This document shows positions 1 through 64,000 of a stretch of 64,000 nucleotides of DNA, piece after piece (position 1 is the stretch's first letter; the number at the start of each line of letters is the position of its first letter). A model generated the notes under the pieces. It was given only the letters and a program-made list of their open reading frames with translations, was not told the DNA's origin and ran no database searches. This DNA is from Escherichia phage vB_EcoM_ESCO47: the sequence record OM386662.1. The stretch is one strand, 5' to 3'. The translations under genes were made by a program, and so were the position numbers.

Positions 1-353
1 CATATGCAATAAGGTCCACAAAATAATTTAAATTTTTAGGGCGGAAAGAATACACTGCACTAAAATCTGCACCGGAAGAGATATGAACTATCTGTAATTG
101 TTCTAAAGCCGCAGATTCAAAACGTTGGTCTCTTTCCTTTTGTATAACTTCTGTGTATGTGTCATATTTGGCTCTCACATAATAGTCGAGGAATATAGTT
201 CCTTTATACCATATCAAAGCCATAATGAATAAAAGAACAACAACGGCCACACGAGAAACAAGAACTTTCCCGGTGGCATTATCTTTGAAAATACGATCTA
301 ACAACCCAAATAGAATATCACTAGGAGAGAATGATACTCTAGGCGCTGCCATA
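1..353 (-). CDS. t: Holin (gene t), N-terminal part; C-terminus lies beyond window start
   Basis: Minus-strand ORF with ATG at 351-353 running off the window edge; translation MAAPRVSFSPSDILFGLLDRIFKDNATGKVL... with one hydrophobic TM segment matches T4 holin T N-terminus; adjacent to gene 38 as in T4. Confidence 0.85.
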
Positions 354-362
354 ATACCTCCT

Positions 363-914
363 TTATCTGAAGATATTTATCACTCTTTTAAAAAATGATT
401 TTCGTTCTTTTTCTGGCCATGCCGGGAATTCGCCACCTAAATGCTCATGCTTTTCATAAAGAGCAAAGAAACGTTTAAGATTCTGGTAATAGAATTTCTC
501 GTCTTTATTTGCAACAGAAGCTTCAACCAAATTAGACAAGACTTGGTACTCTTTAAAAAGTTGATCAAGTTTTCTATTTCTAAGAGTCAAACGTTTATAA
601 CACTCATCCTCTTTCCAGCCGCCATCTATCCAAAGATCAAACTCGCCAGGCTCATCAAATGTTGCACCCTGTAAGCTTCCTATACTATCAATTTTAACGG
701 GTTGTTTATCGAAGGTCCAAGCTAGTTTACCGCGATGATCTTCTTCGTAAATCCAATCTTGAATGCGTTCGTCAAAAACAATCGCATATCCTTCTTTATG
801 ATCAAGTGGTTTTTTAGTTGTAGAATGCGCCGGGAGCCCAATGCCTTTAACAGGTTTATATGTTTCTTCTTTATAAAATTCTTTAGTGTCAAAATAGTAG
901 TGGTAAATTTTCAT
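363..914 (-). CDS. 38: gp38 long tail fibre assembly protein (T4-type)
   Basis: 183-aa ORF MKIYHYYFDTKEFYKEE...; same length and N-terminus as T4 gp38; follows gene 37. Confidence 0.9.
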   Translation of the reverse strand: MKIYHYYFDTKEFYKEETYKPVKGIGLPAHSTTKKPLDHKEGYAIVFDERIQDWIYEEDHRGKLAWTFDKQPVKIDSIGSLQGATFDEPGEFDLWIDGGWKEDECYKRLTLRNRKLDQLFKEYQVLSNLVEASVANKDEKFYYQNLKRFFALYEKHEHLGGEFPAWPEKERKSFFKRVINIFR

Positions 915-944
915 TATTATAAAGGGCCCGAAGGCCCTCTCCTT
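915..944 (-). promoter_or_regulatory. 38: Gene 38 translation initiation region with hairpin between SD and AUG
   Basis: On the minus strand SD AAGGAG (939-944) is about 24 nt from the AUG, separated by GGGCC-UUCG-GGCCC hairpin (924-937). Confidence 0.5.
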
Positions 945-3900
945 AAGCTAAACGAACGATATAGTTAAACGCAACGTTTTTAACAGTGTTCTCTGTATTA
1001 CCTGTTGCGTTAACTGTTATTGTGTGACTATGTGAGCCTAATGCAACGGTGTGTGTATGAGCACCAATACCTACAGTATGCGTATGAGCACCAACGGCCA
1101 CGTTATGTGTATGTGCTCCAGCCGAAGCAGCAGTACCAGATAAAGAGTGACTGTGGTTGCCCTGACTGTCTGTTTTCGCACAATAACCAGCTCCCTGCTG
1201 GTTGGTTCCTTTAACCGTGGATACACTTGCCGGAATGGTTACTGTTCCGTATTGGCTCCAACCACTACTGCTCATCCTTAAACCATCTGTGTGAGCATGG
1301 GCGCCGGTTGAGTTTGTGGAACCGCTCAGACTATGTGTATGCGCACCAGCTGAAGCAGCAGATTTGGTACCGTAGTCAAAACTCGAACTTGTCTTAGTAC
1401 CGTAGTCAAAACTTGACGACGTTTTTGTACCTAGATCAACCGAGTTAGAAGAAGCACTATGGGTATGAGATTTAACACCATCTGCTTCTGTACTCAACAC
1501 TGCACGACCACTCGGTTTACCTTTAATAGTTTGTCCACGCATATCAGGAATAGTTCCTGAAGTATATACTGCACCTAATTTAGGATACGCCGCTTTGTCA
1601 AAAGTCTGGCCTTCCATAATAGCATAACCCACAGGAGGTGTATCAGTTGGCCATGGAATCGGAGCACCAATCGGATAACTAGAGATGATATCCGTCTTAA
1701 GACTATTTATCGTCGTATTTAGGTTAGCAAAGTTACCAGTACCACCTGTGATATTACCATCAGTACCAATTATAACGGTATTAATTTCAATTTTATTAGG
1801 TGAACGGAACGAGCCATCACGTCTAAATTGCCATGCTAAATCCGCCTTTTGTGGACCTGTTGAATCATTATCACCGCCTTCATGATAGTGAATTCTAAAA
1901 TCACCCGTACTAATTAATGTACCCAAAGAATAACAACTATCGCCCTGGACATATCGTTGTTTCAAAATAGGAACGTAAGTACTTGTATCTGTACGATTAA
2001 TATTCATGTAGAATGGGGCACGAACATTTTCATTATTTTGCGAGACAAATGAACCAGCCCCTGCTGGTTTAACAATATCAGTACATTCAGCATCAATATA
2101 TGTCGACTGCCCTAATTGCATACGGAAATTAGGACTTATACGCGAATTAGTGGTCAACACAACGAGTTTTGTATCATTGTCTACGGTGACCATATTACCG
2201 CCGGCACCATCATCACCTAATGTAACGGTATGACGCATTTGTACCATGCCATTATTAAGACTAATACTTAATGGGCGGAGATTACTTATTCCACCGCTTT
2301 CACCAGCATCTTTGGGAGTTGGAATAATATGCAATGCTGCTTCAGAGCGGCGGAAAATAGCACCGTATTCGGCATTCCAAATTCTTAATGCATCATTAGT
2401 TCCACCAATTTTAACTTGACCACTAATAGAAGAACCGCCTGTTAAACTAAGTCCATTGCTCATGGTAACTGCACCATTTAAAGTGCTCAAACCATCAACT
2501 TTAAGACTTCCTGCAGTGTTAATAGAGCCGTTAGCATTAACTTGTCCATTGAACTGGGATACAACAGGCCCAGTAGTTTCAGAGCCACTTGGAGCCATAC
2601 GCTGTGAATAAAAATAATATCCTTGTCCATCAGAAACTTCGAATACTGTTTCGCGCGCTTTGTCACCGGTAGCATTAAAACTATTACCCCAAGCTTTAAC
2701 AGTCACATAACTTTTATTCTGTCCTGCTCTAGAACCAGCTTCCCACAAGATTTGTTTTGTGCCGTCTACCCCTGTAGGAGCTTTAAATGTTAAAGCCGAC
2801 GTATTATCGTCACCTGCAAAATACATGCCGGATCGTATAGAAATACGTTGGGTTGAATAGATGGTACCATCAGCCCTAAGATTTAATTCATTATTACCGG
2901 TTTTGATGTTTAATATGCCAGGTTCAACAATAAGACCCTCGGACATAGATACTGCCATACGTCCTGTGCCACGGAAATAATGATAAAACTTACCATTACT
3001 ATTATACCCAAGATGAGTTTGTCCATCACCGTTAGCATTACCATCAGGAGTTGTTTGAATTGTTAAAACAGAAGCGTTATTTCCAGGCATTACCCAGGTG
3101 GCACCAGAGTCATCTGAGCGACCGACAGTCAAACGTTTCGTACTTAAAAATACCCCATTTGTTAAAGTCGCAGTAGAAGTACCTTGTGCAACAAAATCAA
3201 TTTTACCTGAAGCGATAGATTTGAATCCAGTAGATGGGTCCCCTAGAACTATATAACATTCGCCCATAGCGCCAGTTGAACCATAGTTATTAATGTTTTC
3301 ATCTGCGGTAATTGTGCCAATTGCGAGAGAACGACGTAATACTAAAGATCCATCATTACGAAGACCCATCCGTTTATTAATCGCGGTGTCACCTGTCCAC
3401 CAAGAAATCTCTTCGCTTTTACCAGTTTGTGAAGAAACTAATTCATGATAAATCGTGCCGCCGGATTTTGCGCGGAATTTACGAAGATAGTTAATACCGT
3501 TTTCTTCACCTGTGCCAGGATAAACATACTGAACTAATGATTGCGAATCGTATTGTCCAAATGCTTTTGTGTCTAAAACAATGGTTTTCGTATTAACTTG
3601 TGGAGCAGAAACTATACCAGTAGCGGAGTTAATATTGCCTGACGCAGAAATATTACCTGTTGCAACAACCAAGCTACCAGAATCAACCGTAAATCCACCA
3701 TCGCGTCGGAAAGTCCAATATTTCGAAGTGCCTGTTTCATCAATATAATGCATCTTCATTGAGCCTTCATTAACTAAGGTCCCTAATGAGAAAGTACCAT
3801 CTTTATAACGTTGCTTAATTAACGGGTTATATTCTGAAGTAGCGGTTGATGCGGAAATATCCATGAAAATAGGGGCTTTTGCCGTGTGTTGACCGGCCCA

Positions 3901-4197
3901 AGAACCAACTCCGGTGCCCTTATAAGCAAATTCGATATATCCACCTGATGCAACATTTTGTGAGCCTATTAAATTAAATGTACCTGTCTGAGTATAGTTA
4001 CCTACATGAGTTACATTACCATTAATATCCCCACCTTTAGCGAACCCAAGGTTAATAATATTGCCTAAATCATCTTTTGTAAAAATAGTACGATCTTTTA
4101 AGTTTATAGCCAATTCACCTTCGGCTAATTGCGCAGCTGTTGGATTAACACCAGCTACTTTGCTTCTTTTAAATTGTATTTGCTTAATAGTAGCCAT
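943..4197 (-). CDS. 37: gp37 long tail fibre distal subunit (receptor-binding tip)
   Basis: 1084-aa ORF; N-terminus [19 protein letters not shown]; C-terminal His-box repeats (GAHTH/GSHSH) and ...[11 protein letters not shown] end as in T4 gp37. Confidence 0.95.
1367..1437 (-). repeat. 37: Tandem 30-nt coding repeat in gene 37 ([10 protein letters not shown] x2 plus diverged third copy)
   Basis: Two adjacent 30-nt units share the first 15 nt exactly (gtaccgtagtcaaaa) with a partial third unit. Confidence 0.8.
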
Positions 4198-4211
4198 AAG
4201 TCCTCTTTAAC

Positions 4212-4874
4212 TTAATAATAGCCGAAATCTTGTACAGAATCTTTAATAACAATTTGGTCAAAACGAGGAACGTGTGAAGGATCTGACGCAGGGTTCTGGG
4301 AGAAAAAGTTTGGAGCTGTTAATGCACCAATCATAGTATCGCCTGAACGAAGTACACGGCTGTTTGCGTTATTATTAACTGTATTTATTTGCCCATCAAC
4401 ATAATCTTTACGAGTAAGGTCATTAGCCGCGATAGGAGCAACTGCATTACTTCTTATTTGACCTACTGCTGTCACAACGCCTTTTGTACTAATATCACCA
4501 TTACGTGCATTAATTACAACAGTTCGGTCTGCTGAACCTTGTGATGATTTAAAACCAATACCATTCCACGAAACGATGTCGATATTTGCCATATCAAAAG
4601 TAGCTGAATCACCGTTACCTGGATAAACACCACACTGTTGACTACTACCTACGGTAGGAACATGTACGCCTCCATTAAATCGAACAGTTGCAGCGTAAGT
4701 ACCACCATTAGCTTTAGAAACGAAATCGTTATCAGCCGCTTGTGGTTTGTTATATTCAGAATATAATTTAAACGTTTTGTATAAGATGTCGTCGCCAGCT
4801 GGCATTAAAGGGAAATTACCTTGGTGCCAAATGACCGAACCACCTGTTGTTGAACCTGCTTTTAAATCTGCCAT
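4212..4874 (-). CDS. 36: gp36 long tail fibre hinge connector
   Basis: 220-aa ORF MADLKAGSTTGGSVIWHQGNFPL...; size and position between 35 and 37 as in T4. Confidence 0.9.
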   Translation of the reverse strand: MADLKAGSTTGGSVIWHQGNFPLMPAGDDILYKTFKLYSEYNKPQAADNDFVSKANGGTYAATVRFNGGVHVPTVGSSQQCGVYPGNGDSATFDMANIDIVSWNGIGFKSSQGSADRTVVINARNGDISTKGVVTAVGQIRSNAVAPIAANDLTRKDYVDGQINTVNNNANSRVLRSGDTMIGALTAPNFFSQNPASDPSHVPRFDQIVIKDSVQDFGYY

Positions 4875-4900
4875 TATTTGGCCTCCTTATAAGTATACCG

Positions 4901-4908
4901 TATTTATA
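4901..4908 (-). promoter_or_regulatory. Late promoter TATAAATA for gene 36
   Basis: Plus-strand tatttata, 27 nt upstream of the gene 36 start codon, immediately downstream of the gene 35 terminator hairpin. Confidence 0.6.
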
Positions 4909-4915
4909 CAAAAAT

Positions 4916-4933
4916 GGGAGACCGAAGTCTCCC
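4916..4933 (-). terminator. UUCG-tetraloop hairpin terminator after gene 35
   Basis: GGGAGAC-UUCG-GUCUCCC on the minus strand followed by AUUUUUG. Confidence 0.5.
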
Positions 4934-4937
4934 TAAA

Positions 4938-6065
4938 TTATTCCGATGCTTCTCTAAATTCTTGACCAAATACTTTACCCGTATCAGTTGAAGATTGGGT
5001 AGGGAACGTCATAATATCTGGAGGACTTAAAGATTCTGAAACATAATTTACACGAATACCATTTACACCAAATTCTGCGGCCTTCGGTATACTTCCATTA
5101 CACGAAACTTCAGTGAATATAATATTTCGTAATCCACCTTGACCGGCTGCCGCAGTTCGATAACAATAAATTGTGAACCCGTCAGCATCAGCAGGAATTT
5201 TAGTATACTCTTCAAATATCTTCCATTGTCCTGCTGTTCCATCAAAGTTTAAATCTTTAAATGAAATAGGAGACGTTGAAGGAGATTTAAAGAAACGTAT
5301 AGAAAGTCTTGTGGTTCCTTGAGCTAACAAATCAGCGTCAGCCATCATCTGGAATTTCGTATAAAGAAAATCACCAGGCTTTAAATTGTAGTTAGCAAGA
5401 GGAGTCACTAGTGATGTTGTAGGCATCCTTTTAACTTCATTATTAGTTCCACCAACGGTAGATAAAAATGTATCCGTCGATTCAAATGTGCGAACAGGGA
5501 AACCGGTAGCACCTATATCATCAATTGTATCATAAACGACTTCTAACGGAGTGCTATAATCAGCACGAGACTTTTTATTTCCATATTTTATATGCTCTAA
5601 AGCAATAGCGTTCTTTCCTGACACATAAAACGCGGAATATGAAATGTCCACGATATTTAACACCGGTTGAGCCATAGGAATAACTGAACTACCTGCTTTA
5701 GTGAACCAAGTTAAAACTTCAGGCGGGAAGTTAGTCTTATTATTTGTCACAAAAGCAAATATGAATCCGGGAGCGTAAGAGTTCATAAATGCAACAAAAG
5801 CATTTGAAGTTGCGTCGTTTACAGTAGAAAAATTATAAACTTTACTTTCTACTATGGCACCTGACGACGGATTTATAATGCGAACATTTAATCCAACTGC
5901 GAAAACTTGACCACCGAGCGGACTATCCTGAAAATTTATATACGGGTTTGTAGTTGAAAGCGGGCATGAACCCGCTATACTTAATTTAAATCTTACTGAA
6001 TTGCTTTCCGATAAAAATGGCGTTTGGACGTATCCTTGTCCAAACTTAGCCATAAATTTTTCCAT
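4938..6065 (-). CDS. 35: gp35 long tail fibre hinge protein
   Basis: 375-aa ORF; synteny between 34 and 36; size matches T4 gp35 (372 aa). Confidence 0.85.
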   Translation of the reverse strand: MEKFMAKFGQGYVQTPFLSESNSVRFKLSIAGSCPLSTTNPYINFQDSPLGGQVFAVGLNVRIINPSSGAIVESKVYNFSTVNDATSNAFVAFMNSYAPGFIFAFVTNNKTNFPPEVLTWFTKAGSSVIPMAQPVLNIVDISYSAFYVSGKNAIALEHIKYGNKKSRADYSTPLEVVYDTIDDIGATGFPVRTFESTDTFLSTVGGTNNEVKRMPTTSLVTPLANYNLKPGDFLYTKFQMMADADLLAQGTTRLSIRFFKSPSTSPISFKDLNFDGTAGQWKIFEEYTKIPADADGFTIYCYRTAAAGQGGLRNIIFTEVSCNGSIPKAAEFGVNGIRVNYVSESLSPPDIMTFPTQSSTDTGKVFGQEFREASE

Positions 6066-6073
6066 AATACCTC

Positions 6074-9000
6074 TTATTCAATCCATTCGAATTTAACGGT
6101 TTTATTAATTGGATCTGGAACAATTCTAACATTACCTATACGCAAGAAGTCACGAATAGTAAGGTTACCAATTACCGCGTTATCTGAAGGCAGAGCACCG
6201 ACATCTGACGGTGAAGGTGGGTTACCACTATCAAACACCATAGCAAAAGACGTCCAAGCATCTTTATTTCTCTGCCAGGTTCTAGTGTAACGTATACTAC
6301 CGCCATTAGCTCCTGTCGGATAACAAATCCAATCTTGATAAAGAGAATTTAAACTATTACCGAATTGGGTTAATGTGCCTGGATATTTAATTTCTTGAAC
6401 ACGATTACCTGCAGCATCCCTAGTCCAATAACCTGGGAACTGAGTATATGTCGCTTCATCATTAATATCGATAGACCAGAATCCAACCGTGCCTTCGGTA
6501 GGTTTACGAGTATAAAGATCAGCCGTTTTAGAGCCACTAGAAATGATTCGACTGTTTACAGTTAAACCACCTGAAGTAATAGTAGCACCATTTGTTATCT
6601 GTACACCGTTATCTAATCTAACCAGACCTGTAGCATTATTGATAGTCAATGGGCGTAATGAGTTAAATGTCCCAGACTGATTACCAGAATCGGTTAAAAC
6701 GAAATATGAACTATTTCCGGCGTTATGAATCATAAAGCCGTAGTTACCATTAATCGCTCTAAATGCTATAGGAGATCGAGAAACAATTTCACCATTAGAC
6801 GAAATAGAACCGGTAGAAGTGGTCGTACCTGTCACAGTCAAATTACCTGTTGCATTAAGGTTTACGGATGTCAATCCACCATTAACGTTCATCTGGATAT
6901 TGCCAAGATTATTTCTCTGAGTATAGAAATGATGGCTTGTTTCATCACTAACTTCAAATACTGTAGCTCGTGTTTTATCAGCACCGCTGCCAAACGTATT
7001 ACCAAAAACTCGAATAGAAACGTTTTCTGTTGAACTTGTGGCGTACTGATTTCCCTTTTCGAAAATTAGACGCGGAGCAGTATCGGTATTAGCAATAGTT
7101 AATGTACTATTTGCGGATACTGAACCACCAAAGAATCCGGTGCTTGTAGATACTAAAGGAGCACTCAGGTTCAATTGTTTAGTCAGACTTAAAGAACCAT
7201 TAACTGTCTGGTCGATATCTCTACGGATAAACTGAAGAGAATCCAGGCCATCTAACAACTCAGTATCAGCGGCTTTTGCTTTCAATGGTAAATAGTTAGC
7301 AAGCACACGGTTAAATTCATAAGGAGAAATAGCATAACTATTTTTCTCGTATAAGTTTAGATCCTGAGTATTGCCTTGTGTATCATTACCAACAAAAGTG
7401 ATAGAACCGGATGAAGTTTTAACGAATCCGCGAATCGCCGTAGTAGCAGCCCATGTTGGTTCATTCTGGACAATCCATTTTAAATTCTTAGGAGATACAG
7501 CGGTATTAGCTGAAGTACCAGTAACTGTTTCTGCTTGGGTGGCGACTTTAATTACACCTTCAGAAGTTTCAGTGGACTTAGTCCCTAAAAGCTTTTTAGG
7601 AGTAATAAGAACATCATCTAAAGTTCCTGCATTAGATTCTGCCTGGGTCGCTACGCGAAGTGTACCACGTTGTGTTTCATTTGCTTTAGAAATATCGAGA
7701 GTATAATGGTTCCACAAGGTTCCTTCTTCAATAAGTCCGGAATCAGAATTAACACCAGTACGGTCAGAAGAATCAAAATGAGTTTTAACTTTCAAGGGAG
7801 TTGAAATTCGAGTATCATCAGTCCCAGCATCAAATTCAACTTGAGTTGCAATCTCTGCAATACCACTTAAAGCTTCTGTAGCTTTCCTGTCATTTAACGT
7901 TTTAGGCGTTACCGCACGAGTATAATCAGTCCCAGCATCAGTCTCTGCTTGCGTAGCAATTTCAATTAAACCAATACGTCCGTCTGTAGAAGTTTTCTTA
8001 TGCAGAGTTTCGGGGGTGACAACAGCATGAGAATAACCAGCTTGAGATTGACCTGCAATTACTTCACTTTCAAGAGCCAGAATAGTAGCACCCTGTTGAG
8101 TAGAAGTCGCTTTATACTGATCGAGAGCTTTAGGCGAAATAGTTAACGTAGTTGTGTCTTTATTATAAACGTTAGTGCCTGCAGTCCCACGAGTAGCAGC
8201 AGGAGTAGCTGAAGCAGTCGATACATATTTAACTATACCTGATAGAGTTTCTGAACCCTGACGTGCCTGTAATTTCTTAGGAGTGATAATAGTTGTATCA
8301 TCGGTCCCAGCATCAGTCTCTGCTTGAGTAGCTATTTCTGCTAAACCGCGACGAGTTTCAGTCGCTGTACGCTCATTTAATTTCTTAGGTGTAACAATTG
8401 TATCATCAACAAATGTTGCAGTAGAATCCTGATTAACTTGAGCGGTAGTAGCAGTTTTTGCAATACCACGTCGAGTTTCAGTCGCTGTACGATTAGCTAA
8501 TGTCTCTGGGGTAATTGCAACTTCTTTAGCCGGAGAATTTTCTAAATCAACATTTGCTTGTGCTTGGTTAGCCAAAGCAATAACACCTACACGAGCACGA
8601 GTAGTATCATTTAATGAATCAACACGTTCTACAGTCGGTATGTTTTGTTGAACAATCCAATAGTTGTTTCTACCGGCTTCTTCGATATAAGCTAATTCAA
8701 TTACAGGAACATAAGAAGTAGTCCCATTAAATTCTAACTCTGTAACGGAAACCCAATCGGCATCAGGTGGATATTCTGAACGTTTAGGGAACTGAAGAAG
8801 TTCTACACTACTATAAATTGTATCGGTACTTGCGGCTTTAATTTTAACCGTTTGACCTTTACGCATATAGTTTAATGAAATTTTAACAGTGTCTCCACTC
8901 AAAATTCCGGTAGGAAGAGTAAGATTCACAGTTGATACTGAAGCATTGTTAGCACCAAACACGAGAATTTCTTCGTTAGGGCTAATTACGGTGTCAGTTC

Positions 9001-9919
9001 GTACAATGCGCAGTCGTGATTTCTGGTCACCTTCCCATACTCTCCACAAACTAGATGCTGCATCAAAAATAAAAAGAGCATCAGCAAAATTACGACCTTC
9101 AGCGATATGTGTCCCAACTTCACGGATAGAAGTCGTATCATCAAATGTTTTAACAATTGTATGATACAAAGGGTTTAATTTATCCAAATCGACGAGATTA
9201 ATTACGTCACCGTTATTAGCGTTGCGTGGCAATGTAATATTAATAGGAGCTGCACTGGTAAAACGACGAATAATAAAATCATTAGCTTGCGCCTGATAAG
9301 GTGCCGCTGGAGTTACTATAGTAGATTTGTTACCATAATCAACAAGATACATGTGCCATAAACGATTGCTGAAAACTAAAACAATCTGAGATTTAGGGTG
9401 AGTCATTAAAACCGAACGAACCTGTTCGCCTTTAAAGTTCACAATACTCTGAACTGAAGCGTTGATTTGCACTTTAACTGTGCCTGGTTTGCCACCAATA
9501 TCCGCTAAAACGATTGTATCACCATCAACAGGAGAGCTAGGCAAAGTGAAGTCCATGTCATTCCCGGCGGCTGTATTAACAGAAATCGATTCACCTGATG
9601 CTAATTGATATGACCCAGTAGAAACGGTTATCCACTGTGCATCTGTACGAACTGCACGCCACAGACCTAAATTGAAATTACCTGCCGGAGAAGGAATATC
9701 ATTAATTGCTTGATATAAGCGGTTATCATAAAGAACAACAAACCCGCGCACGTATCCGCGTGTATTACTATAATTCTGTACGGTGTTTTCTTGTACCAGG
9801 AAGTCAACGTTTACGCCATCAGTACCAACTGTACGGTCGGCTAATGCTACGTTAACAATCTTGTCGCCACCGGCGTCCAGTCCGTCTTCGGCTCTGAACT
9901 TACGTTTGATGTCGGCCAT
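6074..9919 (-). CDS. 34: gp34 long tail fibre proximal subunit
   Basis: 1281-aa ORF MADIKRKFRAEDGLDAGGDKIVNVALA...; size close to T4 gp34 (1289 aa); late promoter 31 nt upstream. Confidence 0.95.
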   Translation of the reverse strand: MADIKRKFRAEDGLDAGGDKIVNVALADRTVGTDGVNVDFLVQENTVQNYSNTRGYVRGFVVLYDNRLYQAINDIPSPAGNFNLGLWRAVRTDAQWITVSTGSYQLASGESISVNTAAGNDMDFTLPSSPVDGDTIVLADIGGKPGTVKVQINASVQSIVNFKGEQVRSVLMTHPKSQIVLVFSNRLWHMYLVDYGNKSTIVTPAAPYQAQANDFIIRRFTSAAPINITLPRNANNGDVINLVDLDKLNPLYHTIVKTFDDTTSIREVGTHIAEGRNFADALFIFDAASSLWRVWEGDQKSRLRIVRTDTVISPNEEILVFGANNASVSTVNLTLPTGILSGDTVKISLNYMRKGQTVKIKAASTDTIYSSVELLQFPKRSEYPPDADWVSVTELEFNGTTSYVPVIELAYIEEAGRNNYWIVQQNIPTVERVDSLNDTTRARVGVIALANQAQANVDLENSPAKEVAITPETLANRTATETRRGIAKTATTAQVNQDSTATFVDDTIVTPKKLNERTATETRRGLAEIATQAETDAGTDDTTIITPKKLQARQGSETLSGIVKYVSTASATPAATRGTAGTNVYNKDTTTLTISPKALDQYKATSTQQGATILALESEVIAGQSQAGYSHAVVTPETLHKKTSTDGRIGLIEIATQAETDAGTDYTRAVTPKTLNDRKATEALSGIAEIATQVEFDAGTDDTRISTPLKVKTHFDSSDRTGVNSDSGLIEEGTLWNHYTLDISKANETQRGTLRVATQAESNAGTLDDVLITPKKLLGTKSTETSEGVIKVATQAETVTGTSANTAVSPKNLKWIVQNEPTWAATTAIRGFVKTSSGSITFVGNDTQGNTQDLNLYEKNSYAISPYEFNRVLANYLPLKAKAADTELLDGLDSLQFIRRDIDQTVNGSLSLTKQLNLSAPLVSTSTGFFGGSVSANSTLTIANTDTAPRLIFEKGNQYATSSTENVSIRVFGNTFGSGADKTRATVFEVSDETSHHFYTQRNNLGNIQMNVNGGLTSVNLNATGNLTVTGTTTSTGSISSNGEIVSRSPIAFRAINGNYGFMIHNAGNSSYFVLTDSGNQSGTFNSLRPLTINNATGLVRLDNGVQITNGATITSGGLTVNSRIISSGSKTADLYTRKPTEGTVGFWSIDINDEATYTQFPGYWTRDAAGNRVQEIKYPGTLTQFGNSLNSLYQDWICYPTGANGGSIRYTRTWQRNKDAWTSFAMVFDSGNPPSPSDVGALPSDNAVIGNLTIRDFLRIGNVRIVPDPINKTVKFEWIE

Positions 9920-9949
9920 TCGTTTTTCCTTTATTGTTTCAATAATACT

Positions 9950-9957
9950 TATTTATA
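9950..9957 (-). promoter_or_regulatory. Late promoter TATAAATA for gene 34
   Basis: Plus-strand tatttata, 31 nt upstream of the gene 34 start; back-to-back with the rnh early promoter. Confidence 0.6.
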
Positions 9958-9960
9958 CCA

Positions 9961-9990
9961 GTTTACGCTTTCAAACGGTTATGTTACTAT
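9961..9990 (+). promoter_or_regulatory. Early promoter (GTTTAC -35, 18-nt spacer, TACTAT -10) upstream of rnh
   Basis: gtttacgctttcaaacggttatgttactat; member of a nine-copy family. Confidence 0.6.
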
Positions 9991-10022
9991 AGACAAGTTG
10001 ACTAACTGAACAAGAGGTTCAT

Positions 10023-10940
10023 ATGGATTTAGAAATGATGTTGGATGAAGATTATAAAGAAGGTGTTGTGCTTGCAGACTTTAGTAACATCGCGTTAGCT
10101 GCAGCATTAAACAACTTTGAAGACGGTGATAAGATCACAGTACCTATGGTTCGCCATGTAATCTTGAATTCTATTCGTAAAAACGTTGTGATGTTTCGTA
10201 AACAAGGTTATTCAAAATTTGTTCTATGTATGGATAACGCTACTTCGGGTTACTGGCGACGTGACTTTGCATACTACTACAAGAAAAACCGTAAAACTGA
10301 TCGCGAAGCTTCAAAATGGGATTGGGAAGGTTATTTCACTGCTCTCCGTCAAGTTGTTGATGAGCTAAAGAAATATATGCCTTATGTTGTAATGGACATT
10401 GACAAATATGAAGCGGATGACCATATTGGTGTTCTTTCTAAACACTTATCCCTTTTAGGATATAAAGTTCTCATCGCTGCATCTGATGGTGACTTTACAC
10501 AATTGCACAAATATCCTAACGTAAAACAATGGTCTCCACCACAGAAAAAATGGGTTAAAACTAAGAATGGTTCTGCTGAAATCGATTGCATGACCAAAAT
10601 TCTTAAAGGTGACCGTAAGGATGGTGTCGCATCGGTTCGAGTTCGTGGTGATTTCTGGTTCACACGTCTTGAAGGTGAACGAACTCCAAGCATGAAAACA
10701 AGCATTATTGAAGCTATTGCTAATGATCGTAGTCAAGCCGAAGTGCTTCTTAGCGCTGAAGAATATAAACGTTATCAAGAAAACTTGGTTTTAATTGATT
10801 TCGATTATATTCCTGACAATATTGCTTCAAACATTATAGAGTATTATAACTCTTACAAACCACAACCTAAAGGCAAGATTTATTCATATTTCGTTAAATC
10901 AGGTCTTTCTAAATTAACAAGCGTAATTAATGAATTCTGA
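10023..10940 (+). CDS. rnh: RNase H (5'-3' exonuclease / flap endonuclease)
   Basis: 305-aa ORF MDLEMMLDEDYKEG...; near-identical in length and sequence to T4 RNase H. Confidence 0.95.
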   Translation: MDLEMMLDEDYKEGVVLADFSNIALAAALNNFEDGDKITVPMVRHVILNSIRKNVVMFRKQGYSKFVLCMDNATSGYWRRDFAYYYKKNRKTDREASKWDWEGYFTALRQVVDELKKYMPYVVMDIDKYEADDHIGVLSKHLSLLGYKVLIAASDGDFTQLHKYPNVKQWSPPQKKWVKTKNGSAEIDCMTKILKGDRKDGVASVRVRGDFWFTRLEGERTPSMKTSIIEAIANDRSQAEVLLSAEEYKRYQENLVLIDFDYIPDNIASNIIEYYNSYKPQPKGKIYSYFVKSGLSKLTSVINEF

Positions 10941-10947
10941 GGTAAAC

Positions 10948-11217
10948 ATGGCTAAGAAAGAAGCAGTCGAATTTAATCAAGATGTACACGGTGAAGAACT
11001 GGCGAAACTGGTCAAGGAAGCTTCCGATAATAAACTTAAAATTTCTGGGTATAACGAACTGATTAAAGACATTCGTATTCGTGCTAAAGACGAACTTGGC
11101 GTCGATGGTAAAATGTTTAATCGTTTGCTGGCTCTTTATCATAAAGATGCTCGCGATCAATTTGAAGCCGAAACCGAAGAAGTGGTGGAATTATATGACA
11201 CTGTTTTCACTAAGTGA
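10948..11217 (+). CDS. dsbA: DsbA double-stranded DNA-binding protein (late transcription enhancer)
   Basis: In-frame ATG at 10948 after SD GAGG gives 89 aa MAKKEAVEFNQDVHGEELAKL...ELYDTVFTK, matching T4 DsbA length; the track ORF starts 6 codons upstream inside the rnh stop region. Confidence 0.8.
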   Translation: MAKKEAVEFNQDVHGEELAKLVKEASDNKLKISGYNELIKDIRIRAKDELGVDGKMFNRLLALYHKDARDQFEAETEEVVELYDTVFTK

Positions 11218-11533
11218 TATTAAACCGGTCGATGAGGCCGGTCTCTCCGAAAAAGAGTTAGCGGTAAAACAAGACAAAGATGATATTGCTAAACTCCTTG
11301 ATCGCCAAGAAAATGGCTTCTTAATCGAGTCTATGGTAAATCAGTACGGTATGACTTATTTAGAAGCAACGACTGCTTTTCTGGAAGAGAACTCTATTCC
11401 TGAAACCCAGTTTGCTAAATTTATTCCATCAGGAATTATTGAAAAAATTACAAGCGAAGCCGTTGATGAGAATATGCTTCGCCCTTCAATTGCTCGCGGT
11501 GAAAAAACTAATACGTTAGATTTCTTATTATGA
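11195..11533 (+). CDS. 33: gp33 late transcription co-activator
   Basis: Internal ATG at 11195 gives 112 aa MTLFSLSDIKPVDEAGLSEKELA..., matching T4 gp33 length; stop overlaps gene 59 start (ATGA). Confidence 0.8.
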   Translation: MTLFSLSDIKPVDEAGLSEKELAVKQDKDDIAKLLDRQENGFLIESMVNQYGMTYLEATTAFLEENSIPETQFAKFIPSGIIEKITSEAVDENMLRPSIARGEKTNTLDFLL

Positions 11534-12183
11534 TTAAAATACGCATGCCTCCTGATGGAGAACGTTATATTAATGGAAAATCGGTATACAAACTATACTT
11601 GATGTGCAAACAACATTTCAACGGTCGGTATGACGTAATCAAATATAACTGGTGCATGCGTGTTTCGGATAATGCATATCAAAAACGCCGAGATAAATAT
11701 TTCTTTGAGAAACTAGCAGAGAAATATAAGTTAAAGGAACTCACTCTGATATTCATTAGTAACTTAGTTGCTAACCAAGATGCTTGGATTGGTGAGATAT
11801 CAGACGCTGATGCATTAGTTTTTTATAGGGAATATATTGGACGTCTTAAACAAGCCAAGGAGTCGTTCGCTGAAGACGTACGTAACATCTACTATTTCAG
11901 TAAGAAAGTGGAAGTTAACGCGCTTCAAGAAATATTTGATTATAATAATAAAGTTCAGTCGAGCTACATATTCAAACTACTACAAAGTAGTATAATTTCA
12001 TTTGAGACCTTCTTGTTGTTGGACTCATTCCTGAATATTATAGATAAGCATGACGAACTAACCGATAATTTAGTCTGGCAAAACTATTCTACCAAATTAA
12101 AGGCATATCGAAAAATACTTCAAATCGATAGTAATGCCGCTAAGAAATTGTTCATAGAAACAATCAAATCTTGTAAATATTAA
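11530..12183 (+). CDS. 59: gp59 helicase loader
   Basis: 217-aa ORF MIKIRMPPDGERYINGKSVYKLYLM...; same length as T4 gp59. Confidence 0.9.
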   Translation: MIKIRMPPDGERYINGKSVYKLYLMCKQHFNGRYDVIKYNWCMRVSDNAYQKRRDKYFFEKLAEKYKLKELTLIFISNLVANQDAWIGEISDADALVFYREYIGRLKQAKESFAEDVRNIYYFSKKVEVNALQEIFDYNNKVQSSYIFKLLQSSIISFETFLLLDSFLNIIDKHDELTDNLVWQNYSTKLKAYRKILQIDSNAAKKLFIETIKSCKY

Positions 12184-12292
12184 GCTTTATGCTTTGTGTG
12201 ATAAAATTTATCGTATAAATAAAACATACCAGCTACGAGGTGTAGTGTCGTAGCACCAACTGTAAAATTTAATAATCTAAAAGGTAAATATA
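12183..12292 (+). promoter_or_regulatory. 32: Gene 32 upstream control region: MotA-box-like motifs, late promoter and translational operator leader
   Basis: aGCTTTA/TGCTTTG motifs at 12183-12197; TATAAATA at 12214-12221; leader has inverted repeat GCTACG...CGTAGC (12232-12255) followed by an A/U-rich unstructured stretch to the AUG. Confidence 0.5.
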
Positions 12293-13201
12293 ATGTTTAA
12301 ACGTAAATCTACTGCTGACCTCGCTGCTCAAATGGCTAAACTGAATGGTAATAAAGGTTTCTCTTCAGAAGATAAAGGCGAATGGAAGCTGAAGCTAGAT
12401 GCATCAGGTAATGGTCAGGCGGTAATTCGTTTCTTGCCAGCAAAAACTGATGATGCACTACCATTTGCAATTCTTGTTAACCACGGTTTCAAGAAAAATG
12501 GTAAATGGTATATTGAAAATTGCTCTTCTACACATGGTGATTACGACTCTTGTCCTGTATGTCAGTACATTAGTAAAAATGACCTGTACAATACCAACAA
12601 AACCGAATATTCTCAACTGAAACGTAAAACTTCTTATTGGGCTAATATTCTGGTTGTTAAAGACCCTCAAGCTCCAGATAACGAAGGTAAAGTATTTAAA
12701 TATCGTTTCGGTAAAAAGATTTGGGACAAAATCAATGCAATGATTGCTGTTGATACCGAAATGGGTGAAACTCCGGTTGATGTTACTTGTCCTTGGGAAG
12801 GTGCTAACTTTGTTCTTAAAGCCAAGCAGGTTTCTGGTTTCAGTAACTACGATGAATCTAAATTCTTGGGTCAATCTGAAATTCCTCGTATTAACGACGA
12901 ATCTTTCCAGAAAGAATTGTTTGACCAGATGGAAGACCTGTCTGAAATGACTGCTAAAGACAAGTTCAAGTCCTTTGAAAAATTGACTGAATCTTTTGTT
13001 AAGGTTCTTGGTACTGCAGCAATGGGTGGTGCAGCAGCTGCCGCAGCTAGTGTTGCAGATAAAGTTGCTTCTGATCTTGATGATTTTGATAAAGACATGG
13101 AAGCATTCAATACAACATCCACCAAATCCGCTGATGATTTCATGAGTTCTAGCACATCTTCTGATGATGGCGACCTCGATGACCTGTTAGCTGGTCTATA
13201 A
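12293..13201 (+). CDS. 32: gp32 single-stranded DNA-binding protein
   Basis: 302-aa [39 protein letters not shown]... with acidic C-terminal tail; matches T4 gp32. Confidence 0.95.
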
Positions 13202-13207
13202 TAAATC

Positions 13208-13229
13208 GGGAGACTTCGGTCTCCCTTTT
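13208..13229 (+). terminator. Rho-independent terminator after gene 32
   Basis: GGGAGAC-UUCG-GUCUCCC followed by UUUU. Confidence 0.7.
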
Positions 13230-13255
13230 GAGTATCTGTAAATTGCCGAAAAGTT

Positions 13256-13284
13256 GTTTACTTCTTCCCTGGATGTGTTAGTAT
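13256..13284 (+). promoter_or_regulatory. Early promoter (GTTTAC-N17-TAGTAT)
   Basis: gtttacttcttccctggatgtgttagtat. Confidence 0.6.
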
Positions 13285-13313
13285 AGACCTATCAACAACA
13301 TGAGGAAATCAAA

Positions 13314-13706
13314 ATGGAAATCGGAAAATCTTATATCATTAACCCTTTATTTAAAGACGACTTTGTTCAAGAAGCACCGCACAATAACGCTAAGATGTTA
13401 AAATTGATTGAACTCCATGGGCCCAGTTTTGTTGTAAACGGAATGGAACCTGATTATGATAGCGATACGCTAAACGTAGTAAGTGTAACTATGGAAGACG
13501 GTACTGTATGTTCTGCCGGCGGTGAAATTGAAACTTATTTTGAGATTTATTACGATGAGTTCAAATACTTTACTGAGGTAGATTTAGTAAAGCCTCAACC
13601 TACTAACAAAGGTATAGCTTTAGGTGTAACAAAAATCCATTGTATCGTAGATGAAACCAATGTCGACGAAGTCATCGAACTTTTGCAAAAAACTTTTAAA
13701 AAGTAG
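13314..13706 (+). CDS. Hypothetical early protein (frd.x-type position)
   Basis: 130-aa ORF preceded by an early promoter (13256..13284) and SD GAGGAAA; no recognisable motif. Confidence 0.6.
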   Translation: MEIGKSYIINPLFKDDFVQEAPHNNAKMLKLIELHGPSFVVNGMEPDYDSDTLNVVSVTMEDGTVCSAGGEIETYFEIYYDEFKYFTEVDLVKPQPTNKGIALGVTKIHCIVDETNVDEVIELLQKTFKK

Positions 13707-13769
13707 TTTATAACAAGATAGGGCTATGTTATAGTAGCCCTATCTAATAAAAGTGAAGAGGAGAATAAA

Positions 13770-15449
<1,680 letters not shown>

Positions 15450-15704
15450 ATGATTTTACGTTTTATTAATTCATATGGCACCACAATTTTTGAAATAAAA
15501 AATCCTACCGAACTAGATATCCCTTCACCGAATAGTGAAATCACAGTTAAAGGTGAACGATTCATTTGTTATTCACACGAACGAATTTATGAATATCGCG
15601 AATTTTGTGGTGGTTACGGTATGGAAAAAGAACCATTGGTTTATTTCGATATCACGGTCTTGACACCTAAAGAATACAAAGAAATTATTGCTGAGGATAA
15701 TTAA
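15450..15704 (+). CDS. Hypothetical small protein
   Basis: 84-aa ORF starting immediately after the td stop (TAAATG). Confidence 0.5.
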   Translation: MILRFINSYGTTIFEIKNPTELDIPSPNSEITVKGERFICYSHERIYEYREFCGGYGMEKEPLVYFDITVLTPKEYKEIIAEDN

Positions 15705-15728
15705 CGCTTCAGTTTAAAAGTGTATAAT
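15703..15728 (+). promoter_or_regulatory. Putative middle promoter upstream of nrdA (MotA-box-like aaCGCTTCA plus TATAAT)
   Basis: MotA-like box 15703-15711 (one mismatch to TGCTT), 11-12 nt spacer, TATAAT 15723-15728. Confidence 0.45.
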
Positions 15729-15791
15729 AAATTAACGGGATAAATACTATCCCGTTTGGAGTAATGATTACCAACCTATGCTGAGGAATAT

Positions 15792-18047
15792 ATGCAAGTA
15801 ACTAAGAGCAGTGGTGTATCCCAAAATTTTGATGCACAGAAAATTATTCAAGTCTTAACTTGGCAATGTGAAGGAACACAAATTGACCCATATGAATTGT
15901 ACGAAGAAATTAAGACCCATCTTGTCGACGGGATGAGCACCAAAGATATCCAGAAGATTTGTATTAAAGTTGCAGCTAACTCGATTTCTGTCGAAGAACC
16001 TGATTATCAGTATGTCGCTGCCAAAGGGCTAATGTTTGCACTTCGTAAAGATGTATATGGGCAGTTTGAACCGCCTGCTTTTATCGACCATATTTCTTAT
16101 TGTGTTAATGAAGGCAAATATGATCCTGAGTTGTTGTCTAGATATTCTGCAGAAGAAATCATTTATCTTGATTCTCGGATTAAACATGAGCGAGATTTTG
16201 ATCTGACTTATGCTGGTGCTATGCAGCTTAAAGAAAAATACCTGGTTAAAGATAAAACAACTGGTAAGATTTATGAAACTCCACAGTTTGCTATCATGGC
16301 TATCGGTATGGCCTTACATCAAGACGAAACTCATGACCGTTTGAAACATATTATTCGTTTTTATGATGCCGTTTCTACTCATCAAGTTTCATTGCCTACT
16401 CCAATTATGGCAGGTGCTCGTACTCCGACTAGACAGTTTTCCAGCTGTGTAGTTATTGAATCCGGTGATTCGTTGAAGTCTATTAACAAAACGTCAGCAT
16501 CAATTATCGAATATATTTCCAAACGAGCTGGTATTGGTATTAACGTTGGTATGCTTCGCGCTGAAGGTTCTAAAATTGGCATGGGTGAAGTGCGTCATAC
16601 AGGTGTTATTCCGTTCTGGAAACATTTCCAAACAGCAGTAAAATCTTGTTCTCAAGGTGGTATTCGTGGTGGTGCTGCAACCGCATATTATCCGATGTGG
16701 CATTTGGAAGTAGAGAACCTGTTAGTTCTTAAAAATAACAAAGGTGTTGACGAAAACCGTATCCGTCATATGGACTATGGAATTCAGATTAATGACCTTA
16801 TGATGGAACGCCTTGGTAAAAATGATTATATTACTTTATTTAGCCCTCACGAAATGTCCGGCGAATTGTATTACTCGTTCTTTGAAGACCAAGATAAGTT
16901 CCGTGAGCTTTATGAAAAAGCAGAAAAAGACCCGGCAATCAGAAAGAAACGAATCAAAGCATTAGAACTTTTTGAATTGTTTATGACTGAACGTTCAGGT
17001 ACTGCTCGAATTTATCCACAGTTTGTTGATAACACGAATAACTACACTCCGTTTATTCGTGAAAAAGCTCCAATTCGTCAGAGTAACTTATGTTGTGAAA
17101 TCGCTATTCCGACTAATGATGTTAACAGTCCTGACGCTGAAATTGGTTTATGCACGTTATCTGCTTTTGTATTAGATAAATTTGATTGGCAAGACCAAGA
17201 TAAAATTAATGAACTTGCTGAAGTACAAGTACGTGCACTTGATAACCTGTTAGACTATCAAGATTATCCGGTTCCAGAAGCTTTAAAAGCTAAAAAGCGT
17301 CGAAATCTCGGTGTCGGTGTTACTAACTATGCAGCTTGGTTAGCTTCTAACTTTGCCTCATATGAAGATGCTAACGATTTGACCCACGAATTATTTGAGA
17401 GATTACAGTATGGACTCATTAAAGCTTCAATCAAGTTGGCCAAAGAAAAAGGACCTTGCGAGTATTATTCAGACACTAAATGGTCTCGAGGCGAATTACC
17501 TATCGACTGGTACAATAAAAAGATTGACCAAATCGCAGCTCCAAAATACGTTTGTGACTGGTCGGGGCTACGTGAAGACCTTAAGCTCTTTGGCATTCGC
17601 AACAGCACATTATCAGCTCTTATGCCATGTGAATCAAGCAGCCAGGTTTCCAACTCTACAAACGGTATCGAGCCTCCACGTGGTCCGGTAAGTATTAAAG
17701 AATCTAAAGAAGGTAATTTCCGCCAGGTAGTTCCTAATATCGAACACAACATTGGTCTTTATGACTACGCCTGGAAACTTGCTAAGAAAGGTAATAAACC
17801 TTATTTGACTCAAGTTGCTATTATGTTGAAATGGGTATGTCAATCGGCTTCAGCCAATACGTACTACGACCCAGAGAATTACGAGAAAGGTAAAGTGCCA
17901 ATGTCTGTAATGCTTGACGATTTGCTTTACTTCTGGTACTTCGGCGGTAAAAACCTCTACTATCATAATACTCGCGATGGTTCTGGTACTGACGACTATG
18001 AACTAGAAACTCCAAAAGTTGATGATTGTTCAGCTTGTAAGCTTTAA
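15792..18047 (+). CDS. nrdA: Ribonucleotide reductase large subunit
   Basis: 751-aa ORF; class I RNR alpha-type sequence with C-terminal CSAC motif region (...DDCSACKL); size close to T4 NrdA. Confidence 0.95.
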   Translation: MQVTKSSGVSQNFDAQKIIQVLTWQCEGTQIDPYELYEEIKTHLVDGMSTKDIQKICIKVAANSISVEEPDYQYVAAKGLMFALRKDVYGQFEPPAFIDHISYCVNEGKYDPELLSRYSAEEIIYLDSRIKHERDFDLTYAGAMQLKEKYLVKDKTTGKIYETPQFAIMAIGMALHQDETHDRLKHIIRFYDAVSTHQVSLPTPIMAGARTPTRQFSSCVVIESGDSLKSINKTSASIIEYISKRAGIGINVGMLRAEGSKIGMGEVRHTGVIPFWKHFQTAVKSCSQGGIRGGAATAYYPMWHLEVENLLVLKNNKGVDENRIRHMDYGIQINDLMMERLGKNDYITLFSPHEMSGELYYSFFEDQDKFRELYEKAEKDPAIRKKRIKALELFELFMTERSGTARIYPQFVDNTNNYTPFIREKAPIRQSNLCCEIAIPTNDVNSPDAEIGLCTLSAFVLDKFDWQDQDKINELAEVQVRALDNLLDYQDYPVPEALKAKKRRNLGVGVTNYAAWLASNFASYEDANDLTHELFERLQYGLIKASIKLAKEKGPCEYYSDTKWSRGELPIDWYNKKIDQIAAPKYVCDWSGLREDLKLFGIRNSTLSALMPCESSSQVSNSTNGIEPPRGPVSIKESKEGNFRQVVPNIEHNIGLYDYAWKLAKKGNKPYLTQVAIMLKWVCQSASANTYYDPENYEKGKVPMSVMLDDLLYFWYFGGKNLYYHNTRDGSGTDDYELETPKVDDCSACKL

Positions 18048-18098
18048 GAATTTTAATTATAATTGACTCATGGATGAGTCACTATTGAGAGAATATAA

Positions 18099-19277
18099 AT
18101 GAGTACAGTTTTTAATACACAACAAGTTGATGTTTTGAACGAACCTATGTTCTTCGGTTCAGGTCTCGGTCTTGCACGTTACGATATTCAACGACATAAA
18201 GTTTTTGAAGAGCTTATCGAAAAGCAGCTCTCGTTCTTTTGGCGTCCCGAGGAAGTAAACTTGATGTTGGATTCAGCCCAGTTTAATAAGCTTCCACAGT
18301 TCCAACAGGACATCTTTACCAACAACCTTAAGTATCAATCATTATTAGATTCTATCCAAGGCAGAGCACCATCTGCGGTACTTATGTCATTGCTTTCAGA
18401 CCCTTCATTAGATACATGGGTCGCTACATGGACTTTCAGTGAAACTATTCACTCTCGTTCATATACTCATATTATGCGAAATCTTTATACAGATCCATCG
18501 AAAGTATTTGATGAGATTGTATTAGATGACGCAATTATGAAGCGTGCCGAATCTATCGGACGATATTATGATGATGTTCTGGTTAAAACTCGAGCTTGGG
18601 AAAATTCTAAAGAATTTGTAGAACAAGCTAAAGAATCTCCTGATGCCGACCTTCGTTTAAACCAAGCTATTAAACAAGAGTCTGAAGCTAAACGAGACCT
18701 AATGAAATCTCTTTATCTTTGTTTGCATGTCATCAATGCATTGGAAGCTATTCGTTTTTACGTGTCTTTTGCTTGTACTTTCAACTTCCATAAGAATATG
18801 GAAATTATGGAAGGCAATGCGAAGATTATGAAGTTCATTGCTCGTGATGAACAGCTCCACCTCAAGGGCACTCAATATATTATTCGTGCTTTACAAGACG
18901 GTGAAGACGGTGATGAATGGGTCAAAATTGCTCAAGAGTGTGAACAAGAAGCAGTTGATATTTTCATGGAAGTTAACGCTCAAGAAAAAGAATGGGCTGA
19001 ACACTTGTTTAAAGATGGTGCTCTTCCAGGCCTAAATGTTAAAATCCTAAGTGAATTTGTAGATTATCTAACCGTGTCTCGTATGCGTAGTTGCGGTCTA
19101 CCATGTCCTCTTAAAGACATATCAACTCGTCATCCTATTCCATGGATTCGTGAGTATTTGAACTCTGATTTGGTTCAAGCTGCACCACAAGAAGTTGAGA
19201 TCAGTTCTTATCTTGTCGCTCAAATTGATAATGACGTCAACCAAGATGTAATAAATTCATACAAAAAATATTTCTAA
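18099..19277 (+). CDS. nrdB: Ribonucleotide reductase small subunit (uninterrupted, no intron)
   Basis: 392-aa continuous ORF; R2-type sequence (radical-site region ...VSFACTFNFHKNMEIMEGNAKIMKFIARDEQLHL...). Confidence 0.95.
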   Translation: MSTVFNTQQVDVLNEPMFFGSGLGLARYDIQRHKVFEELIEKQLSFFWRPEEVNLMLDSAQFNKLPQFQQDIFTNNLKYQSLLDSIQGRAPSAVLMSLLSDPSLDTWVATWTFSETIHSRSYTHIMRNLYTDPSKVFDEIVLDDAIMKRAESIGRYYDDVLVKTRAWENSKEFVEQAKESPDADLRLNQAIKQESEAKRDLMKSLYLCLHVINALEAIRFYVSFACTFNFHKNMEIMEGNAKIMKFIARDEQLHLKGTQYIIRALQDGEDGDEWVKIAQECEQEAVDIFMEVNAQEKEWAEHLFKDGALPGLNVKILSEFVDYLTVSRMRSCGLPCPLKDISTRHPIPWIREYLNSDLVQAAPQEVEISSYLVAQIDNDVNQDVINSYKKYF

Positions 19278-19304
19278 GGAAGGGACTTAGGTCCCTCTTA
19301 TATT

Positions 19305-19715
19305 ATGAAAGATATCGCCGCAGAATATTCTTTTATTAAATATACAGAGTTAGAATTATTGGAAGACGCGACAATTAAAACGGTTGAAGTCCCTAATAAG
19401 AAAAACGTTATCTATGCGATTGTAATAGATGATGAACTCATGTATATTGGTAAAACTAAGAATCTAAAGAAACGCATTAACTATTATCGAACTGCTATAA
19501 ATCGAAAAGACCAGACTTCAGACTCTAGAAAATCTTTAATGATTTTAGACGCGTTAATGCAAGGTCTAAAGGTCGAATTCTGGGCCCGCCAATGTTTCGA
19601 CCTATCGGTCACCAACGAACTCGGTTCTATGACCATCGCAACGATGGACCTTGAAGAGCCACTGTTTATTAAGAAGTTCAACCCGCCTTGGAATATCCAA
19701 TACAAGAAAAAGTAG
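19305..19715 (+). CDS. denA: Endonuclease II
   Basis: 136-aa ORF MKDIAAEYSFIKYTELEL...YAIVIDDELMYIGKTKNLKKRINYYRTAINRKD...; same length as T4 endo II with GIY-YIG-like motif. Confidence 0.85.
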   Translation: MKDIAAEYSFIKYTELELLEDATIKTVEVPNKKNVIYAIVIDDELMYIGKTKNLKKRINYYRTAINRKDQTSDSRKSLMILDALMQGLKVEFWARQCFDLSVTNELGSMTIATMDLEEPLFIKKFNPPWNIQYKKK

Positions 19716-19744
19716 TTTACATACCACATGGACTGTGGTATAAT
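19715..19744 (+). promoter_or_regulatory. Early promoter (GTTTAC-N18-TATAAT) upstream of rnlA
   Basis: gtttacataccacatggactgtggtataat. Confidence 0.6.
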
Positions 19745-19761
19745 TTTTAAAAATCAAATGA

Positions 19762-20895
<1,134 letters not shown>

Positions 20896-20897
20896 TG

Positions 20898-20927
20898 GTT
20901 TACAAACGCCAAGGATGGTGTTACTAT
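20898..20927 (+). promoter_or_regulatory. Early promoter (GTTTAC-N18-TACTAT) upstream of alc
   Basis: gtttacaaacgccaaggatggtgttactat. Confidence 0.6.
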
Positions 20928-20955
20928 GGACATATCAATTACCTAGGAGAACATT

Positions 20956-21456
20956 ATGAACATGCAATTGATTACTAATGATATGGTTGTAGCAGCATTT
21001 GGGGATTCAACCGACGGCATCCAAGTCTTTAAGAAAGGACGTGCAGTTGGTTACCTCACTGATCTTCGTACTACCCTGGCTAAAAATGCTAAAAAGAAGG
21101 TGAAGCAAAAGGAATACTCTACACGATATGTTGAAGAAAAACGCGAAGCAATGCCGGAAGCAGTAAACGCAATGGTAGAGTTCCTTCAAAACAATCTGTC
21201 TAAATATGACGCTAATGTGTTCATTAATATTAGTCAACCTAATGTTCATATTGCTGATAACAAATTTTATATCATTTGCGATCCTTTGTCTGATAAATTC
21301 AATCGTCTCGGAATTTCAAGCCCTTATCATACAGCAGAAGAGTTGTGTGTACTGTTTGAGACTTATAAAATCCAATGTGATGGTCCTAAGACAGTCTTGA
21401 TTAATGGTTTGTCCCGAGACGAAATCATTGAGATTATTGAAAAATGCTTAAAGTAA
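20956..21456 (+). CDS. alc: Probable Alc (host transcription unfolding/termination protein)
   Basis: 166-aa ORF at the T4 alc position between rnlA and the pseT.3 spanin gene; length matches (T4 Alc 167 aa); assignment by synteny only. Confidence 0.55.
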   Translation: MNMQLITNDMVVAAFGDSTDGIQVFKKGRAVGYLTDLRTTLAKNAKKKVKQKEYSTRYVEEKREAMPEAVNAMVEFLQNNLSKYDANVFINISQPNVHIADNKFYIICDPLSDKFNRLGISSPYHTAEELCVLFETYKIQCDGPKTVLINGLSRDEIIEIIEKCLK

Positions 21457-21800
21457 ATCCGATTTATGCTGTCATCGGAGCATTTGCTCTGGTTTCAGTG
21501 GTTACAATAGTTTTCTTAAATCATAAAGTTGACTCGTTAACAACCGAATTGACCACAGTTAAACAGGTCGCTAAAAACAACGCTGAAGCGTTAGATTCAT
21601 TCAAGATTCAATATGAGTCCATTAAAACCATGACTTATAAGAATCAGGCATTAGTTGAGCAAATTAAGGCTGAAAATGAAAAACTCCGGAAGGATGCGAA
21701 GAAGAGCAGCGTGGTGGCAAAGAAACCAGGACTCGTCGAGAACCAAATCAACAAGTCCTTTAACGCCTATGCAGAAGACCTCAGGAAGCTTTCAGAATGA
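21444..21800 (+). CDS. pseT.3: i-spanin (pseT.3-type)
   Basis: 118 aa with N-terminal TM helix (IYAVIGAFALVSVVTIVFL) followed by coiled-coil-like periplasmic region; stop overlaps next gene start. Confidence 0.75.
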   Translation: MLKVNPIYAVIGAFALVSVVTIVFLNHKVDSLTTELTTVKQVAKNNAEALDSFKIQYESIKTMTYKNQALVEQIKAENEKLRKDAKKSSVVAKKPGLVENQINKSFNAYAEDLRKLSE

Positions 21801-22087
21801 TTAAATTATCTGTACTTGTATTATCTATTGGTCTTTTGGTTGGATGTGCTCAGGACATTCCTGTAAGCCCTAAAGAGACTTTACACCCATCATGGCCTAG
21901 TCCTATTGCAGAGTATAACCAAAAATGGCAAGTTAAAGTCATTGACGGTATTCCATGGGTAGGTATGCCTTTTGAAGACTCTCAAGAATTCCGAATCTGG
22001 ATGAATGACGTAAAAAGATATGTACATGACCAGAAAACTATGATATGTTATTATCGTAGTGGTTTAAAAGAGGACAAATGCAAATGA
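21797..22087 (+). CDS. pseT.2: o-spanin lipoprotein (pseT.2-type)
   Basis: 96 aa with signal peptide and lipobox (LLVGC) then Cys-containing mature part; directly downstream of i-spanin. Confidence 0.8.
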   Translation: MIKLSVLVLSIGLLVGCAQDIPVSPKETLHPSWPSPIAEYNQKWQVKVIDGIPWVGMPFEDSQEFRIWMNDVKRYVHDQKTMICYYRSGLKEDKCK

Positions 22088-22302
22088 CACCTACTCAACT
22101 AGAACATCTTAAAGGGTTGATCTATGAGTCTGAAATGGCCGCAATGATTTACGGACGGCAGATTCAACGTTTAGAATCTTTACCTCCTTCAGGTGACCCA
22201 CTGATAGTTCAGTCTAGAGCTAATCTTAAAAATGAGTACCAAAACAAGTGGGGCAAAGCGGCCAATGCACTTCATGAGTACATTCAAACTCTAGTAAAAT
22301 AG
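22078..22302 (+). CDS. Hypothetical protein (pseT.1 position)
   Basis: 74-aa ORF overlapping the o-spanin end. Confidence 0.5.
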   Translation: MQMTPTQLEHLKGLIYESEMAAMIYGRQIQRLESLPPSGDPLIVQSRANLKNEYQNKWGKAANALHEYIQTLVK

Positions 22303-22337
22303 TTGTACAAACTCTTGGGAGCAGAGTATAATGCTCC
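22303..22337 (+). promoter_or_regulatory. Putative sigma70-type promoter upstream of pseT with -10 inside an inverted repeat
   Basis: TTGTAC-N18-TATAAT (22303-22332); GGAGCA (22318-22323) and TGCTCC (22332-22337) flank the -10. Confidence 0.4.
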
Positions 22338-22349
22338 TATGGACAATAA

Positions 22350-23266
<917 letters not shown>

Positions 23267-23267
<1 letters not shown>

Positions 23268-23458
23268 TGAAACTATTATATGAAGTGATTGAGGCCATCG
23301 AACAGCATAAAGAATATTTGTTTGTAGCCTGGCCTTTAGTAAATGGACAGTTCGGTATTGATGTGCTGGACTATGAGCATGAAGAACGTTTGGACGGTGG
23401 TATATTTGATAACGTCGACCAGGCAATTGAATGGTTAAATGAAAACTATGTACGATAA
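23267..23458 (+). CDS. Hypothetical small protein (cd.x region)
   Basis: 63-aa ORF starting at the pseT stop (TAATG). Confidence 0.45.
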
Positions 23459-23663
23459 ACATCATGAAATCGAAGATGAAGCATACAAAATGCTTCGTAA
23501 ACTAGTGGGACTTAATATGAGTCCTACATTAATCAACAAACTCGCAGGAATTCGTAATGATCTGAATACTCGTTACAAAGGCGAATATCATGTAGAGTTT
23601 GTTCCTGTAGGTGAACCGACCGAGCGATTTGTTGTTCGAGTTAAAGTAAATACTGTACACTGA
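23439..23663 (+). CDS. Hypothetical small protein (cd.x region)
   Basis: 74-aa ORF. Confidence 0.45.
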   Translation: MKTMYDKHHEIEDEAYKMLRKLVGLNMSPTLINKLAGIRNDLNTRYKGEYHVEFVPVGEPTERFVVRVKVNTVH

Positions 23664-23670
23664 GGTAATT

Positions 23671-23946
23671 ATGTTCCCAACTTATTCTGAAATTGTAAAG
23701 GTAGTCTTCAGTCAGATTATTGCTAATAATATGTTTGAAGTGCTTGATAATGCAGCCGAACTCAGAGTTCATGCTCAACTAACTCATGTACTCAATGCTT
23801 TGCTCCCGGACCAAGTAGATTCTATTGCTATTACTCTTCTCCCTGGGTCTGCACACGTCATAGTGGTATTTGATCTTGACGGCGATTTAGTTATCCAATG
23901 TGATATCAATTTCGGTACACAAAAAATTGAATGCAAAGCAATTTAA
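23671..23946 (+). CDS. Hypothetical small protein (cd.x region)
   Basis: 91-aa ORF with SD GAGG upstream. Confidence 0.5.
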   Translation: MFPTYSEIVKVVFSQIIANNMFEVLDNAAELRVHAQLTHVLNALLPDQVDSIAITLLPGSAHVIVVFDLDGDLVIQCDINFGTQKIECKAI

Positions 23947-23948
23947 TG

Positions 23949-23978
23949 GTTTACAACATGGTGGAGTTGTGATACTAT
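23949..23978 (+). promoter_or_regulatory. Early promoter (GTTTAC-N18-TACTAT)
   Basis: gtttacaacatggtggagttgtgatactat. Confidence 0.6.
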
Positions 23979-24006
23979 AACTCTACCAACAAATGAGGAA
24001 ATAGAA

Positions 24007-24243
24007 ATGCTAAGTGAAAACCCAATTACAGTACACGAATTTCAGATTAAAGTAAAAGAATTTGCTCAAGCACTCATCAATAAAGTGTCTGAACGTTTCC
24101 AAGATGCAACATTACGAGTTATTCAAGAATCTCCACGTTCTTTTCTCATAATCGTTAATCCTAAAGACGGTGACCAAATTACTAATCTTAAATTAGGCAG
24201 TGATGGTCTTGTTGAAGCAACTCGAGTATATGGAACACTATAA
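24007..24243 (+). CDS. Hypothetical small protein (cd.x region)
   Basis: 78-aa ORF preceded by early promoter 23949..23978 and SD GAGGAAA. Confidence 0.55.
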   Translation: MLSENPITVHEFQIKVKEFAQALINKVSERFQDATLRVIQESPRSFLIIVNPKDGDQITNLKLGSDGLVEATRVYGTL

Positions 24244-24351
24244 TGAGAGCTATCTCATTACTATCGAGAATGGTCATAAATCTGAGCACTACCAACTTAG
24301 CCTGTCTAATCCGGTTAAAGGTATTGTTGTTTATATCTCCTAAGGATTGTT

Positions 24352-25344
24352 ATGTTACCTGTCATCAGAAAACTTATTTCTCCAAAAGAACTGGCTGAGA
24401 TTATTCCTTTGTCGGAAGCTTACGCATCACAAGTGGCTTCTCATCGCGAACAAGTTAATTCGATTATGAACGGTGAAGACCCACGCAAACTTATTGTTGT
24501 AGGTCCTTGTTCAATTCATGACCCTATTGCTGCTGTTGAATACGGCAAACGTCTGGCTGAACTTCAAACTCGTCTTCCTAATGTTCTGTTAGTGATGCGC
24601 GTTTATTTTGAAAAGCCTCGAACTACCGTAGGTTGGAAAGGTCTTGTAAATGATCCATATCTTGACGGAAGTTTTGATATGAACCACGGTCTTATAGTTG
24701 CACGAACATTGTGTCGTAAACTTCTGCGTATGGGACTTCCATTAGCAACTGAAGTATTAGACCCATTCACGATTAAGTATCTTTCTGGTATTTTCTCATG
24801 GGTTGCTATTGGCGCCCGTACGACTGAAAGTCAGACACATCGTGAAATTGCTTCAGGTCTACCGATGTGCGTAGGCTTCAAGAACGCAACCAATGGTTCT
24901 ATTAAAGTAGCTACAGACGCGATGTATAGTGCCGCCCAGCCTCATCGGTATATGGGTATGGACGTCGATGGTACTGTAGGCATTGTTGAAGCTGAAGGTA
25001 ATCAGAATACGCATATCGTATTGCGTGGTGGGACTAACGGTCCGAACTATCATTCTTCTGATATTCAAGAAGCTTCTAACAAAGCAAGTGCGGTAGGTCT
25101 GAATCATTATGTAATGGTTGACTGTAGCCATGCAAACGCTGGTGGGTATTATAGCAATCAAATTGATATTGGTAAAAATTTAGCAGCTAATGATTTGGTC
25201 AAAGGAATTATGATAGAATCATTCCTACATGAAGGAAATCAAAAAATTTCTGATAATATGTCCTATGGCGTTTCCATTACCGATGCGTGCATCAGTTGGG
25301 AACAAACTAAAGAGCTGTTAACTTATATTAATAAGGTTCAATAA
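24352..25344 (+). CDS. 3-deoxy-D-arabino-heptulosonate-7-phosphate (DAHP) synthase, class I (AroF/AroG-like)
   Basis: 330-aa ORF with DAHP synthase signatures LIVVGPCSIHD, MRVYFEKPRTTVGWKGL, IGARTTESQTHRE, CVGFKN, MVDCSHAN, IESFLHEGNQ, YGVSITDACISW; SD AAGGA 5 nt before ATG. Confidence 0.9.
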   Translation: MLPVIRKLISPKELAEIIPLSEAYASQVASHREQVNSIMNGEDPRKLIVVGPCSIHDPIAAVEYGKRLAELQTRLPNVLLVMRVYFEKPRTTVGWKGLVNDPYLDGSFDMNHGLIVARTLCRKLLRMGLPLATEVLDPFTIKYLSGIFSWVAIGARTTESQTHREIASGLPMCVGFKNATNGSIKVATDAMYSAAQPHRYMGMDVDGTVGIVEAEGNQNTHIVLRGGTNGPNYHSSDIQEASNKASAVGLNHYVMVDCSHANAGGYYSNQIDIGKNLAANDLVKGIMIESFLHEGNQKISDNMSYGVSITDACISWEQTKELLTYINKVQ

Positions 25345-25925
25345 TGAAAGCTAGCACATATCTTCAAATTGCTTATTTGATTTCTCAAGAATCAAAATGT
25401 TGTTCATGGAAAGTTGGTGCCGTCATTGAAAAAGATGGACGCATTATCTCTACTGGATATAATGGTTCACCTGCAGGTGGCGTTAACTGTTGCGAACAGG
25501 CATCCGAAAATGGTTGGTTGAAGAATAAACCGAGTCCGGTCATCGTTGCTGGACATAAAGAAGGCACTACGGCATTTGGACGGGCAGATAATTTTGTTTT
25601 GGCTAAAGAACATCGAGCGGCTCATAGTGCATGGTCTGCTAATAATGAAATCCATGCTGAACTGAATGCAATTTTATTTGCAGCTCGTAAAGGTAATTCT
25701 ATTGAAGGTGCTACGTTGTATACGACGCTTTCTCCGTGTCCTGATTGCACTAAAGCTATTACACAGTCGGGTATTAAAAAGGTTGTATACGCAGAATTAT
25801 ATGACAGATCTCCTGAAAATTGGGCAGACATTCTTAAACAAGCTGGTATTGAAGTAATTCAGTACTCTCGTAATAATCTTCGTTCTCTGAATTGGGAACA
25901 AATCCGAAACTTTTGTGGTGAATAA
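25344..25925 (+). CDS. cd: dCMP deaminase
   Basis: 193-aa ORF MKASTYLQIAYLISQESKCCSWKVGAV...HAELNAI...LSPCPDCTKAI (zinc-deaminase motifs); same length as T4 Cd. Confidence 0.9.
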   Translation: MKASTYLQIAYLISQESKCCSWKVGAVIEKDGRIISTGYNGSPAGGVNCCEQASENGWLKNKPSPVIVAGHKEGTTAFGRADNFVLAKEHRAAHSAWSANNEIHAELNAILFAARKGNSIEGATLYTTLSPCPDCTKAITQSGIKKVVYAELYDRSPENWADILKQAGIEVIQYSRNNLRSLNWEQIRNFCGE

Positions 25926-25926
25926 T

Positions 25927-26223
25927 ATGATTTTAACTGAACAAGAAACTACGGTTCTTCGTGAACGTATTAAAACTATTCTGTCTGTAGGCGTTCATTG
26001 TGTTGTATTTGAAAAGGCTAATGGTGATGTTCGTACGATGTTTGCCTCCCGCGATGAACTTGAAGTCAAATATGAAAATAGAAATCCGGCAACAGAAGTT
26101 CGTTCTGAACCTCGTGAATCAGTTCGAGCATTCGATACCAAGTTAGGTCAGTGGCGTTCTTTTCGCCTTGATAAAGTAATTTCGGTTGATGGTACTCCGG
26201 TAGAACGTTTGCTTCTTCTGTAA
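25927..26223 (+). CDS. Hypothetical protein
   Basis: ATG at 25927 just after the cd stop; ~98 aa. Confidence 0.5.
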   Translation: MILTEQETTVLRERIKTILSVGVHCVVFEKANGDVRTMFASRDELEVKYENRNPATEVRSEPRESVRAFDTKLGQWRSFRLDKVISVDGTPVERLLLL

Positions 26224-26250
26224 TTTGCTTTACGTTTAATATGTTATTAT
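26224..26250 (+). promoter_or_regulatory. Middle promoter upstream of gene 31 (MotA box tTGCTTTA plus TATTAT)
   Basis: TGCTT core 26226-26230; 12-nt spacer; -10 26245-26250. Confidence 0.5.
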
Positions 26251-26280
26251 TAATCTATCGTTAAACAAAAAGGAAATAAG

Positions 26281-26613
26281 ATGTCTGAAGTACAACTCCC
26301 AATTCGTGCTGTTGGTGAATATGTTATTCTGGTTTCTGAACCCGCTCAAGCAGGTGATGAAGAAGTTACCGAATCAGGACTTGTGATTGGTAAACGTGTT
26401 CAAGGTGAAGTTCCTGAACTATGTGTAGTTCATTCTGTAGGTCCTGATGTTCCTGAAGGTTTCTGTGAAGTTGGTGATTTGACTCCACTACCAGTTGGAC
26501 AAATTCGAAATGTTCCACATCCATTTGTGGCTTTAGGACTTAAACAACCTAAAGAAATTAAACAGAAATTTGTCACTTGTCATTACAAAGCAATCCCGTG
26601 TCTTTATAAGTGA
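26281..26613 (+). CDS. 31: gp31 co-chaperonin (GroES analogue)
   Basis: 110-aa [37 protein letters not shown]...; matches T4 gp31; middle promoter upstream. Confidence 0.9.
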
Positions 26614-26621
26614 TATAAATA
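26614..26621 (+). promoter_or_regulatory. Late promoter TATAAATA upstream of rIII
   Basis: Exact TATAAATA just after the gene 31 stop. Confidence 0.45.
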
Positions 26622-26739
26622 ATAATATGAATTGAGTTCCAATTCTATGAGGTAGTCTACAACTGAGAGATCTGTCGAAAGAAGATGAAATTCAGAAGAA
26701 CGTGACTACCAAGTTTTAATCTCTAACGAGAATTTTTAA

Positions 26740-26988
26740 ATGATTAAACAATTACAACACGCTCTCGAACTGCAACGCTCTGCATGGAACAACGGTCACG
26801 AAAACTACGGTGCATCAATTGATGTTGAAGCCGAAGCACTGGAAATCCTGCAGTATTTCAAACATCTGAATCCTGTCCAAGCTGATCTTCGTGATGTTCT
26901 GGCTCAGAAAGATGAACTGAAATATGCTAAGCCTCTGGCTTCTGCCGCACGTAAAGCAGTTCGTCATTTTGTTATTACTTTGAAATAA
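26740..26988 (+). CDS. rIII: rIII lysis-inhibition accessory protein
   Basis: 82-aa ORF MIKQLQHALELQRSAWNNGHENYGASIDVEAEALEIL...; matches T4 RIII length and sequence. Confidence 0.85.
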   Translation: MIKQLQHALELQRSAWNNGHENYGASIDVEAEALEILQYFKHLNPVQADLRDVLAQKDELKYAKPLASAARKAVRHFVITLK

Positions 26989-27151
26989 TTGCTATCATGC
27001 GTCAGCAAAAGGTTAGCTGTGTAAGTCATGGTAGGTATGATGACAGGTTTATGGTTATCCTGTCGGTAAATATACAAAACCTATGTTCCCCTCGAGGGCT
27101 TACGCAGGCAATGTCAATAAGTCCTGCATTTTCATTTAAAGAGAATTTATA

Positions 27152-27331
27152 ATGGCAAAACAAGCTAAAGCAAAGAAAGCAGTTGAAAAGAAAGTTGATG
27201 GTACCTCTAAACGCGCTGGATACAAGCGTGGGTCGAACTCTCGTATTAATCAAACCGTTGAGAAGATCATGCGCAGAGCACGTGCAGTTCTTCGAGATGA
27301 TGCTTCTCGTTTTGGAAAGGTTGTTGCATAA
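27152..27331 (+). CDS. Hypothetical small lysine/arginine-rich protein (not in supplied ORF track)
   Basis: 59-codon ORF read directly from sequence: MAKQAKAKKAVEKKVDGTSKRAGYKRGSNSRINQTVEKIMRRARAVLRDDASRFGKVVA; followed 5 nt later by a strong UUCG terminator hairpin. Confidence 0.45.
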   Translation: MAKQAKAKKAVEKKVDGTSKRAGYKRGSNSRINQTVEKIMRRARAVLRDDASRFGKVVA

Positions 27332-27336
27332 TTTTA

Positions 27337-27358
27337 GGGAGACTTCGGTCTCCCTTTT
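27337..27358 (+). terminator. Rho-independent terminator after the small basic ORF
   Basis: Same GGGAGAC-UUCG-GUCUCCC hairpin followed by UUUU. Confidence 0.65.
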
Positions 27359-27395
27359 GTGCGTTTAGGGCAGAAAAAGTTTAAAAAAAAAAGAT

Positions 27396-27424
27396 GTTTA
27401 CTCTCCTGTAGGATGTGTTACTAT
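27396..27424 (+). promoter_or_regulatory. Early promoter (GTTTAC-N17-TACTAT)
   Basis: gtttactctcctgtaggatgtgttactat; preceded by A10 tract. Confidence 0.6.
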
Positions 27425-27465
27425 AGACTTGTACCACCTAATCAATAAAACAACCGGAGAATAAA

Positions 27466-27837
27466 ATGAACACTATCAATTTAAATGCTACAATTAAATG
27501 CCGTGACCATGATGGATATAAATCTCAAGTTGTTAACGAGTTACAGTGGATGGTTCGTTCAGTTCAAGGTGATGTGGTTTATTGTACAACTCCTGATGGC
27601 CCTTCAGACGATTTTTGTTATCATATCGAAATCGAAAACTTTTTCACTGGTGAAATTTACCGTCTGAATTCTACAGTTTATGGCTGTATTCGTTCTAAAA
27701 CTTACGAAGATGAAGAAACTGGTTACTCTGAAGATGTTGTATGGTACGAAAACGCCAGAAATCGCGCAGAGACATTAATCGAGAAGATTAAAGCAAAAGG
27801 TGTTATTGATTCAGCTAAGTGGACAAAAATCAAATAA
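27466..27837 (+). CDS. Hypothetical early protein
   Basis: 123-aa ORF with early promoter 27396..27424 and SD GGAG upstream. Confidence 0.55.
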   Translation: MNTINLNATIKCRDHDGYKSQVVNELQWMVRSVQGDVVYCTTPDGPSDDFCYHIEIENFFTGEIYRLNSTVYGCIRSKTYEDEETGYSEDVVWYENARNRAETLIEKIKAKGVIDSAKWTKIK

Positions 27838-27841
27838 AAAT

Positions 27842-27880
27842 GTTTACTTTGGTACAGGATATGTTATTATATACCTGTAC
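27842..27880 (+). promoter_or_regulatory. Early promoter (GTTTAC-N17-TATTAT) with -10 inside an 8-bp inverted repeat
   Basis: gtttactttggtacaggatatgttattat; GGTACAGG (27851-27858) and CCTGTACC (27873-27880) flank the -10. Confidence 0.6.
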
Positions 27881-27911
27881 CAACAAACAACTTAAACATC
27901 TGGAGAATAAA

Positions 27912-28277
27912 ATGAACTACACCAACTTCGAACGCAAATATGTTTCTAACGGTATCGCTGGTTCTATTGATACGATTTGCTTATGGAAACATAACAATGG
28001 TTCAGTATGTGAAATTGAGCAGTATATGACACCTAATTATGTTTATATGCGATTTGAAAATGGTATCACCCTTTCAATTACAATGGAAGGTTCCAACTTC
28101 AAAATCGCTCTGGATGATGACTTCCGTCAACGTGATTTAGGTACTCATCCTTGTTGGAATGGTGATAATCGTAAGCTTCTGGTTAAAACTTGGATTCGCC
28201 ATATTCTGAGTAATAGAGCTAAACCTGAACATCTTGAAGCAATCTTTGATGTAGTTCTTAACGAATTCGATATTTGA
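27912..28277 (+). CDS. Hypothetical early protein
   Basis: ATG at 27912 after SD GGAG and early promoter 27842..27870; 121 aa; track ORF starts at an upstream non-ATG codon. Confidence 0.55.
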   Translation: MNYTNFERKYVSNGIAGSIDTICLWKHNNGSVCEIEQYMTPNYVYMRFENGITLSITMEGSNFKIALDDDFRQRDLGTHPCWNGDNRKLLVKTWIRHILSNRAKPEHLEAIFDVVLNEFDI

Positions 28278-28318
28278 TCTAACAAACAGGGGCTTCGGCC
28301 CCTATTGAGGAAATTAAA

Positions 28319-28513
28319 ATGAATTTATTTGTATCGCAAACTGTCCGGTTAAAAGGCGATGGAATTCCCGGAATGATTTCTAAAGTGTTACCTGCATTTA
28401 AATTGGGAGATATTCAGATCAAAGAAACCTATGTGGTCTTATGGGTAGACGGTACTGAAGATGTTCGTATGGGTTCTGAATTAGCAGTAATCAAATGTTT
28501 AAAGCGAGGATAA
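28319..28513 (+). CDS. Hypothetical small protein
   Basis: 64-aa ORF with SD GAGGAAA upstream. Confidence 0.45.
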   Translation: MNLFVSQTVRLKGDGIPGMISKVLPAFKLGDIQIKETYVVLWVDGTEDVRMGSELAVIKCLKRG

Positions 28514-28638
28514 TATGATTAAGAAGCTAATCCAAAAATTGCTTGGCACTGAAATAGTTGAAGTTACTTATCGTGTGACTGACGTAAGCCCACGGACCCG
28601 AAATATTGGACCGTACTAAAACAATTGAGAGATTCATT

Positions 28639-29475
28639 ATGAAACCCGTGATTTTAACCGATATTGATGGAGTATGTTTGAGCTGGCAGTCAGGTCTTCC
28701 ATATTTTGCACAAAAATATAATCTGCCTTTAGAACATATCCTTAAAATGATTCAAGACGAAAAGTTTATTGCTCCTGGTAAACTTTTCAATACTGACGAT
28801 AATCTTGGTAAACAATTAATCGAAAAATATAATTGTTCTGATTTTATTCGTTATTTAGCTCCATATACTGACGCTTTGCGTGTAATCAATAAGCTCAAAT
28901 CCGACTACAATTTTGTAGCTGTAACGGCTCTAGGTGATTCAATTGATGCCCGTTTGAATAGACAATTTAATCTAAACGCATTGTTCCCTGGCGCTTTCTC
29001 AGAAGTTATGATGTGCGGTCATGATTCTTCAAAGGAACAATTGTTTAAAAAGGCTAAAGAGAAATATAATATTGTATGTTATGTCGATGATTTGGCTCAC
29101 CACTGTGACCATGCATCAGAAATTCTTAATGTGCCGGTATACTGGTTAGCTCGTGGTGAACGTGATGCAATTCCACGTACTGCACAACGTGTTTATACGT
29201 GGGACGATATTGAGCATCGTTTGGTTCCACCCGAGCATAATTCAGATTCAGATCGTGAAGACCTTTTAAAACGATTGGCGGATTTGCTTAAAGAATCCGG
29301 TGCAACAAGTCCAGGTGCGTGGCCTAATCAAATTGGCGCTCCGTCGAATCCGTATACCTGGCGAACCCCAGGACCAACCGATATGCAGCCTCATTGGCGA
29401 TACACTAATGTAGGCGAACATCCTGTTCCTCCGTATTGGGCAGTTCCACAAGGTTACGGCACAACTAAGGGTTAA
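28639..29475 (+). CDS. HAD-superfamily hydrolase-like protein with Pro/Trp-rich C-terminal tail
   Basis: ATG at 28639; N-terminus MKPVILTDIDGVCLSW carries the HAD motif I (DxDG); C-terminal 55 residues are Pro/Trp/Tyr-rich. Confidence 0.6.
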   Translation: MKPVILTDIDGVCLSWQSGLPYFAQKYNLPLEHILKMIQDEKFIAPGKLFNTDDNLGKQLIEKYNCSDFIRYLAPYTDALRVINKLKSDYNFVAVTALGDSIDARLNRQFNLNALFPGAFSEVMMCGHDSSKEQLFKKAKEKYNIVCYVDDLAHHCDHASEILNVPVYWLARGERDAIPRTAQRVYTWDDIEHRLVPPEHNSDSDREDLLKRLADLLKESGATSPGAWPNQIGAPSNPYTWRTPGPTDMQPHWRYTNVGEHPVPPYWAVPQGYGTTKG

Positions 29476-29477
29476 TT

Positions 29478-29747
29478 ATGTTTGTAGTTCATGATATTAC
29501 AGACGGCAAAAACACAACGCGTGACTACGGTCATGTTAACATGTTCTTTCGAGACTGGCCATTGTTTCGTTCAGTAAAAGACGCAGAAATATTTAAAGAG
29601 TGTGTTGAACAAGGGTTCATCTACATTTCAGAATATTATGTTGAAGGTCTCGGTAAATGGATTACAACTTATCAGAAAACGCTGAAATCGCTTCTAGATG
29701 AAGTGGCTTATAATAGAACCGTAACCAAAATCGAGGACATCAAATGA
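29478..29747 (+). CDS. Hypothetical protein
   Basis: 89-aa ORF; stop overlaps ligase start (ATGA). Confidence 0.5.
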   Translation: MFVVHDITDGKNTTRDYGHVNMFFRDWPLFRSVKDAEIFKECVEQGFIYISEYYVEGLGKWITTYQKTLKSLLDEVAYNRTVTKIEDIK

Positions 29748-31237
29748 TTTTAGATATTTTAAACCAAATAGCCGCGATCGGTTCTACTAAAACAAAACAG
29801 GAAATCATTAAGAAAAATAAGGACAACAAATTACTTGAACGTGTGTATCGTTTAACATATGCACGTGGTATCCAGTATTATATTAAGAAATGGCCAGGAC
29901 CAGGTGAAAGGTCTCAAGCGTATGGTCTTCTTGAATTAGATGACATGTTGGATTTTATTGAGTTCACATTAGCCACTCGTAAACTCACTGGTAATGCTGC
30001 AATTAAAGAGCTCATGGGTTATATCGCTGACGGTAAACCTGATGATGTAGAAGTCCTTCGTCGTGTAATGATGCGCGACCTTGAAGTAGGTGCTTCAGTG
30101 TCTATCGCGAATAAGGTGTGGCCTGGACTTATTCAATTGCAACCACAGATGTTAGCATCGGCATATGATGAGAAATTGATTACTAAAAATATTAAATGGC
30201 CCGCATTTGCCCAATTAAAAGCAGATGGTGCTCGTTGTTTCGCTGAAGTTCGCGATGATGGTGTTCAATTCTTTTCTCGTGCCGGTAACGAATACCATGG
30301 TCTTACTCTATTAGCGGATGAACTGATGGAAATGACTAAAGAAGCTCGTGAAAGACACCCTAATGGGGTTTTAATCGACGGTGAATTAGTTTATCATTCA
30401 TTTGATATTAAAAAGGCTGTGAGCTCAGGAAATGACCTGTCGTTCTTATTTGGTGATAATGAAGAATCCGAAGAAGTACAGGTTGCAGACCGTAGCACTT
30501 CAAATGGTTTAGCAAATAAATCTCTTCAAGGGACTATTTCTCCTAAAGAAGCTGAAGGTATGGTTCTTCAAGCCTGGGACTATGTTCCTTTAGATGAAGT
30601 CTATTCTGATGGCAAAATTAAAGGTCAGAAATACGATGTTCGTTTTGCTGCTCTTGAAAATATGGCTGAAGGCTTTAAGCGAATTGAGCCAATTGAAAAT
30701 CAGTTAGTTCGTAATCTTGATGAAGCTAAAGCGGTTTATAAAAAATATGTTGACCAAGGTCTTGAAGGTATTATCCTTAAAAACCGTGATTCATATTGGG
30801 AAAACAAACGCTCTAAGAACCTAATTAAATTTAAAGAAGTTATTGATATCGCTTTAGAAGTTGTAGGATACTATGAACACTCTAAAGACCCTAACAAATT
30901 AGGTGGCGTCGAACTCGTATCACGTTGTCGTCGTATTACAACCGATTGTGGTTCAGGTTTTAAAGATACAACTCATAAAACAGTTGATGGTGTAAAGGTT
31001 CTTATTCCTTTAGACGAGCGTCATGATTTGGACCGTGAACGATTAATGGCCGAAGCTCGTGAAGGTAAATTAATTGGACGTATCGCTGATTGTGAATGTA
31101 ATGGTTGGGTTCATTCTAAAGGCCGCGAAGGTACTGTAGGTATTTTCCTTCCAATTATTAAAGGGTTCCGTTTTGATAAAACAGAAGCGGATTCGTTTGA
31201 AGACGTATTTGGACCATGGTCCCAGACAGGTTTATAA
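29744..31237 (+). CDS. 30: ATP-dependent DNA ligase
   Basis: 497-aa ORF MILDILNQIAAIGSTKTKQEII...; adenylation motif AQLKADGARCFA (KxDG); matches T4 ligase. Confidence 0.95.
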   Translation: MILDILNQIAAIGSTKTKQEIIKKNKDNKLLERVYRLTYARGIQYYIKKWPGPGERSQAYGLLELDDMLDFIEFTLATRKLTGNAAIKELMGYIADGKPDDVEVLRRVMMRDLEVGASVSIANKVWPGLIQLQPQMLASAYDEKLITKNIKWPAFAQLKADGARCFAEVRDDGVQFFSRAGNEYHGLTLLADELMEMTKEARERHPNGVLIDGELVYHSFDIKKAVSSGNDLSFLFGDNEESEEVQVADRSTSNGLANKSLQGTISPKEAEGMVLQAWDYVPLDEVYSDGKIKGQKYDVRFAALENMAEGFKRIEPIENQLVRNLDEAKAVYKKYVDQGLEGIILKNRDSYWENKRSKNLIKFKEVIDIALEVVGYYEHSKDPNKLGGVELVSRCRRITTDCGSGFKDTTHKTVDGVKVLIPLDERHDLDRERLMAEAREGKLIGRIADCECNGWVHSKGREGTVGIFLPIIKGFRFDKTEADSFEDVFGPWSQTGL

Positions 31238-31425
31238 TGAAAGCTTATTTAGAAACAGTAGTTGTCGCCAATAAAGACGGTAGTGATGTTTCTGCCTCTT
31301 GTTCCCAAATTGTATTAGATTTTCCTAATAACGATTCCTATCATATTTTTATGGACAATTTTGATAAGTACGAAAAAGGCCCTAATTTTGAAGTTTATCG
31401 TACTTTGCTCCCGATTGTGGATTAA
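31237..31425 (+). CDS. Hypothetical small protein
   Basis: ATG at 31237 overlapping ligase stop; 62 aa; followed by UUCG terminator. Confidence 0.45.
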   Translation: MKAYLETVVVANKDGSDVSASCSQIVLDFPNNDSYHIFMDNFDKYEKGPNFEVYRTLLPIVD

Positions 31426-31445
31426 GAGCCTTCGGGCTCTTTTTG
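31425..31445 (+). terminator. Rho-independent terminator between the ligase operon and alt
   Basis: AGAGCC-UUCG-GGCUCU followed by UUUUU. Confidence 0.65.
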
Positions 31446-31480
31446 GCATAAATATAAATTATTACTAAAAGGAAAACACT

Positions 31481-33568
31481 ATGTCTGAACAATTAAATGA
31501 AGTGTTTGAATCCGAAGGCAGTCTTCCTGTCGTCAATTTGAACCCTAAAGCTAAAGTTCCACAAGTCTGGAAAATTGGTGATGTTGATACAAATATTGTA
31601 GTTCGTTTATTCTCTTACCTTTCCGAAGGCGACGCTGTAAAACAAGTTAAACTTGGGGACAAATACGCTCATGTTGTTATTATGAGTCTGTCTGAAAAGG
31701 GTAATCTTGCTGAATTGAAAAATGGCCTTGGTCCTGCTCCTATTGATGCAATCAACACCATTTTCAATACAGTATATGAACAGGTTAAAGCTCTTCGTAT
31801 GGATGCAGTTCTGTTCCGATTCCCTACCAAGAAATTGAAAGGACGTGGACAGCAGCTTCAAACTCTTCTTGCTCGTTTAGTTTCTACTAAAACCGGCGGT
31901 CGTTTTAAAGTATTGTCTGCAATGTATCAATTCACAGGTAAACACACCTATGTGATGATGGTTCGTAAAAATGCCAACATTGAAGATATTAAAGGCATCC
32001 CTAACATTAACACAGAGTTGTACACGAAAGTAGATTCTGATGTTGGTGAAGTTTATGTGAGTAAAAAGACTGGCGAAAAGGTCACCAAAGAAACGGCTAT
32101 CGCCGGTTCTATTGCTGCTGTAGAAGAAAAACGTAAAGATAAGCCTGTTATTGCTCGTACTAAAATTTCTCGTCGTGCTATTGCAGCAAGTCAATCTTTA
32201 GAAGCCGACCGACAAGAAGGTGAGTTATTCCAGAAATACGAAAATTCTGCTAAAGAAGTTAGTGGCCCAGCTACAGCCGAATTACTTCCTGAAGCATATG
32301 AAATCGTACTAGCCCAAGCATCGTCCACAGCAAAAGGCACTTTAGTTGCTGATATCGAAAATAAGATTTATAATCGTATTGATGAATCCTTTAAATTTGC
32401 TGATGAAGTTTCTTATGGTAGTGTTATTAAGCCGTCTTTAGAAAAGTTTGCTAAGAAAATTAAAACCGAAAAAACAACATCTGTTAAAGCATTAGCTGCT
32501 TTTGTTGAAGCTGCAAACGAAATTGCAGACTCTATTAAAGACGAATGGTTTGAAGATTTTAGACGAGATAATTTCCAACTGGCTGACGACGTTTTAGCTG
32601 AAGTATCTGAAAGAACTTGGAAACAACGTAAATCAGCATTCTTGTCTAATGTGATGTATACTTATGCACGAGAATCGGCTAGAGGTACCTTTAATATAAC
32701 AATGAATCGGGACCCTAAACAATACTCTGTTGCTGAAAAACGAGCTATTCGTGAATATGCCTCTTCTGCGTATACTGATATCAATAATATGTTGTTAGGT
32801 CGTTATAAACCAGATTTTTACGATGTTGCAGATGAAGATGAAGTTAAACGCGCTATTGATGGTCTTGATTCGGCGTTTTTAAATGGAGACCGTTTACCTG
32901 AAGGGCTAACGTTATATAGAGCTCAGTCTATCAGAATGCCTATTTACGAAGCGATGGTTAAAAATAAGGTATTCTACTTCAGAAACTATGTTTCCACTTC
33001 ACTAGCTCCTATTATTTTCGGCGGGTTTAAAGAGAACGTTGCCATTGGACTTGCTCCTGAAGAAGTTCGCAAAGATCTTAACATTGACAATAATGACGAA
33101 GGTGTTACTATTTCTCCTAGTCTAGTAAGAACAGCTATGCATGCGCCAGAACAAATCCGTGTTAACGTTGGATGGGCTATTGATGGCGCCCATAAAGTTA
33201 ACGTGATTTATCCAGGACAGTTGAGTAATCACCCTAATGAGCAAGAAATTATTTTGCCTAGAGGCATTCTCTTGCAGATAAATAAAATTACAGATGCGTC
33301 ATCTGACACTGGTGCAGGTTTAGAATCCAACCTTAAATTTATTCAAGCTGAAGTCATGTCCTCAGACCAGTTGGACGAAGCTGTCATTTACGATGGTGAC
33401 GTTCTCATGGAAACAGGCGAGGTGGTTGCTATGACGGGTGAAATCGAATCAGATGAGCCGGTATCGTTCTCCTCATTTGTAGAAAAAACTAGTGCACCTA
33501 AAGGTTTGAAATTGCTGGCATCTTTAATGGATTTAGAATCAGTTCCATTTAAATTTGTCCAAGGATAG
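31481..33568 (+). CDS. alt: Alt-like ADP-ribosyltransferase (head-packaged)
   Basis: 695-aa ORF at the T4 alt position between ligase and gene 54; C-terminal region carries ART catalytic triad motifs LYRAQ ... YVSTSL ... EQEIILP. Confidence 0.75.
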   Translation: MSEQLNEVFESEGSLPVVNLNPKAKVPQVWKIGDVDTNIVVRLFSYLSEGDAVKQVKLGDKYAHVVIMSLSEKGNLAELKNGLGPAPIDAINTIFNTVYEQVKALRMDAVLFRFPTKKLKGRGQQLQTLLARLVSTKTGGRFKVLSAMYQFTGKHTYVMMVRKNANIEDIKGIPNINTELYTKVDSDVGEVYVSKKTGEKVTKETAIAGSIAAVEEKRKDKPVIARTKISRRAIAASQSLEADRQEGELFQKYENSAKEVSGPATAELLPEAYEIVLAQASSTAKGTLVADIENKIYNRIDESFKFADEVSYGSVIKPSLEKFAKKIKTEKTTSVKALAAFVEAANEIADSIKDEWFEDFRRDNFQLADDVLAEVSERTWKQRKSAFLSNVMYTYARESARGTFNITMNRDPKQYSVAEKRAIREYASSAYTDINNMLLGRYKPDFYDVADEDEVKRAIDGLDSAFLNGDRLPEGLTLYRAQSIRMPIYEAMVKNKVFYFRNYVSTSLAPIIFGGFKENVAIGLAPEEVRKDLNIDNNDEGVTISPSLVRTAMHAPEQIRVNVGWAIDGAHKVNVIYPGQLSNHPNEQEIILPRGILLQINKITDASSDTGAGLESNLKFIQAEVMSSDQLDEAVIYDGDVLMETGEVVAMTGEIESDEPVSFSSFVEKTSAPKGLKLLASLMDLESVPFKFVQG

Positions 33569-33597
33569 TTTACAAACACATGGATGTGTGATACTAT
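33568..33597 (+). promoter_or_regulatory. Early promoter (GTTTAC-N18-TACTAT) overlapping the alt stop
   Basis: gtttacaaacacatggatgtgtgatactat. Confidence 0.6.
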
Positions 33598-33626
33598 CAT
33601 CCCATCAACAACATGAGGAAACCGTT

Positions 33627-33920
33627 ATGAAATCTATGCTTCGCTTTAATGGTCAAGAACTAGTAGTTGAAGATGCTATCCCAGCGGATGATGTTTTTAA
33701 CGAAGCTGTTATTGACGAATTGAATCGAGTATTCCCAGGTGCATTCCATATTGCTATGGAACCTCTTAAAAACTTTCGTGACCCTGAGCACACTGATCAA
33801 ATTTTTATCGGTGTAGTGGCAGGTCATTTAGAAACAGAGGTACCAATGGTCGTATTAGTTAAATACTCTAAAGATGATACTCCATTCCGAGCACCAGCAT
33901 TCCTTTCATTCCGTAAATAA
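33627..33920 (+). CDS. Hypothetical protein
   Basis: ATG at 33627 after early promoter 33568..33597 and SD GAGGAAA; 97 aa. Confidence 0.5.
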   Translation: MKSMLRFNGQELVVEDAIPADDVFNEAVIDELNRVFPGAFHIAMEPLKNFRDPEHTDQIFIGVVAGHLETEVPMVVLVKYSKDDTPFRAPAFLSFRK

Positions 33921-33929
33921 ACCCCTAAA

Positions 33930-33952
33930 GGGAGACGTTGTCTCCCTTTTTT
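33930..33952 (+). terminator. Rho-independent terminator at the plus/minus strand convergence before gene 54
   Basis: GGGAGAC-GUU-GUCUCCC followed by UUUUUU. Confidence 0.6.
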
Positions 33953-33953
33953 C

Positions 33954-34916
33954 TTATAGTCCTAAAACTCTTGATGTAGAATTCACCACACCTGTCAATG
34001 TGTTTATATTAGACACACCTCCAGCAGTCCCACCTAATCTAGAAAGTCTTGATACTGCACTTCCTAGACCAGAATCATTCTGATTATTTCCAAACATTCC
34101 TGAAACACTACTAATAAGTCCTGATTCCAGCCATTCTAAAGCAGCCTGTCTATTTACAGCACCTGATTGCATAACGCGATAAGCAAATGTTACATCAAAA
34201 ACTGTTATCTGATTATCACCATCATACGTTAACTCAGGAGAAGAGACACTAACAGGAATACATCCGGTGAACATGACAGCGGTATGTGGTAAACCATTTC
34301 GTGCATGTAAATTAACCTGAATATCTGCTTCGACGTCTTGTGGTAAAGCACGAAGACCTGTTACAGGGTCTTGGACTGAGTTTACCCAGTCTTGCATTGC
34401 TCTAAAGTTAGATGCTTCGGAATCCATTCTAAAGCTTATTACTAATGGGTCCATTTCTCGGCCTGTAATTCGGATGTTCGGGGAGTTATAGTTGAAATCC
34501 GTTTCATAAGATAATCGGTTCTCAGGCATTTTTACAGAATAAATCATTAAACCTGTATTATTATATGCCATATTGAAGAAGTCTATCAGATAAGCTCCTA
34601 CTGTGAACTCACCTAACAAGCTTTGTACCGTACGTTGACTCATTGCTCCAATCAGATATTTACTTATACCTGATTTTCGAATTAATTTCTGTGTTCCCGC
34701 TGTAATCAGGGTTGTTATGCCCTGATTGATATCACCTTGAGTCAATCCTAGCCAATCGGAATCCAACCCTAAGTTATTATAAGCAAAACTACCAATTGAC
34801 GAAATTAGTGAAGACGATTTGGTTGATGGTGTAGTAGCAAATACACAACTAAACATATTGTTTCGTTGGAAATCTGCATTTATAGCTTGGTTATTAAATT
34901 CTTCTAAAGAGTACAT
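33954..34916 (-). CDS. 54: gp54 baseplate tail-tube initiator
   Basis: 320-aa ORF; same length as T4 gp54; synteny 54-48-29. Confidence 0.8.
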   Translation of the reverse strand: MYSLEEFNNQAINADFQRNNMFSCVFATTPSTKSSSLISSIGSFAYNNLGLDSDWLGLTQGDINQGITTLITAGTQKLIRKSGISKYLIGAMSQRTVQSLLGEFTVGAYLIDFFNMAYNNTGLMIYSVKMPENRLSYETDFNYNSPNIRITGREMDPLVISFRMDSEASNFRAMQDWVNSVQDPVTGLRALPQDVEADIQVNLHARNGLPHTAVMFTGCIPVSVSSPELTYDGDNQITVFDVTFAYRVMQSGAVNRQAALEWLESGLISSVSGMFGNNQNDSGLGSAVSRLSRLGGTAGGVSNINTLTGVVNSTSRVLGL

Positions 34917-36025
34917 TAGAAAGTCCCCGCATAAAGTGAAGAACGGTTTAATGTAATAATTTCTCGCATTGTTATCTCTAACGTAAATGTTGATGGTAAG
35001 TTAGGAGCAACAGCAAGACCATTAAATTGTCCATTTGGAGTTTTATCAAAACGTACGCTTTGAATTTGACATGGGCCAAATACGTCAGTTAATCCATCAA
35101 ATTTAGACGTATAACCAAAGTTTTTAACCATCCAAATTGTAGGGTTGCTTACAACTAATACATTTGTTAATGACGCAGTAATCTTTTCAAACAATGTCTT
35201 ATTTTTTACTGCATCGGCTGGCGTCATAGGCTCAATAAACGTTGAACGGTACCATTCGTCTAAATAACTTTTAATCTCTTGGGCGTATTGTGATTTACCT
35301 GTCTCACCATATGAGAAATAATTAAAATATTGGTAAATGTTTATAATAGCCATAAGGTCTTCAGTTGAACGTGGAGTTAAATCCCAGGTAAAGACTTTAG
35401 TACGGTTCTCAGCACCGCCATACATACTACGAGAAGTCGTATAAATCTGTTCGTTATTATCGGCCATAAGCCCTTGAGTAATAGAATCTAATGCACCAAA
35501 AACTGCAGTAGAAGCAATGTTACTTAAAACACCAGTAGCAGTACCTCCACCTTTAGTAATAAGGCTATCACCGATATCATTAAAACGATGTGAAGTTGTA
35601 TCAACATCAGATTTGGAACGCGGCAAAAGGATATTGGCAACAGGAGTTTTATTTATAGTAGATTTATTAGCTCCGGCAGGAAGCAGTCCGTTTGAGAATT
35701 TAGTCACCGCATCTTTCACGTTATCAGTTAAATCTGATATGATACCATTAGATGAAGTCCCAACGTATGCCGGACGTAAATTCCTGAGGGATCCTGAATC
35801 GCGTGCAGACATATTGTACGCGGTAAATAATAATCCATTCTTATAAAGGTCTGTTACCTGGAAGTCTCCTGTGGAGTCATTTCCGGCTGCTCTTCCTGTA
35901 GGAAATTGGGCAACATACGTTTTAGTAGTTGTTTCGGTTTTAGTGCTTTGCCCGGCACTTTCTGAGACTGGGATTGCTTTATTTAAATCCTTTGCATCTA
36001 CTACTATTTCTTTTACACTAATCAT
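34916..36025 (-). CDS. 48: gp48 baseplate tail-tube cap
   Basis: 369-aa ORF; size close to T4 gp48 (364 aa); synteny. Confidence 0.8.
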   Translation of the reverse strand: MISVKEIVVDAKDLNKAIPVSESAGQSTKTETTTKTYVAQFPTGRAAGNDSTGDFQVTDLYKNGLLFTAYNMSARDSGSLRNLRPAYVGTSSNGIISDLTDNVKDAVTKFSNGLLPAGANKSTINKTPVANILLPRSKSDVDTTSHRFNDIGDSLITKGGGTATGVLSNIASTAVFGALDSITQGLMADNNEQIYTTSRSMYGGAENRTKVFTWDLTPRSTEDLMAIINIYQYFNYFSYGETGKSQYAQEIKSYLDEWYRSTFIEPMTPADAVKNKTLFEKITASLTNVLVVSNPTIWMVKNFGYTSKFDGLTDVFGPCQIQSVRFDKTPNGQFNGLAVAPNLPSTFTLEITMREIITLNRSSLYAGTF

Positions 36026-36033
36026 AATAATCC

Positions 36034-37806
36034 TTAATTAACACCGGTGGCACGGAAAATTCCAGGAGCCGTTGTACTTGTTACAGGGGTCATATTCTGG
36101 ACTACGGTATTCTTTTTGACGACATTATTTGTGTTACTAATCGCCGCTACCGGTTGCTGTTGTTTAGATTCAGAAGCACGTCCTTTCTCTATTGACTGGA
36201 CTTGTTTTGCTTCCGGAGATTTAGACGAAGATTCAGGCTTAACTGTTGTCTGAGCCTTTTTGGCTTCAGCCATTTTATTATTTAGCTTTTCAAATCTAGC
36301 ATCTAATTCCTTTTTAACAACAGGAGTTTTATTAAGTTCAGGGTCTTTAATAAGTTTACTTAAATCAGCATAAGACTTCTCGACGTTTTTAGCATTTTCC
36401 GGATTAGACATATCGATTTTATCGATATAATCCTCAAATCTAACCAGTGCCGCACGAGTTTCATTAGCTTTTATATACGCTTCTTTACGCTCCTCTTCAG
36501 GTAACTCTTTTAATTTTGACGATTCCGCAGCACGCTCATCGCTTGTACTAAACTCTTCTTTATTGTCATTACCACGAACCCAGTTAGTAACGAATGTTTT
36601 GCCGCGTTGTAACATATCAAGACCTTTAGAAACGGTTCCTAATTCCCCGTCGTCACGCTTCATTTGATATTTAGCGACTTTCTCTTGGTCTTCTTTCTTT
36701 AATTTGTTCCCAGTAGTTTCTTGGAATCCCTCTAAAGCACGTCCTTCTATTTCGTCCGCGGTATCACCAAAACCTATAGCACGCAATATAGACGCGGAGA
36801 GTTTAGCCATTCCTAATTGAATTAGTTCACCTAAGTTCATTAACGCTGTTCCTACACCTTTGACAATAGCAACGGTTAAACCACCCCAGTCTCCAGCTTC
36901 CCACAATTGTTTTATCGAGTCAATAGAAGTAAATATATCACTTAAGAATTTACCCCATGTACCAGCTTCATCGGAGAATTTAGTAAAGTTTTCATCAAAT
37001 AAATCCCAGGCAGAAGTGAACTTGTCTGTCCAATATTTGAAATGGACTATCAATAAATCAATACCGATAACAATACCAAGAATAAGTGCGGCCATTTTTG
37101 CTGCTTCAATAGCAGCCGTTATAGTGTATTTGAAAAGCATCCCAGCAATTCTGTCTGAAATTGATATTGATTTACTAAACCCGGTTTGAACTGTTTTGGT
37201 GAGCATTGCAATTTTATCGCTCAATTTAAAGCTAATTCCGCCTTTAGAATCGGAAGTAGAATTAGCACTTTCTTGAACCGGGGCTGGGAAGAAATCTTCG
37301 TCTGGCTTATTATCAATCTTTTCAGGTGTAGGGAATGCTTTAAACAACTCATCAGAAGTTTCATTCTCAACCACTTTAACAGGTATTGCGTTCTCAATTA
37401 CTTCAAGAGAGGTGCCTCCTGTATTTTGAATAGCGGTAGATGTTTGTAATTTTTGCTCTAATAATGTAGCTAATCGGTCTAACTTAGAGCTTATTGCACT
37501 AGAAACTTCGTTTATACTTTTAGTGACTTCAGTTTGGTTTTCAATAACTTCTGCGATAAGCTCTGTGCCTTCAGCAGTATTATCTGTCGAATTCTTTAAG
37601 TCTCCAATTGATTCAATAATTCCATTGCCTTTATCTTCTACACTTTGTGATGTGAGTTCAGACGCGGCTTGGACATCGTCTAGTTTTGATGAAATGTTAT
37701 TCAATGCTTCTAATGAATCGGTAGCTGCTGTTGCAGCTACTTTTTGTGGTTTATTATCGGCAATGACCTTATTTCTACGCATGGATTTCATTTCTTCAGG
37801 TTTCAT
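36034..37806 (-). CDS. 29: gp29 tail length tape-measure / baseplate hub protein
   Basis: 590-aa ORF, same length as T4 gp29; extended alpha-helical, Ala/Lys/Glu-rich. Confidence 0.85.
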   Translation of the reverse strand: MKPEEMKSMRRNKVIADNKPQKVAATAATDSLEALNNISSKLDDVQAASELTSQSVEDKGNGIIESIGDLKNSTDNTAEGTELIAEVIENQTEVTKSINEVSSAISSKLDRLATLLEQKLQTSTAIQNTGGTSLEVIENAIPVKVVENETSDELFKAFPTPEKIDNKPDEDFFPAPVQESANSTSDSKGGISFKLSDKIAMLTKTVQTGFSKSISISDRIAGMLFKYTITAAIEAAKMAALILGIVIGIDLLIVHFKYWTDKFTSAWDLFDENFTKFSDEAGTWGKFLSDIFTSIDSIKQLWEAGDWGGLTVAIVKGVGTALMNLGELIQLGMAKLSASILRAIGFGDTADEIEGRALEGFQETTGNKLKKEDQEKVAKYQMKRDDGELGTVSKGLDMLQRGKTFVTNWVRGNDNKEEFSTSDERAAESSKLKELPEEERKEAYIKANETRAALVRFEDYIDKIDMSNPENAKNVEKSYADLSKLIKDPELNKTPVVKKELDARFEKLNNKMAEAKKAQTTVKPESSSKSPEAKQVQSIEKGRASESKQQQPVAAISNTNNVVKKNTVVQNMTPVTSTTAPGIFRATGVN

Positions 37807-38336
37807 TCAAGCAATCCAATAATTTCTGCTATACCCTTAATAGGACCATTAGGGCCTGGAATAGCAATAGTTGTCGAAAGGTCTTCTGCCCATTTGATTA
37901 CAAAAGCAGGCATCTCAAGGAAAGAAATTTCTTTCTCTTCGTCATTAACTTTTATTAAGCAATTTGATAGCATTTCACTGATTGTAGCGAATTGTTCAAA
38001 TTTGCCTGGGGGTCTAAAATAAAAAGTATTACCTTGAAATTGGAATTCTGTTCGTTGGCATACATAGACGTCATCTAGTTTATAAGTGAATCCATCTTTT
38101 TCAACTTCAGACTTAAGTTTGTTATTAAATTCCAATATGTGTAGACATGCAAAATCAAAATCTGCTGGACTCATATTTTTACAAATAGAATCAGCTAAGA
38201 TTTTCATGTTTTCGTCAGGACCTTTAACGTCCTTTAAAAGATTATAATGTTTGAGCCCTAATTTGGGAATCATTACCTTTTTATTAGACTGTGGTAGAAT
38301 TATTTTCTTTAGAGGTAGAATCAGATTTAAGTTCAT
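37803..38336 (-). CDS. 28: gp28 baseplate hub distal subunit
   Basis: 177-aa ORF, same length as T4 gp28; overlaps 3' end of gene 27. Confidence 0.8.
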
Positions 38337-39456
38337 TTTTAACCTTAACTGGGTTAACAGGTTCTAACACCATTGAGTTGGTAAACATGTACAGATGAGT
38401 TTGTGAGTTGTTATTTGATAACTCATGAATAACTTCATCGACGTAAAATTCGGATTTGAATTGGTTCTTTTGGTCAACAAATATAATTTTAGTAGCAGGC
38501 GTTATGTTAAAATTACCTGTAGTAGTGCATTTAGCATATCCGTCATATTGAGCCATTGTCTGAAGACGACTTGCTTCTTCAAATCCATTACGATAGGTCA
38601 TTTCGGAATATCCACCGGATCTTGACACAACAATAGCATTATCACCATCGCCTGTAACAATAACCGGAATAGATGTATCTAAAAATGAATGAGCGAATAT
38701 CGTGGCGTTTTTAATAGGGTCTCTTGTAAATTGGTTAGCTTTAGTCATCCAGGTGAAATCCCATACTAATGGATACTCAAGCTCTTGAATATACTGACCT
38801 ACGGTATTTGGCTCGCCTACAATCATCTTAATGCCTTCCTGGCCAATAAGAGTATCGTAGTCAATCATGTTTACGCCTAAAATATCTTGCCATACGAATA
38901 CGAACTTATCACTCGCTGTAGCAAGTCCTAATTCTCTGACATATGCCAAATAATCATCAAATGTGCTTGTCCAAGGAATATCAGGAACATAAGCATTAAT
39001 AGTGTTTATTGGCGGAGTAATTAACGTACGGTCTTTATATATTACACCTAACATTTCACGTATAGATTCTCCTGCGTCCGGGAAGAACGGTCGCCCAAAT
39101 TTAAGGTTCTCTATAGAATGTATTGTTCCAAGCTCAATTGCAATAATATTGTCACCTTTTGAGTCCACAGACACAGAATAATGTCTACATCCGTAAATTC
39201 GAGTTCTAACTTGGAGAGGTGTGTTTGAATTTGAAACAGAGATTTGGACTATCTGTCTACCATCCATTTTAGTGTGGAGGTTTTTAGTGTCATAAAATTG
39301 AAGAATCCCTTCATTTCTTCCATATAGTGAATCTCGCATGGTTAAAGTTGTTATTGTTGCTGCGAGTTCAACATATCTATTTTCTTGCCAAGCCGAATAA
39401 TCTTGGTATAATTTAACACTTAAGTTAGGATATCCTGGACGTTGGAATACTGTCAT
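38284..39456 (-). CDS. 27: gp27 baseplate hub subunit
   Basis: 390-aa ORF ...[11 protein letters not shown]...[18 protein letters not shown]...; matches T4 gp27. Confidence 0.9.
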
Positions 39457-40205
39457 TTTTTATGGTCCTTTTCTACTAATGTTAAAGCAATACCACGTTC
39501 AACAGGAATCATTTGCATAATAGAATCCAATGTGTATTGACTCTTTACTAGTGAATGGTTTATCTGATAGAATGTAAAAATCTCATCAGGGTTAACTAAC
39601 AATTTAAAAACCTCTAAGATGTCAGTATATGTTTTAACATGACGTTCACAACAACATAATCTAAGGGTCAAATTAATAGGGTTCATAGAAGCAATAACCT
39701 TCTCGAGTGAGTCAATGTCTATTGCTTCTATTACTTGGATTTGGTTCTCTTCAGTCAAATCATTCCATGGGTACCATTCATCATTATAATATATTTCTTT
39801 TATGTTTTCACTTATCATTAATGCCTTGTTGTCATAAAACTTTTCAGGGAAAGAAAAACGTATTTTTATACCAGCAACATCAAGTTCAGGTTCGACTAGT
39901 TCTTTTTGATATATCTCAAATGGTGCAGTTTTTTCTTTAGAGCATTTAGGGCAAGTGAAAATAACGGGAACTTTTGTTTTGCCTATAGAGCCTGCAAAAA
40001 CTTGCAGGAATATAAATGGTTGCCATGTTTTAGGGTATTCGTTAAAATAATCATCAATCAGATCGGCAATTATTTCTTTTTGTTCTTGCGGCGAACGATG
40101 TTCGATATCATTTCTAACTAGTAAAAAGTCTCTATAATCCGCCACAGTGAACGGCTTGAAACGATGAACACCATCCGGTAATTTACAACGAATTATATTA
40201 GCCAT
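39453..40205 (-). CDS. 51: gp51 baseplate hub assembly protein
   Basis: 250-aa ORF; size matches T4 gp51; late promoter TATAAATA 18 nt upstream. Confidence 0.8.
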
Positions 40206-40222
40206 AATTACTCCTTTTCTAT

Positions 40223-40230
40223 TATTTATA
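40223..40230 (-). promoter_or_regulatory. Late promoter TATAAATA for gene 51
   Basis: Plus-strand tatttata, 18 nt upstream of the gene 51 start, overlapping the gene 26 late promoter. Confidence 0.55.
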
Positions 40231-40234
40231 AATA
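40227..40234 (+). promoter_or_regulatory. Late promoter TATAAATA for gene 26
   Basis: tataaata 19 nt upstream of the gene 26 ATG. Confidence 0.55.
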
Positions 40235-40252
40235 CACAATAAAGGAGTTAAC

Positions 40253-40879
40253 ATGTACAAATATACGTTTACCGTACGTTTAGGCGATAAAGAAGTGAAT
40301 TGTAGAGCCTTTACTTTAAAAGAATATTTAGGACTTATAGGTGCGCGGGCTACCGGTACTATTGAATCAGCAGTGAACAATATTATCACTAATTGCTCTA
40401 ACGCTAAAAACTTGACTAAACAAGAAGCCGAGTTATTGTTGGTAAATTTGTGGGCACATTCGTTAGGTGAAGTGAATCAAGAACACACCTGGAATTGTTC
40501 CTGTGGGCATTCATTTCAAGTCTATATGAATTTATTGCACACTCAATTGGATGAACAGGCCGATCCCTGGTATTCGTTTAGTGGTATTAAAATTAAGTTC
40601 CGTCAACCTAAATTATTTGACGATAAAAATATCGCATTAATGATTGCTTCATGTATTGAGGCTGTTTTTGTCAATGGAGAGTCCATCCCTGTTGAAGATT
40701 TAACTGAAGCGGAAATAAACGACCTTTACGGCCTTATAACAGAAGATGACATGATCAATATTAAAAATCTTTTGGTATCGCCATCAATTTATCTGGCAAC
40801 CCCTATTAAATGTCCCAAATGTGGGGCGTCACACGTTCACACAATACGAGGCCTCAAAGAATTCTTTGAGTTACTATAA
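40253..40879 (+). CDS. 26: gp26 baseplate hub subunit
   Basis: 208-aa ORF, same length as T4 gp26; divergent from gene 51. Confidence 0.8.
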   Translation: MYKYTFTVRLGDKEVNCRAFTLKEYLGLIGARATGTIESAVNNIITNCSNAKNLTKQEAELLLVNLWAHSLGEVNQEHTWNCSCGHSFQVYMNLLHTQLDEQADPWYSFSGIKIKFRQPKLFDDKNIALMIASCIEAVFVNGESIPVEDLTEAEINDLYGLITEDDMINIKNLLVSPSIYLATPIKCPKCGASHVHTIRGLKEFFELL

Positions 40880-41277
40880 TGTCTAATATCAATAAACTTT
40901 ATTCAGATATCGACCCGGAAATGCGTATGGATTGGAACAAGGACGTTGCTCGTTCTTTAGGACTTCGTTCTATTAAAAATAGTCTTCTTGGCATAGTGAC
41001 AACTAGAAAAGGCTCGCGCCCCTTCGACCCTGAATTTGGATGCGATTTGGTCGACGAACTTTTCGAGAACATGACACCGCTTACAGCCGATACGATTGAG
41101 CGTAATATCCAGGCAGCAGTCCGTAACTATGAGCCGCGCATCGACAAACTTTCTGTAAGTGTAACGCCAGTATATGATGACTATACAGTTATAGTAGAGA
41201 TTAGATTTTCGGTCGTAGATAACCCTGATGATATCGAACAAATCAAACTTCAGTTAGCATCAAGCAATAGAGTGTAA
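40879..41277 (+). CDS. 25: gp25 baseplate wedge subunit
   Basis: 132-aa ORF, same length as T4 gp25. Confidence 0.85.
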   Translation: MSNINKLYSDIDPEMRMDWNKDVARSLGLRSIKNSLLGIVTTRKGSRPFDPEFGCDLVDELFENMTPLTADTIERNIQAAVRNYEPRIDKLSVSVTPVYDDYTVIVEIRFSVVDNPDDIEQIKLQLASSNRV

Positions 41278-41302
41278 TGCTTCAAGCAAAACTGTGTATA
41301 AT
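41276..41302 (+). promoter_or_regulatory. Middle promoter upstream of uvsY (MotA box aaTGCTTCA plus TATAAT)
   Basis: MotA box 41276-41284, 12-nt spacer, TGTGTATAAT ending 41302. Confidence 0.55.
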
Positions 41303-41357
41303 GGTTTTAGGTCCTTCCGATACAGCCGGGAGATTATTAGTTAAAAGAGAGAATATT

Positions 41358-41771
41358 ATGAAGCTGGAAGATTTACAGGAAGAGTTAGACGCAGACTTAG
41401 CTATTGATACGACAAAGTTGCAATATGAGACGGCGAATAATGTTAAGTTATACAGCAAATGGCTACGTAAGCACTCATTTATTCGTAAAGAAATGTTGCG
41501 TATAGAGACTCAGAAGAAAACTGCTCTAAAAGCAAGATTAGACTACTACTCGGGACGAGGTGACGGTGATGAATTCAGTATGGACCGATACGAGAAATCT
41601 GAAATGAAAACTGTCCTGGCTGCAGATAAAGATATTCTTAAGGTAGAGACATCTTTACAATACTGGGGAATTTTACTTGAGTTCTGTAGTGGTGCACTTG
41701 ACGCAGTTAAGTCTCGTAGTTTTGCACTTAAACATATCCAAGATATGAGAGCCTTTGAAGCGGGGCAATAA
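41358..41771 (+). CDS. uvsY: UvsY recombination mediator
   Basis: ATG at 41358 gives 137 aa MKLEDLQEELDADLAIDTTKLQYETANN..., matching T4 UvsY; MotA-box middle promoter at 41276..41302. Confidence 0.9.
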   Translation: MKLEDLQEELDADLAIDTTKLQYETANNVKLYSKWLRKHSFIRKEMLRIETQKKTALKARLDYYSGRGDGDEFSMDRYEKSEMKTVLAADKDILKVETSLQYWGILLEFCSGALDAVKSRSFALKHIQDMRAFEAGQ

Positions 41772-41995
41772 TGCGTTATTCAATTGAAGATGCCTTTAAT
41801 AATGATGAAGAATTTGAAACTGAAATTAAATTCTTAATGGAAAAGTATCGTCTACGTCGTCAGGATATTCGTATCCTGGCAGACCACCCTTGTGGCGAAG
41901 ACGTCCTTTATATTAAAGGGAAGTTTGCCGGGTACATCGACGAGTATTTTTATACAAAAGATATGGGTATCGATATGTGCATGCGAGTGGTATAA
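41771..41995 (+). CDS. Hypothetical protein (uvsY.-1 position)
   Basis: 74-aa ORF starting at the uvsY stop. Confidence 0.5.
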   Translation: MRYSIEDAFNNDEEFETEIKFLMEKYRLRRQDIRILADHPCGEDVLYIKGKFAGYIDEYFYTKDMGIDMCMRVV

Positions 41996-42027
41996 ATAGA
42001 TATGTAATTTCAACTTAGGAGGCAATC

Positions 42028-42195
42028 ATGTCAGATAAGATTTGTGTTGTCTGTAAAACTCCAATCGATTCTGCATTGGTTGTTGAAACAGACAAAGGTC
42101 CAGCACATCCTGGTCCTTGTTATAATTATGTCAAACAATTGCCGGTTTCAGAAAGTTCAGAAGAGCAATTGAACGAAACCCAACTTTTACTATAG
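42028..42195 (+). CDS. Hypothetical small Cys-containing protein (uvsY.-2 position; not in ORF track)
   Basis: 55-codon ORF read from sequence with strong SD AGGAGG 6 nt upstream; MSDKICVVCKTPIDS...GPCYNY (CxxC...C). Confidence 0.45.
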   Translation: MSDKICVVCKTPIDSALVVETDKGPAHPGPCYNYVKQLPVSESSEEQLNETQLLL

Positions 42196-42252
42196 TGTTA
42201 CCTTTTTTGCCTATGGTTTTTGGCCCTTCCAAAAAGGTCGGGCCTTTTTTAA

Positions 42253-42486
42253 TTAGAAGTCTTCTTCCTCATCCTCATCATCGTCGCCTTCAAGTTCGGC
42301 ACGCTTACCTGCTAAGGCATCCCTGACAGAAATATCATCTGTATCTTTTAATTCCGTTTCTTTTATACGTTTCTTATAATAAGCTTCCAATTCTTCAAGC
42401 CCTTCTAAGGTATGACAACTAGCAATTTTACCCATGAATTCGTCAATAGATGCTTCGTATAAAAATTGTTTAAATTCAAGTACCAT
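42253..42486 (-). CDS. Hypothetical acidic protein (uvsW.1 position)
   Basis: 77-aa ORF directly downstream of uvsW with SD AGGAG; acidic C-terminus. Confidence 0.55.
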   Translation of the reverse strand: MVLEFKQFLYEASIDEFMGKIASCHTLEGLEELEAYYKKRIKETELKDTDDISVRDALAGKRAELEGDDDEDEEEDF

Positions 42487-42511
42487 TTTTATCTCCTAAG
42501 GGCCGAAGCCC

Positions 42512-44026
42512 TTATAAATTAATTGTTTTCATTACATAGTTAAATTTCTCATCAGCGTAACGTTGGATACGATCAATACCGTGTTTTAACAAGTAATTAA
42601 GATGAGTATACTTCTTTTTAGTATTTAATGATTTAGGTTTTACACCTGCGTCATCGATGAGATCCCAAACTGTAGCAACAGCTTTAGAACCATGCTTACG
42701 AAGCACACGACCTACGGTTTGAAGTACGATAATTTTTGATTTAACACCATGGGCGAAAATAACATGATGAAGATTCTTGACTGAAATACCAGTAGAGAAT
42801 ACTCCATATGATGCGACAATAATAATGCCTTTACCATTTTCTGCCATGACTTTAAGCGCGTTACGTGTTTCAGTATCAACTTCACCTGATACGTAATAAA
42901 CTTTTTCGTATCCAAGCTCTTTAATAGCTTCAAATATTTCTTTACCGTGTGTAACATGTTTAAACATTACAAAGGCGTTCTCGTCTTTCTTAGCCAATTT
43001 GACTGAAAGTTGAGCAATCCACTTTGTACGTCGTTTTAGTCCGGTAATAATTTTAACTTCTTCTTGGTATGTTTTACCTTTTAATTTAATGGTGAATTCG
43101 TCCGGATAACGAAGGAAAATACTATTAATCTTAAGCTCAGTTACCTGTCCGTCTTCCATTAATTTAGACGTGCTAACAGGACGGAAGATTTCGCCGAACA
43201 TACCTACGTACTGCATTACATTGGCTTTTCCGTCTCTTAATGAGCCAGATAAACCGAATTTAAACATGCAATTATTTAATCCTGAGATGATTGAAGAAAT
43301 ACTTTTGCCTGTTGCTAAGTGGCATTCATCGTTCATCATCATACCGAACTGAGAGAACCATTCTTTAGGCTGCTTAACTACCGTTTGCCATGTGCCAACA
43401 ATAATTGGAGCGTCGTTTTTAGATTTGTCCACTTTATCAGCACCACCGCCAATTTTCTTAATCATCGAATGACTAAACAAGCGATAATCAACAAAATCAT
43501 TAGCCATCTGGGTTGTCAATGCTGTTGTAGGGACGATAATGAGAATTTTACCTTCATAGTTCTCTAGATAATACCGAGCTAAAAGTGCTTGGATTAGTGA
43601 TTTACCTGCTGATGTCGGAAGGTTTAAAATTCGACGACGATTAACTAGTCCTTCATATACTGCATCTTTTTGATACCAATGTGGTTCGATTTTGGCGTTG
43701 CCCGAATAAATTTCTTGTTTAGAAAGCCACGCGTCAAAATCTTCCCTGGTAAGGTCTTCGGTCTCAAAGATTTTAGGGTCAATCCATACAGAATAACTCA
43801 TATTGTTACAGAACTTTTTTATTTGTCCTACAAGTCCATATGGTAACAAACGATTGTAATCTAAAAGACGAATTCTACCATCCCAGTTCCCATATTTGTA
43901 ACGCGGGTTAAATTTATACCCGTCAGCTTCAAAGCTAAAAAAGTCACGAAGTTCGTAAAACGTACTTTCGTCGCATTCAATGCGAACGTGACTAAAATCA
44001 TAAAAATGTACTTTAATGTCAGTCAT
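42512..44026 (-). CDS. uvsW: UvsW DNA/RNA helicase
   Basis: 504-aa ORF with helicase motifs (LPTSAGKS Walker A, DECH box); matches T4 UvsW. Confidence 0.95.
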   Translation of the reverse strand: MTDIKVHFYDFSHVRIECDESTFYELRDFFSFEADGYKFNPRYKYGNWDGRIRLLDYNRLLPYGLVGQIKKFCNNMSYSVWIDPKIFETEDLTREDFDAWLSKQEIYSGNAKIEPHWYQKDAVYEGLVNRRRILNLPTSAGKSLIQALLARYYLENYEGKILIIVPTTALTTQMANDFVDYRLFSHSMIKKIGGGADKVDKSKNDAPIIVGTWQTVVKQPKEWFSQFGMMMNDECHLATGKSISSIISGLNNCMFKFGLSGSLRDGKANVMQYVGMFGEIFRPVSTSKLMEDGQVTELKINSIFLRYPDEFTIKLKGKTYQEEVKIITGLKRRTKWIAQLSVKLAKKDENAFVMFKHVTHGKEIFEAIKELGYEKVYYVSGEVDTETRNALKVMAENGKGIIIVASYGVFSTGISVKNLHHVIFAHGVKSKIIVLQTVGRVLRKHGSKAVATVWDLIDDAGVKPKSLNTKKKYTHLNYLLKHGIDRIQRYADEKFNYVMKTINL

Positions 44027-44055
44027 GTCAAATTACCATGTAATAAATATAGTTA

Positions 44056-44063
44056 TATTTATA
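44056..44063 (-). promoter_or_regulatory. Late promoter TATAAATA for uvsW
   Basis: Plus-strand tatttata, 30 nt upstream of the uvsW start. Confidence 0.5.
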
Positions 44064-44076
44064 ATGAGGAAATACC

Positions 44077-44745
44077 ATGATCGATAAAGACTATATTGAA
44101 GAGTTACGTGCTCTTTCTGATAAAAAGGAAGCCAAAGCTAAACTGTTTGAATATGCGGGACAATTTGGCATTAGTGTTAAGAAAACAAAATCATTCGATA
44201 ATATTGTTATTGATATCGAAGAAGCTCTTAACGCACTGGCTGATGAACCATTACCTGAAACTGATGGATTATCTATCACCGATTTAATTACTGCCGCAGA
44301 TGATGTAGACGGTGTTAATTTCACCAACGAAGAAGTTAAAGAAGAAGCTATTCTGTTGTTTGACTCTCCAACAGAACAAGTTGAAGTATTAGAAGTTGTC
44401 GAACAAGAAAAAGAATTCGACCATGATAAATTCGAAGAAGCAATTACTCAGGTTGTTGAATCCGAAAAAGAGCCTGAGACAGAGGTAAATAAAGAAGTAA
44501 AATTTGTTCTGCCTGAAAATTTTAGTCCTACACTCATTAAATTAGGCAAAGGCCTAGGATATGTTACTGTTCCTTGGTGGATTTATCAATGGATAACCGA
44601 AACCCCAGATTGGAAATCTCGCCCAACTAGTTTTGTGCATGCTTCTGCTCACCAAACATTATTTAGCTTAATTTATTATATTAATCGCGATGGATCAGTT
44701 CTAATTCGTGAAACTCGTAATTCTTCTTTCGTAACATTAAAATAA
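44077..44745 (+). CDS. inh: Probable Inh (inhibitor of prohead protease)
   Basis: 222-aa ORF at the T4 inh position immediately upstream of hoc; acidic N-terminal half; synteny-based. Confidence 0.6.
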   Translation: MIDKDYIEELRALSDKKEAKAKLFEYAGQFGISVKKTKSFDNIVIDIEEALNALADEPLPETDGLSITDLITAADDVDGVNFTNEEVKEEAILLFDSPTEQVEVLEVVEQEKEFDHDKFEEAITQVVESEKEPETEVNKEVKFVLPENFSPTLIKLGKGLGYVTVPWWIYQWITETPDWKSRPTSFVHASAHQTLFSLIYYINRDGSVLIRETRNSSFVTLK

Positions 44746-44754
44746 GGATAACTT

Positions 44755-45885
44755 ATGGCTTTTACAGTTGATATAACTCCTAAAACACCAACAGGGGTTA
44801 TTGATGAAACCAAACAGTTTACTGCTGCACCTAGTGGTCAGGCTGAAGGTGGAACTATTACCTATGCATGGAGTGTAGATAATGTTCCTCAGGAAGGATC
44901 AGAGGCAACTTTTGATTATGTGTTAAAAGGACCTGCTGGTCAAAAGACTATTAAGGTAGTTGCAACAAATACTATTCCTGATTCTGAAGCTGAAACAGCT
45001 GAAATTAGTACAACTATTACAGTTCAAAACAAGACACAGACAACTACCTTGGCAGTAACTCCTGATAGCCCCGCGGCTGGAGTAATCGGAACAGCCGTTG
45101 AATTTACCGCTGCTTTAGCTTCGCAGCCACCGGACGCAAACGCTACTTATCAATGGTATGTAGATGATTCTCCTGTGGACGAAGCAACTTCTGCTACATT
45201 CAATTACACTCCTACCACAAGCGGAGTTAAAACAATTAAGTGTGTGGCTCAAGTAACCGCGACAGATTATGATGCAAAGGAAGTTACTTCGAATGAAGTA
45301 TCATTAACGGTTAATAAGAAGACAATGAATCCACAGGTTACATTGACTCCTCCTTCTATTAACGTTAAGCAAGATGCTTCAGCTACATTTACCGCTAATG
45401 TCACTGATACTCCAGAAGAAGCGCAAATTGAGTATTCATGGAAGAAAGATTCTTCTCCTGTAGAAGGGACAACTAATGTATATACCGTTGATACCTCATC
45501 TATTGGAAGTCAAACTATTGAAGTTACTGTAACTGTTACTGCTACTGATTATGATAGCAAAACTATTACAGCAGAAGGTCAAGTTCAGGTAACCGATAAA
45601 GTTGCTCCGGAACCAGAAGGTGAATTACCTTATGTTCATCCTCTTCCACATCGTACTTCAGCTTACATCTGGTGCGGTTGGTGGGTTATGGATGAAATAC
45701 AAAAAATGACTGAAGAAGGTAAAGATTGGAAAACTGAAGATCCAGATAGTAAATACTACCTGCATCGTTACACTCTTCAGAAGATGATGCAAGACTATCC
45801 GGAAGTTGATGTTCAAGAATCACGTAATGGATACATCATCCATAAAACTGCTTTGGAAACTGGTATCATCTATACATATCCATAA
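44755..45885 (+). CDS. hoc: Hoc highly immunogenic outer capsid protein
   Basis: 376-aa ORF MAFTVDITPKTPTGVIDETKQFTA... with repeated Ig-like domains and C-terminal ...ETGIIYTYP; matches T4 Hoc. Confidence 0.9.
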   Translation: MAFTVDITPKTPTGVIDETKQFTAAPSGQAEGGTITYAWSVDNVPQEGSEATFDYVLKGPAGQKTIKVVATNTIPDSEAETAEISTTITVQNKTQTTTLAVTPDSPAAGVIGTAVEFTAALASQPPDANATYQWYVDDSPVDEATSATFNYTPTTSGVKTIKCVAQVTATDYDAKEVTSNEVSLTVNKKTMNPQVTLTPPSINVKQDASATFTANVTDTPEEAQIEYSWKKDSSPVEGTTNVYTVDTSSIGSQTIEVTVTVTATDYDSKTITAEGQVQVTDKVAPEPEGELPYVHPLPHRTSAYIWCGWWVMDEIQKMTEEGKDWKTEDPDSKYYLHRYTLQKMMQDYPEVDVQESRNGYIIHKTALETGIIYTYP

Positions 45886-45890
45886 TCGAA

Positions 45891-45920
45891 AGGGGCTTCG
45901 GCCCCTTTCTTCGTTTTTAA
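45891..45920 (+). terminator. Rho-independent terminator after hoc
   Basis: AGGGGC-UUCG-GCCCCU followed by U-rich tract. Confidence 0.6.
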
Positions 45921-45986
45921 AGCATACAAAACACATCTTGAGATTGATGTATATAATGGCACAAACCAAATAATACGGGATTGATT

Positions 45987-46181
45987 ATGAGAGTTGAAGT
46001 TGAAGTTTATACATTACATGAGGCGGGATTTTCATTCGTAGAAATTGCTCAAAAAATCGGTTTACAACCTAAAGAAGTTGGATTACTATGGACTAAAGCC
46101 GAGACAGCTCGGTCAAAGTTTAAAGCAAAAGAAAAAGTTGTATACCGTAAACGTCTGATTAATAAAAAGGTGAAGAAATGA
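45987..46181 (+). CDS. Hypothetical small protein
   Basis: ATG at 45987; 64 aa, basic C-terminus. Confidence 0.45.
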   Translation: MRVEVEVYTLHEAGFSFVEIAQKIGLQPKEVGLLWTKAETARSKFKAKEKVVYRKRLINKKVKK

Positions 46182-46429
46182 GTTTTGCACAGGAATTAAG
46201 AGAAAGGGCTCTGGCCACTAAAGCCAATTTGTTGAGTGATTTTATTACTAACTTCTCAGTAATAGCAGAGAAAGCTGCTGACAAAGGTCAGACATAATTC
46301 ACGTACTATCCATCAAAGAATGATTTAACTATCACCGAGCAAATCGGGCAATGGTTACGTGATAATGGCTTTCAGTATAAAATTAATCATGACCAGCGTG
46401 ATGGGCACTGGATAGAAATCAAGTTCTAA
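46178..46429 (+). pseudogene. Small ORF interrupted by in-frame TAA (39 codons + TAA + 43 open codons)
   Basis: ATG 46178 overlaps upstream stop (ATGA); frame stops at TAA 46295-46297 yet stays open with no canonical start codon until TAA 46427-46429, which abuts the rnlB middle promoter. Confidence 0.3.
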
Positions 46430-46430
46430 T

Positions 46431-46457
46431 ATGCTTTACATTTTTTGATGGTATAAT
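46431..46457 (+). promoter_or_regulatory. Middle promoter upstream of rnlB (MotA box aTGCTTTA plus TATAAT)
   Basis: MotA box 46431-46438, 13-nt spacer, TGGTATAAT ending 46457. Confidence 0.5.
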
Positions 46458-46548
46458 GAATCTAGGTTCTATCCATTCAAATTAAACATCTGGTCAGAGA
46501 CAGAGTCTCTGCTAATTATTTTGATATTATTATTTATAATGGTGATTT

Positions 46549-47547
46549 ATGTTTAAGAAATACAGCAGTCTTGAAAACCACTACAACTCTAAGTTTATTG
46601 AAAAACTCTACACTAATGGTTTGACTACTGGTGTTTGGGTAGCACGTGAGAAAATCCATGGGACTAACTTCTCGTTAATAATTGAACGTGACAACGTCAC
46701 ATGCGCCAAGCGCACAGGCCCTATTCTTCCAGCAGAAGATTTTTATGGTTATGAAATCGTACTCAAGAAGTATGATAGAGCTATTAAAGCCGTTCAGGAA
46801 TTCATGTACACAGCTCGAGCCGTATCATATCAAGTATTCGGTGAATTCGCTGGCGGTGGAATCCAGAAAGGTGTTGACTACGGTGAAAAAGATTTTTATG
46901 TGTTCGATATCCTTATCAATACAGAAAGTGGTGATAATACGTATTTGACCGATTACGAAATGCAAGATTTCTGTAATGAATTCGGTTTTAAAATGGCACC
47001 AATGCTTGGTCGTGGAACATTTGATGCTCTTATCACTATTCCAAACGACCTTGATTCCGTCTTAGCCGCTTATAATGCTACTGCGTCAGAAGACCTTGTC
47101 GAAGCAAATAATTGTGTATTTGATGCTAATGTTATTGGTGATAATACTACGGAAGGTTATGTTCTGAAGCCTTGTTTCCCTAAATGGCTGCCAAACGGTA
47201 CTCGTGTAGCTATTAAGTGCAAGAACTCTAAATTCAGTGAAAAGAAAAAGTCTGATAAGCCTATTAAAACTCAGGTTCCATTAACAGAAATTGACAAAAA
47301 CTTGCTTGATGTTCTAGCTTGTTATGTTACATTAAATCGTGTTAATAATGTTATTTCTAAGATTGGGACTGTAACGCCAAAAGATTTTGGCAAAGTGATG
47401 GGATTGACTGTTCAAGATATTCTGGAAGAAACTTCTCGTGAAGGTATTGTATTAACATCATCTGATAATCCGAATCTTGTTAAGAAAGAATTAGTCCGAA
47501 TGGTGCAAGATGTTCTGCGTCCTGCATGGATTGAATTAGTATCATAA
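46549..47547 (+). CDS. rnlB: RNA ligase 2
   Basis: 332-aa [24 protein letters not shown]...[17 protein letters not shown] (KxHG-type nucleotidyltransferase motif); matches T4 Rnl2. Confidence 0.9.
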
Positions 47548-47583
47548 CAAAAAAAAAAGGGACCGTAAGGTCCCTTTTTTTTT
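47548..47583. terminator. Bidirectional terminator between rnlB (plus) and gene 24 (minus)
   Basis: A11 - GGGACC-GUAA-GGUCCC - T9; U-run on both strands. Confidence 0.7.
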
Positions 47584-48865
47584 ATTCATCTATAATAATT
47601 TTAGGCAATTTAACACCGAGTAAAACAGACAAGTCCGAACGTCCTGCCATTTTATCCATGTCCCCGCCATCAATTATTCTCGCTTCTTTTTCATCTTTTG
47701 CTACTGTGTAAGGATTTGCTGATAAAGCATATCTAACCAATAATCCGATAGACGGTTGCAAGCTTTCTGGATCAACTACAACTTTAAATGCACCAACATG
47801 TTCCGGGTCATCTAAATCTACTCCTTCAGTGTATGGAGCATAAAAGATGGACCCTACAATTTCTTTTTCGCCGATATTTTCTACAACACCCACAACAACA
47901 TAATCTAACGGACTGTTGGTATCGCAGTAAAGAGGTAATCCATTTGCCAAGAATCCATAAGCATTTTGTGAAAGATACTTGTCATCTTCTGGCTTATGTT
48001 TTAACCAACCAGAAGCAGCAAGAATAGCAGCTGCACGAGCTGAGGCTACACAAAACGTTGCAGTATAAGTTGTCTCTTTTTGAATGTGTGATACCATTTC
48101 ACACACCATTCGATATAATGAACGACCTGCTTCTGGAGCGGATGCATAGCTCAAGTCAATAAATCCGGTGTCAGTAATTCCAGTAACTTTATAACGTTTC
48201 GATACAGTAATTAAAGACTGAAGAATATCTTTATTAATTTCATCAGCCATTTCAGTTGCAAGCAAATCTTCTAAGAAGTTAGGGGCATCAAATCCATTCG
48301 CTTCCAAGTCTTGCGCTAATTCAACCGTGAGACCAGTTTTAAGTTTACGGGATTTGACTGAAGTTTGCCATTTATTAATCTGGAATCTTGCATCCGCAAT
48401 TTTGCTATCAGAGCTTTCAAATTTGCTTGTTGACGCTGCGTCAGAAAATAGACGAACCTTTAAAAGAACGACTGCAATCTGAAGAGCTAACTCTAAGTCG
48501 CTTTCTTCAATATCAGCAAATGGAGTATCTTCTAACACTTTATAGACGATATTATTATATTTGAATAAATCGCCTTTATCGAGAGTTAATTTAGACTCTT
48601 CTGTTAATTCTGTGATTTGTTCTCGGTCTACATATCCAGCTTCGCCTGCATAAGTAGCACCAGTTTTAAATGTGAATTCGTTATCTGGGTTAAGATATTT
48701 GATACCATAAAAAGCAGCAACAGGTTGATTAGTTCTTTGTGTTGCTACAATGTCAGAATATATTAATTTGGTCGTAGCGCGAGTCAAAGCAACGAGATTT
48801 GGGCGACCAATTGAGTTGCTAGTAGACGTTGTAGATTCACGCAATAATTTTTGGATTTTACTCAT
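47582..48865 (-). CDS. 24: gp24 capsid vertex protein
   Basis: 427-aa ORF, same length as T4 gp24 and highly similar by inspection. Confidence 0.95.
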   Translation of the reverse strand: MSKIQKLLRESTTSTSNSIGRPNLVALTRATTKLIYSDIVATQRTNQPVAAFYGIKYLNPDNEFTFKTGATYAGEAGYVDREQITELTEESKLTLDKGDLFKYNNIVYKVLEDTPFADIEESDLELALQIAVVLLKVRLFSDAASTSKFESSDSKIADARFQINKWQTSVKSRKLKTGLTVELAQDLEANGFDAPNFLEDLLATEMADEINKDILQSLITVSKRYKVTGITDTGFIDLSYASAPEAGRSLYRMVCEMVSHIQKETTYTATFCVASARAAAILAASGWLKHKPEDDKYLSQNAYGFLANGLPLYCDTNSPLDYVVVGVVENIGEKEIVGSIFYAPYTEGVDLDDPEHVGAFKVVVDPESLQPSIGLLVRYALSANPYTVAKDEKEARIIDGGDMDKMAGRSDLSVLLGVKLPKIIIDE

Positions 48866-48892
48866 TGCATTTTTTCCTTATGTGATATAGAT

Positions 48893-48900
48893 TATTTATA
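48893..48900 (-). promoter_or_regulatory. Late promoter TATAAATA for gene 24
   Basis: Plus-strand tatttata, 28 nt upstream of the gene 24 start. Confidence 0.6.
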
Positions 48901-48906
48901 AAGATT

Positions 48907-48936
48907 GTTTACAACGTATTTGGTATGTGATACTAT
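48907..48936 (+). promoter_or_regulatory. Early promoter (GTTTAC-N18-TACTAT)
   Basis: gtttacaacgtatttggtatgtgatactat. Confidence 0.6.
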
Positions 48937-48966
48937 AGACTTATCAACTACAGAGGAGTAAACAAA

Positions 48967-49236
48967 ATGACTAAAGCACGTTTCTTACGAGATACTTTAA
49001 AAGTTCTGGAAGCTGAAGCAGTTAAGTTAGTAGAAAAATATGGTGCAAAAGTTAATGGTAATGCCTTCAACAAAGTATGGATGAAAGTTGATTCTGAAGC
49101 TCGAGCTAAAGGTTATTGGGCCACTGATAAACTTGCATCATTCAAAAACAAAGACGGTTCTCCAGCATATGTCCAAAAAGGTATGCCTAATTGGCAAAAT
49201 ATTTTGAAAACTTACATCGAAATTGCACAGAAATAA
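48967..49236 (+). CDS. Hypothetical early protein between genes 24 and 23
   Basis: 89-aa ORF with early promoter 48907..48936 and SD GAGGAG; opposite strand to flanking capsid genes. Confidence 0.55.
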   Translation: MTKARFLRDTLKVLEAEAVKLVEKYGAKVNGNAFNKVWMKVDSEARAKGYWATDKLASFKNKDGSPAYVQKGMPNWQNILKTYIEIAQK

Positions 49237-49246
49237 AACCAAAAAT

Positions 49247-49270
49247 GGGAGACCGAAGTCTCCCAAAAAT
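49247..49270 (-). terminator. UUCG-tetraloop hairpin terminator after gene 23
   Basis: GGGAGAC-UUCG-GUCUCCC on the minus strand followed by AUUUUUGG. Confidence 0.6.
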
Positions 49271-49289
49271 AAGATTTAATCAATTAAGA

Positions 49290-50858
49290 TTAGATGCCTT
49301 TTACATATACACGGCGGAAGTAAGCATTCTTACCAAGGCTGTTCAGGATAGACGGCGAACCGGACTGGATGCGAGCACCTGGAGCCTGCTGGGAACTTTC
49401 AGCAAACGGGTTAACACCGATACCGTAACGAGTTTTAAAGCCCATTACCGGCTGGAAGTTCTTAGGATCGGAACCACGCAGTGGGGTGAGTGCAACGTAA
49501 GGAGCATAGTAAATACCTGCATCCATTTCGTTAGCGCCTTTGTAACCAACGGTGAAGTAATCCTGTTTAGCATACTGGTCGATGTATACGCGGTATTTAC
49601 CACCAAGTACACCGGCGAATACAGACTTAGTAGTGTCGGTATTAAAACCAGAAGCCAGACCCTGTGCAGCGTAAGAAATACCAGTATCAACTGAAGCCAG
49701 TACGTTAACTACGTTACGGGAAGCGATAATGAAGTTACCTTCACCACGGCCGGTTTGACGAGCAATTTCAACTGCTTCTTTATCAATCTGGAACAACAGA
49801 GCTTTAAAGCTCTCACCAGCCCAACGAGCACCACGGATATCAATCGGATCCTGGAAGTCAAATACACCAGCTTTAGCACCAGCAGTATTGGTCATACCGG
49901 ATTTACCAACCTGTGCAGAGTAGTTAATCCAATCAACAACTTCACGGTTGATTTCAAGCATGATTTCAGTAGCCAGAATACCACTCAGTTCAGCATCTGC
50001 ATCCATACCGTGTACTGCACGAAGATCCTGTGCCAGTTCGATAGAGTAAGCAGCTTTCAACTGACGGGATTTAGCTTCGATAACTTGTTTATCGATACGG
50101 AAGCCCATTTCGTTCCAAGGGTTATCACTAGAACCATTGAAGCCTTCCTGAAGTTCAGCGATAGAAGTAGCCATACCTTCAGCGATTTCAACGAGTTTAC
50201 CAGCTTCAACTTGTTTCAGAACTTCTTCATCAAGTAGTTTAGGGGTGGTAGCTGCAGCATCAATAGTAACAGCTTCAACAGCCTGCAGATATGCAGAACC
50301 GGTTTCAGTGAAGAAATGATAATAAATGTCGCCAACTACAGTGGTCAGACCAGCTGCAACAGGAGCGAATGCTTGAGCGGCACCTTTACCAGAATACATT
50401 GCATCCGGAGCATACATCGGATGGAAAGCTTCTTTAGCACCGGCAGCGACAGGGTCTTTACCATATACTGCGCGAAGAGCAAATACCTGACCGGTAGGGC
50501 TGTTCATAGGCTGAACACCGCAAATATCAAAAGCGATCAGATTAGGGATAGCACGACGAACCATACCCATAACTGCCGGACCGATCTGGGTTACTGCACC
50601 AGAGGTTTGACCTGCTGCGATGTTCTGAGCATTATAACCGTGGTCACCGCCAATTTCTGCTTCGGTCAAGAAAGAACCAAATGCCTGAGCGATTTTTTCG
50701 TCTTTATATTCAGGGGATACTTCGAAATCTTTTTCCTGGTTTTCGAAGATTTTAGCGATAATAGCCTGCTTGCTATTAGCGATTTCCGGCAGGCCTTCAC
50801 CTTCCAGCAGTTCTTTCCATTTGTCTACGAGCTGAGCTTTAGTTTTGATAGTAGTCAT
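49290..50858 (-). CDS. 23: gp23 major capsid protein
   Basis: 522-aa ORF; HK97-fold major capsid protein sequence closely matching T4 gp23. Confidence 0.97.
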   Translation of the reverse strand: MTTIKTKAQLVDKWKELLEGEGLPEIANSKQAIIAKIFENQEKDFEVSPEYKDEKIAQAFGSFLTEAEIGGDHGYNAQNIAAGQTSGAVTQIGPAVMGMVRRAIPNLIAFDICGVQPMNSPTGQVFALRAVYGKDPVAAGAKEAFHPMYAPDAMYSGKGAAQAFAPVAAGLTTVVGDIYYHFFTETGSAYLQAVEAVTIDAAATTPKLLDEEVLKQVEAGKLVEIAEGMATSIAELQEGFNGSSDNPWNEMGFRIDKQVIEAKSRQLKAAYSIELAQDLRAVHGMDADAELSGILATEIMLEINREVVDWINYSAQVGKSGMTNTAGAKAGVFDFQDPIDIRGARWAGESFKALLFQIDKEAVEIARQTGRGEGNFIIASRNVVNVLASVDTGISYAAQGLASGFNTDTTKSVFAGVLGGKYRVYIDQYAKQDYFTVGYKGANEMDAGIYYAPYVALTPLRGSDPKNFQPVMGFKTRYGIGVNPFAESSQQAPGARIQSGSPSILNSLGKNAYFRRVYVKGI

Positions 50859-50875
50859 TTGTGTTAACCTTTAAA

Positions 50876-51688
50876 TTAGAAACGAGATGCGACTTTCGCA
50901 TATAAACTTACATTAGAATTCTGTTCTACCGGAGTTTCGGTATTCCCAACTGCTTCGGTAACAAAATTAAGACCGGCAGCGTCATTGTCAACGGTATTTA
51001 TACTTTCAGTAATGGCGGTTTCTTCTTTAGTAGAACCTTTAACCATTTCTACGATAGCCGACAGTTTAGTACCAAATACGTCGGAATAATCCATTCCTTC
51101 AACCAGACCAATAACTTTTTCTTTCTGAGATTCGGTCAGGTCTTTAACGCTTTCAATAATAGCGGTTTCACGCTGAACGTAATTAATATACGCATCACGT
51201 TTGGTAACTTCTTCGAACAAATGAGCAGTTTCTGCTTTATGTTCAGCCAGCTCTTCTTCCATTTCTGCAACTACATCAACGGATTCTTCTGGAACAACAA
51301 CATTGTGTTCAACGAACAGTTCTTTAAGACCACCAAGCATGGATTCGAACAAATCAGCTTTAATGCCTTTATCGACTGCGATTTGGTTTTCGGCAAGCCA
51401 TTCTTTGGCAAGATGATCAAGGAATTTAGAAGCTTGTTCAGTCAATTTTTTATCAGCTTTGTCTTCAGCGTCTTCCTTAGCCTTTTCAACTTCCTCTTCG
51501 GCTTTTTCTGCAATAGCTTTGATATGGGATTCAGCCAGTTTAACGGCTTCCTGCTTAACGGTGGCTTCGAATACAGTGCTGAAATTAGCTTTAACGTCCG
51601 GAGACAGGTCAACTGATTCGAAAACACTATTAAGAGCAACTGAAGTCTCGATATTCTGAGCTTCTTTCAAAAGTTGTTCTTTAATCAT
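50876..51688 (-). CDS. 22: gp22 prohead core scaffold protein
   Basis: 270-aa ORF, Glu/Lys/Ala-rich, ...VYAKVASRF end as in T4 gp22. Confidence 0.9.
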   Translation of the reverse strand: MIKEQLLKEAQNIETSVALNSVFESVDLSPDVKANFSTVFEATVKQEAVKLAESHIKAIAEKAEEEVEKAKEDAEDKADKKLTEQASKFLDHLAKEWLAENQIAVDKGIKADLFESMLGGLKELFVEHNVVVPEESVDVVAEMEEELAEHKAETAHLFEEVTKRDAYINYVQRETAIIESVKDLTESQKEKVIGLVEGMDYSDVFGTKLSAIVEMVKGSTKEETAITESINTVDNDAAGLNFVTEAVGNTETPVEQNSNVSLYAKVASRF

Positions 51689-51718
51689 TTTAGTGTCCTG
51701 TGGTTTAGATTACATTAT

Positions 51719-51726
51719 TATTTATA
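51719..51726 (-). promoter_or_regulatory. Late promoter TATAAATA for gene 22
   Basis: Plus-strand tatttata, 31 nt upstream of the gene 22 start, inside the 3' end of gene 21. Confidence 0.55.
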
Positions 51727-52363
51727 ATGCTTTTAAACTCTCTGCGAGAGCTTTAAATGCTTCATCAGCACTGTTTTTGGTGGAATCCACCATTGTTTCT
51801 GATTCTGAAATTTGTTTTGGAGTAACCCAAGCATCTGGAGCAGAAGGTCCCCATACGGCGTCAACGCCTACGGTTAATTTAAAACCTTCGTTAACAATAC
51901 GGTATCCTTTGTTGGTTTCAGTTAAAGAACCTAGACCACGAGAGGAAACGCCTGGAATCCAACCTGCACGTATATTAGCTGCTAATTTATCACCGGGACC
52001 ATGGTCACCTTCAATAATTCTAGCACGCCCATATACATCATTTCCTTTCCACCACATATCTTCGATAATGATAGCGGCTTGCATAGGGTCAACGTTTGCA
52101 CGAGGTGGATGATTTAATTCTCCAAGGGCTTGTTTAGTAACAACTTGCTCTTTAATATAATCCGAAACAGCTTTTTCTAAAACACGTTTAGGATATAAGC
52201 GTTTATTACGGTTAACTACTTCCGCCTGAAGAAAAATACCTTCTATATAAAGCCCTGGTTTTAAGCCAGAATCTTTTCCATCGTGAGATTCCAACATTGG
52301 AACACCGTCGATAATCTCACCGGGTTGACCCCAAGTTTCAATAAGTAACTCGGGAGTATTCAT
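51722..52363 (-). CDS. 21: gp21 prohead core protease
   Basis: 213-aa ORF ...LLIETWGQPGEIIDGVPMLESHDGKD...; matches T4 gp21. Confidence 0.9.
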   Translation of the reverse strand: MNTPELLIETWGQPGEIIDGVPMLESHDGKDSGLKPGLYIEGIFLQAEVVNRNKRLYPKRVLEKAVSDYIKEQVVTKQALGELNHPPRANVDPMQAAIIIEDMWWKGNDVYGRARIIEGDHGPGDKLAANIRAGWIPGVSSRGLGSLTETNKGYRIVNEGFKLTVGVDAVWGPSAPDAWVTPKQISESETMVDSTKNSADEAFKALAESLKAL

Positions 52364-52788
52364 TAACTTAATCCTAATGCTTGACGACGTTTAATAGCTT
52401 TTTTACGCTTACGCTGAGCACGAGCCTGACCAGATGGGTTGGCTTTTTTAGCTTTAACGACCTTACGAGCGATTTGTCTACGTTTTGCTTTAGAAAGACC
52501 CGTAGTTTGGAACGCATTACGTTCGCGAGTTTTACGGTCTTTAGTGCGGGTAATTTCACCGCGAGAAGAAACGTGTTTAACAATAAACTCATTTAGCTGT
52601 TCTTCGTTAATAATAGAAGCCATTGCGATAGCTAAATCCGTTTCAGTTTCAAGCATGTTCTCGATAATATTATTTATATCATTATTATCGAGAGCAGAAG
52701 ACAATGCATCGATACGGCCCTGTGCTTCAGGAATAAGTGCTTCGACATTTTCGAGTACTAATTCATAAGATTCAGGGATTAAATACAT
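52363..52788 (-). CDS. 68: gp68 prohead core protein
   Basis: 141-aa ORF, same length as T4 gp68; basic C-terminus; synteny. Confidence 0.75.
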
Positions 52789-53021
52789 TATTCGTCCTCG
52801 TCGTCTTCGTCATCTTCCGACTCATCTTCGTCTTCATACTCATCTTCGTCTTCAGACTCATCTTCGTCTTTAGGTTCTTCGCCTTCAATCATAAATTGCC
52901 TAGCAATTTCTACTTTGCGAGCTTCAACCAAACTAGTCGCTTTCGCCGCCATCGCACTTTCAAAAAATTTACGAGCAGCAACGAGGTCGTTTGATTTAAT
53001 AGCCTGAATTAAATCGTCCAT
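52788..53021 (-). CDS. 67: gp67 prohead core protein with acidic repeat tail
   Basis: 77-aa ORF between 20 and 68; C-terminal [27 protein letters not shown]. Confidence 0.7.
52801..52871 (-). repeat. 67: Tandem 18-nt coding repeat in gene 67 encoding the acidic tail
   Basis: ctcatcttcgtcttca(t/g)a repeated about three times on the plus strand. Confidence 0.7.
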
Positions 53022-54592
53022 TAAAAATCCTCTTGTTCTTGATCGGGGTCTTGGAAACGAGCCTCTTTCGACTCTTCTTCAATCTGCTTAGCCTCTTGTT
53101 CAATTTCCTCATCAGACATCTGAAGAATATCTTTCATTGCTGATCTATGAGAAATATATTTACCAATAAATGGTTCGGCCATCTGAAGCATGTTAATGCG
53201 TCGCTCCAGAATTTCAGCATCTTTTAATTCCGAGAAATAACTATCCCGATGAAATTTTATCTTAATATTATTTATTTCATCGTTCCACTCGTCTTCCGTA
53301 ATAATTCCTTTAAGAATTAAATTAGTTTTAAGCGGGTCTAGGAATATCTCTTCAAATTTATGTTGCAGCTCACGAATAAATTTACCAAATGTCAATTCAT
53401 CTCGTGTAATAGAAGTACCAGCATCAAACTGTATACCACCTTGGTCGCTTGGAATACGGGTAATAGGAATACGTAAAGCCATATAAAGCGCATTACGGAA
53501 CCAACGTACATCTTCCATATTTCCAGTATTATCTGCACCCGGTAATGTATCAACTTCTGTTACTGCTTTACCATCACGTCGTTGTAACCAATAATCTTCG
53601 GTCATCGACATAATATGCTGTTGGTTTTTAATCTTGCCTGTAGTAGCATCATATGCAATACGGTTTTTCATCGTATTCATAACATGTTGCATATGTTCTG
53701 CTGCTTTTCTTGAAGGCATATTACCTGTATCAACGTACCATACACGACGATCGGGAGCACGAGTAATACGATAAATTACGACAGCATCTTCAAGAAGTTT
53801 TAATTGGTTCGCCGGCTTAATAGCCCGATGCAAATAACCAATGATATTTTTACCACAACAATCAACTAAACCAGAATGGGCATAAACAATCGCGGCTTTA
53901 GGGATTTTTATTTTTGTGCCAGCTTCATATATGCGACCATCACAAGCATAAGATTCGTGTGATGTGTCATAAATGAAATATTCTTTATAACCCTTGACTA
54001 TTTTAACACCAGCTTCAGTGGTTGTAATAACTTCACGGACATATTGAACTTGACGTGGGTCTAAACGACGAAGCTCTTTAATACCTTCTTTAGGGCGTTT
54101 AGGGTCAATAATTTTATGGAAGAAAATTCGAGAATCTACGTACCAACGTCTAAAATGGTCTGAACCTTTACGTTGGAAAGATAAATGATTTAACACTTCG
54201 TTAAATTCATCCAACATCATTGATTTGATATTTGGACTAAATTTTGTGTTGTCTAAATTTATAGAAACGACTTCTGTATCATCTTCATACACGATAGCAT
54301 CGGAAACTATTTCAGAGACTGCATTATCCACTTCATAGTTCGTCATCAAATTTCGATACGTATCGATTAATTCACGGGTTGATTTGAGCCCTGGTTCTTG
54401 GCTACCGAACATTCTCTGAAACATAGCATTATATGTTTGCTGTGCTTCATTTTCAGATACTTCGTATTCTCTAGCACCGTCGTCTATTTTTGGAGCGGTA
54501 ATAGATTCTAAATTTTCTTTTTCTTTTTGTTGATAATCACGTTCGTCCATTTTTGCCCATGGAGCAAACAAACTTAAGATATTAAATTTCAT
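53021..54592 (-). CDS. 20: gp20 portal vertex protein
   Basis: 523-aa ORF; size matches T4 gp20 (524 aa); late promoter upstream. Confidence 0.9.
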
Positions 54593-54620
54593 TGTATTCT
54601 CCGAATGGGAATTATAGTTA

Positions 54621-54628
54621 TATTTATA
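54621..54628 (-). promoter_or_regulatory. Late promoter TATAAATA for gene 20
   Basis: Plus-strand tatttata, 29 nt upstream of the gene 20 start. Confidence 0.55.
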
Positions 54629-54676
54629 ATGGACTACTCCGCATCAGCAGGAAATGGGGATTTCTCCCCATCATAA

Positions 54677-55168
54677 TTATTCCCACCAATCGAATGCAAG
54701 AGTCACTTCAAATGTTTCAATCTCGTTATTACTATCCCAATCAAGAGATACTTCGCCTACGTTAATAGGCCACATGCCGACGATTTCAACTTCTTTAGTG
54801 ATAGTTTTAGCATCACGGGCGAATTGACGAACAACAGCAGTCTTTTTATATTCAGCCGGTTTACCACCAGTGATTTCATTGCCTTGTCCAGCAGCAATAC
54901 CCTGCCAATCAACAAATTTCTGACGAATGGTATGAGCGTCGTCATTCATTACAGTAATAGTCCAATCATCAAATGTACGGTCACCAGCGACATTGATTTT
55001 ACGGTTCATATATGAAACAGGAACCTTTTCAACAATACCAGCCGGAAGAGCAGTAGCACGACATTGGAAGCTAAAGTTTTGCCCAAGATAAGAGATTTCT
55101 ACTTCGAATAGGTTAGGGCGAGCGAAATCACCGGATTCGAAGGCGCGAGTTACGTCATCTACAAACAT
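54677..55168 (-). CDS. 19: gp19 tail tube protein
   Basis: 163-aa ORF, same length as T4 gp19. Confidence 0.9.
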   Translation of the reverse strand: MFVDDVTRAFESGDFARPNLFEVEISYLGQNFSFQCRATALPAGIVEKVPVSYMNRKINVAGDRTFDDWTITVMNDDAHTIRQKFVDWQGIAAGQGNEITGGKPAEYKKTAVVRQFARDAKTITKEVEIVGMWPINVGEVSLDWDSNNEIETFEVTLAFDWWE

Positions 55169-55240
55169 ATTAGCCTCTGTAGTATTATGGGCTCTAGATT
55201 AACCAGATGCCCATAGAATTAATTTTTAATCGATATAGTA

Positions 55241-55248
55241 TATTTATA
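55241..55248 (-). promoter_or_regulatory. Late promoter TATAAATA for gene 19
   Basis: Plus-strand tatttata, 73 nt upstream of the gene 19 start; adjacent to 8-bp palindrome ATGGCCTA...TAGGCCAT (55248-55269). Confidence 0.5.
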
Positions 55249-55280
55249 TGGCCTACGCTAATAGGCCATCAGGCTATCTC

Positions 55281-57260
55281 TTAACCCACAACACCAATCA
55301 GTTCATCGAAATCTGCACCAGTCGCAGTAGCAACAAAGTTCAGAGTGATGTAATTTATCGATCGCGACGGTTGCAAGTAGAAAGTAGCAACAAATTCATT
55401 ACGATCGATAACAGCCGGTGTGTTGTTGGTAGTATCACAGACAACTTTAAAGTTATATACACCACCGAGTGCTTTAATACCCTGCAAATACTGAGACGTT
55501 TCTGTACGGAATGCAGAACGAGTAAATGCGTTGTTCAGTTCGAACAGACGGTATTTAGAGGCATTACCAATATTGGTCTTAACCATGTTGAACAAACGAC
55601 GAACGTTAATACGATCAAATGGAGAAGGAACAGATGTAGCGGTTTTATCGCCATACAGAACAAATCCATCACCACCGGTACCGGTAACAGGGTTAATGCC
55701 TTCCTGGTATAAACGATCACGTTGTGCTTGGCGAGTTTCTATAGCCAATTTAATAACATTAAGAATCTGGCCACGATTATAACCAGCCGGAGACATCCAA
55801 GGATGAGAAATATTGTCGGTACGAGCACAAAGACCTGCGATATCAGCTGCTAACGGAACCCAACGATTCACATCGTTATATTTGTCATACTGATACTTAT
55901 AGTTACCGTCAATAGCAGCGTATGTCGAGCTTACGTTAAAGTTATTATCGGTGTATGTACCAGCAGCAGTACGCCAGTCAACAAGATTGTCAACAGCACG
56001 ATTAACAGGAACACCAACGACTGTTTCACGAGGCGGTGAGCAAAGTACCAGGCAGTCTTGACGAGAATCACCTATTGCAACAACGTGTTTCTGAACAGTA
56101 GACGCAACTTCTAAAGATTCACCTGCACAAGCACCAGCAATAAACAACTGAGCATTAACTGATTCACGGTCAGCGAAAAAATCCCACGCTTCCATTAAAT
56201 CGCCTGCTTGAACAGTTTCGTTAGAAGATAAACCGCCGCTCAATTTAATAACACCGGAAAAACCTTTCGGCCAACCCTGGGAAGTAGCGAAAATATAGTT
56301 GCTTGCTCCTTTAGCGAAGAAATCATCGATAAAGATATTGCTACCGTAAATATCACGTTCACCGCGTTTAGTAGAAAGAACTATACTCTGTACAACTGCG
56401 TCATTACGACGAACAATAATTGCGTACTGATCATCAGTTTGCGGCCCGTATCCAAAAATAGCTTTAGCGGTAGAATAACGAGTACCACCATCAGGATAAA
56501 CTTTAAGCTGAGCAGAAGCTCCTAATGCATAATCAGCTTTAGAAACTATTTCGATTTCGATCTGGTCGCCTAATTCACCTGGATAAAGAGCAACAACACC
56601 TGGAAGACCATATTTTTTAATAGCTTCCTGGAATTGAGTAGAAGTGATAGCTTCTTCGGATGTTTCGACTTCAGTCAAAAGAATCCCGGAATCAGTTACA
56701 ATAGAACCAATTGTAATAACACCGGAAATACCAGAAGAAGAGTTAGAAACTTCAGCTGTCCAGTTAGAACTTAGTGCCGGGTATTCATTAATTTCTTTAG
56801 CTTTAGCTATAATTTTAGCTGTCGGGATAAAAATGCTTAAAATTTTACCGTCCGCGTCAACTGAAGTAATAACGCCTTCACTTTCAACGATAGTAGTTGA
56901 ATATTTGACGACAATTTTTTCGCCAACCGTATAGTTACTACCAGCGGCAGAAATTGTGTATTCAATATTGCCTGCAACAGGAGAAGAGTTCTTAGCAGTT
57001 TCACGATCTACTGCACGAACAACACGAAGATCATTACCGTATTGCAGGAAGTTCATTGCCGACATAAAATAATCAGCGGTTTCGTTATTAGGAGTACCAA
57101 ACATATCAACTAACGCAACTTCATCAGTGACTTGTTTAATCTGGAATGCAGGTCCCCATTGGAATTTTCCAACCAGGGCAGCAGTACCAGTGGAGTTATT
57201 AACTACAGTACTCTGTACCGTAGTTTCTTTGAGCTCAACGCCCGGAGAGAGAAGTGCCAT
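55281..57260 (-). CDS. 18: gp18 contractile tail sheath protein
   Basis: 659-aa ORF, same length as T4 gp18. Confidence 0.95.
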   Translation of the reverse strand: MALLSPGVELKETTVQSTVVNNSTGTAALVGKFQWGPAFQIKQVTDEVALVDMFGTPNNETADYFMSAMNFLQYGNDLRVVRAVDRETAKNSSPVAGNIEYTISAAGSNYTVGEKIVVKYSTTIVESEGVITSVDADGKILSIFIPTAKIIAKAKEINEYPALSSNWTAEVSNSSSGISGVITIGSIVTDSGILLTEVETSEEAITSTQFQEAIKKYGLPGVVALYPGELGDQIEIEIVSKADYALGASAQLKVYPDGGTRYSTAKAIFGYGPQTDDQYAIIVRRNDAVVQSIVLSTKRGERDIYGSNIFIDDFFAKGASNYIFATSQGWPKGFSGVIKLSGGLSSNETVQAGDLMEAWDFFADRESVNAQLFIAGACAGESLEVASTVQKHVVAIGDSRQDCLVLCSPPRETVVGVPVNRAVDNLVDWRTAAGTYTDNNFNVSSTYAAIDGNYKYQYDKYNDVNRWVPLAADIAGLCARTDNISHPWMSPAGYNRGQILNVIKLAIETRQAQRDRLYQEGINPVTGTGGDGFVLYGDKTATSVPSPFDRINVRRLFNMVKTNIGNASKYRLFELNNAFTRSAFRTETSQYLQGIKALGGVYNFKVVCDTTNNTPAVIDRNEFVATFYLQPSRSINYITLNFVATATGADFDELIGVVG

Positions 57261-57287
57261 TTTAATTCCTCTTAATTTGCTTTATTT

Positions 57288-59601
<2,314 letters not shown>

Positions 59602-59610
59602 TTTAACCTC

Positions 59611-60432
59611 TTATTGTTTTCTAGGACCAGGCGGAGTAGGTGGTGACGGTATAGGAATATCATGAGTGTATGACTTATCAACTTCGCCATTCCAGTCTTG
59701 TACTTCAACATCTCTCGGCACAACTTCTGTGTCTACCGATTCAAAAATACTCTCGGCTGTTTCAAGTTCTCTAGCATTAGCATGAAAATCAAGATACGTT
59801 GTTTTAATAAGACCTTCAGCTTCTCCAACAGGAGGATACATCCAACCGTTTACCTCAAATGTAAGGCTCCATTCTAGTCGACGACGAGATAAATTATCCC
59901 CGTCAATTTGTTCATCCATTGATGCAGCCATCCACACTACTTTAATATCCCTTTCAAACGGAATATCTTGTCCGTATTGTTCAGTCATTGTGGTGTTAAA
60001 ATGCGGTTGGAAATACGGGATAATTTGCTCTACGATTTGAAACATGTCATCTTCATAACGAGTAAAGATGCTTAATTCAAAAATCATTTTAATTGGTGAA
60101 GGGTTATATTGGTCAACGATATCACTAGTTGATTTACTCAAAAGTGTGTTGTTCAATATATTCGTTTTAAACGTAGGGTTATAAACGAAGTCCACCATTT
60201 GGAGATTTATGCGTGGCAGAATAGTTTCAACTTTAGCCACATCTTCTTGTGAGTTTATAGAAGTCCACTTATTAAGTTTCATCATAAAGTGCTCTTTAGA
60301 TGCATAAGTAATAGGGACCCGAATTAAAGTGTTGCCTGATGATAATTGACGGTTGACTTGGATATTTGAAAACAAGTCACCCATCAGTGTAATATATCGT
60401 CTGAATGACGAGTTATAAAAATAACCAAACAT
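59611..60432 (-). CDS. 15: gp15 tail sheath stabiliser / tail completion protein
   Basis: 273-aa ORF; size and position as T4 gp15. Confidence 0.85.
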   Translation of the reverse strand: MFGYFYNSSFRRYITLMGDLFSNIQVNRQLSSGNTLIRVPITYASKEHFMMKLNKWTSINSQEDVAKVETILPRINLQMVDFVYNPTFKTNILNNTLLSKSTSDIVDQYNPSPIKMIFELSIFTRYEDDMFQIVEQIIPYFQPHFNTTMTEQYGQDIPFERDIKVVWMAASMDEQIDGDNLSRRRLEWSLTFEVNGWMYPPVGEAEGLIKTTYLDFHANARELETAESIFESVDTEVVPRDVEVQDWNGEVDKSYTHDIPIPSPPTPPGPRKQ

Positions 60433-60480
60433 TATTTCTCCTAACCGGCCTTTCGACCGGTGTTTGCTTTATCTTATTTA

Positions 60481-61242
60481 TTAATTCATGAACTCATCAT
60501 CAAATGGTGATTGTTTACCTCTGTTATTAACTACAACATACGGCTCAACAAATTCTGAGGCCTCTTTATTGATCTGATCAACTTCGGAATACTCATCAAT
60601 ATCAATATCATGAATTCCATTAAGATTTCTAACAGGATTAAGTTCAAGATCACTAAATTCAGGGATATTAATTCCATCATTTTTCTGGAGAACCGGATTA
60701 ATCTCTTCACCTGAGTAGATAAATTTACCTGCCGTAATTTTACGAATAGCGTTTTTACCGACTTGATAGAACGGGTCATATGGTTCAACCCAATTAATTT
60801 CAAACAAGCTATTGTCCATTGGGAAGTATATTAAATCACCTTCTTTAGGCTCCTGGCCGTTGACCTGATGTTTGAAAAGACCTGGGTTGATAGATAATGT
60901 AACTTCGTCTTGTACTTGCATTCCGAAGTTGCTGAAGAACGATTTCGCTCCTTCATAACCTTCAAAAGAGTTCAAATACGCTGCGAACTTCCAAGCTTTA
61001 GTGAATTTATTTTTAAGGTCTTCACCAAAAATAAGGTCCGCTGCAACATATTCACGTGGAACATAAAAACATTCTATCCCACGCATCTGTATACTTTCTG
61101 CTACTAACACATCAGCTAGGGTTTGACTATTTTCGTATTTGTTGAAGTTCACGTATTTGTTTAAAATCTCGGTTTCATTTGTCTGAGCATAACCACCGCG
61201 ATTTTCTAGTTTAGCGAATAGATTTTTATCATAAGTGGCCAT
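60481..61242 (-). CDS. 14: gp14 neck protein
   Basis: 253-aa ORF; position between 15 and 13. Confidence 0.85.
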
Positions 61243-61246
61243 AGTT

Positions 61247-62173
61247 TTAACCTATCAAGATGCCTGCTGGCGGATCAAGTAAATACAATTCTTCGCGTAA
61301 AGCTTCTTTTTCTAATCGAGCTTCTTCAATTAATCTCACCCCATCTACAGTAACACCGCCGGGCAGCATCATACCCTGATGTTTAGCTAAAATTTGTCCA
61401 TTTAGTTCTTTAGCTAAAGCTGTTGCATAATCTTTAACCCAACGATTGTTATATGCACCTTGCTTCATTCCAGGATCTTCACCAACACGACGTCCGACTA
61501 AGTTGCGGTCTGGGTTATTGTATCGTTCTGAAAGAGACCAAGAATCTTGTGGTCCAACCTGTCCATAGCCTACAGTGTTGCCTACCATTTTGTGCGTCTC
61601 AATATACGAACGAACATACGATTCAACAATAATTACATCCTTTTGTCTAAAATTACCCATCACTTTTAATTGTTCGTTTGCTGCGTTAAACCAAAAATCA
61701 GGAATAGGAGCAATCATATCTTGAAGCATACCCATATATGAAACTAATTGGGAATAATAACCGAGATCCGCACCGAAAGCATTAGGTCCGTAGAATTTAC
61801 CACAATTACTTCCCATACCACCAGAAACACCTGCCATCCCGAGAAGGAAATCGGTGAACCAAGGATAAGTGGCATTACCATCCATAGATGTAATGGAGCC
61901 TACATTCGTTCTTATAATTCTTGTCACAGCAAATACATTAGACCCTCTAAGGTCGAAAACACCGTGACGATACTGTTCTTCGTTTTCAACTACAAATACA
62001 TGAAAGCCTTTGTTTAACCCATCAAAATGATATTCGCCGTAAAGTTCTAATGCTCTGGCAATACAGTCATAAATCTGGTCAGCTGTTAATTCTACGTTCA
62101 CAATTGGTGCACCTAAACGACGTAGAATTACATCTTTTAATTCTTTAGGGTTTTGAGAGTTATAACCTGACAT
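61247..62173 (-). CDS. 13: gp13 neck protein
   Basis: 308-aa ORF; size matches T4 gp13 (309 aa). Confidence 0.85.
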
Positions 62174-62205
62174 ATAAATCCTTTAGGGCCCGAAGGCCCT
62201 TTTCA

Positions 62206-63639
62206 TTAAGTTGTTGGAAGTTCAACCCATTCGCCATCTTTACGAACATAGAATTTACCGTCAGATGGAGCGTCCGCAATGTATCCAGCATCTTTAAGAG
62301 TTTGGATATCAGATTGTGCTGTAGCAAGTTCTGTTTCTAAAGTTACAACACGAGCGGTTAAATTTGCGATAGTCGTCTGTTGAGTTTTAACCGTAGGAAG
62401 AATACCGCGTTCTTCTATGGTAGAACCGTTAGGGTTAGTGCCATTGATAAGATTATTTAAAGTGACAATAGAGCCCTTAATACCTGAAGTGTTTGTACCG
62501 ACTTCAGTTTGAAGGTTCTGAACATCATTGTTTATCCCACCAATAGAACCTTCCAATTCACGAGTTCTATACAACAGAGAACCAGGCGGTTCAGAAACGG
62601 TGCCGACTATTTGGTTTAATTGAGCAACAGAATAACGAAGACCGGTTGAAGTGTCCTGTCCGACAATAGTATTCAAAGATGATATAGAATCGGTGTTAAT
62701 TTTTATTTTACCTTGGATAGTGGTAGGTAAATCATCAGCACCTATTGTAGACTCTACTGTTGTCAAACGGGATTTAATTCCGCCTGCTTCATTCAACTGA
62801 GCAGTAATATCTGCGATTTCTCTATTGTTATTATCAACTTCTGTTGCCAAAGAAGTAATGCGTGGATATGCAATAGATTCTTTGATACCATTCAAATCAG
62901 TTGTATGACTAGAAAGAGTTAAATCGATTGTGCCTAAACGGGTATAAACCGGCGTAGTAAATGCCGCACGAGGGCCCATCTCTTCACGTAAGTGTTCAAC
63001 TTCGATATTAAGAGAACCGACGTCAGAACCGGCGAATTTATTTTCTAAATCGGTCAGTCGAATACCTTGGTCGACAATAACTGATGTGTTGGTCATAATA
63101 CGACGTTTCATACCAGTACTTTCATTGTCAGGAATCGGAACACCGTTAATATCCTGTCCGGTGTATTGACCCAATTCTGTTTTAATCCAAAGCAGGTCAT
63201 TACGAACTGTTCTATAAACCGAATCTCTTTCTGGGTTATAAACACCAATATCGTCAACGATTTGGTCTATACGTTCATCAATATCATTTATTTCATCGGC
63301 ATGAATAACCGTTGTTGCTTTAAGAGATTGAATATCTTGGGTGTTTTGGCCTATCTGGGATAGTGCTTCAACATCACCTGAAACATCCAAAATATCTTTA
63401 ATAACTTCGATATCAGCATTTGCGGTATCTAAAGAAGCTGCTACGGCCTTAACATTAATAACTAATGCTTCTACGTTACGTTGAACTTCGGCTATAGGAC
63501 GATTTAATACACCTTCAGAGCCATACTTTGTTTCTGCTCCTGTTATTTCTTCATCATTTTTAATCCAATCAATACGTTTCTGACCCACGTCTGGTGGGCC
63601 GTCTACAAATGGTAATTCTACTAGTGTTATATCGGACAT
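62206..63639 (-). CDS. wac: Fibritin (whisker antigen control)
   Basis: 477-aa ORF with coiled-coil body and C-terminal foldon GYIADAPSDGKFYVRKDGEWVELPTT. Confidence 0.9.
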   Translation of the reverse strand: MSDITLVELPFVDGPPDVGQKRIDWIKNDEEITGAETKYGSEGVLNRPIAEVQRNVEALVINVKAVAASLDTANADIEVIKDILDVSGDVEALSQIGQNTQDIQSLKATTVIHADEINDIDERIDQIVDDIGVYNPERDSVYRTVRNDLLWIKTELGQYTGQDINGVPIPDNESTGMKRRIMTNTSVIVDQGIRLTDLENKFAGSDVGSLNIEVEHLREEMGPRAAFTTPVYTRLGTIDLTLSSHTTDLNGIKESIAYPRITSLATEVDNNNREIADITAQLNEAGGIKSRLTTVESTIGADDLPTTIQGKIKINTDSISSLNTIVGQDTSTGLRYSVAQLNQIVGTVSEPPGSLLYRTRELEGSIGGINNDVQNLQTEVGTNTSGIKGSIVTLNNLINGTNPNGSTIEERGILPTVKTQQTTIANLTARVVTLETELATAQSDIQTLKDAGYIADAPSDGKFYVRKDGEWVELPTT

Positions 63640-64000
63640 TATTTTACCTTAATAAGATAGTTTAAAGAAATATTCCATGGGCGGGTTTCATTTCCAATAA
63701 GCTCTTTACGATTTAGAGTGTATCTAGAATTACGTTGGCTCGCTGCGTCGATTTCATAACCATCGTTAGTGAAATACGAACGGTTGTCCCAGTCAAGACC
63801 TTTCCTAGTGCCGACAAAGTTTGAACGTCGAGTGTTACCAAATGCGCCAGAATCGTCCCATTCGCCAAAACCACCTGCGTGCTTATGATACGACATTTGT
63901 TGTTTTTGGATTTGTCCAAGGCCTGCACCTGTGCATCCTACCGCCAATCTAGGTTTACCAAATTCATCATTACCATTATCTGCAGCATTTGTTAAGGCAG
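63639..64000 (-). CDS. 12: gp12 short tail fibre, C-terminal part (N-terminus beyond window end)
   Basis: Open minus-strand frame running to window edge; C-terminal domain with HKH (HxH) motif as in the T4 gp12 receptor-binding domain. Confidence 0.8.
   Translation of the reverse strand, partial: ALTNAADNGNDEFGKPRLAVGCTGAGLGQIQKQQMSYHKHAGGFGEWDDSGAFGNTRRSNFVGTRKGLDWDNRSYFTNDGYEIDAASQRNSRYTLNRKELIGNETRPWNISLNYLIKVK

Follow-up and report, generated by a model that had tools for sequence, protein, structure and literature searches.

A tandem 18-nt array in the coding sequence of the acidic gp67 tail of Escherichia phage vB_EcoM_ESCO47

Characterization of the 18-nt array

The acidic C-terminal tail of gp67, a small prohead core protein of T4 type, in Escherichia phage vB_EcoM_ESCO47 was found to contain a stretch encoded by about three tandem copies of an 18-nt unit. 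We consider it likely that the array is a lineage-specific, in-frame triplication in the low-complexity GAR/GAY DNA for this disordered, polyacidic tail. With the same good confidence, the triplication would have originated by slippage or unequal recombination, would be tolerated under three constraints, and would lie in a peptide released by the prohead protease gp21. All positions are those of the window, which is the whole stretch of 64,000 nucleotides analysed, and gene 67 and its features lie on the minus strand.

Tandem Repeats Finder (TRF) reported a period of 18, 3.2 copies, 92% matches, and a score of 102 at 52813-52870. The array spanned 59 nt (52813-52871), with the unit consensus [A/G]AA GAC GAA GAT GAG T[C/A][T/G]. 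The first unit (52854..52871) began with AAA and ended with TCT (KDEDES), the second (52836..52853) began with GAA and ended with TAT (EDEDEY), and the third (52818..52835) began with GAA and ended with TCG (EDEDES), while GAC GAA GAT GAG stood between these codons in each of them. A partial fourth unit, GAA GA (52813..52817), completed the 3.2 copies given by TRF. The units differed at positions 1, 17, and 18 (three point differences), and showed a pairwise identity of 89% and a longest exact repeat of 16 nt. The remaining acidic end of the gene (52791..52812), consisting of the T of GAT followed by GAC GAA GAC GAC GAG GAC GAA, lay outside the 18-nt register, and the TRF period there was 9 nt. 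The equivalent gene 67 end (..GAG GAY GAT GAA TAATG) was kept in relatives.

A sequence-only reading of this DNA had attributed the acidic tail to a tandem 18-nt DNA repeat of about three copies, which was borne out by TRF, the codon shuffles, and the codon identity. The peptide that it gave was right in all residues but the first, which is K (AAA) and not E, and the start that it placed at 52801 was corrected to 52813, where the 18-nt array starts.

Gene identity and genomic context

In the ORF map of the window, gene 67 occupied 52788-53021 (-) and encoded 77 aa, with the TAA stop included in the coordinates. The same reading had named the gene as gp67. This identity was upheld by the match to Pfam PF17634 (GP67) over residues 1-77 (E = 7.5e-24, 84.4 bits vs a cutoff of 27), and by the position of the gene between gp20 and gp68/gp21/gp22. 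In addition, the protein matched PHROG 1064 'prohead' with E = 1.9e-27. The ORF product was 100% identical to the annotated ESCO47 protein (P0001), which formed a singleton cluster from one 162,477-bp contig. ESCO47 (GenBank OM386662), whose source was horse dung, was assigned to Mosigvirus by its authors (PMC10269720).

The surrounding head cluster was wholly on the minus strand and comprised the portal gp20 (53021-54592), gp67, gp68 (52363-52788), the protease gp21 (51722-52363), and the scaffold gp22 (50876-51688). The neighbours of gene 67 were typed by Pfam as Portal_T4, Peptidase_S77, and T4_CASP. Gene 67 thus had the gp67-type position, between portal gene 20 and genes 68, 21, and 22, with stops overlapping starts.

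Two related records showed irregularities around this locus. The record MK327933.1 (phage vB_EcoM_G2285) splits the portal gene at 716-1350 into two overlapping CDSs and has about 49 bases more there than ESCO47, for which a sequencing error, a frameshift, or a duplication could account. The 49 extra bases were considered as a gp67 repeat expansion, and this was rejected because they sit in the split portal gene. In OL631257.1 (phage ECCR664), the region 125230-125731 measured 502 nt against the 501-nt query and was the only full-length match off by a non-multiple of three; in this unannotated record, gene 67 or its vicinity may carry a frameshift or a sequencing error.

Evidence for duplication of the unit

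The observed lag-18 identity of 0.78 was attained in only one of 20,000 shuffles of the 27 tail codons; opening the test to every lag between 6 and 30 raised this to 13 of 20,000. For the given amino-acid sequence, the four D/E codons (GAC GAA GAT GAG, including the rare GAG) would coincide in all three units with a probability of 0.01-0.04. A cruder resampling of synonymous codons over the whole tail attained the observed lag-18 identity in 6-30% of resamples and was not significant; therefore, the argument for duplication at the DNA level was based on the codon identity within the units. The period was far above the expectation from composition, and the same synonymous codons were used in all three units, which indicates DNA duplication. 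Accordingly, the array is a genuine DNA duplication that has acquired three point differences since.

The resampling result, together with the finding that every gp67 tail is made of GAR/GAY codons, would also suit an account without duplication, in which the 18-nt period follows from a periodicity of the amino acids or from a limited set of codons within an Asp/Glu-rich tract. This account is very unlikely, as it has to meet the single success in 20,000 codon shuffles and the four codons common to all units. Moreover, if a periodic motif were selected, it should turn up repeatedly, but the 6-aa period was present in no other gp67 among the best 120 of the 434 homologues.

The array was present in a single assembly (one member, one contig), and its copies might have been made or miscounted by an assembly or sequencing artefact. 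Such an artefact is extremely improbable, because the 59-nt array is far below the sequencing-read length and its units differ at three positions, so that it is not a collapsed or expanded identical repeat. Furthermore, the gene read through in frame, and neither its stop/start overlap nor the ribosome-binding site was disrupted.

The 89% identity of the units means either that the triplication is not very recent or that the S/Y positions are diverging under selection. The array comes from one genome, so the change may have been either an expansion in ESCO47 or a loss in relatives.

Distribution of the array and variability of gp67 tails

The gp67 comparisons were based on the best 120 of 434 homologues, comprising ESCO47 and 119 others. 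The ESCO47 unit was found in none of these 119, and the next-best homologues among the 434 found aligned only to the N-terminal 58% of ESCO47 gp67. The exact array, searched as the 30-nt pattern GACGAAGATGAGTNNGAAGACGAAGATGAG over two units, gave 0 matches in viral contigs and 0 matches in GTDB genome contigs, and megablast of 52780-52900 against about 50,000 phage records gave no match. Metagenome contigs gave three matches to GACGAAGATGAGTNNGAAGACGAAGATGAG, all of which were rejected as unrelated acidic proteins. The exact array is private to ESCO47 among the collections searched; since it was present in no relative, the copy number of the exact unit is not comparable among relatives.

The gp67 tails as a class could be compared. 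The N-terminal part (through P50) was 50 aa long in all of the best 120 of 434 homologues and existed in 29 variants, compared with 98 tail variants in the same set. These tails measured 21-43 aa, except for one truncated tail of 10 aa. One identical Mosigvirus N-terminus bore as many as 39 different tails (among the same 120 of 434). The exceptional short tail belonged to a 60-aa sequence (P0057) from a 683-bp ENA contig, which had a normal N-terminus, the tail EEEEKKEVVE, and a net charge of -4, and was the sole sequence outside the charge band described below; this tail looks frameshifted or truncated.

The tail DNA was compared in ten named phages of five genera and in 27 viral contigs. 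In-frame tail indels of 3, 9, 15, 45, and 54 nt, all multiples of three, were located between short direct repeats. Independent tandem repeats were also observed in gene 67 tails of other lineages: 18 nt x 2.1 with 100% matches in both AV112 and HMD-9, 15 nt x 2.1 with 100% matches in ValerieMcCarty03, 15 nt x 3.7 in 310Ecol104PP, and 21 nt x 2.5 in mogra and EP32a. Within Mosigvirus, the 15-nt core GAAGACGAAGATGAG, with one mismatch allowed, was present three times in ESCO47, twice in AV112, once each in mogra, EP32a, and L024, and not at all in L023. The core copies in AV112 were spaced by 18 nt, as in ESCO47.

This comparison of copy number among relatives, which the sequence-only reading had proposed as its check, gave core counts of 0, 1, 2, and 3 within Mosigvirus, and turnover by duplication and deletion was favoured on the evolutionary scale. 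The proposal that the repeat is length-variable by slippage is therefore retained for evolutionary time, in agreement with the 98 tails against 29 N-termini, the independent repeats, and the core copies ranging from 0 to 3.

Net charge of the tail

The net charge of the tail ranged from -14 to -23, with a median of -19, in the best 120 of 434 homologues excluding the truncated variant, while the tail length varied about two-fold. Tail length correlated with lysine content (r = 0.74) and hardly with net charge (r = 0.17). The ESCO47 tail had a net charge of -22, which was inside the family band and close to its top. The constancy of net charge despite the change in length is evidence against free tuning of charge, and argues for stabilising selection on the total tail charge, with phylogenetic non-independence as a caveat. 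It was also suggested earlier that the repeat may tune the charge of the core protein; this was unsupported, as the net charge stayed between -14 and -23 while the length about doubled.

In 28 phages, the C-terminal half of gp68 (139-142 aa in total) had a net charge of +22 to +24, and the gp67 tail of these phages had -11 to -23. No co-variation in charge between the gp67 tail and the gp68 C-terminal half was found in these 28 phages, in which gp68 was invariant at +22 to +24. The basic half of gp68 was far less variable in charge than the gp67 tail, and the two may pair electrostatically in the core.

A stronger form of the tuning idea is that the 18-nt unit slips frequently and that selection then uses these changes to set how long or how charged the core protein is, for example, to match basic core partners or head size. 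Close relatives did differ in tail length even with an identical N-terminus, the core 15-mer varied from 0 to 3 copies in Mosigvirus, and the tail of ESCO47 (-22), near the family top, was close in magnitude to the +23 of its gp68 C-terminal half. In addition, a passage of PMC1079782 cites gp67 and gp68 mutants as altering T4 head shape. Nevertheless, adaptive tuning is unlikely: longer tails added lysines and the net charge kept to its narrow band while length doubled, and the gp68 half was constant with no co-variation across the wider range of gp67 tails. Moreover, slippage would find a poorer substrate in three imperfect 18-nt copies than in a true contingency tract.

The gene 67 end and the gene 68 start

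Gene 67 and gene 68 overlapped by one base in the sequence TAATG (52786..52790), which holds the stop of the former and the start of the latter. GAGGA in the last gene 67 codons (52795..52799), 6 nt upstream of the ATG, is the likely Shine-Dalgarno sequence of gene 68. Nearly all of the 10 + 27 relatives had GAGGA or GAGGAA at this position, and in phage Merlin a ribosome-binding site was marked here by the annotators. The TAATG overlap was present in 23 of 27 related loci, and an adjoining TAAATG in three more. Tails ending in EDDE were found in 111 of the best 120 of 434 homologues, and the arrangement of GAGGA and TAATG, which is conserved across genera, is probably the reason. In L045 and L046, genes 67 and 68 were separated by a spacer of 9-15 nt, the tail end was different, and GGA followed the stop. 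The 18-nt units of ESCO47 were located upstream of this constrained 3' end.

The gene 20/67 junction (53019-53023, -) likewise read TAATG, and genes 68 and 21 shared base 52363. Genes 20, 67, 68, and 21 were thus each linked to the next by a one-base stop/start overlap, an arrangement suggestive of translational coupling.

With the gene 67 stop overlapping the gene 68 ATG and GAGGA in the last codons, the purine-rich repeat might act mainly in the mRNA, where it would aid coupled initiation of gene 68 as an unstructured leader or a standby site. The 122-nt region that covers the repeat and the start of gene 68 did fold weakly (-13.6 kcal/mol), but no more weakly than shuffled sequences (z = +0.42), and no RNA structure beyond chance was found in these 122 nt. 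The ribosome-binding site is situated in the non-repeated end, outside the 18-nt units, and any acidic tail would provide the same purine-rich leader, leaving the repeat itself unexplained. We therefore attach very little probability to a main role in the mRNA.

Protein architecture and predicted cleavage

The conserved N-terminal part of ESCO47 gp67 (residues 1-46, 52884..53021, -) was modelled by AlphaFold2 with helices at residues 2-9 and 13-43 (pLDDT 83-90). The acidic tail G47-E77 (31 aa, 3711 Da; 52791..52883, -) was predicted to be disordered, as AlphaFold2 gave coil with pLDDT 61-66. No solved structure of a relative was found. ESCO47 gp67 showed the gp67-type architecture, with a conserved 50-aa helical N-terminal part ending in (L/M)IEGEEP and a polyacidic tail after it.

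The protease gp21 cleaves after Glu in L/I-x-E (PMC9026906). The motif scan predicted an internal gp21 motif of this rule at LVE, residues 31-33 (52923..52931, -), and a site releasing the acidic tail at the MIE/G junction, residues 44-47 (52881..52892, -). The junction was situated exactly where the second helix ends in the AlphaFold2 model, and (L/M)IEGEEP was present in all of the best 120 of 434 homologues. The P3 residue of the junction motif was M in ESCO47 and in 8 of these 120 listed homologues, while relatives carried LIE, which fits L/I-x-E; cleavage at the MIE/G of ESCO47 is thus a prediction by extrapolation, as its P3 is Met and not Leu/Ile.

At residues 4-6 (53004-53012, -), Tequatrovirus gp67 carried LIE/A, a gp21-type motif, whereas ESCO47 and other Mosigvirus carried LIQA. 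ESCO47 and other Mosigvirus gp67 had LVE or LIE at residues 31-33. From LIE/A versus LIQA and the placement of LVE/LIE, the predicted N-terminal cleavage pattern differs between the genera.

The T4 prohead contains about 341 copies of gp67, which gp21 cuts into fragments, and the mature T4 head keeps about 139 copies of a 3.9 kDa gp67 fragment (PMC9026906 Table 1; PMC9958956). The L/I-x-E fragments predicted for T4 gp67 were G47-E80 with 3993 Da and others with 691, 1417, 3060, and 4458 Da. As G47-E80 was the sole predicted mass near 3.9 kDa, we infer that the tail is the retained fragment. On the basis of these computed masses, the acidic tail is probably the retained acidic internal peptide, and its counterpart in ESCO47 would be G47-E77 with 3711 Da. 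The GenBank note 'precursor to internal peptides' on T4 gp67 was consistent with the tail as an internal peptide.

It is conceivable that the released polyanionic tail of about 3.7-4 kDa leaves the head with the DNA and acts in the host, for example, as a DNA-mimicking decoy or as a counter-ion partner of basic internal proteins. The hypervariability at near-constant charge would then reflect diversifying selection and not drift, and the Ser/Tyr-punctuated triplication of ESCO47 would be one variant. We give this proposal scant probability.

Proposed origin and significance

In the explanation that we prefer, the ESCO47 array would have arisen when short direct repeats slipped during replication or recombined unequally, and the same process would continually remodel the gp67 tail in all T4-like phages. 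Unit positions 1, 17, and 18 of the array would have diverged later by point changes. From the comparison of homologues, a new tail would be tolerated if it stays a polyanion of roughly -14 to -23, if it remains attached past the conserved (L/M)IE/GEEP junction, and if it ends in the codons that hold the gene 68 ribosome-binding site and overlapping start. According to the literature on T4 and the predictions above, the N-terminal helices would co-assemble gp67 into the scaffolding core, and gp21 would then cut after Glu46, freeing the acidic peptide G47-E77, of which the T4 counterpart has about 139 copies per head and 3.9 kDa. The triplication itself is probably near-neutral. The kind of feature is already known, in that short repeats are gained and lost in the gp67 tail of every T4-like lineage; the array is real but ordinary.

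The rest of this essential head-core protein is conserved, and the acidic tail of gp67 is its one freely evolving and one indel-prone segment. The tail changes as short in-frame repeats are added and lost, while its overall negative charge is held, as are the protease junction and the ribosome-binding site of gene 68 within it. For annotation, this means that T4-like phages genuinely differ in gp67 length, and such differences should not be taken for errors. Furthermore, the tail is a possible strain-typing marker. The results also hint that it is charge, and not length or sequence, that is constrained in the retained internal peptide.

Comparison with known systems

Simple-sequence contingency loci of bacteria and phages resemble the ESCO47 array in being coding tandem repeats able to change copy number by slippage. 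However, such loci are long, uninterrupted tracts of many identical short units, and their copy-number change switches expression on or off by frameshift or promoter spacing. The ESCO47 array had only three imperfect copies (3.2 x 18 nt, 92%), its unit is a multiple of three (six codons) that brings no frame switching, and the tail indels were multiples of 3. Accordingly, a contingency (phase-variable) locus was rejected.

The closest N-terminal sequences were those of Mosigvirus (RB69-like) gp67, such as AV112, with about 80% identity. The perfect 18-nt x 2.1 repeat of AV112 has the core GAAGACGAAGATGAT, one base off that of ESCO47 and likewise spaced by 18 nt. In contrast, the AV112 unit encodes only Asp/Glu (DEDEDD) and is present in two copies instead of three, after an EEEKAS segment missing from ESCO47; in such low-complexity DNA, the AV112 and ESCO47 units cannot be proven homologous.

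The acidic tails of other scaffold or internal capsid proteins offer another likeness. The T4 gp22-derived 2.5 kDa fragment comes from another gene and sequence; like the gp67 tail, it is a charged and disordered part of a core protein. Such segments are processed by the prohead protease and partly kept in the head (PMC9026906).

T4 gp67 (PIP, PF17634) was alike in family, size, and the gene order 20-67-68-21-22. It differed in the details of the tail, which in T4 is EDEDEDEDDEDSDDKDDKKDEDSDEDEDDE (30 aa, three Lys) and in ESCO47 has 27 aa with three 6-aa Ser/Tyr units and one Lys. ESCO47 also had LIQA instead of LIE/A at residues 4-6, and MIE instead of LIE at the junction. Both proteins shared the 50-aa N-terminal part ending in IEGEEP and a polyacidic tail placed just before the overlapping start of gene 68.
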